A stretch of 64,000 nucleotides of DNA from a virus (lineage: Duplodnaviria; Caudoviricetes): the IMG/VR virus record IMGVR_UViG_3300021400_001366, positions 32,001 through 96,000 of that record; one strand, given 5' to 3'. Shown one piece after another: positions 1 through 64,000 of the stretch. Both the position numbers and the translations under genes were made by a program. Under the pieces are notes generated by a model. That model was not told the DNA's origin. It worked only from the letters and a program-made list of their open reading frames with translations, and did not search any database. Each line of letters opens with the position of its first letter. Position 1 is the first letter of the stretch.

Positions 1-7631: not shown

Positions 7632-8073
7632 TCGGGTGAAATGATATATCCCGAAAATCCTTAACCTCTCATATATTTATACACAAAGGCGACGACAGTG
7701 CAAATATCTGAGAGTTTGCCCGACCAGGGAAGTCTCACTCGGTCATGGGAGTGTAGGCGCAACGCCAGATGCTTCGCCACTAGAAACAGGTCAACCATCT
7801 GGGTAGGACGTTGTTTACATTACTGAATTTGAGTAGGTAGTCTCTTTACTGAATTGAACGGCAGCGATCTACATGACGGACGCACTACCTGAAATGTGCC
7901 GTGGAACCCATAGCCAATCCCGATAACAAACCGCGAGGCGTAAAGAAAAACATTACAGTTCTGCGCGGAGTAGCAGCCCAATGGTGTGGAGTGGTTCTGG
8001 CTGATCTCTGAAACAAGTCAAGGCCAGAGTGTAGCGTGTGAGATATTGCGGATTGATTATGGGTTTTGTCTTT

Positions 8074-8158
8074 GGCCGCGTGGCGAAATAGGCAAACGCA
8101 CTGCGCTTAGAACGCAGCACCATAGAGCTTATGGGTTCGAGTCCCATCGCGGCCACCA
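8074..8158 (+). tRNA. tRNA-Leu(UAG)
   Basis: GGCCGCG/CGCGGCC, loop CTTAGAA, TTCGAGT, CCA. Confidence 0.92.
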
Positions 8159-8210
8159 CATCTTTATTACGCATATGCGATCATATAATCAAAATCAAAG
8201 GAGAATAGTT

Positions 8211-8891
8211 ATGGAACTGGTTTATAGTAACAATACCTCTTGCGACTATAGCTGGGAAACAGCGCCAAGCAATTCGGTCACATCCAACCTTGGCAACATT
8301 ACGATCAAGGCTGGTGATGTGTGCAATTGTCTGTCTGACATCGTGAAGCATGTGGACGAACCAACAGAATCAAAGGAAACGAAGTTGAAGCTGACCGGCG
8401 ATGCTTTCTGGCTGAAAGTTACCAAGTTCAAGGATGGCGTGGAGCAAGACAATTACAACGTTATCCCTGACATCAACGATGTCCGCATCTACAACAACAA
8501 CGCTGGCAAACCTTGCGCGGTTTACCTTGACTTTGTTGATGGTACGACCACAAGCGCGGCTGTCCGTGACCAAGACTCTTTCAATATTGAAAGTGGTATC
8601 ACGATCTGTCTGGCGAAGAAGCTGCTGGACATGAGAACCAACGGCTGCGGAAGTTCTACCTATAATAAGCTGGTCAAGTACGCAATGAAGCGTTATGAAG
8701 CCAACCGCAAGTATGACGAGATGGTAGAACAGGAAGAAGCAGAAAACGAACGCCGTTATAAGAAGCTCTGCGAGAAGAAGCAGCATCGCAAGGAACGTCT
8801 GGCCGCGAAGGAACGTGAACGGCAGATCGAGATCCAGAAGGAAGCGTTTGTTCGAGCGCTGCGTGAGTATCAGTCCGATGATTTGAAGTAA
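8211..8891 (+). CDS. hypothetical phage protein with C-terminal coiled coil
   Basis: ATG 8211 after AAGGAG; the longer ORF-track start would overlap tRNA-Leu. Confidence 0.7.
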   Translation: MELVYSNNTSCDYSWETAPSNSVTSNLGNITIKAGDVCNCLSDIVKHVDEPTESKETKLKLTGDAFWLKVTKFKDGVEQDNYNVIPDINDVRIYNNNAGKPCAVYLDFVDGTTTSAAVRDQDSFNIESGITICLAKKLLDMRTNGCGSSTYNKLVKYAMKRYEANRKYDEMVEQEEAENERRYKKLCEKKQHRKERLAAKERERQIEIQKEAFVRALREYQSDDLK

Positions 8892-8910
8892 TCGAAGGGA
8901 GGCATGAGAT

Positions 8911-9696
8911 ATGATTCTGGTAACTGGCGATACGCATGGTGATTTCAGAAGATTCTCAACCTCCCGCTTCCCGCTTCAAAAGGAAATGACCAGGAGCGAT
9001 TTCGTCATCATCTGCGGTGACTTCGGCGGCGTTTGGAAGGATTCACCGGAAGAACGCTATTGGTTGGACTGGCTGAACGATAAGCCGTTTACTACGCTGT
9101 TTGTGGATGGAAATCACGAACATCATTTTAGGCTCAACCATGATTTTCCACTTCAAATGTTCGCCGGTGGTCAGGTTCATTGGATAAGAAGCAATATCCT
9201 GCATCTGATGCGCGGTGAAGTATACGAAATTGATGGCAAAAAGTTCTTCACATTCGGCGGCGCAAGTTCTCATGACATCCGAGATGGTATTCTTGATCCT
9301 GCTGAGTATGACAACCCCAGAGATTTCAAGCGTGACTACAATCTGATGGTTAGAATCAGGCAGCAGTTCAGGGTAAAAGGCGTTTCCTGGTGGCCTGAAG
9401 AGCTACCGAGCGACGCAGAAATGCAGCACGGCATTTATACGCTGGCAAAGCACGACAACAAGGTAAACTACGTGATTACGCATTGTTTGCCGCAGGAAGT
9501 TGCGTCAACATTTTCAATGGGGCTGTACAAGTCGGACAAGCTGACCATGTATTTCAATAGCTTGCTTCAAAACGGCTTACAGTTTGACCATTGGTTCTGC
9601 GGTCACTATCATGTTGATCGTCGCATAATGGGTAAGTTCGACATTATTTATGAAAACTTTATCATGCTAGGAGATGATGTCTATGAGCGAGTTTGA
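8911..9696 (+). CDS. calcineurin-like metallophosphoesterase
   Basis: GDTHG, GDFG, GNHE, ITH and GHYH motifs. Confidence 0.9.
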   Translation: MILVTGDTHGDFRRFSTSRFPLQKEMTRSDFVIICGDFGGVWKDSPEERYWLDWLNDKPFTTLFVDGNHEHHFRLNHDFPLQMFAGGQVHWIRSNILHLMRGEVYEIDGKKFFTFGGASSHDIRDGILDPAEYDNPRDFKRDYNLMVRIRQQFRVKGVSWWPEELPSDAEMQHGIYTLAKHDNKVNYVITHCLPQEVASTFSMGLYKSDKLTMYFNSLLQNGLQFDHWFCGHYHVDRRIMGKFDIIYENFIMLGDDVYERV

Positions 9697-10189
9697 CCGT
9701 TCTGCCGGTTGGGTTTCGCAAGATGTGTTCGATCAAGTCAAATGGGAACGCGACACGGCGATTGCGCAGCTCAACGAAATCGGTGCTGGATTTGGCGAGA
9801 AGATGGACAATTACCAGCAGATCATACATAGCAAATGGACGGATATGGGCGACTTCTGGCAATGCGGTAACTGCAAGGCCACGCGCCTGAAACACTTCAA
9901 GTCGTATTACGGAAACACGATAGCAGGCAATCCTGGTGATTTCTGCTCTGCATGTGGTGCTAAGATGGACGGTATCAATGAAGTTCCAAAGTGCAACGTA
10001 TGCGGAAAGCGGCTTGATAAATTGGATTTGCAAGAGAAATTCGGCTTTGACTATCATGTTGGCTATGGTTCAAAGTATGACCTCATGCATCTAAAAGCAA
10101 GTTTCTGCTGTGATTGTTTCGACAAGCTCATTGACGAGATCAAAGAGAAAGCCATTATCAATCCTGTCGTTGGGGTGGATGATGAATAA
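9683..10189 (+). CDS. zinc-ribbon hypothetical protein
   Basis: several CxxC pairs, CSACGAKMD. Confidence 0.65.
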   Translation: MSEFDRSAGWVSQDVFDQVKWERDTAIAQLNEIGAGFGEKMDNYQQIIHSKWTDMGDFWQCGNCKATRLKHFKSYYGNTIAGNPGDFCSACGAKMDGINEVPKCNVCGKRLDKLDLQEKFGFDYHVGYGSKYDLMHLKASFCCDCFDKLIDEIKEKAIINPVVGVDDE

Positions 10190-10462
10190 TGGTAGCTATT
10201 ATTATTGCTTTTGCGGTGATCGTATTAATAGAAGTCGCAATTAGGATTTCAACGGCAAAGCGCCGTCGAGATTATATCAACAAATACTTTAGGAGGTTCT
10301 GATTATGGGAAATTGGAACGCTGTGCAGTTGGCTTGGATTCGCGCCTGTGAACGGAAGCTCAACAAGAAGGTTGAGTGCAAGAGCGCGGAGGATGTTCGC
10401 GTGTTGGCTAGAATGTGCGTCCAAACGTATTCGCCTGAAACGCTGATCGTTGACGGGGAGGA

Positions 10463-11047
10463 ATGACATTGAAGAAGGTTATCTTGGTTGCATGTATGTG
10501 CGTCGCTCTGTGTGTTGCGCTTGCTGCGTGTGATGGTCTTGATGATGCCACAATGTATAATACGAGAGCGGATGTCGACAAGACCATGAATGTTGCTTCC
10601 AGCCTTGCAGAGAGACAGCCTACGCCCAGCGATATTCAGTACAGCCTTGAACGCTATAATCTAACTCGTCGTGCTTATTGGGTAAATGGCATGCGAGAAA
10701 AAGCGCGAACTCTACCCTGTCCGATTGCGGATGTCCCGATGGGTTATGTCGTACTCCTGACTGAGAGCGGCGGTGTAGTTGGTCGTTTTGAAGTCGATGG
10801 CAAGGTTTCAAGTCTGAATAGCTATCTTACACCTGATAGCGAATACTTTGAAATTGTTTATGGCGGCTATGGTACTTACTACAATAAATGGATTGCCGAT
10901 GTAGATGGCAGCTATGGCGAGAATGACAACGGTATTTTCTTCTTCACACCCGATGATCGCTATATAGAGTGGAGTGGCATTTACCTGTATTCAGACATTC
11001 CGTTTGAAGTCGAAAATCCTGTTGTGACGTACAATATAGGAGGCTAA
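10463..11047 (+). CDS. putative lipoprotein
   Basis: signal peptide with lipobox LAAC. Confidence 0.7.
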   Translation: MTLKKVILVACMCVALCVALAACDGLDDATMYNTRADVDKTMNVASSLAERQPTPSDIQYSLERYNLTRRAYWVNGMREKARTLPCPIADVPMGYVVLLTESGGVVGRFEVDGKVSSLNSYLTPDSEYFEIVYGGYGTYYNKWIADVDGSYGENDNGIFFFTPDDRYIEWSGIYLYSDIPFEVENPVVTYNIGG

Positions 11048-11048
11048 T

Positions 11049-11426
11049 ATGAGAGAAGCGGCAATAATCGTTTTGACGGTGGTTATCGCCCTATTCCTTT
11101 TGTGGGCTTTTACGCCTTATGGCAGAGGGATTATCAACCGCCATTCCTATGAAATCCAGAAGGTCGATGACGCGACCAGCTACAAGACGCTGAAACAGGT
11201 CGAAGATACAGCCAGGGCAATGATTTCCAGCTATGAAGCGGACAAGCTGATGTACGAACAGTATATCGGAAGTGACAACCTCGAAGAAAGAAGCTGGGCG
11301 AATCAGGCAAAGAACAGGGCGAACAAGACCGCGAGTTCTTATAACAACTACATCTTGCAGAATAGTTTTGTCTGGCGCGACAACATCCCCTCTGATATTC
11401 GATCGTCGTTAGAGGTAATCCAATGA
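11049..11426 (+). CDS. membrane-anchored hypothetical protein
   Basis: N-terminal TM helix; GGAGG RBS. Confidence 0.7.
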   Translation: MREAAIIVLTVVIALFLLWAFTPYGRGIINRHSYEIQKVDDATSYKTLKQVEDTARAMISSYEADKLMYEQYIGSDNLEERSWANQAKNRANKTASSYNNYILQNSFVWRDNIPSDIRSSLEVIQ

Positions 11427-11577
11427 AAGAGTTTTGTAAAATCTTGTTTTGCGTGATTGTTTTTTGTAGTATTACGATGACTAAGATCGACGGGTATACA
11501 CCATTTCAGGCGTTTCTAATTCGTTTAATTGCGTTTGTGATTGAATTTGGTTTGCTATATGGCGGAGGTTTCTTCTC

Positions 11578-12696
11578 TTGAAGGTTAAAAAGGATAAACA
11601 ATTCATAGTTTTTGACTTTGAGGATGGCAATACATGTAAGTATGACCTGGCTCAGAAGAAGATGATTGGCAAGCGCGGCGGCAACGTCAAGAGCCTGAAT
11701 AACCAGTTATCAGGTTTGAAGCCTAATGAGCTGATCGATTCATGCACAGATCGGAACTATGCGGACTTTCTGTATTTTGTCAAAAATTTAGTCGAAATGA
11801 AAGGATGTACCATCAAGAATGTTGGTACAATTCTGAAGCACGTCAGTGAATACAGCCTTTTTGAGCAATTCTTTTCCGCTGGTCTTAAACATATAAGGGC
11901 AGATTTCGGCTATTACATTTCAGAGGTTCCCGCTGGACTTATCAAGCTGTGCAAGAATTTCGATATAACGCTGGATAACGATTTGGTCAGGTTCTATAAG
12001 TCGAACCCAGATGCTTACAACACCGCGTATTCATTGCAGTATGAGTCGTTGGATTGGCAAGATGTTTTGTACTTCACAACCGCCTATATTTGCGATAATA
12101 GCACTAACTGGAAGCGCAAAAGCATTTTCACTGTCCTCATTGACAATTACGGCTACAACGCAAAGTCGCTCATGCTGTATGTTGACCGGTTGAAAACATT
12201 TGAAGCGATAGACCGAATGTCGAATCTGGTCAGGGAACTTTATGACTACGCTTCGATGATGCAGCGCATTGGCGGCAGATTTGACCGTTATCCGCGACAT
12301 TGGCTGACTACTCACATGATCGCGTCAAGGAACTACAACCGGCTCAGACAGACGTTCGATGAAAATGCGTTTGCGGAGCGCATTGACCAGGGTATGCAAT
12401 GGAAGTATGGCGACTACATCTTCATCTATCCGAAGTCAACTCAGGAGATCAAGGATGAAGCGGTTGCGCAGAATAATTGTGTTGCTTCCTACATAAAGCG
12501 TGTGATTGACGGTGACTGTCATATCATGTTCATGCGGTACAAGAACGCGCCTGATGAATCGCTGGTTACTCTTGAAATCAAGAATAACAGAATCGTTCAG
12601 GCAAAGCGCCACTATAACTACGATGTCACGCAATCGCAGAGTGAAGCCATTGAAGCGTGGAATCGCTGGAACAAGAGAAGGGTGGAGGCCGCATAA
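11578..12696 (+). CDS. PcfJ-like domain protein
   Basis: C-terminal EAVAQNNCVASY...TLEI...VQAK pattern. Confidence 0.75.
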   Translation: MKVKKDKQFIVFDFEDGNTCKYDLAQKKMIGKRGGNVKSLNNQLSGLKPNELIDSCTDRNYADFLYFVKNLVEMKGCTIKNVGTILKHVSEYSLFEQFFSAGLKHIRADFGYYISEVPAGLIKLCKNFDITLDNDLVRFYKSNPDAYNTAYSLQYESLDWQDVLYFTTAYICDNSTNWKRKSIFTVLIDNYGYNAKSLMLYVDRLKTFEAIDRMSNLVRELYDYASMMQRIGGRFDRYPRHWLTTHMIASRNYNRLRQTFDENAFAERIDQGMQWKYGDYIFIYPKSTQEIKDEAVAQNNCVASYIKRVIDGDCHIMFMRYKNAPDESLVTLEIKNNRIVQAKRHYNYDVTQSQSEAIEAWNRWNKRRVEAA

Positions 12697-12977
12697 TGGG
12701 CGTAGAGTTTACGGGCGGTACGCTGTTTATGGCTGACGGAACTAAGCTGATGGATTTGACCGATGTTACGACGATCAACCCAGAAGTTGAGCAGCATAAG
12801 CCTATTTCATTCAACACGGAAATAAGCGGCACATTCACGTTTGATTCTCCATGTACAAAACGCGGCTTAATCAGGTTACATAGGGCGCTGCTTGGCAATC
12901 TGCTACCCAAAGAGTTAGGCAGACGCAGACAAATTAAGAAAGCAATGAGGATGATGAGATGCAGTTTTTCAAAGTAA
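12696..12977 (+). CDS. hypothetical protein
   Basis: TAATG coupling, GGAGG RBS. Confidence 0.55.
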   Translation: MGVEFTGGTLFMADGTKLMDLTDVTTINPEVEQHKPISFNTEISGTFTFDSPCTKRGLIRLHRALLGNLLPKELGRRRQIKKAMRMMRCSFSK

Positions 12978-13468
12978 GCAGAGAGCAGTTTGAGAAGGAT
13001 TGGGAAGATTGTAAGAAGAATTTTGCTGGCTATATGACTTACGATTCTTATAACAACAATCCGTATGACGAAATAAAGCTGCCGAAACGCGCAACGAAGG
13101 GATCGGCTGGCTATGATTTCTATTCTCCGCTGGAGTTTACGCTGGCTCCTGGTGAGATTATAAAGTTCCCCACGGGTATTCGCGCGAAGATCGACAATGG
13201 ATGGGCGCTGCTGATGTTCCCACGAAGTGGTCTGGGTTTTAAGTACAGGCTTCAGCTCAATAACACGGTTGGCATTATTGATTCTGACTATTTCAGTGCC
13301 AACAATGAAGGGCATATCTTTATCAAGCTGACCAACGATGGTGACAAGCGTCTGTATGTTGAGAAGGGCGATGCCATTGTTCAGGGTATTTTCATGCCGT
13401 TTGGCGTAACGGTTGACGATGATGCAGACGGTGTGCGCGTTGGCGGTTTCGGGAGTACAAGCAAGTGA
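12959..13468 (+). CDS. dut: trimeric dUTPase
   Basis: SAGYD, PRSG, GIIDSDY, Q and RVGGFGST motifs. Confidence 0.95.
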   Translation: MQFFKVSREQFEKDWEDCKKNFAGYMTYDSYNNNPYDEIKLPKRATKGSAGYDFYSPLEFTLAPGEIIKFPTGIRAKIDNGWALLMFPRSGLGFKYRLQLNNTVGIIDSDYFSANNEGHIFIKLTNDGDKRLYVEKGDAIVQGIFMPFGVTVDDDADGVRVGGFGSTSK

Positions 13469-14490
13469 CACTTAAAGAGATTTCCGAGAAGATCACGTCG
13501 GATGAGTATGGTTTCCTCTATTCCAATGAGAACCTTTGCGAAAATCTGATTCTTGTTGGGCTTGGAGGAAGCCACGCTTACGGTACAAACACAGATGAAA
13601 GTGATCTGGATATTCGCGGGATTGCAACAAATACAAGGCATAACATTCTGGTTGGCAAAGATTTTGAACAGGTCGTAGATGTTAAGACGGACACGACGAT
13701 CTATTCCTTTGACAAGATGATTAAGCTGCTGTGCGCGTGTAATCCTAACTGCATTGAGCTTGTCGGGCTAAAACCAGAACACTATCTGTATATCACGGAT
13801 GTCGGTCAGTATATCGTAGATCATGCTTCCATGTTCTTGAGCAAGAGGGCAATCCATTCATTCGGCGGTTATGCCAATGCTCAATTGCGGAGATTGGACA
13901 ACAAGGCGGCAAAGGATGCCGACCAGGTAGAGCGCGAAAAGCACATTCTTGAAAGTCTCAAAAATGCGTCGTATAGCTTTAAGGATAGGTACAGTGATGC
14001 TCCAAGCGATGCGATCAAGCTCTATACGGATGAATCCTCACGGGATGAATTTGAAGAAGAGATTTTCATGGATATTGTCTTGCATCATTATCCGCTGAGA
14101 GATTACGCCGGTATGATTTCAGAGTACCAGTCGATCATCAGGCAGTATAACAAATGCGGCAGACGCAATGACCGAGCGTATACGCATGGTAAAATCGCCA
14201 AACACATGATGCATCTGGTCAGGCTGTATCTAATGTGCTTCGATATTCTGATTGACGGCAAGGTTGTAACTTATCGTGAGAAGGAACACGACATGCTGAT
14301 GGACATTCGCAATGGCAAGTTCCTGGATGAGAATAATCAGCCGAAGAAAGTGTTCTATGAGCTGGTTGACGAGCTGGACAGCAAGCTGGCCTACTGGAAG
14401 GAACATACCGACCTTCCTGATTCTCCAGATATGTCGAAGGTTGAAGCACTGGTAGAAAAGGTAAACGGTGATATTTGTGGCAAAGAGTAA
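13465..14490 (+). CDS. Pol-beta-family nucleotidyltransferase (RlaP/DUF2248-like)
   Basis: GSHAYGT...SDLDIRG, NPNCIEL and KHMMHLVRL motifs. Confidence 0.8.
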   Translation: MTLKEISEKITSDEYGFLYSNENLCENLILVGLGGSHAYGTNTDESDLDIRGIATNTRHNILVGKDFEQVVDVKTDTTIYSFDKMIKLLCACNPNCIELVGLKPEHYLYITDVGQYIVDHASMFLSKRAIHSFGGYANAQLRRLDNKAAKDADQVEREKHILESLKNASYSFKDRYSDAPSDAIKLYTDESSRDEFEEEIFMDIVLHHYPLRDYAGMISEYQSIIRQYNKCGRRNDRAYTHGKIAKHMMHLVRLYLMCFDILIDGKVVTYREKEHDMLMDIRNGKFLDENNQPKKVFYELVDELDSKLAYWKEHTDLPDSPDMSKVEALVEKVNGDICGKE

Positions 14491-14848
14491 TTCTTTTACC
14501 TGTCCGAAGTGTGGTTCTACATCATTCGATTTAAGACAGGCGGGAAGGTATACCGAGATCGTATGTCGGGATTGCGGTACATTTATACGCTACCTGAGAA
14601 ACGGCAACGACATTAAACGGGCGTTTGAGATGCTGCGAAAAGAAGGTAGAGACATGAGGGCGCAAAAGGTCATCAAGAAAATTGGTGATGTTATAACGGT
14701 GCGCTGCGATCTCTGCTTTACCATCTTATACAGTAGCGCATTTCCTCCTATTCCTAATGGTCAATACGACGTACTGAAAGCAAACTACTGCCCGAATTGT
14801 GGCAAAGAGTTTGTCGATGAACAGAAAATATTCACAAAACCGACGTAA
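14468..14848 (+). CDS. zinc-ribbon hypothetical protein
   Basis: four CxxC pairs. Confidence 0.6.
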   Translation: MIFVAKSNSFTCPKCGSTSFDLRQAGRYTEIVCRDCGTFIRYLRNGNDIKRAFEMLRKEGRDMRAQKVIKKIGDVITVRCDLCFTILYSSAFPPIPNGQYDVLKANYCPNCGKEFVDEQKIFTKPT

Positions 14849-14884
14849 ATACTTAATGACAGAGTTTGCCGATTGTGGTATAAT
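14848..14884 (+). promoter_or_regulatory. promoter with conserved AATACTTAATGACAGA upstream/-35 element
   Basis: ATGACA-17 bp-TATAAT with TG; the same 16-mer occurs at 39381. Confidence 0.7.
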
Positions 14885-15092
14885 CTATATCAGAAAATGA
14901 AGGAGGGGCTTAAACATGGTATGTTCAAGGTGTATCAAACCGATGAAGCGTGTCCTGCGCTTTAATGGCAAAACGAGCTATGAACTGTACAAGTGTCCTA
15001 TATGCGGCGCTGAATCCAAACCCACGCCTTTTATTTTGTATGGTAAAAATCTGTCGTTATGCAATGACACGAAAAGATATAGAGGTGCATAG

Positions 15093-17453
15093 ATGTACTG
15101 CGGGTATATCACGACGATCAAAGAAATTCATAAACACTCAAACGCTGATAGGCTGGCCTGTGCGACGATTTTCGGCAACAATGTCATTGTCGATCTTACA
15201 TATGAACCTGGTAAGCGCGTCGTGTATTTTCCGGTTGATGGTCAGCTCAGCGAAGAGTTCTGCAAGGACAACGATTTGGTAAGGCGTAAGGACGAAAGCG
15301 GCAAGCAGGTTGGCGGCTATCTCGATCCTGATAAGCGTAACATCAGGGCAATCAAGCTGCGTGGCGAGAAGTCCGAGGGTCTGGCGCTACCGATTGAAAG
15401 CCTGTCAAAGTATTGCAACGTAGACGAGTTGAAGGACGGCGACCAGATCACCATTCTCAACGGGCATGAAATCTGCTGTAAGTACATTCCTAAACGCGAT
15501 CATAGCGGTGGAGGCTCTGGCGGCAACAGGACGCGGAGCAACAAAGAACGTGATAAGCAGGAGTGGCCGCTGTTTGAGCAGCATGTCGAGACTGAACAGC
15601 TTGCTTATAATGAGAGCGCATTTAAGCCCGGTGATACCTGTTACATCACGCTGAAGATGCATGGTTGTTTCTCATCTGGATGTAGGGTTAATCTATGGGC
15701 TGGTGGAAGATCGAAAACTATGTCGCAAGTTCAACCTGGCGACATCGTTATAGGTTTCAAAGATGGTAAATTAGTGCCATCTAAAGTTCTTGATAAGTAT
15801 AATAATGGCAAGGAAACTGAATGGCAAAAGATAATCATAGAAAGAAATGGAATGAACGGCGAAAAGTATTCAAAAATCCTTTGTACACCAGATCATTTAT
15901 TCTATGATTGGAAATTGCAAAAATATATTCGCGCAGACTCAATAAGGGCTGGCGATGAGATAATGATGGTCAAACAGACACCAATCCTATCAAGAGAAAT
16001 AAAGTCTGTGCTGCTCGGTATGTACTTAGGTGATGGACATTATGTAGAAAGAAACCGTGTTTCAAAACTTGAGTTTTCTCATAAAATAGATCATTCGTCA
16101 TATTTAGAATACATTGAAAAAATGTGCAACGGCTTGGTTAAAGTCGAAGATCGAATATATATATCTGGATATGGCACACAGATGATGAGGGCAAAGACAA
16201 AAGAATGCGTTGACATATATGACTTTTTCAATCTGTGGATTAATAAAACCGGAGGACACAAACTAACTGATAGCATCTTGGATTACTTCGATGAAATATC
16301 TCTAGCATATTTGTATATGGATGATGGTAGTTTGTCACACTCATCAATACAAACAGATAGGGCGGCAATTGCCATTTGCGATTATGACGATCATGATGCT
16401 ACACTTATAAGCAAATGTATAAGTAATCTAGGGATTGAGAATGTTCTATTTAAAGACCCTGATGGTTATAATAGGATAAGAATAAACAGGGAAGCATCTA
16501 TAAAACTGTTCGACATGATTTCACGATATATACCGGCAGTTATGAGGTATAAACTTCCTGAAGAATATCGTAACAGGGATTATATAGACACCCCGTTTGA
16601 TTTGGAATATGGCTACAAGCCGATCATTGTTAAGGTTGATTCAAGTGAACATGAGACACATAGAAAGATGGATAAATTCGATCTGCACACAGAAACGAAT
16701 AATTATGTTGTAGGCGGTATACTTGTACATAATTCGTCTGGGCGTACTAGCAACACCATCCATGTTCAGCAGAAGAAGCAAACCCTGATGGATAAGATTC
16801 TGCATCGACCTCCGAAGTATGAGCTTTCTTATGATGTAATCAGTGGAACACGGCGTACAGTCCTCAGAGACTTCGACCATGGCTATTATGGCAACGACGC
16901 TTTCCGCAAGGGATTCCATGATTTCTTCGCTGAAAGACTTCCTAAAAATACAGAAATTTTTTACGAGATCGTCGGGTGGGTTGACGAGAACACGCCTATC
17001 ATGGGTCGCTGCAAGAACAAACTCATCAAAGACCCTGAGTTCGTCAAGCAGTATGGCGAAGAAACTGTTTTCCACTATGGTTGCAAACCTGGTGAAAGTC
17101 GCTGTTTCGTTTACCGCATGACCATGACGAATCAGGATGGATTCACCGTCGAGATTCCTACGGAGCAATGCAAGCTGCTGTGTGAAAAGATGGGCGTTGA
17201 GTTCGTGCCTATCTTCGAGAAGTTCTTCTTTACGACTTGGGACGATCTCATGCAGCGCGTAGAGAAGTATTACGATGGCCCCGATCCGATTGGCAAGACG
17301 CATATCCGTGAAGGTGTGGTTGTGCGAATCGAGAACCGAGAAAAATTTGAAGCGTATAAGCATAAAAACTTTAGCTTCAAATGCCTCTCTGGGATCATTG
17401 CCGATAACACTGATGCCGACAAGGTTGACGAAGAAATCCTGAGCGAGATGTAA
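15093..17453 (+). CDS. RNA ligase (DRB0094/Rnl5-like, N-terminal OB fold) containing an intein
   Basis: HSNADRL and KLRGEKSEG N-domain, motif I KMHG, EIVG, REGVV, KHKN; ~430 aa after splicing. Confidence 0.85.
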   Translation: MYCGYITTIKEIHKHSNADRLACATIFGNNVIVDLTYEPGKRVVYFPVDGQLSEEFCKDNDLVRRKDESGKQVGGYLDPDKRNIRAIKLRGEKSEGLALPIESLSKYCNVDELKDGDQITILNGHEICCKYIPKRDHSGGGSGGNRTRSNKERDKQEWPLFEQHVETEQLAYNESAFKPGDTCYITLKMHGCFSSGCRVNLWAGGRSKTMSQVQPGDIVIGFKDGKLVPSKVLDKYNNGKETEWQKIIIERNGMNGEKYSKILCTPDHLFYDWKLQKYIRADSIRAGDEIMMVKQTPILSREIKSVLLGMYLGDGHYVERNRVSKLEFSHKIDHSSYLEYIEKMCNGLVKVEDRIYISGYGTQMMRAKTKECVDIYDFFNLWINKTGGHKLTDSILDYFDEISLAYLYMDDGSLSHSSIQTDRAAIAICDYDDHDATLISKCISNLGIENVLFKDPDGYNRIRINREASIKLFDMISRYIPAVMRYKLPEEYRNRDYIDTPFDLEYGYKPIIVKVDSSEHETHRKMDKFDLHTETNNYVVGGILVHNSSGRTSNTIHVQQKKQTLMDKILHRPPKYELSYDVISGTRRTVLRDFDHGYYGNDAFRKGFHDFFAERLPKNTEIFYEIVGWVDENTPIMGRCKNKLIKDPEFVKQYGEETVFHYGCKPGESRCFVYRMTMTNQDGFTVEIPTEQCKLLCEKMGVEFVPIFEKFFFTTWDDLMQRVEKYYDGPDPIGKTHIREGVVVRIENREKFEAYKHKNFSFKCLSGIIADNTDADKVDEEILSEM
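15666..16733 (+). mobile_element. intein with LAGLIDADG homing endonuclease (356 aa)
   Basis: Starts CFSSG, has block B CTPDH, LLGMYLGDG and LAYLYMDDG, ends VHN followed by extein Ser; AT-richer than its flanks. Confidence 0.93.
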
Positions 17454-17454
17454 T

Positions 17455-19100
17455 ATGAACGGAGTGGATTTGATGTTTATCGGATTCATTGTTGGACTGA
17501 TTACCGGTATCGTCATCTTTTATTTCACCGATACTGCGCGTTTACGGCATTTCAGTGATAGAGGATATGATAGGGCAGTTGCAGACATTATGAAGTATGG
17601 CTACTACTACGACAAGCACAATAGGCGACGATACATATAAGGAGATCATATGCTGATTCCTAAAATCATTTGTCACAGAAAGAACGAGCATAGGGTTGCT
17701 TACCAGCTAACCAAAGAGAACGCCGAGCAGTTGCTTGACTTCATGGAATACAAACTTGGCGATGACGAGAAAGGCCAGTACGCCAGAATTACAGATGATG
17801 GTATCGAGTATGGGTTTCACGGCAGCTACGACAAAACCGCGAAATTCGGCACGATCTTTGTTGTGGAAGATGCTCATGACTGGTGGCACAACTACAGCAT
17901 GGCAGAGTTTAACAAGAAGTTTGACGTTGTTTCAGGATAACGGAGGTACATATGAGCGCAAGAGACAATTGGGCGAAGTCGTTTGATCTCAGCAAGACCA
18001 CGCTATATCCGCTTGAATCGTGTGATATTCGGCTGTACATCACCAAAGATGTTATCCATACGGGGCCTTGCATTGGCAATGAAGATCCGCACGGTAGGCT
18101 TCCGATCTATCATGTTTGGGATGGTGACAAGCATGTTTATTGCGGTCAGTCAATGCAGTATGCGTACAATATGTATCGTAAGCTGTTGAATGACGCTATG
18201 AATCGAGCGGCTACATAATAACAGGTGAGGCTTATGGATAGACTGATTTCGTTTAACAAGGTGTGCGAATACGCAGAATCGCTTGGGTTAGAGAAATTGG
18301 CAGTAGACGGAGATTATCACGGCATGTACGTCTGTTTGGCAAGAGCGATAAGTAAATATCAGGGTATTGATGCCGTTGAAGTTGTTCGCTGCCGTGATTG
18401 CGTAAAGCGCAAAACCGAGGATTGTCCTATGTATTTCTGGGATGAATACGATGACGGGTATACCGACAACACAAAGGACGATGGATTCTGCGATAGGGGT
18501 GAAGCGATTGAAAAATGATCTGATTTCGAGAGTGGCGGTGCTACGCTTGCTTGATGAAAACAGCGTAGTGTTTCGCGGTGAGATTGAAAAGTTGCCTACC
18601 GTAGATGCCGCGCCGGTGGTACATGGGCGATGGATAGATCACAAAGATGAACACCAATGTTCTGAGTGTAAGGAAATTACAATCGTTGATTTCTACGTTT
18701 GGAAGAACGTGCAATTTGATTATTGTCCTTATTGCGGCGCGAAGATGGACGGTGAAGCGTAATGGATGATCTAATTTCTAGGGCGGCGGCGATTGATTAT
18801 CTAATGACAAATATGAACTGGCATGACGAGGACGGCTATACGGTTGATGACGCAGATGAAAAACGAGCTATCATAACGGATTTGGTTAATGGGATTCCCG
18901 CTGTGGAAACTGTGCCGGTAAAGCATGGGCGGTGGGAGGCTGATAGTGACGGATTACCTGTATGCTCAGTCTGCGACGAAGTTGCAATGCAGAGGTTACA
19001 TTGCGATACTTTGCATGGGGCATGGAGGTATGATGTGCGTTTGGTGAAAACACCTTATTGCCCGAACTGCGGCGCGAAGATGGGTAAAACAGATGTATAA
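17455..19100 (+). other. cluster of small hypothetical CDSs (17455-17640, 17650-17940, 17952-18218, 18225-18518, 18508-18762, 18762-19100), several zinc-ribbon paralogs
   Basis: tightly packed ORFs with RBS; recurring VVHGRW...CxxC...CPxCGAKM modules. Confidence 0.65.
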
Positions 19101-19293
19101 ATACTGTACCTACTGCGGCAGCGACCAACACGATACAAAGTATTGTCCACATACATGGGATGGCCAGATTAACCGTGCAAATTTGTATTGCGTTTACTGC
19201 GGCTCAAGAAACCATACCAGCAAGTATTGTCCTAAAGTATGGGGCGGCAATTCAAACAGACTGAACAATTCGAAAGGCGATTTCATTGATTAG
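19093..19293 (+). CDS. small protein with two CCHC zinc knuckles
   Basis: CTYCGSDQHDTKYC and CVYCGSRNHTSKYC both fit C-x2-C-x4-H-x4-C. Confidence 0.8.
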   Translation: MYKYCTYCGSDQHDTKYCPHTWDGQINRANLYCVYCGSRNHTSKYCPKVWGGNSNRLNNSKGDFID

Positions 19294-19304
19294 GAGTAGA
19301 TGCA

Positions 19305-21028
19305 ATGACAATAGGAGAAGCCGTTGAAATTCTTGAAGAAGTAAAGATTATGGACGATTCCATGTATGCGTTTAACGACTCCTATTTGGTCGCGCTTGAT
19401 ATGGCGATTGACGCGCTGAAAATGCAGAATCTAACGGTAGAGCCGAAACTGCTTGAGCTTGAAGATGAAACCAAGGCATGGCTAGACGAAATGGATGCCG
19501 TCGATGCGTTGGGGAATATTGCCAACATATGCATGGACTTTGATGGTTATAGAACTGCAAATGGCCTTGGTGAATTAATCAACGAAGTTCGGACTTATGC
19601 CAAATACTGTGCTGACAGGCTCAAAGCGCGTGAACAACAGCACGATTACGAAACGTCTGTTGAAGTGGCTCAGTATTGCGAACGATATGAACCGACTTAT
19701 AATCCAGAAGATGGGAGCATGTAAATGTGTACATACTTTAATAACAATGGAAAAGCGCCGTGTTGTACGCATGATTGTGAAGGGTGCATATGGCATGAAG
19801 AAGAGGATGATGACGAAGAATGACCGGCAGAGAATTGATTGACTGGATTGTGGATTTCCACGCAGAAGATATGGATATTGTCGTTCAGTATCGTGACGGT
19901 GGCGGCGATTATATTGGCGGCGAGATCGTAAATCAACCGATATTGGCGAATGTGCGCAGCTCTGGTATACCGTATTCCGATGGAGTCACTATAACATACG
20001 GCGGCTTACCGACAAATGGAGTGATTTTGTAGCATGATTGCAAGCGGATTAATGGTTGACCTGCTTGATACGTTTAAGCAGGAGAGTCCAGACCAAATTC
20101 TTGTGGTAGAAACACCAAAAGGAACCGTGTCTTTGCGAATTGGTGACGCTCTTATTTATGAGGATGGCTACGGGCGTGTTGTTATCGATTCTGAATGAGG
20201 TCTGATTGTCATGAAACTATTTCATTGCCCATACGAGGATTTGCTTGAACAAGGGAAGATGGTATGCGATGACGGAGCTTTAGGCTGCGATGATTCAATC
20301 AAACAATGTCCAACCGATGTGTTCAATAAATGTCAGGAGGGTGAGTGCATGGATGAAAAGTATTTGCCAGGCCAAGCGTTGGCACAATACAAAGATCGAA
20401 TAGAAAAGATGCATAAGATAGACGAAGTAATTAAAGGATTGAAAATCTGCGATCTGGATGCTTGCACAAAAGAAAGACGAGAACAATGCCCTTATTACGA
20501 AGGGCCTGAAACCGATTTCTGGGGCAATCCAGATGGTTATATGTGTAATTACAATTTGCGACATGACGCGATTGAATTCCTGGAGGCACAATTTAAAGCC
20601 ATAGACTTTCTGCTAAAGGCGCTGGATGCGCTTCGCCTGATAAGACCATGAATGAGGAATGAAACGACACTTTTAAGGGCGGTGAACACATGAGCAAGTC
20701 GGGTATCTGGACTGAAATGGTTGAAGAAATCGGCAGTTACTTCGATGATACAAACGAAGGAGAAGCGGCTAGAAGCTATAACTATGGCCTTGAATGTGCT
20801 ACTTCTATAGTCAACAAGTACAAAGATGAATTATTGAACGAAGAAACGGAATGGCTGAAGCCAGACAGATGCCTTCATGATACGTCAGACCAAATGTATA
20901 TCGCCTATCAACCCGGCTATCCTCTGATGATTGCAGATTGGCAAGTAGGGCGCGGATATAGAGATGTAAGAACCGATATATCAATTCAGCCGACCTACCT
21001 TTCCAGATTTTCACCGCCCAAAATCTAA
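19305..21028 (+). other. cluster of small hypothetical CDSs (19305-19724, 19820-20032, 20211-20651, 20690-21028)
   Basis: co-oriented ORFs with RBS; no recognisable motifs. Confidence 0.6.
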
Positions 21029-21039
21029 GGAGCGTTCGC

Positions 21040-21852
21040 ATGGTAAACGACGAATTAGGCAAGCGCATGAAAAAGTATGAGTACATAACGCGCACTCATT
21101 TAACTCCAAGAACGCCAGTGATTATCAGGATTGATGGCAAGGCATTTCATACGTTCACGCGCGGTTTCAAAAGGCCGTTCGATGAAATCCTGGTCAGCAC
21201 TATGCAAAAGACCATGAAATACCTTTGCGAGAATATTCAGGGCTGTGTCCTAGGCTATACGCAATCGGATGAAATCACGCTGGTTCTCGTTGACTACAAG
21301 AATATAAATAGCGCCGCATGGTTTGACTATAACATCCAAAAGTGTGTAAGCATCTCCGCGAGTATGGCGACCATGGCGTTCAACAGAATCCATTTGAAGG
21401 TTAATAGCGATTATGCTATTCAAAAGACTTCTGCGCGTAATGACATCTGGCTTGTTGGCGAAGATGCTGAATTGTACGACGTTCACGAAAAGGCCGCACA
21501 AAAGGGTGCTATGTTTGATGCCAGAGCATTCAATCTCCCCAAAGAAGAGGTTTGTAACTGCCTCTTATGGCGACAACTAGACGCAATTAGGAACTCGATT
21601 CAGATGGTTGGTCAAGCAAATTTCAGCCATAAGGAATTGCAGAACAAATCATGCAACGACATCCAGGAAATGCTTTTCTCGCAGAAGGGCATTAACTGGA
21701 ATGATACGCCTATACATCTGAAACGTGGTAGCTGTTGTGTGAAGAAAGAAAACGCAGACAAGATGGGTAGGTCAAAGTGGGTTATCGACCTGGAAATCCC
21801 GGATTTCAAAGGTGATGGCAGAGAATACGTCGATAAGCTCATTATGATATAA
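21040..21852 (+). CDS. tRNA(His) guanylyltransferase Thg1-like protein (3'-5' polymerase)
   Basis: IIRIDGKAFH, YTQSDEI, FDAR, WRQxD and NSI motifs. Confidence 0.93.
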   Translation: MVNDELGKRMKKYEYITRTHLTPRTPVIIRIDGKAFHTFTRGFKRPFDEILVSTMQKTMKYLCENIQGCVLGYTQSDEITLVLVDYKNINSAAWFDYNIQKCVSISASMATMAFNRIHLKVNSDYAIQKTSARNDIWLVGEDAELYDVHEKAAQKGAMFDARAFNLPKEEVCNCLLWRQLDAIRNSIQMVGQANFSHKELQNKSCNDIQEMLFSQKGINWNDTPIHLKRGSCCVKKENADKMGRSKWVIDLEIPDFKGDGREYVDKLIMI

Positions 21853-21862
21853 GGGGGGGGGG
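21853..21862 (+). repeat. G10 homopolymer forming the RBS region of the next gene
   Basis: TAA GGGGGGGGGG TGCGGCGAC ATG seen directly. Confidence 0.85.
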
Positions 21863-21871
21863 TGCGGCGAC

Positions 21872-22381
21872 ATGAAGAAAGAAAAGATGGTATTCAATCT
21901 TTCTCACAAAGATCAGGATGAATGGAGAGAGTACCCGATAGACATTGATTTTGTATTCTATCCTAAAGAATCTCACATGCATGGCTTCCACGATGAGCCT
22001 CCTAAAACTTTCAAGGGAGTCTACAAGGTTTATTACTGCTGGGCGATAGAGAAAACCAAGGGGCCACATCCTGCAAAACCGTTGTTTAGCATTGGCTGCG
22101 ACGAGTGTTCTGCCTTGACTGATTTGTCCGAAGTAATACGCCAGTGCATCAGAGAAAAGAAGGATAAACGCTGTTTAACGGCGGGTCAAGATGGTTCTGA
22201 CTGGCATTTATTCTTCATAAAACGTGGCTTTTATCCTGCTGCAAGAATCGGTTTTTACGTGTTTAGCAACTTCACTAACAAGGGCTATCGCTTCTATCTT
22301 GAAGCAGAACGCGCTGAACAGTTTGCAGATTTCCTCGATGAAGTGAACAACCATATGCTGGAGAATGGAGAACCGATATGA
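21872..22381 (+). CDS. hypothetical protein
   Basis: 169-aa ORF. Confidence 0.65.
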   Translation: MKKEKMVFNLSHKDQDEWREYPIDIDFVFYPKESHMHGFHDEPPKTFKGVYKVYYCWAIEKTKGPHPAKPLFSIGCDECSALTDLSEVIRQCIREKKDKRCLTAGQDGSDWHLFFIKRGFYPAARIGFYVFSNFTNKGYRFYLEAERAEQFADFLDEVNNHMLENGEPI

Positions 22382-22653
22382 GAACTATTACGACATATCA
22401 GTGCGAAGGATGTGGCAAGAGGTTCACTGAAAGATTTGCCGCAGCAAAACACGAAGCCGAGTGTTATAAGATTCGGCTGGATGATATGAGGGCATGGGCT
22501 TCTGCATTGGACACTGTTCACACTGGTACCCGTAGTTGGGACAGAATTGCCGACGCAGACGCTTATCTGGATCGCTTCTATGAGAAGTATAAAACGTCCA
22601 GAGATAAGATGCCTTATTACTACGAACCTTATATACATATCAGATATGATTAA
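22378..22653 (+). CDS. small C2H2-like zinc-finger protein
   Basis: YQCEGCGKRF...HEAEC. Confidence 0.6.
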   Translation: MRTITTYQCEGCGKRFTERFAAAKHEAECYKIRLDDMRAWASALDTVHTGTRSWDRIADADAYLDRFYEKYKTSRDKMPYYYEPYIHIRYD

Positions 22654-22831
22654 AGTAAAAGCATTTAGATGGCGCTCTTCTCTTAATGACGATTTACCAG
22701 AAACACAACTAGAGCGCTACATAAAGTATTGGGGCATATCCAGAGAACAGATAATTTCTATCACATCGGGTCGTAGTGACGGATGTGAGGTTTTATATCT
22801 GGTATACGATGACAAGTCGAGGTTTTGATAA

Positions 22832-23344
22832 ATGAAGATGGACAAAGTATGTGACAGCAAGAACGACGAGTTTTACACACCAGAATACGCGATCAGGCCA
22901 ATTATGAAGTACATTGCCCCCCCCGCAAAGATATGGTGTCCGTTTGATACTTCAGACAGTTTATTTGTGAAATGCTTTACAGAATCAGGCTATGAAGTTG
23001 TCAACACTCATATAAGCGATGGCGATGATTTCTTTGATATGGAAGTGCCAGAGTGCGATTACATAATCAGTAACCCGCCTTATTCGCTAAAAACGGAAGT
23101 GTTAGAACGTCTGTTTGAAATAGATAAGCCGTTTGCAATGCTTGTTGGCGTTGTCGGGTTGTTTGAAAGCAAGCGCAGGTTTGAAATGTTTTCAAACAAC
23201 ACTTTTGAGATTATGTACTTGAATAAGCGTGTTTCCTATTTCAAAGATTATTCAGAACAGAAACCATCGTTAAACCCTCCATTTAGTAGCGTATATGTCT
23301 GCCACAATTTACTGCCAGAGAAGATAGTATTTGAATGTGTATAG
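22832..23344 (+). CDS. small N6-adenine DNA methyltransferase with in-frame C8 tract (ON allele)
   Basis: DEFYTP, IWCPFD, DFF and ISNPPYS motifs; C8 at 22917-22924 encodes APP. Confidence 0.8.
   Translation: MKMDKVCDSKNDEFYTPEYAIRPIMKYIAPPAKIWCPFDTSDSLFVKCFTESGYEVVNTHISDGDDFFDMEVPECDYIISNPPYSLKTEVLERLFEIDKPFAMLVGVVGLFESKRRFEMFSNNTFEIMYLNKRVSYFKDYSEQKPSLNPPFSSVYVCHNLLPEKIVFECV
22917..22924 (+). repeat. C8 homopolymer in the 5' region of the MTase
   Basis: ATTG CCCCCCCC GCAAAG seen directly. Confidence 0.9.
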
Positions 23345-23356
23345 GAGGCGATTCAG

Positions 23357-24296
23357 TTGAAAACACCGGACGAACTTAGAGAAATCATAGCCAACGCCAA
23401 AGAAGAAGTCAGACAATTCGACCATCATACAACCTGGGATGATGTAAAGGATATGACTACTGCCGAAGCTATCAGCGTATTATCTAGGCTTGCAAACTCA
23501 GATGGCAGAGATTGGAGCGCAAGACCGCATCTCGCAAAAGCATGTCAAATGGCTATCGAAGCACTACGGAAGGAGAAGGATAATGAAGCCGATTCCTAAT
23601 GGTTATACATATACCCGCTGCGATCAGTACACGCCAGAAGAGTTTGCAAAGCGCCATACAGATTTTCGCGGAAAGCCCAGACCAATTTGTGTTGAGTATA
23701 TGCGGGATCATCCCAAGAAAGTGTATACCACGGATGACGATATTGCGCTAATCGAAATGCTGAATGAACGTAGCGTCGGCAGTATGATACAGTTGACAGG
23801 CAAAAACACCACGAAGCGCTATAAGTATGAGGTCGTGTAGATAGCAGCGAGAATAGAACGTATGAAAGAATACTATCCTGTCTATGACAGAAAGAATGGA
23901 TTGTATTTCATCAAAGATAAGCTACCAAACAACCAGACCATTATCATGTCGTTTGAAAACTACGATAATTCGTATGACACGGATTATTGGAATATCGCGC
24001 TATGCGTTGTGAACAAGCGTAAACACATCGACCATGTTTTTGATAACTGTGAAATCACTGGTGGCGATCCTGTTGCGACGGTTCGTATTGCCAGGGATAT
24101 GTTTTCTTCACTTGAAAACCAGATTATACGAGACATAGATTTATACGGCACGAAACAACACGTTTCATGCACATGGCTTGACGCGAAACGACGGAATGTT
24201 TATGCACATTTCTTGAAGCGGCGAGGGTATCAATACGGCATGTTTGACGGTAAGAAAGTATTGTACAAGGTGTATAAAGGAAGTGATGTTGATTGA
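23357..24296 (+). other. small hypothetical CDSs (23357-23599, ~23583-23840, 23862-24296)
   Basis: packed ORFs with RBS. Confidence 0.6.
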
Positions 24297-25972
24297 TTTT
24301 AACCGAAGATCAGGCAAGTAGAATATCATCAGATGGTTTAATCCATGACGCTGAACGCCTGAAAGAACTGCAAGCTCTACCGCTAGAACGTAAGATTGGC
24401 ATTTCAACGGCAAGAATCATTGAATGGTATCAGTATTGGAATGGCAACGTTTACGTGAGTTTTTCAGGCGGCAAGGATAGTACAGTTCTGCTACATCTTG
24501 TAAGAAGCATTTTCCCGGATGTGCCAGCGGTTTTCTCAAACACAGGTCTTGAATATCCTGAATTGCAGAAATTCGTAAAATCGTTTGATAACGTCATCAC
24601 TCTCTATCCTAAGATCGGTTTCCGTGAGGTTATTTCTACATATGGTTATCCGCTAATCAGCAAGGAAGTAGCTGAAGCTATTTACTATGCACGTAGAATT
24701 AAGCCTCAAAATACCGGGGGGGGGTATTCAAGACTACAAACCGGAAACGTACAGAACTCCAGGGATTGCGAGAGGATTCAGGGAAGCAACAGCAAAACGC
24801 AAAGACCTACTCGGAATACGGGGGGGGGCATCTCGAAACGGATCGTCGAAGGAAAGACCTGCTCAACCTCCGCTCCACGACTGGCGACGAATGGTTCTGC
24901 TCGGAAGCTGCCCCCCCCAAGTACAGACTGGACTAACTGGCGACGTGCATGTCTCTGCAACGCACAAAAACAATTTGGCGAGAAGAGCATGTTCAACAAG
25001 GAGAAGTGGTTGCCGATAGCGCGTGATCTGCCAGTGCCTATTTCTCATTACTGCTGCAATATAATGAAGAAACAGGTCATGAACAAATACGCGCATGAGA
25101 CTGGTCGTAAACCTATTATTGGAACCATGACCGAAGAAAGTCGAATGAGAAAGCAAGCGTGGATTCGTCATGGCTGCAATGCATTTGATAGCAAGAAAGC
25201 GTCCAGTCAACCGCTGAGTTTCTGGACTGAACAGGATGTTCTCACTTATATCAAGTTGTTTGAATTAGAAATCGCGCCAGTGTATGGCGACATCAACATT
25301 GTAGATAGTAAAGGCAATATCGTCGAAACCGACGAAGCTGGTATGCCTGAAGGTTGCAAGTGGGCTTGCAGTAAGTGTACAAGAACAGGTTGGTAATACA
25401 GCCGTGTGTAGTGGCGACATTACATATAATAATAGTGTGAACCCTATTGCTCAGGGGTGTGGCGAAAGCTGCTAACGGTGAAGCCCTTCACGGGGTAATA
25501 CCGTGCCGTTGATAATGCTTAAATTTATTGACGCTAAACAAGCAAATGTCAAATATATTTTACATTATTTGCGGTGTAACGACTATGGTGGTTGCACCAG
25601 TAGGACAGATGATGAGCTACTGTCCGAAGCGCACTACATCTCACTGAGATGAAGAGATAGTCTGGGCTTGTGGAAACACAAGAATAACCGTGTATATACT
25701 GCGGTTTCGGCGCTCACTTAGAGAAAGGCGAAACAAGGTTCCAGCGTCTTGCGAAAACTCATCCACGACAGTATGAGTATTGCATTGGCGGTGGTCAATG
25801 GGTAGATAATCCTGCTTATGATCCTACTGCCAGCATGGAGCCTGATGAAATGGGCTGGGTAAACTACAATCCGAAAAAGATATTCGTGCCTAGCAAAGAT
25901 GGCATTGGCCTGGGTACGGTATTCAAGATGGCTAACGAAGTCATGGGTTACGAATTGTACAGATGGGAGTAG
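24293..25972 (+). CDS. PAPS-reductase-family (PP-loop, Fe-S) protein, probable DNA-modification enzyme; join(24293..25390,25691..25972)
   Basis: SFSGGKDS PP-loop, GYPLISKE, CC, and a RTG|CIYCGFG motif restored by removing the intron. Confidence 0.88.
24716..24918 (+). repeat. three homopolymer tracts (G9 24716-24724, G9 24820-24828, C8 24911-24918) bounding two segments open in all three frames
   Basis: manual translation of the three frames. Confidence 0.9.
25391..25690 (+). mobile_element. group I intron, ORF-less (300 nt)
   Basis: P1 GGU|UG with CAGCC gives a U-G pair at the 5' site; core AACGACUA and AAGAGAUAGUCU; terminal G; removal restores RTGC. Confidence 0.9.
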
Positions 25973-25994
25973 GGGAGTCATATTAGGACTCCCC
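25972..25994 (+). terminator. GC hairpin (terminator or processing site); near-identical copy at 58202
   Basis: GGGGAGTC-ATATTAG-GACTCCCC-TTT. Confidence 0.6.
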
Positions 25995-26063
25995 TTTGGG
26001 AACGACATATTTTCACCAGAAAATACAGTTTGATTGTATTATGCGGTGAAAATGAGGTATAGC

Positions 26064-26597
26064 ATGAAGATTCTTTTCAGGGGTCGTAGCAACGATATAT
26101 GGTACTATGGAGATCTGGTTCATAAAGGCTCTCAGCCACAAATCATTGGATGTACACCGTTCGAATATCGTCAGAGGACGGTAATAATCAACAAGAAAGT
26201 TGATGTTGAGAGTGGTACGGTAGGTCAGTACAGCGGCATTAAAGATCAACGCGGCAACATGATCTTCGACGGCGACATCATCAAGTATGAGCACGAATAC
26301 GAAAGTATCATTTACATATGTGTGGTCAAATATGGCAGATACGAACAGGATGGTAGCGGCGGTGAATATGGCGCGTCAGATTGTCTCGGATGGTATGTCG
26401 AAGCCAAAAGAATGATTATGCCCGACTGGATGTATGAGGATGATGCAGAGTATTATCCTCCTGAATATGAGTTCCAGAGAGGGCTTCTTGAAGTTAACAA
26501 ATCCTGCGAGGTCATAGGTAACATATACGACGATAAGGAGTTGATAGGTAATGACGGTCTGGGAATTGATTGTCGAACTAAGCAAGCATCCACCTGA
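26064..26597 (+). CDS. YopX-family protein
   Basis: ILFRG...WYYGDL...TVGQYSGIKD...IFDGDII...EVIGNIYD. Confidence 0.9.
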   Translation: MKILFRGRSNDIWYYGDLVHKGSQPQIIGCTPFEYRQRTVIINKKVDVESGTVGQYSGIKDQRGNMIFDGDIIKYEHEYESIIYICVVKYGRYEQDGSGGEYGASDCLGWYVEAKRMIMPDWMYEDDAEYYPPEYEFQRGLLEVNKSCEVIGNIYDDKELIGNDGLGIDCRTKQAST

Positions 26598-26724
26598 TAC
26601 CAAGGTTGTAGATTGTTTCGACAGTGAAGTGCTGGTTGCAGTTGAAACCGATGTTCATGTAGCGCATGGCTATAAGGTTGAAGATGAGTTGACCAGGGTT
26701 GTCAGGATTTCATAGGAGGCAAGC

Positions 26725-27276
26725 ATGAGTAAACTTAGCGAAATCTGTAAGTATTACCACGACTTCAAGAATATTAAAAAGTCCGTTGGAGATATGGAGC
26801 TTGACTGTTGCGGCGACATCAATCGTGATATTGACCATCTCATTAGGGCTTGCGAATGGTATGAAAAGTGGAAGATCGACAAGGTGTACTACACCGGCAA
26901 CATTTCAAAGGTCGATGACTGGGTTGGCATTGCAAGAGTAGATCATATTCCGAATAGCACGGTAAACTTCTACAAGCCAATCGAGCTTATGCAAATCTGG
27001 TTTGCTACAGGCCCTTACATTTTCGGTGACGATTACGACAGCGACTTCTTCTCAAAGTTCTATGAAGAGATCAAGAACTCGGTGCCGAAACCAGAATATG
27101 TTGACGATCTGAATCATTCGCTGTATTATTCGCCTGAAAATGCTGCTGCTGCCTACGAAAACTATAAGCGTATCTATAAAGAGTACATGGACAAAAACTT
27201 TGAGCGCCGCAAGCAGAAGCGTATGCAGTATTTGCGTGACGAACTGGACAAGCTGGAAGGTAATCAAGATGGATGA
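26725..27276 (+). CDS. hypothetical protein
   Basis: 183-aa ORF with GGAGG RBS. Confidence 0.7.
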   Translation: MSKLSEICKYYHDFKNIKKSVGDMELDCCGDINRDIDHLIRACEWYEKWKIDKVYYTGNISKVDDWVGIARVDHIPNSTVNFYKPIELMQIWFATGPYIFGDDYDSDFFSKFYEEIKNSVPKPEYVDDLNHSLYYSPENAAAAYENYKRIYKEYMDKNFERRKQKRMQYLRDELDKLEGNQDG

Positions 27277-27490
27277 TTGGATTCTCGTCAAGGATAAGCT
27301 GCCGCCTAACGATGATTGGGTCTTAGTTACGGTTAAAGACGAAAACGGAGACACGCCTTATACATATGTTGACTTTGGCTGGTACGCAGAAGTATTCGGC
27401 TGCGGCATTTGGGTAGTTGACAACATGCTTCGACGCGACATTATGGCGTGGCAACCGCTACCCAAACCGTATCATGAGGTGAAGAAATGA
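27269..27490 (+). CDS. DUF551-like protein
   Basis: WILVKDKLP...AWQPLPKPY. Confidence 0.75.
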   Translation: MDDWILVKDKLPPNDDWVLVTVKDENGDTPYTYVDFGWYAEVFGCGIWVVDNMLRRDIMAWQPLPKPYHEVKK

Positions 27491-27622
27491 ATTGGGTTGT
27501 AACGATGATTGTAGCTGTGTTGTTCGTATTCCTGCTTTTTATATACTCTTTGTTGAGCATAAGTTCGGAGATCAGCAGAGCAGAAGAAGCATACATGCAT
27601 TACGAAGAAGGAGAGCCTGAAT

Positions 27623-27919
27623 ATGATAGCGACGCAGAAGCCGATTGAGTATTCCTACTTTCAGTTTGATGGAGATTTCATGTATTCAAATGGTGAATAC
27701 TACGTGCCGAAGTGGGCGGTTGAAGCTCTCAACGATGGCGACTTTTACTTCGGTAGCGTAAACCGGGATTCGCCGCCTTGCGATCTGTTTCTTGTGGTAT
27801 GGCGTAACGGAATCAGGATGGATGTTCTGGTCGAACCCGGTGATTATATTGTTCGCGATCCTTGGGGAAGCATTTATGCTTGCAAGGCCGAGTATTTTCT
27901 TAACGAATTTAATACATAA
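27623..27919 (+). CDS. hypothetical phage protein
   Basis: PGDYIV...IYACK pattern common in phage small proteins. Confidence 0.65.
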   Translation: MIATQKPIEYSYFQFDGDFMYSNGEYYVPKWAVEALNDGDFYFGSVNRDSPPCDLFLVVWRNGIRMDVLVEPGDYIVRDPWGSIYACKAEYFLNEFNT

Positions 27920-27985
27920 AATCAGCACAAACTTAATATTTAACTGATATACTGAATCAGTCGTTAGGAAATGAGAGGTGTGTGA

Positions 27986-28546
27986 ATGACCGACAAACTT
28001 TTAGGCAGTAAAATAGCTGGTGGAAACACGGCTTATGGACGGATAAAATCTGACTTTTATCCAACGCCAGCCGAGGCCACGCAAGCACTTTTAGACTTCT
28101 TACATATCCCTAAGACTTGCAAAATCTGGGAACCAGCTTGTGGCGAAGGTCATATGGTTCAAACACTCAGAAGCAATGGCTATGACGTGATTAGCACTGA
28201 CATAAATCAAGGCCAGGATTACTTAGAGATTAACAAACCGGATGGCGTTGACTGGATTATTACCAACCCACCATTCTCACATGCGGTTGAATTCATTTCT
28301 AAGAGTATAGATCATGGATTGCCATTTGCTTTCATTTTAAAAGCTCAGTTCTGGAACGCGAGAAAGCGCTATCCAATTTTCAACAAGCAGCCGCCTACAT
28401 GGATTTTGCCGTTGACTTGGCGACCTGATTTCCTGTTTAAGACCAGGGGAAAGGGTGCGCCGTTGATGGATGTGATGTGGTGTGTTTGGCTTCCTGGAAA
28501 CACAGATACTAGGTTCAAGCCATTGCTGAAACCTTTTATCGAATAG
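27986..28546 (+). CDS. N6-adenine DNA methyltransferase
   Basis: DFYPTP, WEPACGEG and ITNPPF motifs. Confidence 0.88.
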   Translation: MTDKLLGSKIAGGNTAYGRIKSDFYPTPAEATQALLDFLHIPKTCKIWEPACGEGHMVQTLRSNGYDVISTDINQGQDYLEINKPDGVDWIITNPPFSHAVEFISKSIDHGLPFAFILKAQFWNARKRYPIFNKQPPTWILPLTWRPDFLFKTRGKGAPLMDVMWCVWLPGNTDTRFKPLLKPFIE

Positions 28547-28579
28547 AGACAATCTATCAGTAAGAAATGAGGCGATATT

Positions 28580-29557
28580 ATGAACAGCTATCCGATTTTC
28601 ATTATGATGATGGGCTTGAGCGGCAGCGGCAAGAGTACGCTTGCAAGCAATTTGTACATAGATGAAAATGGCAACATTGACATCCGCGAAGAGCCGAACG
28701 CTACCGGCGATCCCGTTATTCACTCTTCCGATAATCTCAGGGCTGAATTGTTTGGTGATGTGAATAATCAGAAGAAAAACGACGAGCTGTTCATTGAACT
28801 TCATCGAAGGATTAAGCGCGACTTGGCGGCTGGCCATAACGTTATCTATGATGCGACCAACCTCAACAAGAAGCGCAGGATCGCTTTCCTTGAAGAACTC
28901 AGACGTATTCACTGCGTCAAGTATTGCTTGGCCGTAATGACTACCTTTGAAGATTGCAAGAAGAACAATGCCAAACGCGAACGTCATGTTCCCGAAGATG
29001 TTATCAAGCGGCAGTTTATGAACTGGCAACCTCCGCACTATCATGAGGGCTTTGATAACATCTGGCTTGTTTTCCCTTGCAGCGATGGTTTTAATCCTGA
29101 TTATTATGTCCATGATGCAAACTACGACAATATGAAGAAGTTCAATCAGGATAACAGTCACCACGCTTTGTCGCTGGGAGATCATTGCTTTGAAACGTTT
29201 AAGTCTTGCAGAAAGTGGGACGAAGAAAACAGCGTTCTCCAAACGGCGGCTTATCTTCATGACGTTGGCAAGCTCTATACTAAGACCTATGTCAACGCGA
29301 AAGGCGAGAAGGACGGTCAAGCGCATTACTACCAGCATGAATGTGTCGGGGCTTATGTCGCCGCTTTCATACTGAACAGCACGGGCTATCCCGTCAATGA
29401 GACTCTTGATGCTATCAACATGATCTTCTACCACATGCGGCCATATCTGGCTTGGAAGGATTCTGAAAAGTCAATGGAGAGAGACAAGAAACTCATTGGC
29501 GAGAAGATGTTTAACGACGTAATGCTGTTACATAAAGCCGATGTAGCAGCGCATTAA
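28580..29557 (+). CDS. P-loop polynucleotide kinase-like domain fused to an HD domain
   Basis: GLSGSGKST, SSDxxR, DATN; H...LHDVGK...H...H...D. Confidence 0.85.
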   Translation: MNSYPIFIMMMGLSGSGKSTLASNLYIDENGNIDIREEPNATGDPVIHSSDNLRAELFGDVNNQKKNDELFIELHRRIKRDLAAGHNVIYDATNLNKKRRIAFLEELRRIHCVKYCLAVMTTFEDCKKNNAKRERHVPEDVIKRQFMNWQPPHYHEGFDNIWLVFPCSDGFNPDYYVHDANYDNMKKFNQDNSHHALSLGDHCFETFKSCRKWDEENSVLQTAAYLHDVGKLYTKTYVNAKGEKDGQAHYYQHECVGAYVAAFILNSTGYPVNETLDAINMIFYHMRPYLAWKDSEKSMERDKKLIGEKMFNDVMLLHKADVAAH

Positions 29558-29566
29558 GGAGAGTTT

Positions 29567-30208
29567 ATGGCAGAAACAAAGAAAACCAGCGTATTTGAAA
29601 AACTGTATGCGATTGACGCATCTGGCAAGATCAAGAAGAAGCAGAACCTTTCCTATATTTCTTGGGCGTCTGCACTGGCAGAAGTTAAGAAGGTATATCC
29701 TGATGTTTCATTTAATGTCTATCCTCAGGTGATGGACGATTATGGAAACACGCGCTTCTGGCATGATGATGGTAAGACTGGTTGGGTTGACGTTGGTGTA
29801 ACAATCGAAGGTGTTGAACAGCGTATTACACTTCCGATTATGAACGCCAGAAACCAGTCAATCGCCGCAGATCAGATTACTTCATTTGACGCGAACAAGG
29901 CTCAAATGCGCTGCTTGGTCAAGGCATTGGCTTTACACGGTGCGTTTACCCACATCTTTGAAGGTGAAGATTTGGCAGAGGAAGTCAGTCGTAATAACGA
30001 ACTGCAAGAAGAAGTTGGCAACCTGGTCAATAAGAAGGTAGCGCTTTCCGACAAGGCCAAAGAGAAGGTTGCCGAACTTTGCAAGGCGGCAGAAAAGGAA
30101 GCACATCCCGATTACGGCGATGATGAAATCACCGGCAACTATAAGAACATTGATGACAACGAGATTCTGGAACGACTGAAGCGGCAGTTGCTTGCCGTTC
30201 GCAAGTAA
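29567..30208 (+). CDS. Sak-like single-strand annealing protein (DUF1071)
   Basis: LSYISWA, LPIM and RCLVKALALHG...GEDL motifs. Confidence 0.85.
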   Translation: MAETKKTSVFEKLYAIDASGKIKKKQNLSYISWASALAEVKKVYPDVSFNVYPQVMDDYGNTRFWHDDGKTGWVDVGVTIEGVEQRITLPIMNARNQSIAADQITSFDANKAQMRCLVKALALHGAFTHIFEGEDLAEEVSRNNELQEEVGNLVNKKVALSDKAKEKVAELCKAAEKEAHPDYGDDEITGNYKNIDDNEILERLKRQLLAVRK

Positions 30209-30220
30209 TAGGAGGCACAC

Positions 30221-30673
30221 ATGGGACTGAGAGATAATTCATTTGCAAAGATTTGGAGCGCGAAGAAGGGCAACGGTAATTCGTACTCCGTCAACATGAG
30301 CATTAGCCGCAAGGATAAGGAAACCGGCGAATACAAGACACAGTTTTCGGGCTTTGTGAACTTTGCCGGTGAAGCTGCTAAGAAGGTAGCCGAGCTTGGC
30401 TTACCTGCGACTATGGACAGGGAACACCCGCAGAGCCGCAGCATCCAGATCAAGGGTTCGCCTGATGTTACTACCTATTATAATCCCGATCAGTACAAGC
30501 GTCTGATGGCGGCAGCGAACGGCAACGATGAGCTTACAAAGTTTGTCCGTAGTCGAGCGAACGAAAAGTATATCACTATTTGGGATTTCGAGTTGGCAGA
30601 TGGTTCAACACCGAAGCCCCAGCAGACCGCCAAGAAGGAAGAACCTCAAGAAGAAGATGAACTCCCGTTCTAA
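30221..30673 (+). CDS. ssb: single-stranded DNA-binding protein
   Basis: acidic tail ending EEDELPF; next to Sak. Confidence 0.75.
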   Translation: MGLRDNSFAKIWSAKKGNGNSYSVNMSISRKDKETGEYKTQFSGFVNFAGEAAKKVAELGLPATMDREHPQSRSIQIKGSPDVTTYYNPDQYKRLMAAANGNDELTKFVRSRANEKYITIWDFELADGSTPKPQQTAKKEEPQEEDELPF

Positions 30674-30687
30674 CAGGAGGTTGCCGC

Positions 30688-31302
30688 ATGAACGATAATC
30701 TGGTCAATGAGTTTGAAAGGCTGCTTTTCTCAACAAAGCGGCCTGGCATTGAAAAGCTGGTTGAATACATTCGCAAGACTGATTTCTATACAGCGCCAGC
30801 AAGTACAAAGTATCATGGATGTCATGAAGGTGGACTTCTTGAACATTCGCTAAATGTATACAAATGCCTTATGGCCAAGAAGAACTCAGAGACATGGCGA
30901 GAAGTCTTTCAGAATATCACCGACGAAAACATCATCATTACCGCTTTGCTTCATGATCTCTGCAAGACCAATTTCTACGTGGTCGAGATGAAGAACAAAA
31001 AGGTATATAGCGAAACCGGCACTAAAATGGATAGTAACGGACGCTATGATTGGGTTTCTGTTCCTGGGTATTCTATTGAAGATAAGAACCCGATGGGGCA
31101 TGGCGAGAAATCAGTAATTATGATTATGAACTTCATAAAGCTGGTTCCTAACGAAACCTATGGCATATTGTTCCATATGGGATTCACTCTGCCTAAAGAA
31201 GAATGGAATACGTTAAGCGCCGCCATTCAAAAGCATCCATTTATTCTCGCTGTCCATGAGGCAGACCTCGAAGCGACGTATCTGCTGGAAAAGGAAGAGT
31301 AA
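30688..31302 (+). CDS. HD-domain hydrolase
   Basis: APASTKYH, GLLEHS, LLHDLCK, GHGEKS, HMG, AD. Confidence 0.85.
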   Translation: MNDNLVNEFERLLFSTKRPGIEKLVEYIRKTDFYTAPASTKYHGCHEGGLLEHSLNVYKCLMAKKNSETWREVFQNITDENIIITALLHDLCKTNFYVVEMKNKKVYSETGTKMDSNGRYDWVSVPGYSIEDKNPMGHGEKSVIMIMNFIKLVPNETYGILFHMGFTLPKEEWNTLSAAIQKHPFILAVHEADLEATYLLEKEE

Positions 31303-31303
31303 C

Positions 31304-31690
31304 ATGGGAGTCAAGACTAACGAGCATCAGGCAAGGGCAGATTTGCAGTTAGTCCGCGATCTCTGGTCGAAGTATGTTAACAAAACCGTTTCATGGAGCT
31401 TGCTAAACAAGGTGCTCAACGGGTTTGTTGCGGATGGCTTTGAAACGGGTTATCTTGTGTTTGTCATGAAGTATATCATTGACCATCACAAGAAACTGAA
31501 CCATCCGCTAGGATTGAAGTATTACGTCGGAGATCAAGAAATCCAATCTGCCTATGCCAAATCAAAGATACCTAAGATAAATCCAGATCAGTTTAAAGTT
31601 GCCGAATCGCAGGACATTCCGCAGCCAGAATGTAGCTCAACGCCAAAGCGAGTAACAAGTTTTGCAGACATTCTTGGAGGTGGGACATGA
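31304..31690 (+). CDS. hypothetical protein (replication module)
   Basis: ORF directly upstream of the helicase. Confidence 0.6.
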   Translation: MGVKTNEHQARADLQLVRDLWSKYVNKTVSWSLLNKVLNGFVADGFETGYLVFVMKYIIDHHKKLNHPLGLKYYVGDQEIQSAYAKSKIPKINPDQFKVAESQDIPQPECSSTPKRVTSFADILGGGT

Positions 31691-33027
31691 GAGACATAAA
31701 TGAAATTTCAGACGTTCAAGCAGAAAGCGGTATCATAGGTACATTAATCTATCACCCAGAGTTTATCATGTACTCTGACTACCTAAAAGCAAGCTACTTC
31801 ATCGGACGTGAAAATGGCGCGGTCTATTGGGCTATTGGCGAGTTGTACAAGGAAGGTATTACCACAATCGACGCTTTCAATCTCACGAATAAGATCAAGA
31901 GCAACCGCGCCGTCCAAAGGGTACTTGAAGAAAAGAATCTGATTAACGTCCACGAATACATTGAGTTATATAAGGAAACCGCAAGAAACTCTGTTGAAGA
32001 ATACCGGCTCCTGGTGAATAGGGTTGTTACCATGTCGTTTAAACGCGATATGGTCAAGGCGCTGAATACCATTGAGAACGATTGCTACAACAGCGATACC
32101 GACCTCGAAAAACTCAACAACAATGTATACCGCGACATCGACAAGCTGACAGAGAAGTATTTCTTTTCTGAGGATGTACGAACGCTTGGCAGCGACATCG
32201 ACAGGATTTGGGATGAGATCGTAAGCCGAAGGACAGCAGACGGTATTTACGGTTTGCCATCAAAGTACAAGAGTTTCAACGAGTATTTCACTTATGAACC
32301 TGGCGAACTTGTAGTTATTCAGGCAAAGTACAAGCGCGGTAAATCCGTGTTCCTGATGAATGAGGTTGTAGATAAGCTCAAAAACGGTGTTTCCTGTCTG
32401 GTCGTTGATAGCGAAATGCCGACGCGACTATACGTTGAAAGGTTGCTTGCGCATCTTAGCGGCGTAGACGTAAGGCGAATCAAGAATGGCGATTACAGCG
32501 CAGAGGAATCAGACAATCTTGCAAGATGGCGTGATTGGTTGAAAGAGCAGCCGTTCATTCATATCTATGATCCCAATATGACGATGGAACGCCTATATGC
32601 CATTTGTAAGATTCAGAAGCGGAAGATGAATCTGGGGTTTGTAGTTTATGACTACATCAAAAGTAATGCCACATCATCAAGCGATAACTACAATCTGTTG
32701 GGTGCTATGTGTGACTTCCTCAAGAACAACATAGCTGGCGAACTAGATTTGCCTGTTTTAGCGGCGTGTCAGCTAAACCGTCAGGGTGAAGTTGCTGACA
32801 GCATGAAGATCAACCGCTATCTGTCAGTTGGCATTATATGGGATTTCAAGACGCAAGAGAACATCGTCAAGGATGGTATGGAGTGCGGCAATGCGTTTGC
32901 CAAAATCTACGTGAACCGCTTGGGGAGACAGATGATGGACGAAGATGAATACATAGACTTCTTCTTTAGCGGCGACAACATGACGATTCAGGAAGCAACA
33001 CAACATTCCGCTGATACAACATTCTGA
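31687..33027 (+). CDS. dnaB: replicative DnaB-like helicase
   Basis: AESGIIG N-domain, Walker A variant AKYKRGKS, SEM, VYDYI, ACQLNR. Confidence 0.88.
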   Translation: MRDINEISDVQAESGIIGTLIYHPEFIMYSDYLKASYFIGRENGAVYWAIGELYKEGITTIDAFNLTNKIKSNRAVQRVLEEKNLINVHEYIELYKETARNSVEEYRLLVNRVVTMSFKRDMVKALNTIENDCYNSDTDLEKLNNNVYRDIDKLTEKYFFSEDVRTLGSDIDRIWDEIVSRRTADGIYGLPSKYKSFNEYFTYEPGELVVIQAKYKRGKSVFLMNEVVDKLKNGVSCLVVDSEMPTRLYVERLLAHLSGVDVRRIKNGDYSAEESDNLARWRDWLKEQPFIHIYDPNMTMERLYAICKIQKRKMNLGFVVYDYIKSNATSSSDNYNLLGAMCDFLKNNIAGELDLPVLAACQLNRQGEVADSMKINRYLSVGIIWDFKTQENIVKDGMECGNAFAKIYVNRLGRQMMDEDEYIDFFFSGDNMTIQEATQHSADTTF

Positions 33028-33041
33028 TTGGAGGGGAGCAT

Positions 33042-34052
33042 ATGCAATACGATGAAGATATGCTCAACGAAATAAATCAGAACGTCGATTTGGTTGAATA
33101 CGTCGGTCAACAGATGGAGCTAAGAAAACAGGGCGGGGATTACTTTGCGCATTGCCCCATGCATGTTGACCAGACGGCTTCGCTTTCATTGAACAAAGAA
33201 TCGAACATGTACTACTGCTTTTCATGCGGTAGGGGCGGCGGTATCATCGGCTGGCTCATGGATTACGAAGGGTTGAGGTTCGATCAGGCTGTTGAAAAGG
33301 CAGCGAAACTTGCGAACGTCGATCTGTCTAAAATGTGTACTTCTGAAACAATCCAGTTTCTAAAGAAGCTAAAGGCATGGTCGAGAAACAAGCGTGAACC
33401 TTTTCAACACAAGATCCTTCCTGAAAGCGAATACGAACAATATCAAAAACTACCTGTACAAGAATGGCTTGACGAGGGGATTTCGCAAGCTACGCTGGAC
33501 AGGTTCGATATAAGGGTAGATGATTTTCATAACAGAATCGTTTACCCTGTTCGTGATATTGATGGTCACTTGATAAATGTCAAGGCACGGACGCGATACC
33601 AGAACTACAAGGCATTGCGAATACCGAAGTATATCAACTATTTCCAGGTAGGCGTGATGGACTATTTCCAATCTCTGGATATGGCCTTGCCAAAGATCAG
33701 AGAAAAGAACGAGGTCATAATCTTTGAATCAATCAAGTCAACGATGAAAGCATACGATTGGGGTTATGACAACTGTGTTTCAGCGGAGAAGCACACGTTG
33801 ACGAATGAACAGATTACGCTCCTTGTGAAATTGAAAACCAATGTCGTATTCGCATACGATTCAGATGTCAGCTATTGGTCAAAAGATGTTAGAACCAACC
33901 TAAATAAACTCAGGCGATTCACGAATGTGTTTATTCTGGAAGATAGAGAAAAACTCTTGGGCGGCGTTGAAGCTAAAAATTCACCAGCGGATTGCGGCAG
34001 AGACATCTTTGAACGGCTGCTTGCCAATAGAAGGAAGGTGATCGCTATTTGA
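33042..34052 (+). CDS. dnaG: DNA primase (CHC2 zinc finger + TOPRIM)
   Basis: CPMH...CFSC, RIVYP, KYIN, FES, YDSD. Confidence 0.88.
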   Translation: MQYDEDMLNEINQNVDLVEYVGQQMELRKQGGDYFAHCPMHVDQTASLSLNKESNMYYCFSCGRGGGIIGWLMDYEGLRFDQAVEKAAKLANVDLSKMCTSETIQFLKKLKAWSRNKREPFQHKILPESEYEQYQKLPVQEWLDEGISQATLDRFDIRVDDFHNRIVYPVRDIDGHLINVKARTRYQNYKALRIPKYINYFQVGVMDYFQSLDMALPKIREKNEVIIFESIKSTMKAYDWGYDNCVSAEKHTLTNEQITLLVKLKTNVVFAYDSDVSYWSKDVRTNLNKLRRFTNVFILEDREKLLGGVEAKNSPADCGRDIFERLLANRRKVIAI

Positions 34053-34861
34053 GTCCATATAAAGATTTGATAGATAAGATGGTGTGGTCGTATTCCAGAC
34101 TTTCATCATTCGCACAGTGTAAATACCAGTTCTACTTGAAGTATATAGAAAACGACGAATCCGAGCACCTGTCAGAGGGCAATTATTATGCCGAACTAGG
34201 ATCGTATGTTCACTTAATCCTTGAGAAGATATTCAATGGAGAGTTGAGTGTTGACGATGCCGCGCAGTATTATGTAGATCATTTCGATGATAATGTTTTC
34301 TACACTACGAATCAAAGCATCATGGACAAGAACTTTGAAAGCTGCGCCAACTACTTTGCAGAGTTGGATTTGTCGTGGATGAAAGACTTTGATGTAATCG
34401 GCGTTGAACGAAAGATTGAAACTGAGATTGGCGGCTATCCGTTTATTGGCTTTATTGACCTTCTCGTGCGACATAAGGAAACCGGTGACATTATACTGAT
34501 CGACCATAAGTCTGCGAAATATCCGTTGTCTAAGAAAACCGGCAAGCTCTTGAAGGGCAGCGAAGATAGCTTTAGGTCTTATGAAAAACAGATGTATCTT
34601 TACTGCAAGTATGTCTATGAGCAGTATGGCCAGTTCCCGAAGGTAATCGCCTGGAACCACTTTAAAGAAAACGAGATGGTTTACATACCATTCAACGAAG
34701 CTGATTATCAAGGTGCGTTAAATTGGTTCGTGGAAACGATTCATCAGATTGAGAATGAAGAAGAATTTGCAGAAACCGCAGATTTCTTCTATTGCCATAA
34801 GCTATGTGACTATAGGTACAGTTGTGATTATAATAAGTATGCGGATGATGATAGAGAATGA
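34049..34861 (+). CDS. PD-(D/E)xK exonuclease (Cas4/RecB-like)
   Basis: WSYSRL...C, GSYVH, GFIDL...IDHKS, QMYLY, C-terminal Cys cluster. Confidence 0.85.
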   Translation: MSPYKDLIDKMVWSYSRLSSFAQCKYQFYLKYIENDESEHLSEGNYYAELGSYVHLILEKIFNGELSVDDAAQYYVDHFDDNVFYTTNQSIMDKNFESCANYFAELDLSWMKDFDVIGVERKIETEIGGYPFIGFIDLLVRHKETGDIILIDHKSAKYPLSKKTGKLLKGSEDSFRSYEKQMYLYCKYVYEQYGQFPKVIAWNHFKENEMVYIPFNEADYQGALNWFVETIHQIENEEEFAETADFFYCHKLCDYRYSCDYNKYADDDRE

Positions 34862-37800
34862 GATATAACAACTATCACAAACACGATCATTACGGAAATC
34901 CGTGGGCTATGGATGTTGTTGTTAAACCGGAAGGGTACGCACAACGCGCCGTAGAACTAAACCATACCACACTTTTCACAACAAATCATGGCGTTACTGG
35001 CAATATATTCGATTGCATGGAAAACGCCAAAAAGTATGATCTGAAAATGGTATATGGTATGGAGGCGTATTATGTAAATAATCGCTTTGAAAAAGATAGA
35101 AGCAACAAGCATTTGATAGTGATAGCGCGTAACAATTCTGGCGTAATGCAGCTCAATGATATTATGACAGAAGCGCATACAACGGGTTTTTACTATCGCC
35201 CAAGGATTGATAGAGAATTATTGTTTTCGCTAGATCCGAAAGACTTCATCATTACAAGTGCCTGTGTTGCGGGTATATGGTCTGATCGTGAGCTGATGTT
35301 GGCAATACATCGCAAATTCGGTAAGAACTTTTTTCTGGAAGTTCAACCTCATAACATGGATTTACAGAAAGAAGTCAACAAAGAGATTATCCAATTCGCC
35401 GCAGATTCAGGAATCTCGATAATTCATGCGAATGACAGTCATTACATATATCCAGATGATTCAAAGTATAGAGATATATTCCTAAAGGGCAAGGAACGCT
35501 TTTATGAAGAAGAAAGCGGTATGATACTGGATTATCCTGATAGTGATACAATATTCGACAGGTACAAGAAACAAAATGTATTGTCTCGAACCCAGGTGCA
35601 AGATGCTCTTGACAATACGCTTGTATTCGATGAGTGTGAAGAAATCACTATCATCAATGACGATATTAAGCTGCCGTCAGTATCGGATAATCCAGCGCAT
35701 GACTTGAAAGCGATTATCAACGCCAGATGGAAAGCAGAGCGAGAAAACATCCCCAAAGAAAGATGGCCTGAATATCTCGAAGATATTAGATATGAGACTA
35801 AGATCATCGAAGATACACACATGGAGAACTACTTCCTCATTGACTACAACGTGGTTAAGGATGGCCAAGAGAAATACGGTGGCAAACTCACAAACACAGG
35901 CCGTGGTTCTGCGCCTAGCTTCTATGTGACGAAGATTCTGGGTCTTACAGATATTGATAGGATTGCAGCGCCAATTACGCTATTCCCGACTAGGTTCATG
36001 TCAGTCGAACGAATATTGGGTAGCAGGAGCCTCCCGGACATCGACCTTAACACATCGGATAGAGAACCTTTCATCAAAGCAACAGAGGACTTGCTTGGTG
36101 CTGAAAACTGCGCGTGGATGCTTGCATGGAAACCTTTGCAAGATTCTTCTGCGTTTAGGCTTTATTGCAAGGGGATAGGTTTAGACATTTCTGAGTATGA
36201 TGATGTGGCCAAGAACCTTGAGGATTACACGGACAATAAGAAATGGAAAGACATCATCGCGGAAAGCAAACGATTTGTCGGTGTAGTCGAAAGTGTATCG
36301 GAAAGCCCTTGCTCAATGTGCCTTTATGATAAACCTTTGCGAAAAGAGTTGGGTCTTGTTAGAACGCCAAAAGGTAAGCCGTGCTGTTTGCTTGATGGGT
36401 ATAATTGCGACAAATATAAATACTTGAAGAACGATTAACAAAATAGTCGCCCGTCATGGTGACATGGCGGTGAAAACGCTCTAAATTGCTGGGAACCCCT
36501 AAAGCTCTTTTGCCTGGAAAACAGGAGCGAAAGCAGAAACAATTAAAGAGATGGCATATGGTGAAAACCTAAGTGTTGGTGCAATGGGAGATCAGCAGGG
36601 AAGTCTTAAACGATAAATGCTGTGGCAAGCATAGGTAAATGAATGCATAAAAGTAATGGTGGATTTGGTTTCTGGGATTCAGAAAAAGAAAAGGTAATAT
36701 CCATGTACTTGGATAAGAAAATGAGCACTAATGATATTGGTAAAATATACGGTTGTTACGGCACTACAGTTCTTTTGCATCTAAAAAGGTGGAACGTAGA
36801 AATACGCAAGGAGAGATATAATAGCAAGTATTCCGTTGATCTGTCATGCTTTGACGTAATTGACGATGAGCATAAAGCATATTTCCTTGGACTGCTATTA
36901 GCTGACGGCCATATATCGAAACATAACACGATAATGCTGACTATGAAGGATGCAGATGTTGTAGAAAAGTGGAAATCTTTTCTAAATACTGATGCGCCAA
37001 TCAAGATAGATAAGCATGGCAATTACTATCTGAATATTGTCTGTAAACGAATAGCGGATAGATTGAAAGAAATAGGCTTCAATAACAGAAAAAGCTATCA
37101 TGTTGATTTCGATAGAATAATAGGAAATGTCCCAGAATCATTGACGCATCATTTTCTTCGTGGATTATTCGATGGCGACGGCAGTATTCGTGTATATAAT
37201 TATCCGTATTTGAAGAAGCCGCAACTTCATTTTGGTCTAACAGGTTTGCCAAATGTCGTTCAGTTCTTCAAAGAGTATCTCGGCATTACTACAAAGACCG
37301 TCAAAGAATCGGATATAACGTATACATGTGTTTCAGCTTGTCGTGAAACAATAATCGAGTCATTCAAAACTCTATATAAAGATGCCACAGTTTATATGGA
37401 GAGAAAATACGAAACATTCAAAAGCATCGTTTAAGAAACCTTCAACGACTATAATGGGCGGCACTTATAAAGTGCAAGGTATAGTCTACTCCGTCTGCGC
37501 AAAGCAGAGTTAAAGTATTCCGAAAGGAACGGTATAAAGGTATCTTACCGTAACGGTATGGGCTATCATTCGTGATGTCTGCAATTCTGTTGGAATACCG
37601 ATACCTACAATCCGTGAACTAGATAAGCTGCTTGATGATAAGACATACAAGATTTATGAGGACGGACTTACATGTACTATAAATCAGGCAGATAGCGACT
37701 TTGCTACTGAGCTTGTGAAGCAGTATAAGCCACATTCTGTCGCGGAAATGTCAGCGTTTGTGGCAATCATCCGACCTGGATGCGCCAGTTTGCTTCAAGA

Positions 37801-39040
37801 CTTTATTGACCGCAAGGACTACACGACTGGTGTAAAAGAGCTGGATGATATTCTTACTGACGGCAACCATCGCATGATCTACCAGGAATTGATTATGAAA
37901 TATCTCATCTGGTTAGATATTCCTGAAACGGGTAGTTATGATATTATCAAAAAGATAGCAAAGAAGAAGTTCAAAGAACCTGAACTCGAAGAACTTAAAT
38001 CTAAGCTGCTTAATGGATGGAGGAAGCGCGTAGGACGCGATGAAGGATTCAAGGAAACATGGACTGTGGTTGAACAGGCCGCAAGGTACAGCTTCAACGC
38101 AAGTCATTCTCTTTCATATGCCTACGATAGTCTCTATGGTGCTTATCTTAAATCACACTATCCGCTAGATTATTACACGGTAGCCTTAAACTACTATGCC
38201 AATGACAGTGTAAGAACGTTGAAGCTAACTAACGAACTTAGCGCATTTGGAATCGAACTGAAACCGATCAAGTTCAGGTATTCTCAGGGGCAGTATTCTT
38301 TATCAAGATCGGATAACAGTATCTATAAAGGAATCGCTTCTATCAGTTACATGGGCGAAGATGTAGCTAACGAAATCAATACGCTAAAGGACAATGAATA
38401 CAGCACGTTTATAGATTTGCTCTACGATTTGGACGCAAAAACAAGCCTAGATTCACGTCAGATCAGGATTCTCATTGAACTCGATTTCTTCTCTGAATTT
38501 GGTGATACTAACTATCTTCTGAAATGCAAAGAAGCGTTCGATACTTACTGCGACAAGAAGCAAATCAAGAAACAAAAACTCGCAGAGGATGGCATAAGCG
38601 AAGAACTGGTCAGACCATACGCAGAGAAAGAAACCGAGAAGATGTTCAGCAACATTAACATGAGAGGATTTATCGTTGCGTATTGCAAATCGCTTAAAGT
38701 GCCAAAGCGCACGATGCGGCAGCGCATTGAATCGCAAATTGAGAACCTGGGCTATGTTGATATTGTTGGTGAAGAATACTCTGGCATGGCCGTGGTGGTC
38801 GATCTTGATACGAAGTATTCACCAAGGGTCAAGCTCTATTCCATGAAGAACGGTACAACCATTGATTGCAAAATCGACAAGAAAACATTCAACAAAAACA
38901 AGTTGAAGCTAGGCGATACGATCAGGATAATCAAGTCGCCGCTGAAGCACAAAAACCGAAAGAACGAAAACGGAGATTGGGAGCCTATACCCGATCAGTT
39001 AGAACGATGGATAACAGAATATAAGAAGGTAGAACTATGA
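34858..39040 (+). CDS. dnaE: DNA polymerase III alpha (DnaE-like), join(34858..36435,37541..39040), ~1025 aa
   Basis: PHP HKHDHY, GRGSA, PDIDL, KND|YL restored by splicing, YSFNASHS. Confidence 0.92.
36436..37540 (+). mobile_element. group I intron encoding a homing endonuclease (1105 nt)
   Basis: P1 CGAU|UA with UAGUCG; AAUUGCUGGGAA, AUCAGCAG, UCAACGACUA and AAGGUAUAGUCU core elements; terminal G. Confidence 0.92.
36643..37434 (+). CDS. intron-encoded LAGLIDADG homing endonuclease with N-terminal HTH
   Basis: YFLGLLLADG and FLRGLFDGDG. Confidence 0.92.
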   Translation: MHKSNGGFGFWDSEKEKVISMYLDKKMSTNDIGKIYGCYGTTVLLHLKRWNVEIRKERYNSKYSVDLSCFDVIDDEHKAYFLGLLLADGHISKHNTIMLTMKDADVVEKWKSFLNTDAPIKIDKHGNYYLNIVCKRIADRLKEIGFNNRKSYHVDFDRIIGNVPESLTHHFLRGLFDGDGSIRVYNYPYLKKPQLHFGLTGLPNVVQFFKEYLGITTKTVKESDITYTCVSACRETIIESFKTLYKDATVYMERKYETFKSIV

Positions 39041-39378
39041 TGTACATTAAATATGGCGACTTTCGCAAGCATCTGATTGCGATTAAAAGGATTATGCGAT
39101 TACAGGATAAGATATGGGATGCATGTACAGAGGCTTACGATTGTAACCTTGATTGCGAAATGTCTTTTCCAACACTAGCGGGAAATGTCGTTGAATTGCT
39201 CAGCAAGGCAACCGGCGACGATAATGACTGGATTGGCTATTGGGTATATGAACTTGATTGCGGTGATAAGTACAGTGACGGTGTTGTCACTGATACCGAT
39301 GGACGAAACATCAAACTAAAGACAATTAGCGACTTATGGGATTTGCTGTGTGAAAATGATATAAGTCAAAATAAATAA
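39037..39378 (+). CDS. hypothetical protein
   Basis: DWIGYWVYELDCG pattern common in Clostridial phages. Confidence 0.65.
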   Translation: MMYIKYGDFRKHLIAIKRIMRLQDKIWDACTEAYDCNLDCEMSFPTLAGNVVELLSKATGDDNDWIGYWVYELDCGDKYSDGVVTDTDGRNIKLKTISDLWDLLCENDISQNK

Positions 39379-39380
39379 TC

Positions 39381-39417
39381 AATACTTAATGACAGATTCG
39401 GCCTGATGTGATATAAT
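39381..39417 (+). promoter_or_regulatory. promoter with conserved AATACTTAATGACAGA element
   Basis: ATGACA-17 bp-TATAAT with TG. Confidence 0.7.
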
Positions 39418-39445
39418 ATTACTGTAAACAAGAGAGGGCGACAAA

Positions 39446-40081
39446 ATGTCAAAAACACTGTTTAACTGGATCGGCGCTGACTGGCGTCGTGTCAAGAACC
39501 ATTGTCGGACAACCGACAATAAAGACTTCACTGAGAAGGAACCAACGCGAGAGTTTAAGCGTAAACTGCTTATCTCCGAACATTCACCGATTCGTCTGCT
39601 TGAGTTCGACTGGTCGTGGAAACAAATCTTTTATTGGCTGTCAACCGAATGGAGCCGCCACAAGTTCGAAAAGTTTATCTCAACCCAGCGCGACGATAGG
39701 CTAAAGGATGAAACGCCTCGCGGCAAGAAACCGCAGGATGCCCTTGTCAACTTCGATGGCTACGCCAACATGCAGAACCTTATTGATGCTTGGCGCAAGA
39801 GATTCTGCGGCGCGGCTACCGATGAAGCCAGGGAACTAGCGGAGGACTTTAAAGTTGAGCTTCATAAGACACACCCGGAAGAAGCTGATGTGCTTCAACC
39901 TAATTGCATCTACCGTGCTGGCTGTCCTGAGTTTAAGACCTGCGGACGTTTCCATACGTTTGTGAAATGGGTGAACGAAAACAAGGACATAGAGCCAAAC
40001 TGGATGATGGATATTCAGAAGCGTTACGATCTGTTTAATGAGTATTTCTATTCCGTGGTAAAAGGCAATGAGAACGATTGA
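39446..40081 (+). CDS. thyX: flavin-dependent thymidylate synthase (ThyX-like, divergent)
   Basis: EHSPIR, SRHK, STQR, KRFC and PNCIYRAGCPE; nucleotide-metabolism context. Confidence 0.7.
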   Translation: MSKTLFNWIGADWRRVKNHCRTTDNKDFTEKEPTREFKRKLLISEHSPIRLLEFDWSWKQIFYWLSTEWSRHKFEKFISTQRDDRLKDETPRGKKPQDALVNFDGYANMQNLIDAWRKRFCGAATDEARELAEDFKVELHKTHPEEADVLQPNCIYRAGCPEFKTCGRFHTFVKWVNENKDIEPNWMMDIQKRYDLFNEYFYSVVKGNEND

Positions 40082-40304
40082 AAACCAATGCGTTGGTTGT
40101 GAGACTTGTACTTTGGGTAGCGGTTGTCCGCTGCTCAAAGTCGAAGTCATTGAATGTGATTCATGCGGCGATCCTGCCGAATACCATATTGACGATGGCG
40201 ACTATTGCGAAAGATGTGCTATTGAATATTTAGACAGGGTGTTCAATGAATGTACTATCGACGAAATGGCTGAAATGCTGGATTGCCATTTGGAACGACT
40301 CTAG
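40068..40304 (+). CDS. Cys-rich small protein
   Basis: multiple CxxC pairs. Confidence 0.6.
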   Translation: MRTIENQCVGCETCTLGSGCPLLKVEVIECDSCGDPAEYHIDDGDYCERCAIEYLDRVFNECTIDEMAEMLDCHLERL

Positions 40305-40314
40305 GAGGTGGGAT

Positions 40315-40878
40315 ATGATTGTAGTTGTTGGTGAATCTGGGAGCGGCAAAACGTCGCTGGTAAATGCATTTTGCGAGAAACATCCAGAATACAAGCGTGT
40401 TGTTACATATACTACCAGACCAATGCGCGAATGTGAAGTGGATGGCGTTGACTACAACTTTGTTTCCATAAATCAGTTCCTGGACATGATTGAAGAAAAC
40501 AAATTTGTGGAACACAACATGTATCGCGGATGGTACTATGGCACGTCGCTTGATGGTGTGAATTGGCCGCTGGATAACGTGATTGCCGTCCTTACTCCCG
40601 CTGGCTTGCGTGAACTTATGCGCACGGCAAAGGGGAGTCATAATAGGACTCTGGTTTCGGTATATTTGGATGTTGACAGACGGTCAAGGTTAATCAAGAT
40701 GCTTGAACGCGGAGATGACATCGAAGAAGCATATCGCAGAAACCTTTCTGATGTAGGCCAGTTTGACGGAATTAAGAAAGAAGTCGATCATTATATCATA
40801 AACTATCGTTATATGCGCAACATTAACGATCTTGTAGCTATATTTGAAGCGATAATCGGGGTGCAAGATGGCGTTTAA
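40315..40878 (+). CDS. gmk: guanylate kinase-like
   Basis: GESGSGKT, TTRPMR, DGVDYNF, YYGT. Confidence 0.9.
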   Translation: MIVVVGESGSGKTSLVNAFCEKHPEYKRVVTYTTRPMRECEVDGVDYNFVSINQFLDMIEENKFVEHNMYRGWYYGTSLDGVNWPLDNVIAVLTPAGLRELMRTAKGSHNRTLVSVYLDVDRRSRLIKMLERGDDIEEAYRRNLSDVGQFDGIKKEVDHYIINYRYMRNINDLVAIFEAIIGVQDGV

Positions 40879-41302
40879 GATTTATACTGCTGGCAAAATG
40901 AGTGGGATCTCGTTCAGTCAGCAGATGGATTGGAGAAACAAAGTTGAACGCGAGTTGCTAAAACTCACAGATGAACCGGTCAAATTCATTCATCCTCCGC
41001 TCTATTTCAATTATGAATGTGACCTCCACAAAACCGAAGCCGAGATTAAGACCTGGGAGCTTAACCAGATCAGAGATTGTGATATTGTCGTGGTGAATCT
41101 GAATGGCATAGATTCCACGATTGGCACACATTTTGAACTTGGTTTTGTTGATGCTGTGAACACGTTCGGTAACAAGCATATCTATGTTGTCGGTATAGGG
41201 GATGGCAAAAATCTGCATCCGTGGATTGAACTATCTATGTTGCGGATTGAGCCGACTATTGAAGCGGCGTGTTCTTACATATCCCAATACCTTTTTATCT
41301 GA
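40868..41302 (+). CDS. nucleoside 2-deoxyribosyltransferase-like
   Basis: IYTAG, CDIVVV, STIGTHFELG. Confidence 0.8.
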   Translation: MAFKIYTAGKMSGISFSQQMDWRNKVERELLKLTDEPVKFIHPPLYFNYECDLHKTEAEIKTWELNQIRDCDIVVVNLNGIDSTIGTHFELGFVDAVNTFGNKHIYVVGIGDGKNLHPWIELSMLRIEPTIEAACSYISQYLFI

Positions 41303-41601
41303 GGTGCAAATCCATGATAGTTCAAGCAGCTTGCCGGATAAGCATTGATAAAATAGATGAAATTCAGGTAATACCACTACATAGACATGGCGACATCAAT
41401 CTGATTCTCAAGGCTTTTGGATTTAAGCCAGGCAAAGGTTATCAAATCTTAGAACAGGGCTTTATTGATGAACATGGCAATTTCTATAACAGGAAGTCAG
41501 CATTGAAACATGTGAATGACATAGGCCAACAATGTCTGCTTGGCAATTTTGGTACTGACGAATTGTATAGTGAGGACTTGTATTAAAGGAAAGTGATTTA
41601 A

Positions 41602-43785
41602 TTGCTAGTTATTAAACGCGATGGCCGTGTAGTTCAGTATGAACGCGGCAAGGTATCAAATGCCATTCTGAAGGCATTTGCAGAAGTAAATGGTAAGATC
41701 GATGCAAAAGCTAAAAATATAGCCGAAAGCATTGAACTGTATGTTGAATCTCTGGATAAAGATATTACCGTCGAAGAGATTCAAGATATTATCGAACAGA
41801 AGCTGATGGCAAGCGAGTATAAGCAAGTCGCCAAGTGCTTCATCATCTACAGGAATGATCGTAGCCGTATTCGGCAGCAAAAGAGCGATCTAATGCGTAG
41901 AGTGAGAACAAAGCTGATGGCTGATGAAGTTGAGAATCAGAACGCAAACGTAGATGAAAGATCATTCGGCGGTAGGATTGGTGCTGTCAGCAGCGAGGTC
42001 ATGAAGGAATATGCTCTAAATGAGTGCATGTCTAAAATGGCAAAAAAGAATCACATCAACAACGAGATTTATATTCACGACCTCGACCATTACGCGGCAG
42101 GAGATCATAACTGTCTTTCAATTCCGTTCGACGATCTTCTTGCTAATGGGTTCAACACAAGGCAAACGGATGTTCGTCCTGCACAGTCGGTAAGCACTGC
42201 GTTTCAGCTTGTAGCTGTGATCTTCCAATTGCAGAGTCTCCAACAGTTTGGCGGTGTCTCAGCTACCCATATCGATCATACAATGGTTCCGTATGTGAGG
42301 AAGAGCTTTTACAAGCACTATATGGATGGCCTGAAATATATTGAAGGTTTAGAGGATAAGGGTATTTATTTCCCGTCTGAGACTCCTATTGATGATAAGA
42401 GTATCTATATACATGAGAAATCATATGATTACGCTATGGATATGACCACCAAGGAAGTGTATCAGGCGGTTGAGGGAATGTACCATAACTTGAATACACT
42501 CCAATCGCGTTCAGGAAATCAGTTGCCGTTTACATCAATTAATTATGGAACATGTACAAAGCCAGAAGGTCGTATGGTTACTAAAGCACTTCTCGATGTT
42601 TCCATCAAGGGCATTGGTAAGCTGCATAAGACATCAATCTTCCCGTGCGGTATCTTCCAGTGTATGGCCGGTGTAAATCGAAAGCCTGGCGAACCGAACT
42701 ATGACTTATTCAAGCTGGCGCTGAAGTCAACGTCCTTACGCCTTTACCCGAATTATGCCAATGTTGATTGGTCAAACAATGCTGGTTATGATGTAAACGA
42801 TCCTGCAACATATTTTAGCACGATGGGATGTCGCACGGCAAATGGTGCTGATATTAATGCCGATCCCGGTGTTAATCCGCAGCGTAAGGATGGGCGCGGC
42901 AATATTTGTCCTGTCACGATAATAATGCCTACGCTGGCAATGGAAGCAGACCGCAACGTTGAAAAGTTTATGGCGCTACTTGACAAGAAGATCAACGAAG
43001 CCAAGGATATGCTCATTGAGCGCTATAAGTACATTTGCTCTCAGTCTCCAGAGTCAGCTAAGTTCATGTACGAAAATCACGTTATGGGCGGGTATGATGG
43101 CAAAACGGTTGAATCCGCGATGAAGCATGGGACTCTTGTAATCGGTCAGCTTGGCCTAGCAGAGACTCTGCAAATTCTTATTGGTTGTGACCATAGAGAA
43201 GAAAAGGGAATGGAGCTGGCGAAGAAGATCGAACAGTTGTTTAAAGACCGCTGCGCAGAGTTCAAAAAGGAGTATCATCTGAACTTTGGTGTTTACTATA
43301 CACCTGCCGAGAATCTTTGTTTTACCGCAATGAAGCGATTCAAAGAGAAGTATGGCGAAATCCCGAATGTTTCAGATAGAAAGTTCTTCACAAATTCAAT
43401 CCATGTTCCTGTTTGGGCTGATGTAAATCCGTTTGAAAAGATCGACATTGAGTCGCAATTAACCGGCTACTCCAATGCTGGCTGTATCACCTACGTCGAA
43501 CTTAGTTCAAGCATTAAGAATAATCTTGAGGCGCTGGAACAGTTGGTTAATTACGCTATGGATCATGACATTCCGTATTTCGCCGTGAATGTGCCGAATG
43601 ATATGTGCATGAATTGCGGTTATACTGACGAGATCGGTGAAAACTGTCCGATGTGTGGTAGCAAGAATATCCAAAGGTTGCGTCGCGTAACGGGCTACCT
43701 CACAGGAAACTACACAACAGCTTTTAACGAGGGCAAGCAACAGGAAGTCGAAATGCGGGTGAAGCATCATAATGAACGAATTTAG
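41602..43785 (+). CDS. nrdD: anaerobic ribonucleoside-triphosphate reductase
   Basis: ATP cone VIKRDG, IYIHD, MGCRT, TPAE, CxxC...CxxC, RRVTGYL. Confidence 0.96.
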   Translation: MLVIKRDGRVVQYERGKVSNAILKAFAEVNGKIDAKAKNIAESIELYVESLDKDITVEEIQDIIEQKLMASEYKQVAKCFIIYRNDRSRIRQQKSDLMRRVRTKLMADEVENQNANVDERSFGGRIGAVSSEVMKEYALNECMSKMAKKNHINNEIYIHDLDHYAAGDHNCLSIPFDDLLANGFNTRQTDVRPAQSVSTAFQLVAVIFQLQSLQQFGGVSATHIDHTMVPYVRKSFYKHYMDGLKYIEGLEDKGIYFPSETPIDDKSIYIHEKSYDYAMDMTTKEVYQAVEGMYHNLNTLQSRSGNQLPFTSINYGTCTKPEGRMVTKALLDVSIKGIGKLHKTSIFPCGIFQCMAGVNRKPGEPNYDLFKLALKSTSLRLYPNYANVDWSNNAGYDVNDPATYFSTMGCRTANGADINADPGVNPQRKDGRGNICPVTIIMPTLAMEADRNVEKFMALLDKKINEAKDMLIERYKYICSQSPESAKFMYENHVMGGYDGKTVESAMKHGTLVIGQLGLAETLQILIGCDHREEKGMELAKKIEQLFKDRCAEFKKEYHLNFGVYYTPAENLCFTAMKRFKEKYGEIPNVSDRKFFTNSIHVPVWADVNPFEKIDIESQLTGYSNAGCITYVELSSSIKNNLEALEQLVNYAMDHDIPYFAVNVPNDMCMNCGYTDEIGENCPMCGSKNIQRLRRVTGYLTGNYTTAFNEGKQQEVEMRVKHHNERI

Positions 43786-44311
43786 ATATGCTGGTATAGA
43801 AACATTCGACATCAATAACGGGACTGGCTTTGGGGTAACATTATTTGTTCAGGGTTGTTCGCATCACTGCAAAGGATGCCACAACCCGACAACATGGGAT
43901 TTCAATGGCGGCGAATCCCTAGACCCTGTTACTCTTTCAAAACTGTTTTCAACATTGCAAGACCCAAATATAAAAAGGTTGACCATTTCTGGCGGTGAGC
44001 CGTTCGACAACATATGCTTGGTCAATGCAATTTGCAAGCGCGTGAAAACAGAAGCGCCAGATATTTCAATTTGGATTTATACGGGTTATACGTTTGAAGA
44101 TATTATTCAGAATGACGAGCGCAAATCCATCTTAAAATACTGCGATGTACTTGTTGATGGCGAGTTTGTATTAGAACGCAGAGATTTGTCTTTACCATTC
44201 AGAGGAAGCTCAAATCAGAGGGTTATAGATATTCCTACGACATTGCAATCTGGAACTATTACGAAAAGGAAATTTATCGGTGATGGAAATGATGCTTCTA
44301 AAGAACATTAA
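43772..44311 (+). CDS. nrdG: anaerobic RNR activating radical-SAM protein
   Basis: GCSHHCKGCHN, SGGEP, DGEF, FRGSSNQ. Confidence 0.96.
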   Translation: MNEFRYAGIETFDINNGTGFGVTLFVQGCSHHCKGCHNPTTWDFNGGESLDPVTLSKLFSTLQDPNIKRLTISGGEPFDNICLVNAICKRVKTEAPDISIWIYTGYTFEDIIQNDERKSILKYCDVLVDGEFVLERRDLSLPFRGSSNQRVIDIPTTLQSGTITKRKFIGDGNDASKEH

Positions 44312-44534
44312 AGATATTGAAGCATTGGTACGGGCTATTAACGAGTGCAAGGGCGATGTGCTCTTGCGCTCCACCGTAAGCAATGAAGAGTTCAATATGA
44401 AAAGCCAGTTGTCGCGCTATGTGGCGATTGGTGAACTATGCAAGGAACACGGTGACGAGTGGGAAATCTACTGCATGGATCGTAACGACGAAGGGCGCAT
44501 GTTGCAGTTTTTCTATGAGATCAAAGGAGAATGA
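44280..44534 (+). CDS. small HPr-fold-like protein
   Basis: INECKGDVLL...NMKSQLS resembles the HPr Ser46 region. Confidence 0.4.
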   Translation: MMEMMLLKNIKDIEALVRAINECKGDVLLRSTVSNEEFNMKSQLSRYVAIGELCKEHGDEWEIYCMDRNDEGRMLQFFYEIKGE

Positions 44535-44995
44535 GAATGGTTAAGAGTGGAGATACTATTATTCTGCGTAAGCCTATGGGCGCGTTTACCAATGTTGGCG
44601 AAAAGTGTAAGGTACAAAGTGTGATTGATGGCGTAATTAATTTCACATTTGGCGGCGGCTTGCATCTGGGCTGCATGTCGGCAGACGAATTAGAAAAGTA
44701 TTTTACGGTATGTAAAGCGCCGACCATTACCGATGATGACATTGAAGATATTATCGAACACACCAAGTTTAAGACCTTCACGGTTTTCGACAAGTGTACT
44801 GTCGTAGTCGCGGAGCTGCCTAATGGCTTCATCCTTACCGAATCTTCTGCGTGTGTGTCGCCTGAGAATTATGACGCTGATGAAGGTTACGACATCTGCG
44901 TTGGTAAGATCGAAGATAAGATTTGGGAACTTGAAGGTTATCGGCTGCAACAGAAGGTGTACGAGGACAGCTTGAGAGTGTCAGATCGGGGTTAA
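44531..44995 (+). CDS. Gp49-family phage protein
   Basis: LPNGF...SACVSPENYD...IWELEGYRLQ. Confidence 0.75.
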   Translation: MRMVKSGDTIILRKPMGAFTNVGEKCKVQSVIDGVINFTFGGGLHLGCMSADELEKYFTVCKAPTITDDDIEDIIEHTKFKTFTVFDKCTVVVAELPNGFILTESSACVSPENYDADEGYDICVGKIEDKIWELEGYRLQQKVYEDSLRVSDRG

Positions 44996-44996
44996 T

Positions 44997-45885
44997 ATGC
45001 CAAGACCAAAGAAGGATGCATGGCTTGAGAATTGTTTTCGGTGCTGGAATTGCATCAAAACAAAATACCTTGAAGATGGCAAGGATAACGGCGCGGTCAG
45101 CTACCTTTGCTCATCAAGCGGACGGGAAGTTAAACCCTGGCAGATAGATGGCTGTAAAAAGTATCTCAAGGGTGAACCGCAGATCATAAAGGCAGGTGAG
45201 AAGCATGGTTAGAATTACCGCTGCGAGAGATATTCAAAAAGAAAATCAGCGCATGATTCCTGAAGGTGAAGAAGTAACGCTGATTGGTCATATCATGGAT
45301 GACGCTTACGAGATCGAATACAAGGGCGAGGCATATATCGTCCATGCAGACGATCTAAAGCGTGACATTAAAGTTTAACTAGGATGGTGGTTGTGTGTCG
45401 ATTCAGGTGAAGTGCTTCGAGTGGAAGCCCGGTGAAAATGATATAGAATACATAAAGCTACTCAAGAGACATATGGACGATTGGGAAGGAATAGCGAAGA
45501 AAGCTATATCTAGACTTAGGACTACGTGCCGTCCGGGCCAATGGAACTCGCATGGAAGATGTTCTGTGTGTAATTCGCCGTATGCAGTTGAAAGCTGGGA
45601 TGGCGACATTACATTAAGCGAACAAAAGTTCTGCTATCATTGCGGTGCTGCTATGGATATGGAGGATGACGGATGGAGAATTATACAGCCAAAGAGTTGA
45701 TTGGCATGTTGTCTGGGGCTATCGAAACTTTGGATAGTGCGCGTAAGCTCATTGAAGAACAAAACGCAGAGATTGTGAAGTTAAAGTCGGATGTCGCCGC
45801 CTACAAGGAGTCATGGGAAAGCCTAACCAACGATCTTATCAAGATGCACAGGCAGATTTACGATAACAAGATTTCGGAGAAGTAA
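44997..45885 (+). other. small hypothetical CDSs (44997-45212, ~45196-45378, 45395-45700, 45673-45885)
   Basis: packed ORFs. Confidence 0.55.
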
Positions 45886-45887
45886 CT

Positions 45888-46931
45888 ATGATCTATATTC
45901 CAGAAAAGATTAAGGTTGGCTATCAAAACCGCAAGGACACGTATACCGGCAAGCTGGCCTATGTGATTTACTATGACCGCTATGGAAAGCTCAGGAAAGA
46001 ACCTTCATGGAATAACTGGCGCGACGATAAGATTGAGCCAAACGAGTTTGACAACAGCCCAACAGAAGGATTTGTTCTGAACAAGAAGGTCGGCGGCTAT
46101 TGCTACCACTTCGACCAGCGTGATACATATGTTCGAGTATATGACCCTCGCGGTTTTGAATTTGAAATCTCCGTGCCTAATCTGCTGTACATTCTGGAAT
46201 ATGCTAACTCCATCAGGGGCAAAGGTCTTGAAGGTGAATTTGTATATGGCTGGGACGGGACTGAACTCGTCCTAGTCCCTACATCATCCGAGGATTACAA
46301 TAACAAAGAAAAGACCGAGGATGAACTATATCCGCTAGAATGTATTGCACCATCGAAGCTGCGTCCAGGATTCATGTATAGGTCTAAGTATGGTGAGATC
46401 GTATACATGGGTAAATTCGACTACTACAACTACAATGGTACGAAAACCGGCAAGAAGCATTTCTATTTTGCACATTGGAGTTGGAGCCGCGAACGTGCTG
46501 ATGAAAACTGGTATCTCCAGACGAGATCGCAGTTGAAACAAATCGTAACCGACCAGATTGGCGATACACCATTTGAGGGTTATTCTGAACTGGTCGATAA
46601 GATGGAAAGCAGCCAAGAGTATTCGCCTATCGATAGGTCAAAGTGCAAGTACCGTCTGGCTACACCAGAAGAGTTTCATGACTTCATAAAAGGTTATCGT
46701 GGCACATTTTACTCACAGAATTATGAAAGCCCTATATTGATTCGTAACATAGATAGGTATCATTACAATGCTTACAGATGTGATACTAGAGAAATTATAA
46801 ATAAAAGCAAACCACTGCTAAATTGGGCTGAAAATGAAGCAGGAATTTACAACACTTTAAAACCGATGAAACTTGAATTTTATCTAGCAAATGGCAGGTT
46901 ATTCGACGCAAGATGGGAGATCATGAAATGA
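45888..46931 (+). CDS. conserved hypothetical phage protein
   Basis: KLAYVIYYD..GKLRKE, GFVLNKKVGG, YDPRGFEFEI. Confidence 0.75.
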   Translation: MIYIPEKIKVGYQNRKDTYTGKLAYVIYYDRYGKLRKEPSWNNWRDDKIEPNEFDNSPTEGFVLNKKVGGYCYHFDQRDTYVRVYDPRGFEFEISVPNLLYILEYANSIRGKGLEGEFVYGWDGTELVLVPTSSEDYNNKEKTEDELYPLECIAPSKLRPGFMYRSKYGEIVYMGKFDYYNYNGTKTGKKHFYFAHWSWSRERADENWYLQTRSQLKQIVTDQIGDTPFEGYSELVDKMESSQEYSPIDRSKCKYRLATPEEFHDFIKGYRGTFYSQNYESPILIRNIDRYHYNAYRCDTREIINKSKPLLNWAENEAGIYNTLKPMKLEFYLANGRLFDARWEIMK

Positions 46932-47332
46932 ATAATGACCAGAAGATCCTTGAACTGAAAAAGAAGATCGCAGAAGAAAGAAAAGCGCTTTCTGCGGTTT
47001 CAAAATTCCAACCGCTAACAACTTGCATTATTGAACAGTTTGGCATCAAGATCAATCTCAGGACATTGACCAATGCTCAGTTAAGGCTACTGTTTGTTGC
47101 AGTTAACGCCTTGATTAAATCCGCTGCCGAAGTCGAAATGACAAATGTCAAAATATCCGAGTTTACACTTGAGAATTGGCTTTCAGATGTCAAGGGGATG
47201 TTGGAACAACGCGAAACGGTTGAACGCAAGATTATGATTAACAAGCTGGAAGATAAACTTCAAAGCATGTTGTCAGACGAAAAGAAAACCGAACTTGAAA
47301 TTGAAAACATCGAGAAGCTGCTAAATCAATAA
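46928..47332 (+). CDS. coiled-coil hypothetical protein
   Basis: ATGA overlap with the previous gene. Confidence 0.65.
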   Translation: MNNDQKILELKKKIAEERKALSAVSKFQPLTTCIIEQFGIKINLRTLTNAQLRLLFVAVNALIKSAAEVEMTNVKISEFTLENWLSDVKGMLEQRETVERKIMINKLEDKLQSMLSDEKKTELEIENIEKLLNQ

Positions 47333-47388
47333 ACAAAGATGAATATATCCTACGATAATGGTCAAGGCTTTATTCGGGGAGGTAGGAT

Positions 47389-47523
47389 ATGGAAGAAAGC
47401 TCGAAAAACGCACTTACTAAGACAGCGCTACTCAACTACTATAATCAGGTTCTATATGATAATGGCTTAATCAGCGAAGATGAAAGAAACAGAATGTCAC
47501 GGTTAATCAATGAACGTAGTTGA
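47389..47523 (+). CDS. small SHOCT-like protein upstream of the recombinase
   Basis: GGAGG RBS; 44 aa with LYDNGLISEDE; too short for the ORF track. Confidence 0.6.
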   Translation: MEESSKNALTKTALLNYYNQVLYDNGLISEDERNRMSRLINERS

Positions 47524-47549
47524 CAAGAGTGTGCATGAGACATTATAAT
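47520..47549 (+). promoter_or_regulatory. sigmaA promoter of the serine recombinase
   Basis: TTGACA-18 bp-TATAAT. Confidence 0.7.
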
Positions 47550-47586
47550 ATAAACATGATACATCGAACAAAGTGAGGTGTAGACC

Positions 47587-49398
47587 GTGGACATATTTTC
47601 TACAAGGCAGCTACTCAGAACGATGTCGATCTATGATATTCCTCTGCGCGTGACGTTTTATGCCCGTGTTTCATCTGAAAGTGACGAACAGTTAAACTCG
47701 CTAGGCAACCAAGTTAGCTACTATGAAAACTTAATCAAGAAAAACTCGGCATGGACTTTCGTGCCGGGTTATATTGATGAGGGGCTATCTGGAATCTCTA
47801 CCAAGAAGCGTGAGAATTTTCACCGCATGGTATCTGATGGCAAGGATGGCCTCTTTGACTTGGTTATAACTAAAGAGATCACACGATTTGCGAGAAATAC
47901 TCTGGATTCAATTCAATACACCAGGCAGCTACTAAGTTATGGGGTTGCAGTATTCTTTCAGAATGACAATATCAATACTCTGGATGAGGACTCTGAACTT
48001 AGGCTTACCATCATGTCGGGCATTGCGCAGGATGAATTGCGCAAACTATCCAGCCGCGTGAAGTTTGGGCATCAGCAAGCGATCAAGTCAAAGGTCGTGC
48101 TTGGCAACAGCAGGATAGTTGGCTATAAAAAGGACAACAAAAGGCTAGTGATCGACGATGAACAAGCTCCGATGGTCAGGCTTTTGTTTGAAATGTATGC
48201 AACGGGTGAGTACAGCTTAAAACAGCTCGAAAACATTCTTTGGGATAAAGGATATAAAAACACGAAGGGTAACAAGATTTCACACGTTACCCTGTCCAAC
48301 ATTATCTCAAACCCGAAGTATAAGGGGTATTACGTCGGCAACAAAGTTAAGGTTATCGACATGTTCACCAAGAAGCAGAAGTTTTTGCCTAAAGAAGAAT
48401 GGGTGATGTTTAAAGACGAAACTGGCGAGATAGTTCCAGCTATTGTATCTGAAGAACTGTGGGATGCCGCCAATCAGGTGCTAAATAAGCGAAGCGCGGA
48501 CGTTAAGGCTCGGCAAGGTATATGCAATCACGATAATCTGTTCACAGGAAAGATATTTTGTACTTGCTGTAATATGCCGTATTACAGAAAAGAATCACAA
48601 GATAGGGACGGAAACAAAAACAGCAGATGGGTATGTTCTGGCAAGATCAGAAATGGAAAGCAATCATGCAAGTCGTTCGCCATTTATGAAAAAGACATTC
48701 AGCCATTGCTCTATGACGTGTTTAAAGACACAAAAGCCGACGCAGATCAGATTATCAATGAGTATATAAGGCTGTACTCTGAAATGACTAAAAACTCGGA
48801 GATACCAAACCTGATTGCTGAACAAGAAAAGATTGTTACCAATGCCAAAAGGAAAAAGGACAAGCTGTTGCAGCTCAATGTTGACGGCATGATTGACGAT
48901 GCTGATTTCAGGTCGATGATGAGCGAATGCAGTAAAGAAATGGATGAAGCCAGGATAAAGATAGTTGAACTTAAAGAGAAAACCTATGATAGCGATTCTT
49001 TTAATGAGAAGGTTAAAGAGATCAGACGAATACTAATGGACGCTCAGAAGGACGCTGGCAGCGGCGTGATTGACAAGCAGTTTGTTGATAAGTATATTGA
49101 TAAGATTTATGCGACGCCAATTAACGATTCGTCGATGCGTCTAGAGATCAAGATTTTTACCGGCGAAGTCACTGAAATGCTACTGAGCAAGCTGAAAGGT
49201 TCTACGGGTAACACGACCGATGAATCGCAGAAACCAGACAAATCCCCTGAAAATACAGGGGATTCGGATGATGATGATTCTATGGGTAACACGTTCTTAA
49301 ACAAAATACCCATACGAACTATTTTGCGTATTGCCACCGGCCATTATGTGAACGGCAAACTATCAAGCATTGAATATGGGGCTAGTATTAGAACTTAG
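47587..49398 (+). CDS. large serine recombinase (integrase-type)
   Basis: YARVSS catalytic Ser, YIDEGLSG, TRFARN, recombinase domain, CxxC zinc ribbon, coiled coil. Confidence 0.93.
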   Translation: MDIFSTRQLLRTMSIYDIPLRVTFYARVSSESDEQLNSLGNQVSYYENLIKKNSAWTFVPGYIDEGLSGISTKKRENFHRMVSDGKDGLFDLVITKEITRFARNTLDSIQYTRQLLSYGVAVFFQNDNINTLDEDSELRLTIMSGIAQDELRKLSSRVKFGHQQAIKSKVVLGNSRIVGYKKDNKRLVIDDEQAPMVRLLFEMYATGEYSLKQLENILWDKGYKNTKGNKISHVTLSNIISNPKYKGYYVGNKVKVIDMFTKKQKFLPKEEWVMFKDETGEIVPAIVSEELWDAANQVLNKRSADVKARQGICNHDNLFTGKIFCTCCNMPYYRKESQDRDGNKNSRWVCSGKIRNGKQSCKSFAIYEKDIQPLLYDVFKDTKADADQIINEYIRLYSEMTKNSEIPNLIAEQEKIVTNAKRKKDKLLQLNVDGMIDDADFRSMMSECSKEMDEARIKIVELKEKTYDSDSFNEKVKEIRRILMDAQKDAGSGVIDKQFVDKYIDKIYATPINDSSMRLEIKIFTGEVTEMLLSKLKGSTGNTTDESQKPDKSPENTGDSDDDDSMGNTFLNKIPIRTILRIATGHYVNGKLSSIEYGASIRT

Positions 49399-49411
49399 AG
49401 CGCAAAAATAC

Positions 49412-49432
49412 GGGGCTGCGATTGCAGCCCTT
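49412..49432. terminator. hairpin between convergent transcription units
   Basis: GGGCTGC-GATT-GCAGCCC followed by TTT. Confidence 0.6.
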
Positions 49433-49435
49433 TAC

Positions 49436-49780
49436 TTATGCCGCCAGTATATCGGCAATATCATTCTTAGACAACGCGCGAATAATCTTCATTTTCTGAG
49501 CGATTACCCAATTCACCTGGTCTGGAGCATAGTATACTATTTCGTAATCAGATACTTCACACTCAACCCAAACACGACGTTCGCCGCGCCGCAGATTGTC
49601 CTTGTATTTTGTAACATCCGGCTTTTCAAATCCATAGAAGCCTTTCTTATCATGGTAGTGTTTCGTTAGTATATACTCGGCAGTTACCCACTCGTCTATG
49701 TTGTACGGTTTACGACGATTGACGTTGATCGAGTATAGCATACCATCTGATTTGGTTCTCATAACTTTATACATTAGCAT
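49436..49780 (-). CDS. hypothetical protein
   Basis: GGAGG RBS before MLMYKVMR. Confidence 0.6.
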   Translation of the reverse strand: MLMYKVMRTKSDGMLYSINVNRRKPYNIDEWVTAEYILTKHYHDKKGFYGFEKPDVTKYKDNLRRGERRVWVECEVSDYEIVYYAPDQVNWVIAQKMKIIRALSKNDIADILAA

Positions 49781-49796
49781 TTTATCCAACCTCCAA

Positions 49797-50786
49797 TTAT
49801 GACGCACGTTTATTATATGAACTCTGAACGTTCTTCTGGTCAATGTAGATGTACTTCATCGTAGTGTCAATCTTTTCGTGGCCAAGGATATGGGCGACTT
49901 CTTCGATGCTCATTCCATGGTTGACGAGATTGGTTGCAAACGTTCTCCTAAACCTATGAGGATGCACATTACTAACGCCAGCCTTTTCGGACAAGGCTTT
50001 CAACATATTTCTTATACCTCCTGGTGTTAGTCTGGTAGAACCTTTGCCGATAAATATAGCTTCTTCATCATCGACCCTTGACTTTAAATATCTTGAAAGT
50101 AGCATGGCCGCAACATCATCAAAGTAGACCGTCCTCTCTTTGCCACCTTTTCCAAGTACCACACACTTTTTATTTGTGAAATCTACATCACTTCTATTCA
50201 GGCCGCACACTTCGCTAATGCGGCAACCAGTAGAATAAAGAAAACCAATTATAGCTTTGTCGCGGCTACACTCGCATTTTTCTTTTAAACGTTCAATGTC
50301 AGATCCAGTAAATGGAACTTTGATCTTCTTATGTACTTTTATGGGTGATAGATTTGCAGAAGGATCAGTTGGAAGTAAACCATCTCTATAAACCCATCCA
50401 AAGAAAGAGCATAGTGTGCTGCGAACACTGGCTATCGTAGAGTCTGCTTTTCCAGAAGATCGCATATCTGAAAGATATTTTCTTAGATTAGCAGCCATTA
50501 TCTCCCTGATAGGCACATCTATTTCTTTGAACGCGCGAGTAATCAGGTAACGATATGCCTCGATTGTATTAGGAGATTTGCCCTCTATTTCCTTTGCAGA
50601 CAAAAACTCGTTCAGTAATTCATCCGCTTCAAAATCAACGGTAGTGTCAGCTATGCGCTCCATGTCGAACTTACCAAGATGCTCGGACACGGTGTCAATG
50701 ACAGTTGTCATCTGATCTACTGTTAAAACATTACTCAATTCTTTCTTGATATTCGCAACAAAGATTTGTTTGCTAGCAATAGACAT
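49797..50786 (-). CDS. tyrosine recombinase (XerC/D-like)
   Basis: TGCRISE, GKGGKER, HPHRFRR, LGH, TTMKY. Confidence 0.93.
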   Translation of the reverse strand: MSIASKQIFVANIKKELSNVLTVDQMTTVIDTVSEHLGKFDMERIADTTVDFEADELLNEFLSAKEIEGKSPNTIEAYRYLITRAFKEIDVPIREIMAANLRKYLSDMRSSGKADSTIASVRSTLCSFFGWVYRDGLLPTDPSANLSPIKVHKKIKVPFTGSDIERLKEKCECSRDKAIIGFLYSTGCRISEVCGLNRSDVDFTNKKCVVLGKGGKERTVYFDDVAAMLLSRYLKSRVDDEEAIFIGKGSTRLTPGGIRNMLKALSEKAGVSNVHPHRFRRTFATNLVNHGMSIEEVAHILGHEKIDTTMKYIYIDQKNVQSSYNKRAS

Positions 50787-50816
50787 CGTTACAACCTCCA
50801 CTAAACTTGTGATTAT

Positions 50817-50845
50817 ATTATATAGTGTGTCCCACTATTTGTCAA
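50817..50845 (-). promoter_or_regulatory. consensus sigmaA promoter of the tyrosine recombinase
   Basis: TTGACA-17 bp-TATAAT on the - strand. Confidence 0.75.
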
Positions 50846-50927
50846 GGTTATTTCATACTTCTGTCATAATTTTACATTTACAAATTTTCTCTGACCATCT
50901 ATACTAGAAGAAGGGGAGGTGTTGTAG

Positions 50928-51128
50928 TTGCCTATATCAGAAGCGCAAAGAAGAGCAACAGACAAATGGCATAAGAACAACATAACCAAGGTCGGATGTT
51001 CCGTCAGAAAAGAAAAGGCCGAAGAATTTAAGAACGCTTGCAAGAAACTGGGGCTAGTCCCAAACGCCATCTTCAAAGAAGTTATCGACGATATAATTGA
51101 AAAGGCAAAAATAAAGGAGAACGAATAA
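50928..51128 (+). CDS. small ribbon-helix-helix (Arc-like) regulator
   Basis: SEAQRRATDKW...AEEFKNAC..LG...NAIF; GGAGGT RBS. Confidence 0.6.
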   Translation: MPISEAQRRATDKWHKNNITKVGCSVRKEKAEEFKNACKKLGLVPNAIFKEVIDDIIEKAKIKENE

Positions 51129-51181
51129 GCATCGTTCTCCTTAACATTGTAATTGTTGAAGTTACTGATTTAAAACGGTCA

Positions 51182-53860
51182 TTAGCTGATTGAGTTGTAT
51201 TGATTGATTACATACCTGTCCGTAACGAGGTTACTGTACTCTACGGGGACATTATTGCATCCAATCAATGTAACATCATACCCCTGCTTTGCCGAACTCC
51301 CATCAGTAACCATACGAATTTTGGGGATGTGGCAGTTACAAATCATTACCTCGTCTTTTCTGCCGTTTTGGTCGCTGGACGAAAACTGGATATACGGGTC
51401 CGCCTTATTCGACACGAATACACAGTTCGTCAGACTGAACCGTGAACGATCATTTACAGCAGCATAAGCGTCATGCGTAGACCAAATTCCGACAGAATTT
51501 TGTGATTCGACAATACACCTGTCAAACGTAACTTCCATCAGCTTATTGTGGCCCGCGCCGTATACATACGTCCCATACGTCCCCGGCAGGAGCGTGAACA
51601 CGCAGTCGATATAATGATGCTTGGAGCCGTTATAGTCGGCAATCCCGCTGGTTTCGTCATGTACGACATAGCGGCAATTCTGCGCTTGCACTTTGATATT
51701 CTTAATCGTACATGTGCCGCTGATATTCAGCGGAGAGAAAAGAAACGCTGTTTCGGAATTTATCATCTGTTCCGCGGTAGGCAACCATTTCAGCACAACA
51801 TTACCCAAGCCGATAATGGTTGTGTTCGGCGGTACAACATGGCACACATCCCGCCAGTTCAGCGACGAGGCTTGCGGAGAAATGGAGGCTATATAATCTG
51901 CCCCGCCCATTTCCGCGAAGATGTCATACTCGCCGGGATTTACATAGACGGTTTTCTCGCGTGTATCGTCAGACAAGGCTATCAGCATTGTCGTAAAAGT
52001 CGCGAAATCAGCGCTGCTACCGCCGACAGTATAAACTGTGGATTTAAGGTTCAGCCACTCGATATTAATATCCGATACAATCCAATACGCTTTAGCGAAC
52101 CCATAAAACTGATTAAGGATAGCGTAGTATTCATCGGCCAAGAAAGTTTCCGACCTTTGTGCAAGAGCTTGAAATGAAACCTTGCGCAGGAAATAACCAT
52201 CTTTTCCAAACACCCAAAACGCTATCGATGTGCTGTCAACATTTTCGTTCAGGCGCAGCCCGCTATAAATCAATGCCCCGCTTTGGTCGCGTATGGCGAC
52301 AGGCGGTGTATTATGAGCATAAGTCGATGTCGTGGCATAGTTCCTATAATTATCGATCGTAGCCGTTCCATCAAAACTGTATGACCCTTCCACCGTATCA
52401 AAGCTGTCAAACGCTTTGATGGTCTTGATTGCAATAGCATCCAATACCGGGATAGCGGTTTGTGTTTCGCTGCTTTCCGACGTATCAAACCGCGTTTTAA
52501 GATAGAGTTTGCCGTTTATGCTGCTATTCGGCCCGACATAAAAACGCAGATTACCGTCGTGCAACGTTGTAAATTCATACTTTCCCGCAGCCGTTATAAC
52601 GGCATATACGTCCGAACCATATCCGACAGTAAACACCGACGCACTGCCCGAACGAGTCTGTACATCCAAAATGCAATCGGTATTCGCAGGTATCGCATAT
52701 TCCAGCGTAGCGCTTTGCGTATAATCGAACGCCACTCCATTCAAAAAAGCATCAAATTCGGTTGCCGTTTGGTTTGTCTCTTGCTCGACAGCATCAATCC
52801 TGCTAGCATAGCCACTAACGGTTTGCGACAGGTCGGACACATCCTGAGTGATGCCATCAACAGTCGTTTCCAGCGCGGCAATCTGTGCCTCTGCAACAGC
52901 GTCATATGCGGTGATGTGCGGAGTGAAAGCTGTCTTTTCGGTGCCAATCTCCACTTGCATATTTTTGATGTGCAGGAGGTAGTTAAACGCCCTCGAATCA
53001 ACAATAGCCATGGATAAATGATCTATTGTTTTTGCAGCGGCAGTCGTGCCCTGTATGGCTGTAGGCGTTGCAATACTGGCGTTCATGACACAGATATTGG
53101 CCCCTGTAGAATCTGTATAATTTGCTTTTATGGCTATTGCATTATGCGTATAATCTCCAATATCGCTAATATAATAGTCAAATGATATTGTATACCGAGC
53201 GTTAGATTCAAACACACCATCGACAGGCAAAATCGACGAAAACGCATTATAGAACGCTCTAACAGTCCCGACATAATAACCATCTGTATCAAGTGTAATG
53301 GTATCAATATCAAAAGCACCGTTATCAAAGATATTGCGCGTTTTTTGCGTTATCTGGCTCTTTAAGTCAGTAACATCACCCTCGATCTCCGTAACGTCTG
53401 TGTTAATATTTGTTACATTAGTTTGTAGAGTTTCAATATCTTCCTCTGCCTTGGTAAGCCTTTCGTCAATCGAAGATAGATCGGTTAATGTAAACGAGAT
53501 ACTACCGCCAGCATGTGAACTTTTCCTGATGTGCGTAGCGTTCGCAGTCGCTTCCAGTTCAACAGTCTTTTCACCATTACCAAACGAACCAAAGTCGTCA
53601 ACTTTGCCAGATACTTGACCGTCATTGGTTGTGAAAAATTTCGGGAACGAAGTTATGTCTGAACCAACAACTGTCAACCTGTATTTGTGACCCGCAATAA
53701 AATTGAATGGGTAAGACGTTGCAGCCGTGGGCAAATCCGTCTGGTTAATAGAGTATTGCAGATTTGATTTTAACTCTTCTATATCCTCTCTAGCTTCTGC
53801 GTCTGTTATGATATATTTTACCTCACCAACAGCTAGAGATTTCATCGGTTTTTCTATCAT
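51182..53860 (-). CDS. virion receptor-binding/depolymerase-like protein with C-terminal beta-helix
   Basis: coiled-coil stretches, beta-rich modules, pectin-lyase-like C-terminus (VYVNPGEYD, RYVVHDE). Confidence 0.65.
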   Translation of the reverse strand: MIEKPMKSLAVGEVKYIITDAEAREDIEELKSNLQYSINQTDLPTAATSYPFNFIAGHKYRLTVVGSDITSFPKFFTTNDGQVSGKVDDFGSFGNGEKTVELEATANATHIRKSSHAGGSISFTLTDLSSIDERLTKAEEDIETLQTNVTNINTDVTEIEGDVTDLKSQITQKTRNIFDNGAFDIDTITLDTDGYYVGTVRAFYNAFSSILPVDGVFESNARYTISFDYYISDIGDYTHNAIAIKANYTDSTGANICVMNASIATPTAIQGTTAAAKTIDHLSMAIVDSRAFNYLLHIKNMQVEIGTEKTAFTPHITAYDAVAEAQIAALETTVDGITQDVSDLSQTVSGYASRIDAVEQETNQTATEFDAFLNGVAFDYTQSATLEYAIPANTDCILDVQTRSGSASVFTVGYGSDVYAVITAAGKYEFTTLHDGNLRFYVGPNSSINGKLYLKTRFDTSESSETQTAIPVLDAIAIKTIKAFDSFDTVEGSYSFDGTATIDNYRNYATTSTYAHNTPPVAIRDQSGALIYSGLRLNENVDSTSIAFWVFGKDGYFLRKVSFQALAQRSETFLADEYYAILNQFYGFAKAYWIVSDINIEWLNLKSTVYTVGGSSADFATFTTMLIALSDDTREKTVYVNPGEYDIFAEMGGADYIASISPQASSLNWRDVCHVVPPNTTIIGLGNVVLKWLPTAEQMINSETAFLFSPLNISGTCTIKNIKVQAQNCRYVVHDETSGIADYNGSKHHYIDCVFTLLPGTYGTYVYGAGHNKLMEVTFDRCIVESQNSVGIWSTHDAYAAVNDRSRFSLTNCVFVSNKADPYIQFSSSDQNGRKDEVMICNCHIPKIRMVTDGSSAKQGYDVTLIGCNNVPVEYSNLVTDRYVINQYNSIS

Positions 53861-53873
53861 TATTTATCCTCCT

Positions 53874-54295
53874 TTAGCCGCCAAGAATTACGTTGCCGTT
53901 GCCATCATCCGACGCAGAAATGTTTGTCGAATAAGGGAAAACGAAATTCAGAATCGCGTCATTATCAGTTCCAACATTCTCAACGGCTAGCGCTCCCTTT
54001 GTGACAGTGCCAACCCTTATCGTTGCAGCGTCGCCTTTGTCGCCCTTGTTCTTGAGAATCTTTTCTAGCAACGCGCCATAGGTTTCAATATCCATTACGC
54101 TTCACCGACTTTCTTCCAAACTCCATGTTGATCTAAGCGATATAACAGTTGAAGATCAGCAGTTGAAGCGGAACTGCCAGGAGCATCAGTAGTTGGCAAA
54201 GTCGCAGTATCAGAAACATCATCGATCATGTATTCCTTGTGCGCTTCGCCAAAGTTCTCGCCTATGCCGCCAATTTTAATTAACGTCCATGACAT
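53874..54295 (-). other. two small structural-module CDSs (53874-54095, 54095-54295)
   Basis: collagen-like KGDKGD; DDGNGNV motif. Confidence 0.55.
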
Positions 54296-55147
54296 TTATC
54301 CCACCGCCTTATTAGTAAAAGTCATTGTCACATTGCCGTTATCATCATCAGTCAGAATAACATAATACGGAAGCTCAACGTCGCCAGGCTGGAATGAATC
54401 CAAATCTGCAATCTCAACCATATCAATCATATTGCCTTTGCGATCAGGCATCACCGTGAATGTCAGCGTTATTTCAGCAGGATCACCCTCAGAAGAGAAT
54501 GACACTTCAATATTCCTGTTCAAGATTGCGCGATAAACCACAATCAGAAACGGAGTGAAGTCGCCATCTTCACCTTTGTTAATGGTTGACATGGTGAACT
54601 TGTATTCAGTCATCGGAGCCTTGTTGTTAAACGCGAATGTTGAAGCCTTTGTATTCCTTGTCACTACGAAACCAATTTCATACTTGTGACCAACCAGAAA
54701 ATTGCCGCTAACCTCATCGTCTGCAAAAGTACACGGAATAAGAGAATCCGCATCGCCAAACGAACCTTCTGGGTAAGCAAATACTGTTCCCGCTTTAATT
54801 TCAGCGCCAGTAGACACACTCAGGGGGACTTTACCATCTTCGACACAGGCAACAACAGCAGTTGAAGCATAAATTGCGCTAGACTTTTTCACGTTGCCTG
54901 AGATCAACTCATAGAGTTTGCTAGGGTAAACCTGCGCGGTAATAGTAACAGTTCCATCAAGCGGGTTCGCAAACTGAATACGCCTTGTGCTTTTCGCCAT
55001 AGCGTATACGCTGTCTGATTCAATACCGACAGACGTAGTGTTTGCGGTTTCAAAATACATAAACGGCTTGCCAGAAGCGCGATAGCGAATGTCAACATCG
55101 CAAACTTGTCTGTTAGCTCGTTTTCTGTAGGACATTCCTACGCTCAT
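54296..55147 (-). CDS. tail-tube-like structural protein
   Basis: RANRQVCDVDIR...FSSEGDPAEITLTF pattern of siphophage tail tube families. Confidence 0.5.
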   Translation of the reverse strand: MSVGMSYRKRANRQVCDVDIRYRASGKPFMYFETANTTSVGIESDSVYAMAKSTRRIQFANPLDGTVTITAQVYPSKLYELISGNVKKSSAIYASTAVVACVEDGKVPLSVSTGAEIKAGTVFAYPEGSFGDADSLIPCTFADDEVSGNFLVGHKYEIGFVVTRNTKASTFAFNNKAPMTEYKFTMSTINKGEDGDFTPFLIVVYRAILNRNIEVSFSSEGDPAEITLTFTVMPDRKGNMIDMVEIADLDSFQPGDVELPYYVILTDDDNGNVTMTFTNKAVG

Positions 55148-55185
55148 ACTTTTTCACATCCTTTTCGTTATAAACATAATCTCTC

Positions 55186-55524
55186 TTATGGTTCAGCGGC
55201 ATCCTCTTGATCGTTAGTAACGAAATCACACTTCACAATCATGAAACTAAGCGTATCGGTTGTTCCCACAACTTCCTCGCCAGTGCCATATAGAGTTAAA
55301 TTGCATATGCCACATGTTATCTCCGCTGGAAGTGTAACCGTCTTATCATCGTCCAGTTCAACGTTGTAGTGATTGCCGCCTTGCCTGAATTGCGCGATTA
55401 CGTTCATACCGTACCAATCGTCTGGAAGCAAGAATGTAAACTTGACGAAGTTCCTTGATTGGTCAACAATATAAATTGTATCTGAAGTAAGATGCTGACC
55501 TTCAATAGTAACTGTTATATTCAC
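55186..55524 (-). CDS. BppU-like baseplate protein
   Basis: FTFLLPDDW...AQF...LPAE pattern. Confidence 0.5.
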   Translation of the reverse strand: MNITVTIEGQHLTSDTIYIVDQSRNFVKFTFLLPDDWYGMNVIAQFRQGGNHYNVELDDDKTVTLPAEITCGICNLTLYGTGEEVVGTTDTLSFMIVKCDFVTNDQEDAAEP

Positions 55525-57705
55525 CTAATCGCCTCCTGTCTGGTATGGGAAAGAGCGTGTGACCTGCCGCGTTTCCAAAGTGCTTGTAAAGTCAAAATCA
55601 CCTTCAGTATATGGTACGTCGATATTATCCATAGCTGGCGCTCCAACTCTTACACAAGTAATCGTTATATTGCGGGCATTGCCGCTAATCACGCGCTTAA
55701 CAGCCACGACATCAAATGCCTGTTCAGTTATAGTGCCAACTCTACGATACTGCCTAATATATGGTTCTGTATTCCCGTATGCGCCACACTTGTCACATGT
55801 AGTCGTAATAATGGGTGTACCGCCAACCGTATGATAAATAGCGTCAGCATGATTATGACCTTGAAATACAGCCAGAACTTTTCCGTTGCGATCAGTGTTT
55901 GAATTTAATGTGTCTATGGCTGTTGCATACTCAGAGCCTTGACCGATAAAGGTAATGACGCTGGTTTGTTCGTCTTTTGATGACATACCCATAAAATGTG
56001 TGAATACAATAGCATCCCAATCTTGCGGCATATTTAGCGCTTCATTGACGAACCAATCCAGTTCAGATGCATCATAATCAAACTCATCACCAGCATGGAA
56101 AGCATTGAGAATAATATATCTGATTTTCTGCTGCATATTATCAACATAGTAGTAATGACGATCAGGATTACCTATCTGGTCGTTATTATATGAATCCATC
56201 AGATAGTATAAATTGGAAGCCGTGCCATCTGCGAACCATTCATGATTCCCTATCACATGGTAGATTTTGTGCGGGAACACTCTCCTTAAACCATCGCAAA
56301 ATTCTTCGTTATATCCGTCGCCTGTATCACCGCCACTAAACAATCTTGGTATGTGGCAATTGCAATTGATATAATTAATCAGCTGTAAACTAAGCTGCCT
56401 ATTTGAACTCCAATGCACGTCGGTGATAAATATGAAAACGTCGGACGCTTCTTTACCATACTCATTTATTGCCCTGGCCTTATTCTGTAGGTAATTGTTT
56501 GCAAAATAATAATCAGGCAGAGAGTATGAGAAGTTCATAGTATTTACAACGGCATCCCTTAAATCATCAGACAAGGTAACGCCGGTAGGTCTGCCCTTTG
56601 TAATTGTAACATTTTCAAATGTCACATCACCAAAGATCAATCCGCTACCACGGGCTGGGTATAAGTAGAACTCTATCTTATTAACACCGCCACTTATGTC
56701 ACTCTGTAGGATGTTGACAATATTTGAATATATGGTTCTAACTAACGTGCTTCCGTTATACAGATAGATTGTGAATGGCGATGAATCAGGATTATTCTTT
56801 ATGATCTTTGCTTGTACCGTATAAATGTCTCCAAGCGAAATTGTGCCGTTATATGTGTATAATAGCCTGGAAGCATATCCTTGTGAACTGGCCGTGTTTA
56901 CAGTTTCTAGGTTGCTACTGAACAATATGTTAGAGTAATCCAGATATTTGAAAGTATATAGATCATAACTAACTGTAACTGTTTCACTGTTTCTGCAAGA
57001 CAACCTGAAATATTTTGCGCCATCTGGAACGTTTATTACACCTTCGGCAGTAAACTTATCCAAAAATACTTCATGCTCATCATAGAAAACATTATAATCC
57101 TTATTATCGGGAGCAGTAGATGTTACGCTGATAGTGGTATTACTGCCGATCTCAACAAAATCAGTGTACTTCCAAGAACTATATGCTACAATAGAACCAT
57201 TCGTGTTATCGATATATCCACCGGAAGTCCAAGAAAGTGAATAGCTTTCAATACTCTTATCTGCCAATTGGTTCATAGCGGATTCTTGAATAATCCTTGC
57301 GTCGCTCATAGCGGTTTCCGCTGCGGATAGAAGCTGTTCAACCAAGGTTGGCGTTACGGTTCCAGTATTGGCTATATCATCACTCCAAGCACCGTTCATT
57401 ATTGTATAACTAACAGTGTTTGAAGTTATGCGGGAATTACCTTTAATGCCGAAAACACCAAAGTATATCTTGCCTTTGTCGGCCAGAACTTCAGCGGGAA
57501 TAACGGCATACCCGTTTGTTAATTGAACAGAATAAGGCGTGTCTGTATCATATCCCCAAAATAGGGCAGTGCATGTATACCCAGTCCAATTATTGTCAAA
57601 AGTGAAATGTATTCTATCAACTTGAATGTTGTCAGATGTCATCATGTGACCCGGAAATGGCAACACAAGCCGATGTCCTTGAACACTCACCTCTAAATCA
57701 TACAT
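55525..57705 (-). CDS. baseplate-anchored protein with C-terminal metallophosphoesterase
   Basis: BppU-like N-terminus; ITDVH, GGDTGD, GNHE, FTH and GHNH motifs. Confidence 0.75.
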   Translation of the reverse strand: MYDLEVSVQGHRLVLPFPGHMMTSDNIQVDRIHFTFDNNWTGYTCTALFWGYDTDTPYSVQLTNGYAVIPAEVLADKGKIYFGVFGIKGNSRITSNTVSYTIMNGAWSDDIANTGTVTPTLVEQLLSAAETAMSDARIIQESAMNQLADKSIESYSLSWTSGGYIDNTNGSIVAYSSWKYTDFVEIGSNTTISVTSTAPDNKDYNVFYDEHEVFLDKFTAEGVINVPDGAKYFRLSCRNSETVTVSYDLYTFKYLDYSNILFSSNLETVNTASSQGYASRLLYTYNGTISLGDIYTVQAKIIKNNPDSSPFTIYLYNGSTLVRTIYSNIVNILQSDISGGVNKIEFYLYPARGSGLIFGDVTFENVTITKGRPTGVTLSDDLRDAVVNTMNFSYSLPDYYFANNYLQNKARAINEYGKEASDVFIFITDVHWSSNRQLSLQLINYINCNCHIPRLFSGGDTGDGYNEEFCDGLRRVFPHKIYHVIGNHEWFADGTASNLYYLMDSYNNDQIGNPDRHYYYVDNMQQKIRYIILNAFHAGDEFDYDASELDWFVNEALNMPQDWDAIVFTHFMGMSSKDEQTSVITFIGQGSEYATAIDTLNSNTDRNGKVLAVFQGHNHADAIYHTVGGTPIITTTCDKCGAYGNTEPYIRQYRRVGTITEQAFDVVAVKRVISGNARNITITCVRVGAPAMDNIDVPYTEGDFDFTSTLETRQVTRSFPYQTGGD

Positions 57706-57719
57706 TCTTTAACACCACC

Positions 57720-58178
57720 TCAATCATCCAGACTACCGACCTTTGGCAGTTCTTCGACTTGAGTAACCAGCCGCTTCACATAGCCGTTGCCGTGGAATAT
57801 GTCGGTATATTCCTGAAACATTTCTTCAAGCGATTTGAGTTTGCCTATCTGAATCTCGCCAGCCTTTAATGCTTCATAGCAGGTATCAACAATGGTGTGA
57901 CGAATCTGCTTGAGGTTGACACCCTTCTGTTCTTCTAGGCACTCATTGATATGTTGCAACGACGCATTAATTTGAGTTAACGTTTCATCGTGCGCCCTCA
58001 ATAACTCCGATTGTTTCTCATTATCTTCTTTCAATTTATTATATTTGGCGAACACCTCATAGAGTTTGGTTATGCCTTTGATAATCACTGTTAGGATTGC
58101 GATTATGACGATAGCCCAAGCTATGAGGGTTCCTATTTTTATGTCTGCAAGCGTTGACCAGACCGAATTTGTGTCCAT
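57720..58178 (-). CDS. holin-like membrane protein
   Basis: single TM helix, coiled coil, Y...GNGY motif; next to the lysin. Confidence 0.55.
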   Translation of the reverse strand: MDTNSVWSTLADIKIGTLIAWAIVIIAILTVIIKGITKLYEVFAKYNKLKEDNEKQSELLRAHDETLTQINASLQHINECLEEQKGVNLKQIRHTIVDTCYEALKAGEIQIGKLKSLEEMFQEYTDIFHGNGYVKRLVTQVEELPKVGSLDD

Positions 58179-58201
58179 GCTGTTTCATCCTCTCTATTGA
58201 A

Positions 58202-58226
58202 GGGGGAGTCATGTTAGGACTCCCCC
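58202..58226. terminator. GC hairpin downstream of the endolysin; near-identical to 25972-25994
   Basis: GGGGGAGTC-ATGTTAG-GACTCCCCC. Confidence 0.6.
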
Positions 58227-58238
58227 ATATGTATTAAC

Positions 58239-59409
58239 TCAAGCCCAGAACAAAAAATATTGCTTGGCGGCTTTTTTTACTTCTGAGTAAGTTCCTTTTG
58301 CTCGGTCAGAACTAGCGCTTGCAGGATCGCAAACACGTATATACTTTCCATCGTCAGCCCACAAGCAGCAGAAATGCGTTAATCCTTCATGTTTCCATGA
58401 GGCCAGACTATATCTTCATCTGATAATATCAGAGCGCGGCGCTTCCAAAGCAGGAGTTTCACCTGCAATGTACTTCCTCTCGGAATAGTCGTTACACCTT
58501 CCTTCGTTAAAAGGCTCGGCACGGTATGGGCATGTGTTTCCATTTAGCTTCCACCGTTAGCCACTCAATGAGTGACACCCGACACGTATCGGTTCACCGC
58601 GTTAGGAGGCCATTACGCCAACCTCCCTTTGTCCACTTGCTAGGTCTGAATGAAACAACAACTAAACCGCCTGTTGCCAGACAGTTACGCATGGCTTCAA
58701 ATGAATCTGTTTGAATAAACTTACTTGCATGATAATAATTGGCTATAGCCCTAAAAAATCCCCAAGCTGTCCCTGAGTTCTCCGTCCGATAACCATGCTT
58801 CACTGAATAATCGGCTAGAATAATCGGTGTTACTTTCTTATCCCAGAACTCATATACAACATCTGCCATAGCTGTGGGGCCACAACCAGAATTTCTAATA
58901 GTCTGCTTTTTGTTATAAGTGCCGTTCTTTGTATACACATGTGATGCGTAGGGTTCACTGTATTGCTTAAAATTTTTGCAACTCTTCCTCTGGGTAGGAT
59001 TTGTTGGCATACTAGGTGCAACCGTTCCCGCACTCAACCCAAACAGAGCACTCCAAGTCTTTTTCCCTACAACACCGTCAACTTCCAAATCCTTAGAAGC
59101 CTGATACGTCTTAACATGCGCGATCTCATCAGACGTATAAACGCCATCTGGCTTCATGGTAGTAATCAGCACTTCCAGTGCATTGACATATATTCCAGTA
59201 GAACCGAACCTCAATGTAGGCGCATTATCCACAATCTTCTGATATGTATTCCTGCCAACGATACCATCAGCATCCAGCCCATATCTTTTCTGGTAATTCA
59301 TTACGGCCGTTTCAGTTTTCGCGCCAAATATCCCATCGGCAGCAGCACCAACGATATACTGTACGGCCTTAACCATGTCGCCACGACTACCACGTTTTAA
59401 CATAATCAT
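58239..59409 (-). CDS. endolysin: two peptidoglycan-binding domains plus C39-like cysteine peptidase; complement(join(58239..58376,58621..59409)), ~308 aa
   Basis: DGIFG/DGIVG repeats, SGCGPTAMA, and GG|HF...DPAS restored by splicing. Confidence 0.88.
58377..58620 (-). mobile_element. group I intron, ORF-less (244 nt)
   Basis: P1 GGAGGU| with GCCUCC; GUAACGACUA and AAGAUAUAGUCU cores; terminal G. Confidence 0.9.
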
Positions 59410-59566
59410 AGTTAGACCTCCTTACCGTTGATAACAACTACTTCTCGCGGCTTATCTGCATTTTGAGGTTCAGTAGCAATCCCCTTAATCTTCTCAATCA
59501 AAGCGTCGATCACTTTCATTGGTTTATCCTCCTAACAAAAACAAGACCGCCGCTATGACGATCTTG

Positions 59567-59917
59567 TTACTCTTTTCGTAGTTTTGTTATTGCACGATAT
59601 GCTCTACGCGCAGAATTGTGTACGCGCGTTTTCAAATCCTTCCCGCTGTTTATTGTTACTATTCTTCCAGTTTTCTTCTCTTTGAACTCATATGTAAGTT
59701 TGCGCATCGTGAGGCTTACCTTAACTAATTCCATCTGCAAGGTTCTGTATTCGCCTTTGACCTTGCACACGACATAATACTTTTGCCCCACCTGCAATTC
59801 ATCTTCCGCTTCCTCGTTAATGATCTTCAAGACTTCGGTCAGCGCTGCGAAATAGCCAGGTTCACCCTCGTCATATCTTATCAGGTCATTAATTCTCTCT
59901 ATAACTCTATCTATCAT
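59567..59917 (-). CDS. hypothetical protein
   Basis: start MIDRVIE after GAGG. Confidence 0.55.
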   Translation of the reverse strand: MIDRVIERINDLIRYDEGEPGYFAALTEVLKIINEEAEDELQVGQKYYVVCKVKGEYRTLQMELVKVSLTMRKLTYEFKEKKTGRIVTINSGKDLKTRVHNSARRAYRAITKLRKE

Positions 59918-59918
59918 C

Positions 59919-60380
59919 TTAAAACCTCTTGAAGAAAACCATGTATACGTTTTGCCAATTACCATCGCATGTATAACACGCGAAATCAGCATAATCAATG
60001 TCAGACAGCTTTTCACCGTCTGCCGTATACAAATTACTTCCATCGTTTCTTCCGTTAGTTGTTTTTACGCATTTGAATACCTCTACTCCATTTTCGCTGA
60101 TAATATAGCAGAAACAGCCAACCTCACAATTCTTAATGTCTATGAATCCTTGGTTGTAATGATCTGCTATAAACCCGCAGCCACCCTTATGAGAAATGCG
60201 GTAAGCCGCGCTATCCCATGCATCAACATAACCCTGTGCTTTATGATCGCCGTTGACGGTTTCATAAAGCTGGACGCTAATGCCGACAGATGGGATGTAC
60301 AGCCTACCGTATGCACCAGGAGATAAATTGGCATAATGGATAATCAGAGCCATAAACAGAGCTATGATTTTCCTAAACAT
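59919..60380 (-). CDS. sortase-fold-like protein
   Basis: signal anchor, GRLYIPSVGI, IADH and CYTC motifs. Confidence 0.6.
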   Translation of the reverse strand: MFRKIIALFMALIIHYANLSPGAYGRLYIPSVGISVQLYETVNGDHKAQGYVDAWDSAAYRISHKGGCGFIADHYNQGFIDIKNCEVGCFCYIISENGVEVFKCVKTTNGRNDGSNLYTADGEKLSDIDYADFACYTCDGNWQNVYMVFFKRF

Positions 60381-60382
60381 AG

Positions 60383-60769
60383 CTATTCAACCTTGTTATC
60401 TTTCACGATAACGCGCAGAGTCTTGAGCGAGTTATTAATCTCGGCGTCAATCCATTCAATGAGTTGGTCTTGATCTACAACCCTACTAAGAATTGGATAT
60501 TGGGCATAAATCTTGGCGATAACCTGCGAACGCTTGATTTCGCCAGCCTTGTTCCAATTTTCAAAGTCAATCTCGGCTTCAGTAATCATCTTTAGCATAC
60601 CTTGCTTGATTTGAACTTTTGCTATTTCAATTTTCTCATCTGTAGTCTTTGAAAGGTAATCCGCGATCTTTTTGTACAACCCAATGGCCAGACCCAACAG
60701 CACAAGGATGCTTGTCCAGTTATCATTAATGAAGGTCAAGAAACGATTTAAGCCATCTAAAATACTCAT
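60383..60769 (-). CDS. holin-like protein
   Basis: N-terminal TM helix, AE...GEIKRSQV pattern of LL-H-type holins. Confidence 0.6.
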   Translation of the reverse strand: MSILDGLNRFLTFINDNWTSILVLLGLAIGLYKKIADYLSKTTDEKIEIAKVQIKQGMLKMITEAEIDFENWNKAGEIKRSQVIAKIYAQYPILSRVVDQDQLIEWIDAEINNSLKTLRVIVKDNKVE

Positions 60770-60770
60770 T

Positions 60771-61145
60771 TTATCTCATTTCCTCTTCTAGTTCATCTTC
60801 GTCTATGACCGTTTCTTCCCGCAAGAATTTCATCTTTTCTTCCTGCTTCTTGCCGTGGTAGGCTTTCAGGCAGTAAATCGCATACGTCAAAATCTGTGCG
60901 CAAATATCCGTAATGAGTACACCTAAATAGCTGAGATCGGAGAAGTGCCACATCGCAATCATGGAATACAAGATAATGATGTTCAGCAGCGCGAACAGGT
61001 AAATAGCAATTAGCTTGCTTGTTTCGATATGCTTGCGCGGTTTGTATCTTGCTTCTTTCAGCATTTGCGCTTTAAGTATCTGGTCGTTGCGAAATTCTAT
61101 GCGTTTGAGCTGTTCATAGTATTGTTCGTCTGAAACGTATTTCAT
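60771..61145 (-). CDS. two-TM membrane protein (lysis module)
   Basis: two hydrophobic helices, YCLKA. Confidence 0.6.
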   Translation of the reverse strand: MKYVSDEQYYEQLKRIEFRNDQILKAQMLKEARYKPRKHIETSKLIAIYLFALLNIIILYSMIAMWHFSDLSYLGVLITDICAQILTYAIYCLKAYHGKKQEEKMKFLREETVIDEDELEEEMR

Positions 61146-61547
61146 TTAATCACCGACTAATTCAACAAATCCGTCAAGCGACATAATCTCCTTCGCGGTC
61201 ATGGTCTGGTCGCCCAAAGAATCATAGCTTATGGTGATAGGGGAGAACTCGCAATCCATTTCTGTATTGTTGAGTTCGTCGATTGCCTTTGAGAAGCCAA
61301 TCATATTTTTGAGTCCTTCGCGCTTTGATTCTTCGTCATCGCCATGAACGAATCGGATTGTGCCGTCTTGATTGGGCTGACCTTTGTATTGTTCGATAAG
61401 CGCTCTTTCGCGTTCGACACCGAACTGGTATACTTGGTCGATTTCCTTTGTGAGCTTGTAAACGTTATAAGCGTCACGCACAGGAAGGTTCATATTTGAA
61501 AGTTTTTGAAGCGCATTGTATGCGTTGTTAAATTGATTGTATTTCAT
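61146..61547 (-). CDS. hypothetical protein downstream of the tail fibre
   Basis: start MKYNQF after AAGGA. Confidence 0.6.
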   Translation of the reverse strand: MKYNQFNNAYNALQKLSNMNLPVRDAYNVYKLTKEIDQVYQFGVERERALIEQYKGQPNQDGTIRFVHGDDEESKREGLKNMIGFSKAIDELNNTEMDCEFSPITISYDSLGDQTMTAKEIMSLDGFVELVGD

Positions 61548-61567
61548 TTCTCTATCCTTTCTCTTAA

Positions 61568-64000
61568 TTAGGTTCCAACAGCTATCCAACAAAAACTACG
61601 CGAACTAGTATCACCGTTTTTTGAAATCTTAAAACCGCTAGTTGATCTCGCATGAACTGAATAACCTATATTTACAGATGTTTCCTTTAGAAGAGTAACG
61701 GTAACAATTGGAGTCGAAGAAAATGAATTAGTAAAGTTTACGGTTCCATCTTCGCTGGAGAAATTTATTGTACCATACTCTACCCTGACATTAGTAGTAG
61801 GAACAGATGTGACATACAGTTTCCCATTTAAAATTCCAAGTCCAGAACCATAGTCCACAGAAATAGTATTGTTGCTTATTGATATACCATTACCAGCAGA
61901 ATATGATGTGCCGCCGCCGCCGCCAGATGCAACATATAGCTGACCGCTACTATTCACCTTAATTGTGCTATTATCATATTTGACCATGCCATAATACGAC
62001 TGCGTTGCTGGTGGCATCTTGTAATTCGTAGTTCTACCATTAATAGTTATACTACCAATAGTTATAGCATTCGGATCAGAAACATAATCTGATGCTGATA
62101 CAGTAATACTGCTACCACCGCCGCCACTAAATTCTGCGTAGCTCGTTTCATTGCCAATGTAGTATTTTTCTGCGTACACATTACGACAATAAATATCACC
62201 GTCATATCTCTGATTATCTTTTCGCTTACCAACTTCAAGACCTAATGGATTTAAATGCGAAACGGCTGAACCGCTAGTTTTTAGATCGCCACTACTATTA
62301 ACTTCGCCAAGGAACACTTGTAGCGAACCCCATTCGTTTGTATACTCATCGCCAGCCGTATAGAATGTTGAAGCCCTAATACGCATACCATAGGTAGGAT
62401 TATACATTCTAAATCCATTATTCGTTATAGTAGTATACGAACCCGCTGTGGTTGCACCAGACGTTTGTATTTGATTAAAAGTAGAGACATTTGCTGACAA
62501 GTTACCAGAGAATGTTCCTGTAGCACCATCTAATGCGCCTTTAATCGTGCAATCACCATCAATAGTAAGATCGCTAACGTGCATAGAACCGCTTGATGAG
62601 TAAAAGCCAGAGCCAGTTACGCCACCAAAAGTAATCTTGCCGCTTCCATCTGTGGGTAGATTGGCTGCCTGAATATTACCACTGAAATACGCATTGCCAC
62701 CATAAATTTCCATCAATGCAGTACCACCGATAGTATAGAACCCTAGTTTGTCACTGGTCGCCTGAAAATACGAACCGTTTTGGTCACTTACCTTAATACC
62801 GACATATGGATTAATGTCAACACGATAACGATGTGGGTCTGAGCCATATCCGTATATATTGAATCCCATGCTCTCGCTGGTGATCTCTACCCACTCTTCT
62901 TCTTCAGCGTCATAACGGTAGAGTTTATTATTATCGTTGGTATCACACCATATATCGCCATCGCGCATACCTTCCGTTGGTGCATTATCTTGCGCAAAGG
63001 TCGCAACAGACATAGACGCAACATAATCACCAATATCCATTTCTTCTGCGCCATCGGCAATTGTCAAACTGGTAGCAGTAACAGCGCCGGTAAAACTGCC
63101 GTTCGCCGCGTCAATCGTTCCCTTGAAGTGCGCGTTACCCGCATTGTCCATCCAGATAACATCTTCATCGCCTGAAACACTTTTCGCGATTTCCAGAGTG
63201 TCGCCAGTAGGTTCATACCACCAATCGCCCGGTTCAAATGTGCTAGGCGCATCCTCGTACACCATTAGCTGATACTTGCCGATTGAAAGCCCTGTAATCA
63301 CAGATTGTGCTCCAACCGCTTTAGCAGTTACAGTACGGTTATTCCTTGTGGACAGCCTGAAATACTTTGCGTCAGAAGGTATGATCGTAGTTGTGCCAGC
63401 CATCAAATTAGAATGGAAGCTCTGATCTTCTTTATACAGTGCGTTATACTGCAAGTTGTCGGGTGAAGTTGTTGTAATTTCAATAGCTTCTGTATTTCCA
63501 AGGGCGACGAAATCAGTATATATCCAGTCTTGGTATGGTATTAGTGAACCATCTGAATCGCTAATATATCCTCCATCTGTCCATGAAAGGGTATAATCTG
63601 TTTCTACCTGACTTGAAGCCTTATATTCTGTCCATGTATGATTGTTCACTGTGCCTGAACAGTAATAGACCTTGTTAGTGGTGGAATCCACAAACAGGTC
63701 ATTCACGTTCGCTTCGTTCGCGTCTGGTTTGGTTGCCTGAACGTAGACATCTACGGTTTCCTCTGACAAGCTGCGGCTGGCCACATAATGCGAGACAACA
63801 TACTTCATATTTGCAGAAGCATCAGTTCCCCATTGTGCGGTTGCGCGTGACTTAACCTTGAACACATCAAAAACGCCATTCTTCGTTGAAACCAGCGTCA
63901 ATCCGTTTTCATCCAGCTTGATACTGCCACCGCGATTGTACACGTAAACCTTATTGGACAGCATCAACTTGCCGACAAGCGTATCAGCGATAACACCATA
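61568..64000 (-). CDS. large tail fibre/spike protein, 5'-truncated by the window edge
   Basis: frame open to the window end; GDxW repeats, Gly/Ser-rich beta modules, C-terminal VEYG...FSSTP...WIAVG domain. Confidence 0.8.
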   Translation of the reverse strand, partial: YGVIADTLVGKLMLSNKVYVYNRGGSIKLDENGLTLVSTKNGVFDVFKVKSRATAQWGTDASANMKYVVSHYVASRSLSEETVDVYVQATKPDANEANVNDLFVDSTTNKVYYCSGTVNNHTWTEYKASSQVETDYTLSWTDGGYISDSDGSLIPYQDWIYTDFVALGNTEAIEITTTSPDNLQYNALYKEDQSFHSNLMAGTTTIIPSDAKYFRLSTRNNRTVTAKAVGAQSVITGLSIGKYQLMVYEDAPSTFEPGDWWYEPTGDTLEIAKSVSGDEDVIWMDNAGNAHFKGTIDAANGSFTGAVTATSLTIADGAEEMDIGDYVASMSVATFAQDNAPTEGMRDGDIWCDTNDNNKLYRYDAEEEEWVEITSESMGFNIYGYGSDPHRYRVDINPYVGIKVSDQNGSYFQATSDKLGFYTIGGTALMEIYGGNAYFSGNIQAANLPTDGSGKITFGGVTGSGFYSSSGSMHVSDLTIDGDCTIKGALDGATGTFSGNLSANVSTFNQIQTSGATTAGSYTTITNNGFRMYNPTYGMRIRASTFYTAGDEYTNEWGSLQVFLGEVNSSGDLKTSGSAVSHLNPLGLEVGKRKDNQRYDGDIYCRNVYAEKYYIGNETSYAEFSGGGGSSITVSASDYVSDPNAITIGSITINGRTTNYKMPPATQSYYGMVKYDNSTIKVNSSGQLYVASGGGGGTSYSAGNGISISNNTISVDYGSGLGILNGKLYVTSVPTTNVRVEYGTINFSSEDGTVNFTNSFSSTPIVTVTLLKETSVNIGYSVHARSTSGFKISKNGDTSSRSFCWIAVGT

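Follow-up and report, generated by a model that had tools for sequence, protein, structure and literature searches.

A PAPS-reductase-like gene of the phage genome analysed here probably carries a hypermutable contingency locus, in which several simple repeats lie within the flexible linker of a PP-loop enzyme. The analysed stretch of DNA, called the window throughout, comprises 64,000 nucleotides (positions 32,001 to 96,000 of the IMG/VR virus record IMGVR_UViG_3300021400_001366, Caudoviricetes), and all features are given in its coordinates and on its plus strand. Slipped-strand changes at three homopolymer tracts (G9, G9 and C8) would shift the reading frames of the two segments between them independently. 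Because both segments are free of stops in three frames, any combination of tract changes summing to 0 mod 3 would lead to a full-length enzyme, which applies to nine of the 27 frame states, and the remaining 18 would result in truncation (OFF). The full-length states would differ in the basic module of the type [KR][KR]xx[LVI]x[GN], if any, that each segment provides, and would carry one to three modules. In the window itself, compensation would leave both variable modules unread and keep only the fixed module C.

Tracts and hidden modules in the linker

The linker is part of exon 1 of the gene (24293-25390) and is flanked by two conserved blocks in the gene frame, GYPLISKEVAEAIYYARR on the upstream side (24644-24697) and KSMFNKEKW on the downstream side (24983-25009). 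Tract 1 (G9, 24716-24724), which is preceded by CC at 24714-24715, is followed by segment 1 (95 nt, 24725-24819), tract 2 (G9, 24820-24828), segment 2 (82 nt, 24829-24910) and tract 3 (C8, 24911-24918), the last of which restores the frame of the downstream domain. In the entire virus record of 137,609 bp we counted six G or C runs of at least 8 nt, three of them at the linker.

Two module copies are located in each segment. Segment 1 contains TTNRKRTELQGLR in frame +2 (24733-24771) and EATAKRKDLLGIR in frame +1 (24783-24821), and segment 2 contains ETDRRRKDLLNLR in frame +2 (24835-24873) and LHDWRRMVLLGS in frame +1 (24873-24908). The window's own frame (+0) gives no module in either segment. 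A fifth copy, module C (WTNWRRACLCNA, 24929-24964), follows tract 3 in frame +0, is always in frame with the downstream domain and bears the family-conserved motif W..WRR.CL.N. On the DNA level, AAAGACCTRCTC is duplicated at 24801 and 24853 and ACTGGCGACG at 24880 and 24936. An exact 33-mer of segment 1 had no match in IMG/VR. The preliminary description had already listed the tracts, both segment lengths, the flanking blocks, the four hidden copies with a fifth in frame and the duplications, and all of them were recovered at their places.

Frame +1 is open from 24669 to 25017 and frame +2 from 24700 to 24934, so that both off-frame stops past the last tract are located as previously proposed. 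The earlier statement that the segments are free of stops in every sense frame beyond chance also held: the 186 nt from 24725 to 24910 remained open in all three frames in only 0.055 % of dinucleotide-preserving shuffles (P about 5e-4; mean of 5.1 stops), and when the current frame was recoded synonymously, both off-frames stayed open in only 0.025 % of trials (mean of 6.4 stops). On the opposite strand, this region contains five stops, as expected.

Repeat variation among natural alleles and related loci

Natural alleles were taken from the window protein's own 90 % cluster together with P0002, and four net-in-frame isoforms and one OFF allele were found in this set. The window protein (P0001) is full length and reads both segments in frame +0, with a module from neither. 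P0002 (locus L001), also full length, reads segment 1 in frame +2, which brings TTNRKRTELQGLR into frame, and segment 2 in frame +0. In the other alleles segment 1 is read in frame +0, and segment 2 is read in frame +1 in P0128, P0132 and P0133 (LHDWRRMVLLGS) and in frame +2 in P0134 (ETDRRRKDLLNLR), all four of them full length; the frames of P0133 and P0134 are known from protein sequences only. P0130 (locus L178) reads segment 1 in frame +0 and segment 2 in frame +2 as well, and is uncompensated at tract 3 and truncated at 242 aa. Across the natural alleles, segment 2 is read in all three frames and segment 1 in two. The net-in-frame alleles are in line with the earlier proposal that compensating tract changes swap one module for another. 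The ON:OFF ratio in the close lineage is 6:1, a value biased by protein clustering.

On the DNA level, the tracts read CC-G9 / G9 / C8 in the window, CCC-G9 / G8 / C8 in L001, CC-G9 / G11 / C9 in L177 and CCC-G8 / G10 / C9 in L178; the first three are in frame and L178 is OFF. A further locus, L104, has C10 at tract 3 and does not cover tracts 1 and 2. Tract 1 therefore occurs as CC-G9, CCC-G9 and CCC-G8, and among alleles with 92-100 % identity tract 2 spans G8 to G11 (G8, G9, G10 and G11) and tract 3 spans C8 to C10 (C8, C9 and C10), which confirms the predicted polymorphism at all three tracts. L001 and L178, which derive from runs with neighbouring accession numbers, have not a single substitution between them over L001 positions 544-2050, and their differences consist of indels at all three tracts, indicating that the tracts mutate far faster than the surrounding sequence. 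The locus thus agrees with an SSR contingency locus in that repeat length varies without a change in the flanks and both expressed and truncated alleles occur. Within a single phage population, tract lengths would be expected to switch often and in both directions.

The same type of variation was found across the family. Using the two conserved blocks as anchors, we collected 87 related loci from IMG/VR, JGI, ENA and Logan, 77 of them with distinct linkers. Counting G7-G15, C7-C11, (AG)4-15 and (AC)4-15 in these 77 phylogenetically non-independent loci resulted in a density of 4.59 repeats per kb in the linkers versus 0.069 per kb elsewhere in the loci (66-fold), with at least one linker repeat in 63 of them. 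The net frames between the anchors were distributed 39, 19 and 19, so about half of the 77 loci are out of frame. Repeat number varies within groups whose flanks are at least 93 % identical; in one of them, with 16 contigs (four titled 'human gut metagenome'), the repeat ranges from (GA)5 to (GA)14 and all three net frames are covered. Whatever the repeat type, the first repeat is always positioned immediately upstream of module A. That different repeat types (G, C, AG and AC) occupy one and the same codon position in many lineages of gut and rumen phages suggests that mutability itself has been selected for here. The truncated N-terminal ORFs of the family in public protein data number at least 1020, and among the tails of 112 examined ones we found 64 with ERER, 33 with GGG and 16 with THTH, as would be encoded by (AG)n, G-run and (AC)n repeats.

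Conservation of the hidden frames and competing explanations

Among the inter-repeat segments of at least 45 nt in the (phylogenetically non-independent) loci, 28 of 41 are free of stops in all three sense frames versus 0.61 expected. Stops in the 41 segments total 24, whereas shuffled sequences have 170 and the reverse strand has 103. For the module core [KR][KR]xx[LVI]x[GNC], we counted 117 sense-frame occurrences, compared with 3 in reverse-strand frames and 4.5 in shuffled sequences, and 34 of 114 analysed module instances are in frames joined to neither anchor. Scoring of the window's peptides against the in-frame linkers of 102 homologs (99th percentile of the null about 23-24 bits, null maximum 24.8 bits) yielded 36.3 bits for frame +2 and 25.7 bits for frame +1 of segment 1, with 24.4 bits from a single match for the current frame. 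For segment 2, frame +2 scored 27.8 bits versus 17.2 bits for the current frame, and frame +1 was not significant against the same linkers (20.6 bits). Relatives read what others hide, which, together with the recurrence of simple repeats at the linker, is in line with the earlier interpretation: within one clade, module A is read and B hidden in L090 and the reverse holds for L093, and L094 hides both of its modules, one of which is read in P0162. Invariant tracts, homologs in the current frame throughout and off-frame stops in relatives had been listed in the preliminary description as observations against a frame switch, and none of the three was made.

The DNA between the tracts also diverges slowly. 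The window and L177 differ by one substitution in 186 inter-tract nt; the remainder of exon 1 has 42 differences in 895 nt, of which 40 affect codon position 3 (Fisher p = 0.006). Comparison with L001 and L178 gave the same direction without significance (p = 0.1), and these comparisons are few and partly non-independent. Divergence in a disordered linker under neutrality would be expected to equal or exceed that of synonymous sites, and the deficit therefore fits constraint in more than one frame, although it could instead reflect recombination. RNA structure does not explain the low divergence, since the fold across the tracts had a z-score of -0.12, and no Rfam match was obtained in the linker. 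Codon-position entropy was considered as a sign of protein-level selection on the hidden modules and rejected: third positions were most variable only in the codons that the search pattern itself fixes, which makes the test circular, and the unconstrained flanks of the hidden modules showed no codon-position periodicity. The hidden frames may be kept by selection through periodic expression.

The main rival to a multi-repeat contingency locus with alternative linker modules is plain ON/OFF phase variation with a neutral linker, in which the three tracts serve only to make switching more frequent and to open more ways of returning to ON, the content of the linker is irrelevant and the nine in-frame states are equivalent. 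The predicted disorder of the linker is compatible with this, and so is the close homolog P0003 (locus L097), whose linker of 30 residues contains module C only and no repeat, so that the fold does not depend on modules A and B and the isoforms might all function alike. The human-gut (GA)n clade, which has a single repeat, shows off-frames crowded with stops, as in classic ON/OFF switching, and a depletion of stops could arise from nothing more than selection for compensable states. However, stop avoidance by itself predicts neither the match of off-frame peptides to the in-frame linkers of homologs, which they resemble more than the current frame does, nor a conservation of the inter-tract DNA above that of synonymous sites in the same gene. 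In addition, modules in hidden frames exceed chance more than tenfold, with 34 instances versus at most 4.5 expected over all three frames, an enrichment that a neutral linker would not lead one to expect. On balance, we consider plain ON/OFF switching an unlikely account of the window.

Two further explanations were considered. RNA polymerase or ribosome slippage on the G and C runs could generate the isoforms at the level of expression, with the DNA differences being secondary. The +1 programmed frameshift site of prfB (release factor 2) reads AGG GGG UAU CUU UGA C, and 52 of the 87 related loci carry a similar site, (A/G)GG(G/A)GG TGT CTT TAG C, consisting of SD-like GGGGG or GGAGG, a 3-nt spacer and CUU UAG C. 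In 52 of 52 cases it is positioned in the frame that is joined by +1 to the downstream C-terminal domain, so the family appears to use recoding. A 2026 preprint also reports compensation during expression in Mycoplasma bovis mod1, where suppression of a frameshift at A5T compensates (AG)n (bioRxiv 10.64898/2026.04.01.715767). In contrast to these relatives, the window lacks the CTT TAG site and has a hard-wired junction, TGT CTC TGC AAC, that is directly in frame, and tract differences were observed directly in DNA, which makes recoding a very improbable source of its isoforms. Scarcely credible is a homopolymer sequencing or assembly artefact, or a structural RNA or DNA element in place of coding sequence. 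Homopolymers of 8 to 11 nt are indeed error-prone, and G9 and C8 are able to pair in the predicted fold. Yet the contigs showing the differences are consensus sequences, independent in both sample and assembler, the differences are mostly compensated, dinucleotide repeats behave alike, and three-frame openness together with hidden modules is an evolutionary signature beyond sequencing error. A structural element is at odds with the unremarkable folding z-score, with the Rfam result for the linker, and with the relative L090, which has two G runs and no C run.

Enzyme identity, comparable systems and implications

The called ORF (24293-25396) belongs to the PAPS-reductase family (PF01507, E 3.3e-18) and contains the SGGKDS PP-loop, which is invariant across the homolog alignments. 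It stops early because a putative group I intron of 300 nt (25391-25690; Rfam RF00028, 33.6 bits, E 4.6e-6, below the gathering score of 50) interrupts the Cys-cluster motif at RTG|CIYCGFG. The end of exon 1 was set by alignment with the intron-less allele L177; the terminal base of the 5' exon is T and that of the putative intron is G. Exon 2 extends from 25691 to 25972, and the predicted spliced frame is open to one stop and encodes 459 aa, with 460 aa each in the intron-less relatives P0128, P0133 and P0134. The putative intron is located outside the switch.

The earlier assignment to the PAPS-reductase family was borne out, as the PF01507 match of 66.7 bits (Pfam cut-off 22.5) places the protein in the PAPS_reduct / PP-loop superfamily; the suggested link to DndC was not, as DndC is absent among the NCBIfam matches at E <= 0.001 in a library assumed to include a DndC model, and a Pfam scan of the flanking ORFs contained none of dndA, dndD and dndE. 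NCBIfam returned sub-threshold CysH, CysD and 'hypothetical' matches only, and none of its cut-offs was reached: the best CysH-type models scored 20-36 bits versus cut-offs of 154-254. The PHROGs match is annotated as 'phosphoadenosine phosphosulfate reductase', and sequence and fold searches of the PDB detected CysH-like PP-loop cores only. The best structural matches are CysH proteins (PDB 6vpu, 1sur and 2goy), which share the PP-loop fold and SGGKDS (Foldseek E 5e-7, TM about 0.55 normalised by target length, identity about 15 %). The phage protein is set apart from CysH by a large variable linker, a C-terminal region with four Cys residues and an extra domain of about 90 residues. Judged by its sequence, it is assignable as a generic member of the PP-loop/PAPS-reductase superfamily only. 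A megablast search of the gene against GenBank phages gave no match.

An AlphaFold2 model of the homolog P0006 has a mean pLDDT of 85 with a confident core, and the linker is its sole low-confidence region (pLDDT 38-65; below 50 at residues 158-202) and mostly disordered. Residues 144-153, at module A, and 181-190, at module C, are modelled as short helices. Of the proposed variant helices, the motif copies are real, and the helical state is a prediction within this low-confidence part of the model. The confidence of the P0006 linker is too low for a claim of docking or DNA binding via these helices. Pfam analysis of nine neighbouring ORFs revealed only a weak N6-methyltransferase signal (22832-23341) and YopX, and nothing was detected by Pfam in the ORFs split by a G9 tract at 4463. 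Only the adjoining methyltransferase-like genes, which are themselves tract-bearing, suggest a role in nucleic-acid modification. The isoforms may differ in activity or in the binding of partners or substrates, and if the enzyme acts on nucleic acid, the locus could serve the phage as bet-hedging against host defences.

Repeat-driven phase variation is textbook knowledge for bacterial surface and restriction-modification genes and, in phages, for receptor-binding genes, and the tracts of the Campylobacter Fletchervirus phages reportedly act on the latter as on/off or truncation switches. PolyG-based diversity in these phages has been published (Sorensen et al., 2021, Cell Rep 35:109214, as cited in PMC10877375). 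As would apply to the window, G homopolymers in phage coding regions diversify a phenotype without a recombinase; the window, by contrast, has an enzyme linker whose stop-free segments are enclosed by three tracts, and compensated states would lead to alternative internal peptides. Simple repeats inside the ORF are also found in nucleic-acid-modifying enzymes of bacteria, namely (AG)n in Type III mod genes and polyG in the Type IIG methyltransferase gene cj0031 of Campylobacter jejuni (PMC4889913). The closest of these cases is mod1 of M. bovis, in which (AG)n and A5T form an 'XNOR' compensation at the level of expression (bioRxiv 10.64898/2026.04.01.715767), that is, two mutually compensating slippery sites in one ORF. 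Whereas compensation in mod1 reportedly restores one product, in the phage gene it is fixed at the DNA level in natural alleles, with alternative conserved modules in other frames of the sequence between the sites.

The fucosyltransferase genes of Helicobacter pylori combine a poly-C tract, which determines the frame, with a translational frameshift cassette, a recoding signal further downstream that is able to restore that frame; this resembles the relatives with a prfB-like site. Unlike these genes, the window has a third tract instead of a recoding site, and we know of no hidden-frame modules described for them. Our literature search found no paper on the PAPS-reductase-like phage family or on stop-free multi-frame segments between repeats. 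The locus differs from the known cases in that the switch is inside an enzyme and acts through several repeats at once, and in that the inter-repeat DNA is open in three frames with conserved modules in each, so the outcome would be a small set of isoforms and not only on or off.

A more far-reaching version of the contingency locus is possible, and we put it forward tentatively: a store of triple-frame coding information that is addressed by repeat length. Here, each of the three frames would retain functional modules through selection, slippage at two or three repeats would pick one of nine isoforms or OFF for each progeny genome, and prfB-like +1 sites in the sister clades would funnel the frames into the catalytic domain. 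The isoforms would then vary the choice of target or partner of a nucleic-acid-modifying enzyme without a recombinase or reverse transcriptase.

For genome annotation, these genes are a source of error, since gene callers split or mis-annotate them, as the large number of truncated ORFs illustrates, and many phage 'cysH' calls of metabolic genes may belong to this variable PAPS-reductase-like family. Four isoforms are already present in public assemblies. If they differ in function, the locus would represent a new and very compact diversity generator and a rare case of sustained triple-frame coding.

Homopolymer runs at other genes of the window

Further G/C runs in the window were found at three ORFs or ORF pairs. 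A C8 run (22917-22924) lies within ORF 22832-23344, which was classified as N6-adenine-methyltransferase-like based on an NPPY motif and weak Pfam matches. In L177, a 92%-identical relative, C9 is found at this position and the gene call is absent. ORF 22832-23344 appears to be a second modification gene subject to phase variation, in the ON state in the window.

A G9 run (4463-4471) is located between ORF 4316-4477 and ORF 4482-4973, the latter containing an AHPPCT motif. A Pfam search with the ORFs on either side of the run gave no match. The two ORFs look like a single gene that is broken at the run, which would correspond to an OFF state, and this split gene is a putative methyltransferase, based on similar N-termini.

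The 3' end of a G10 run (21853-21862) is positioned 9 nt before the ATG of ORF 21872-22381. Since the equivalent in L177 is only G4, the run may adjust a ribosome-binding site or its spacing.

Intron and overlapping ORF of the PAPS-reductase-like gene

The PAPS-reductase-like gene is interrupted by a predicted group I intron of 300 nt (25391-25690), with the insertion point in the Cys-cluster motif RTG|CIYCGFG. This intron was found in the window and in the close alleles L001 and P0132, and is missing in the 460-aa alleles P0128, P0133 and P0134. The sequence of P0007, a more distant homolog, likewise stops at RTG.

The start of the gene is overlapped by a 144-aa ORF (23862-24296) with no family match. 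Its position is kept in relatives (142-144 aa in L001, L177, L178 and the contigs of P0133 and P0134), and its product may therefore be a partner protein.

A prfB-like site in related loci

In 52 of the 87 family loci (e.g. 31 nt 5' of the conserved KSQFNKEKW block in L101, L102 and L128), the sequence (A/G)GG(G/A)GG TGT CTT TAG C is present, and its relative frame is identical in 52/52 loci. It is a predicted prfB-like +1 frameshift site. Just upstream of it, the third frame in the clade that combines (AG)n and a G run has a recurrent conserved ...PG* end (L101, L102, L103, L128, L131, L138 and L151), mostly ...EPG*, with ...KPG* in L102; this end may be a second recoding site or a simple stop. 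At the prfB-like site itself, a +1 shift would join the ...WRRGCL frame, which the site closes, to the downstream domain.
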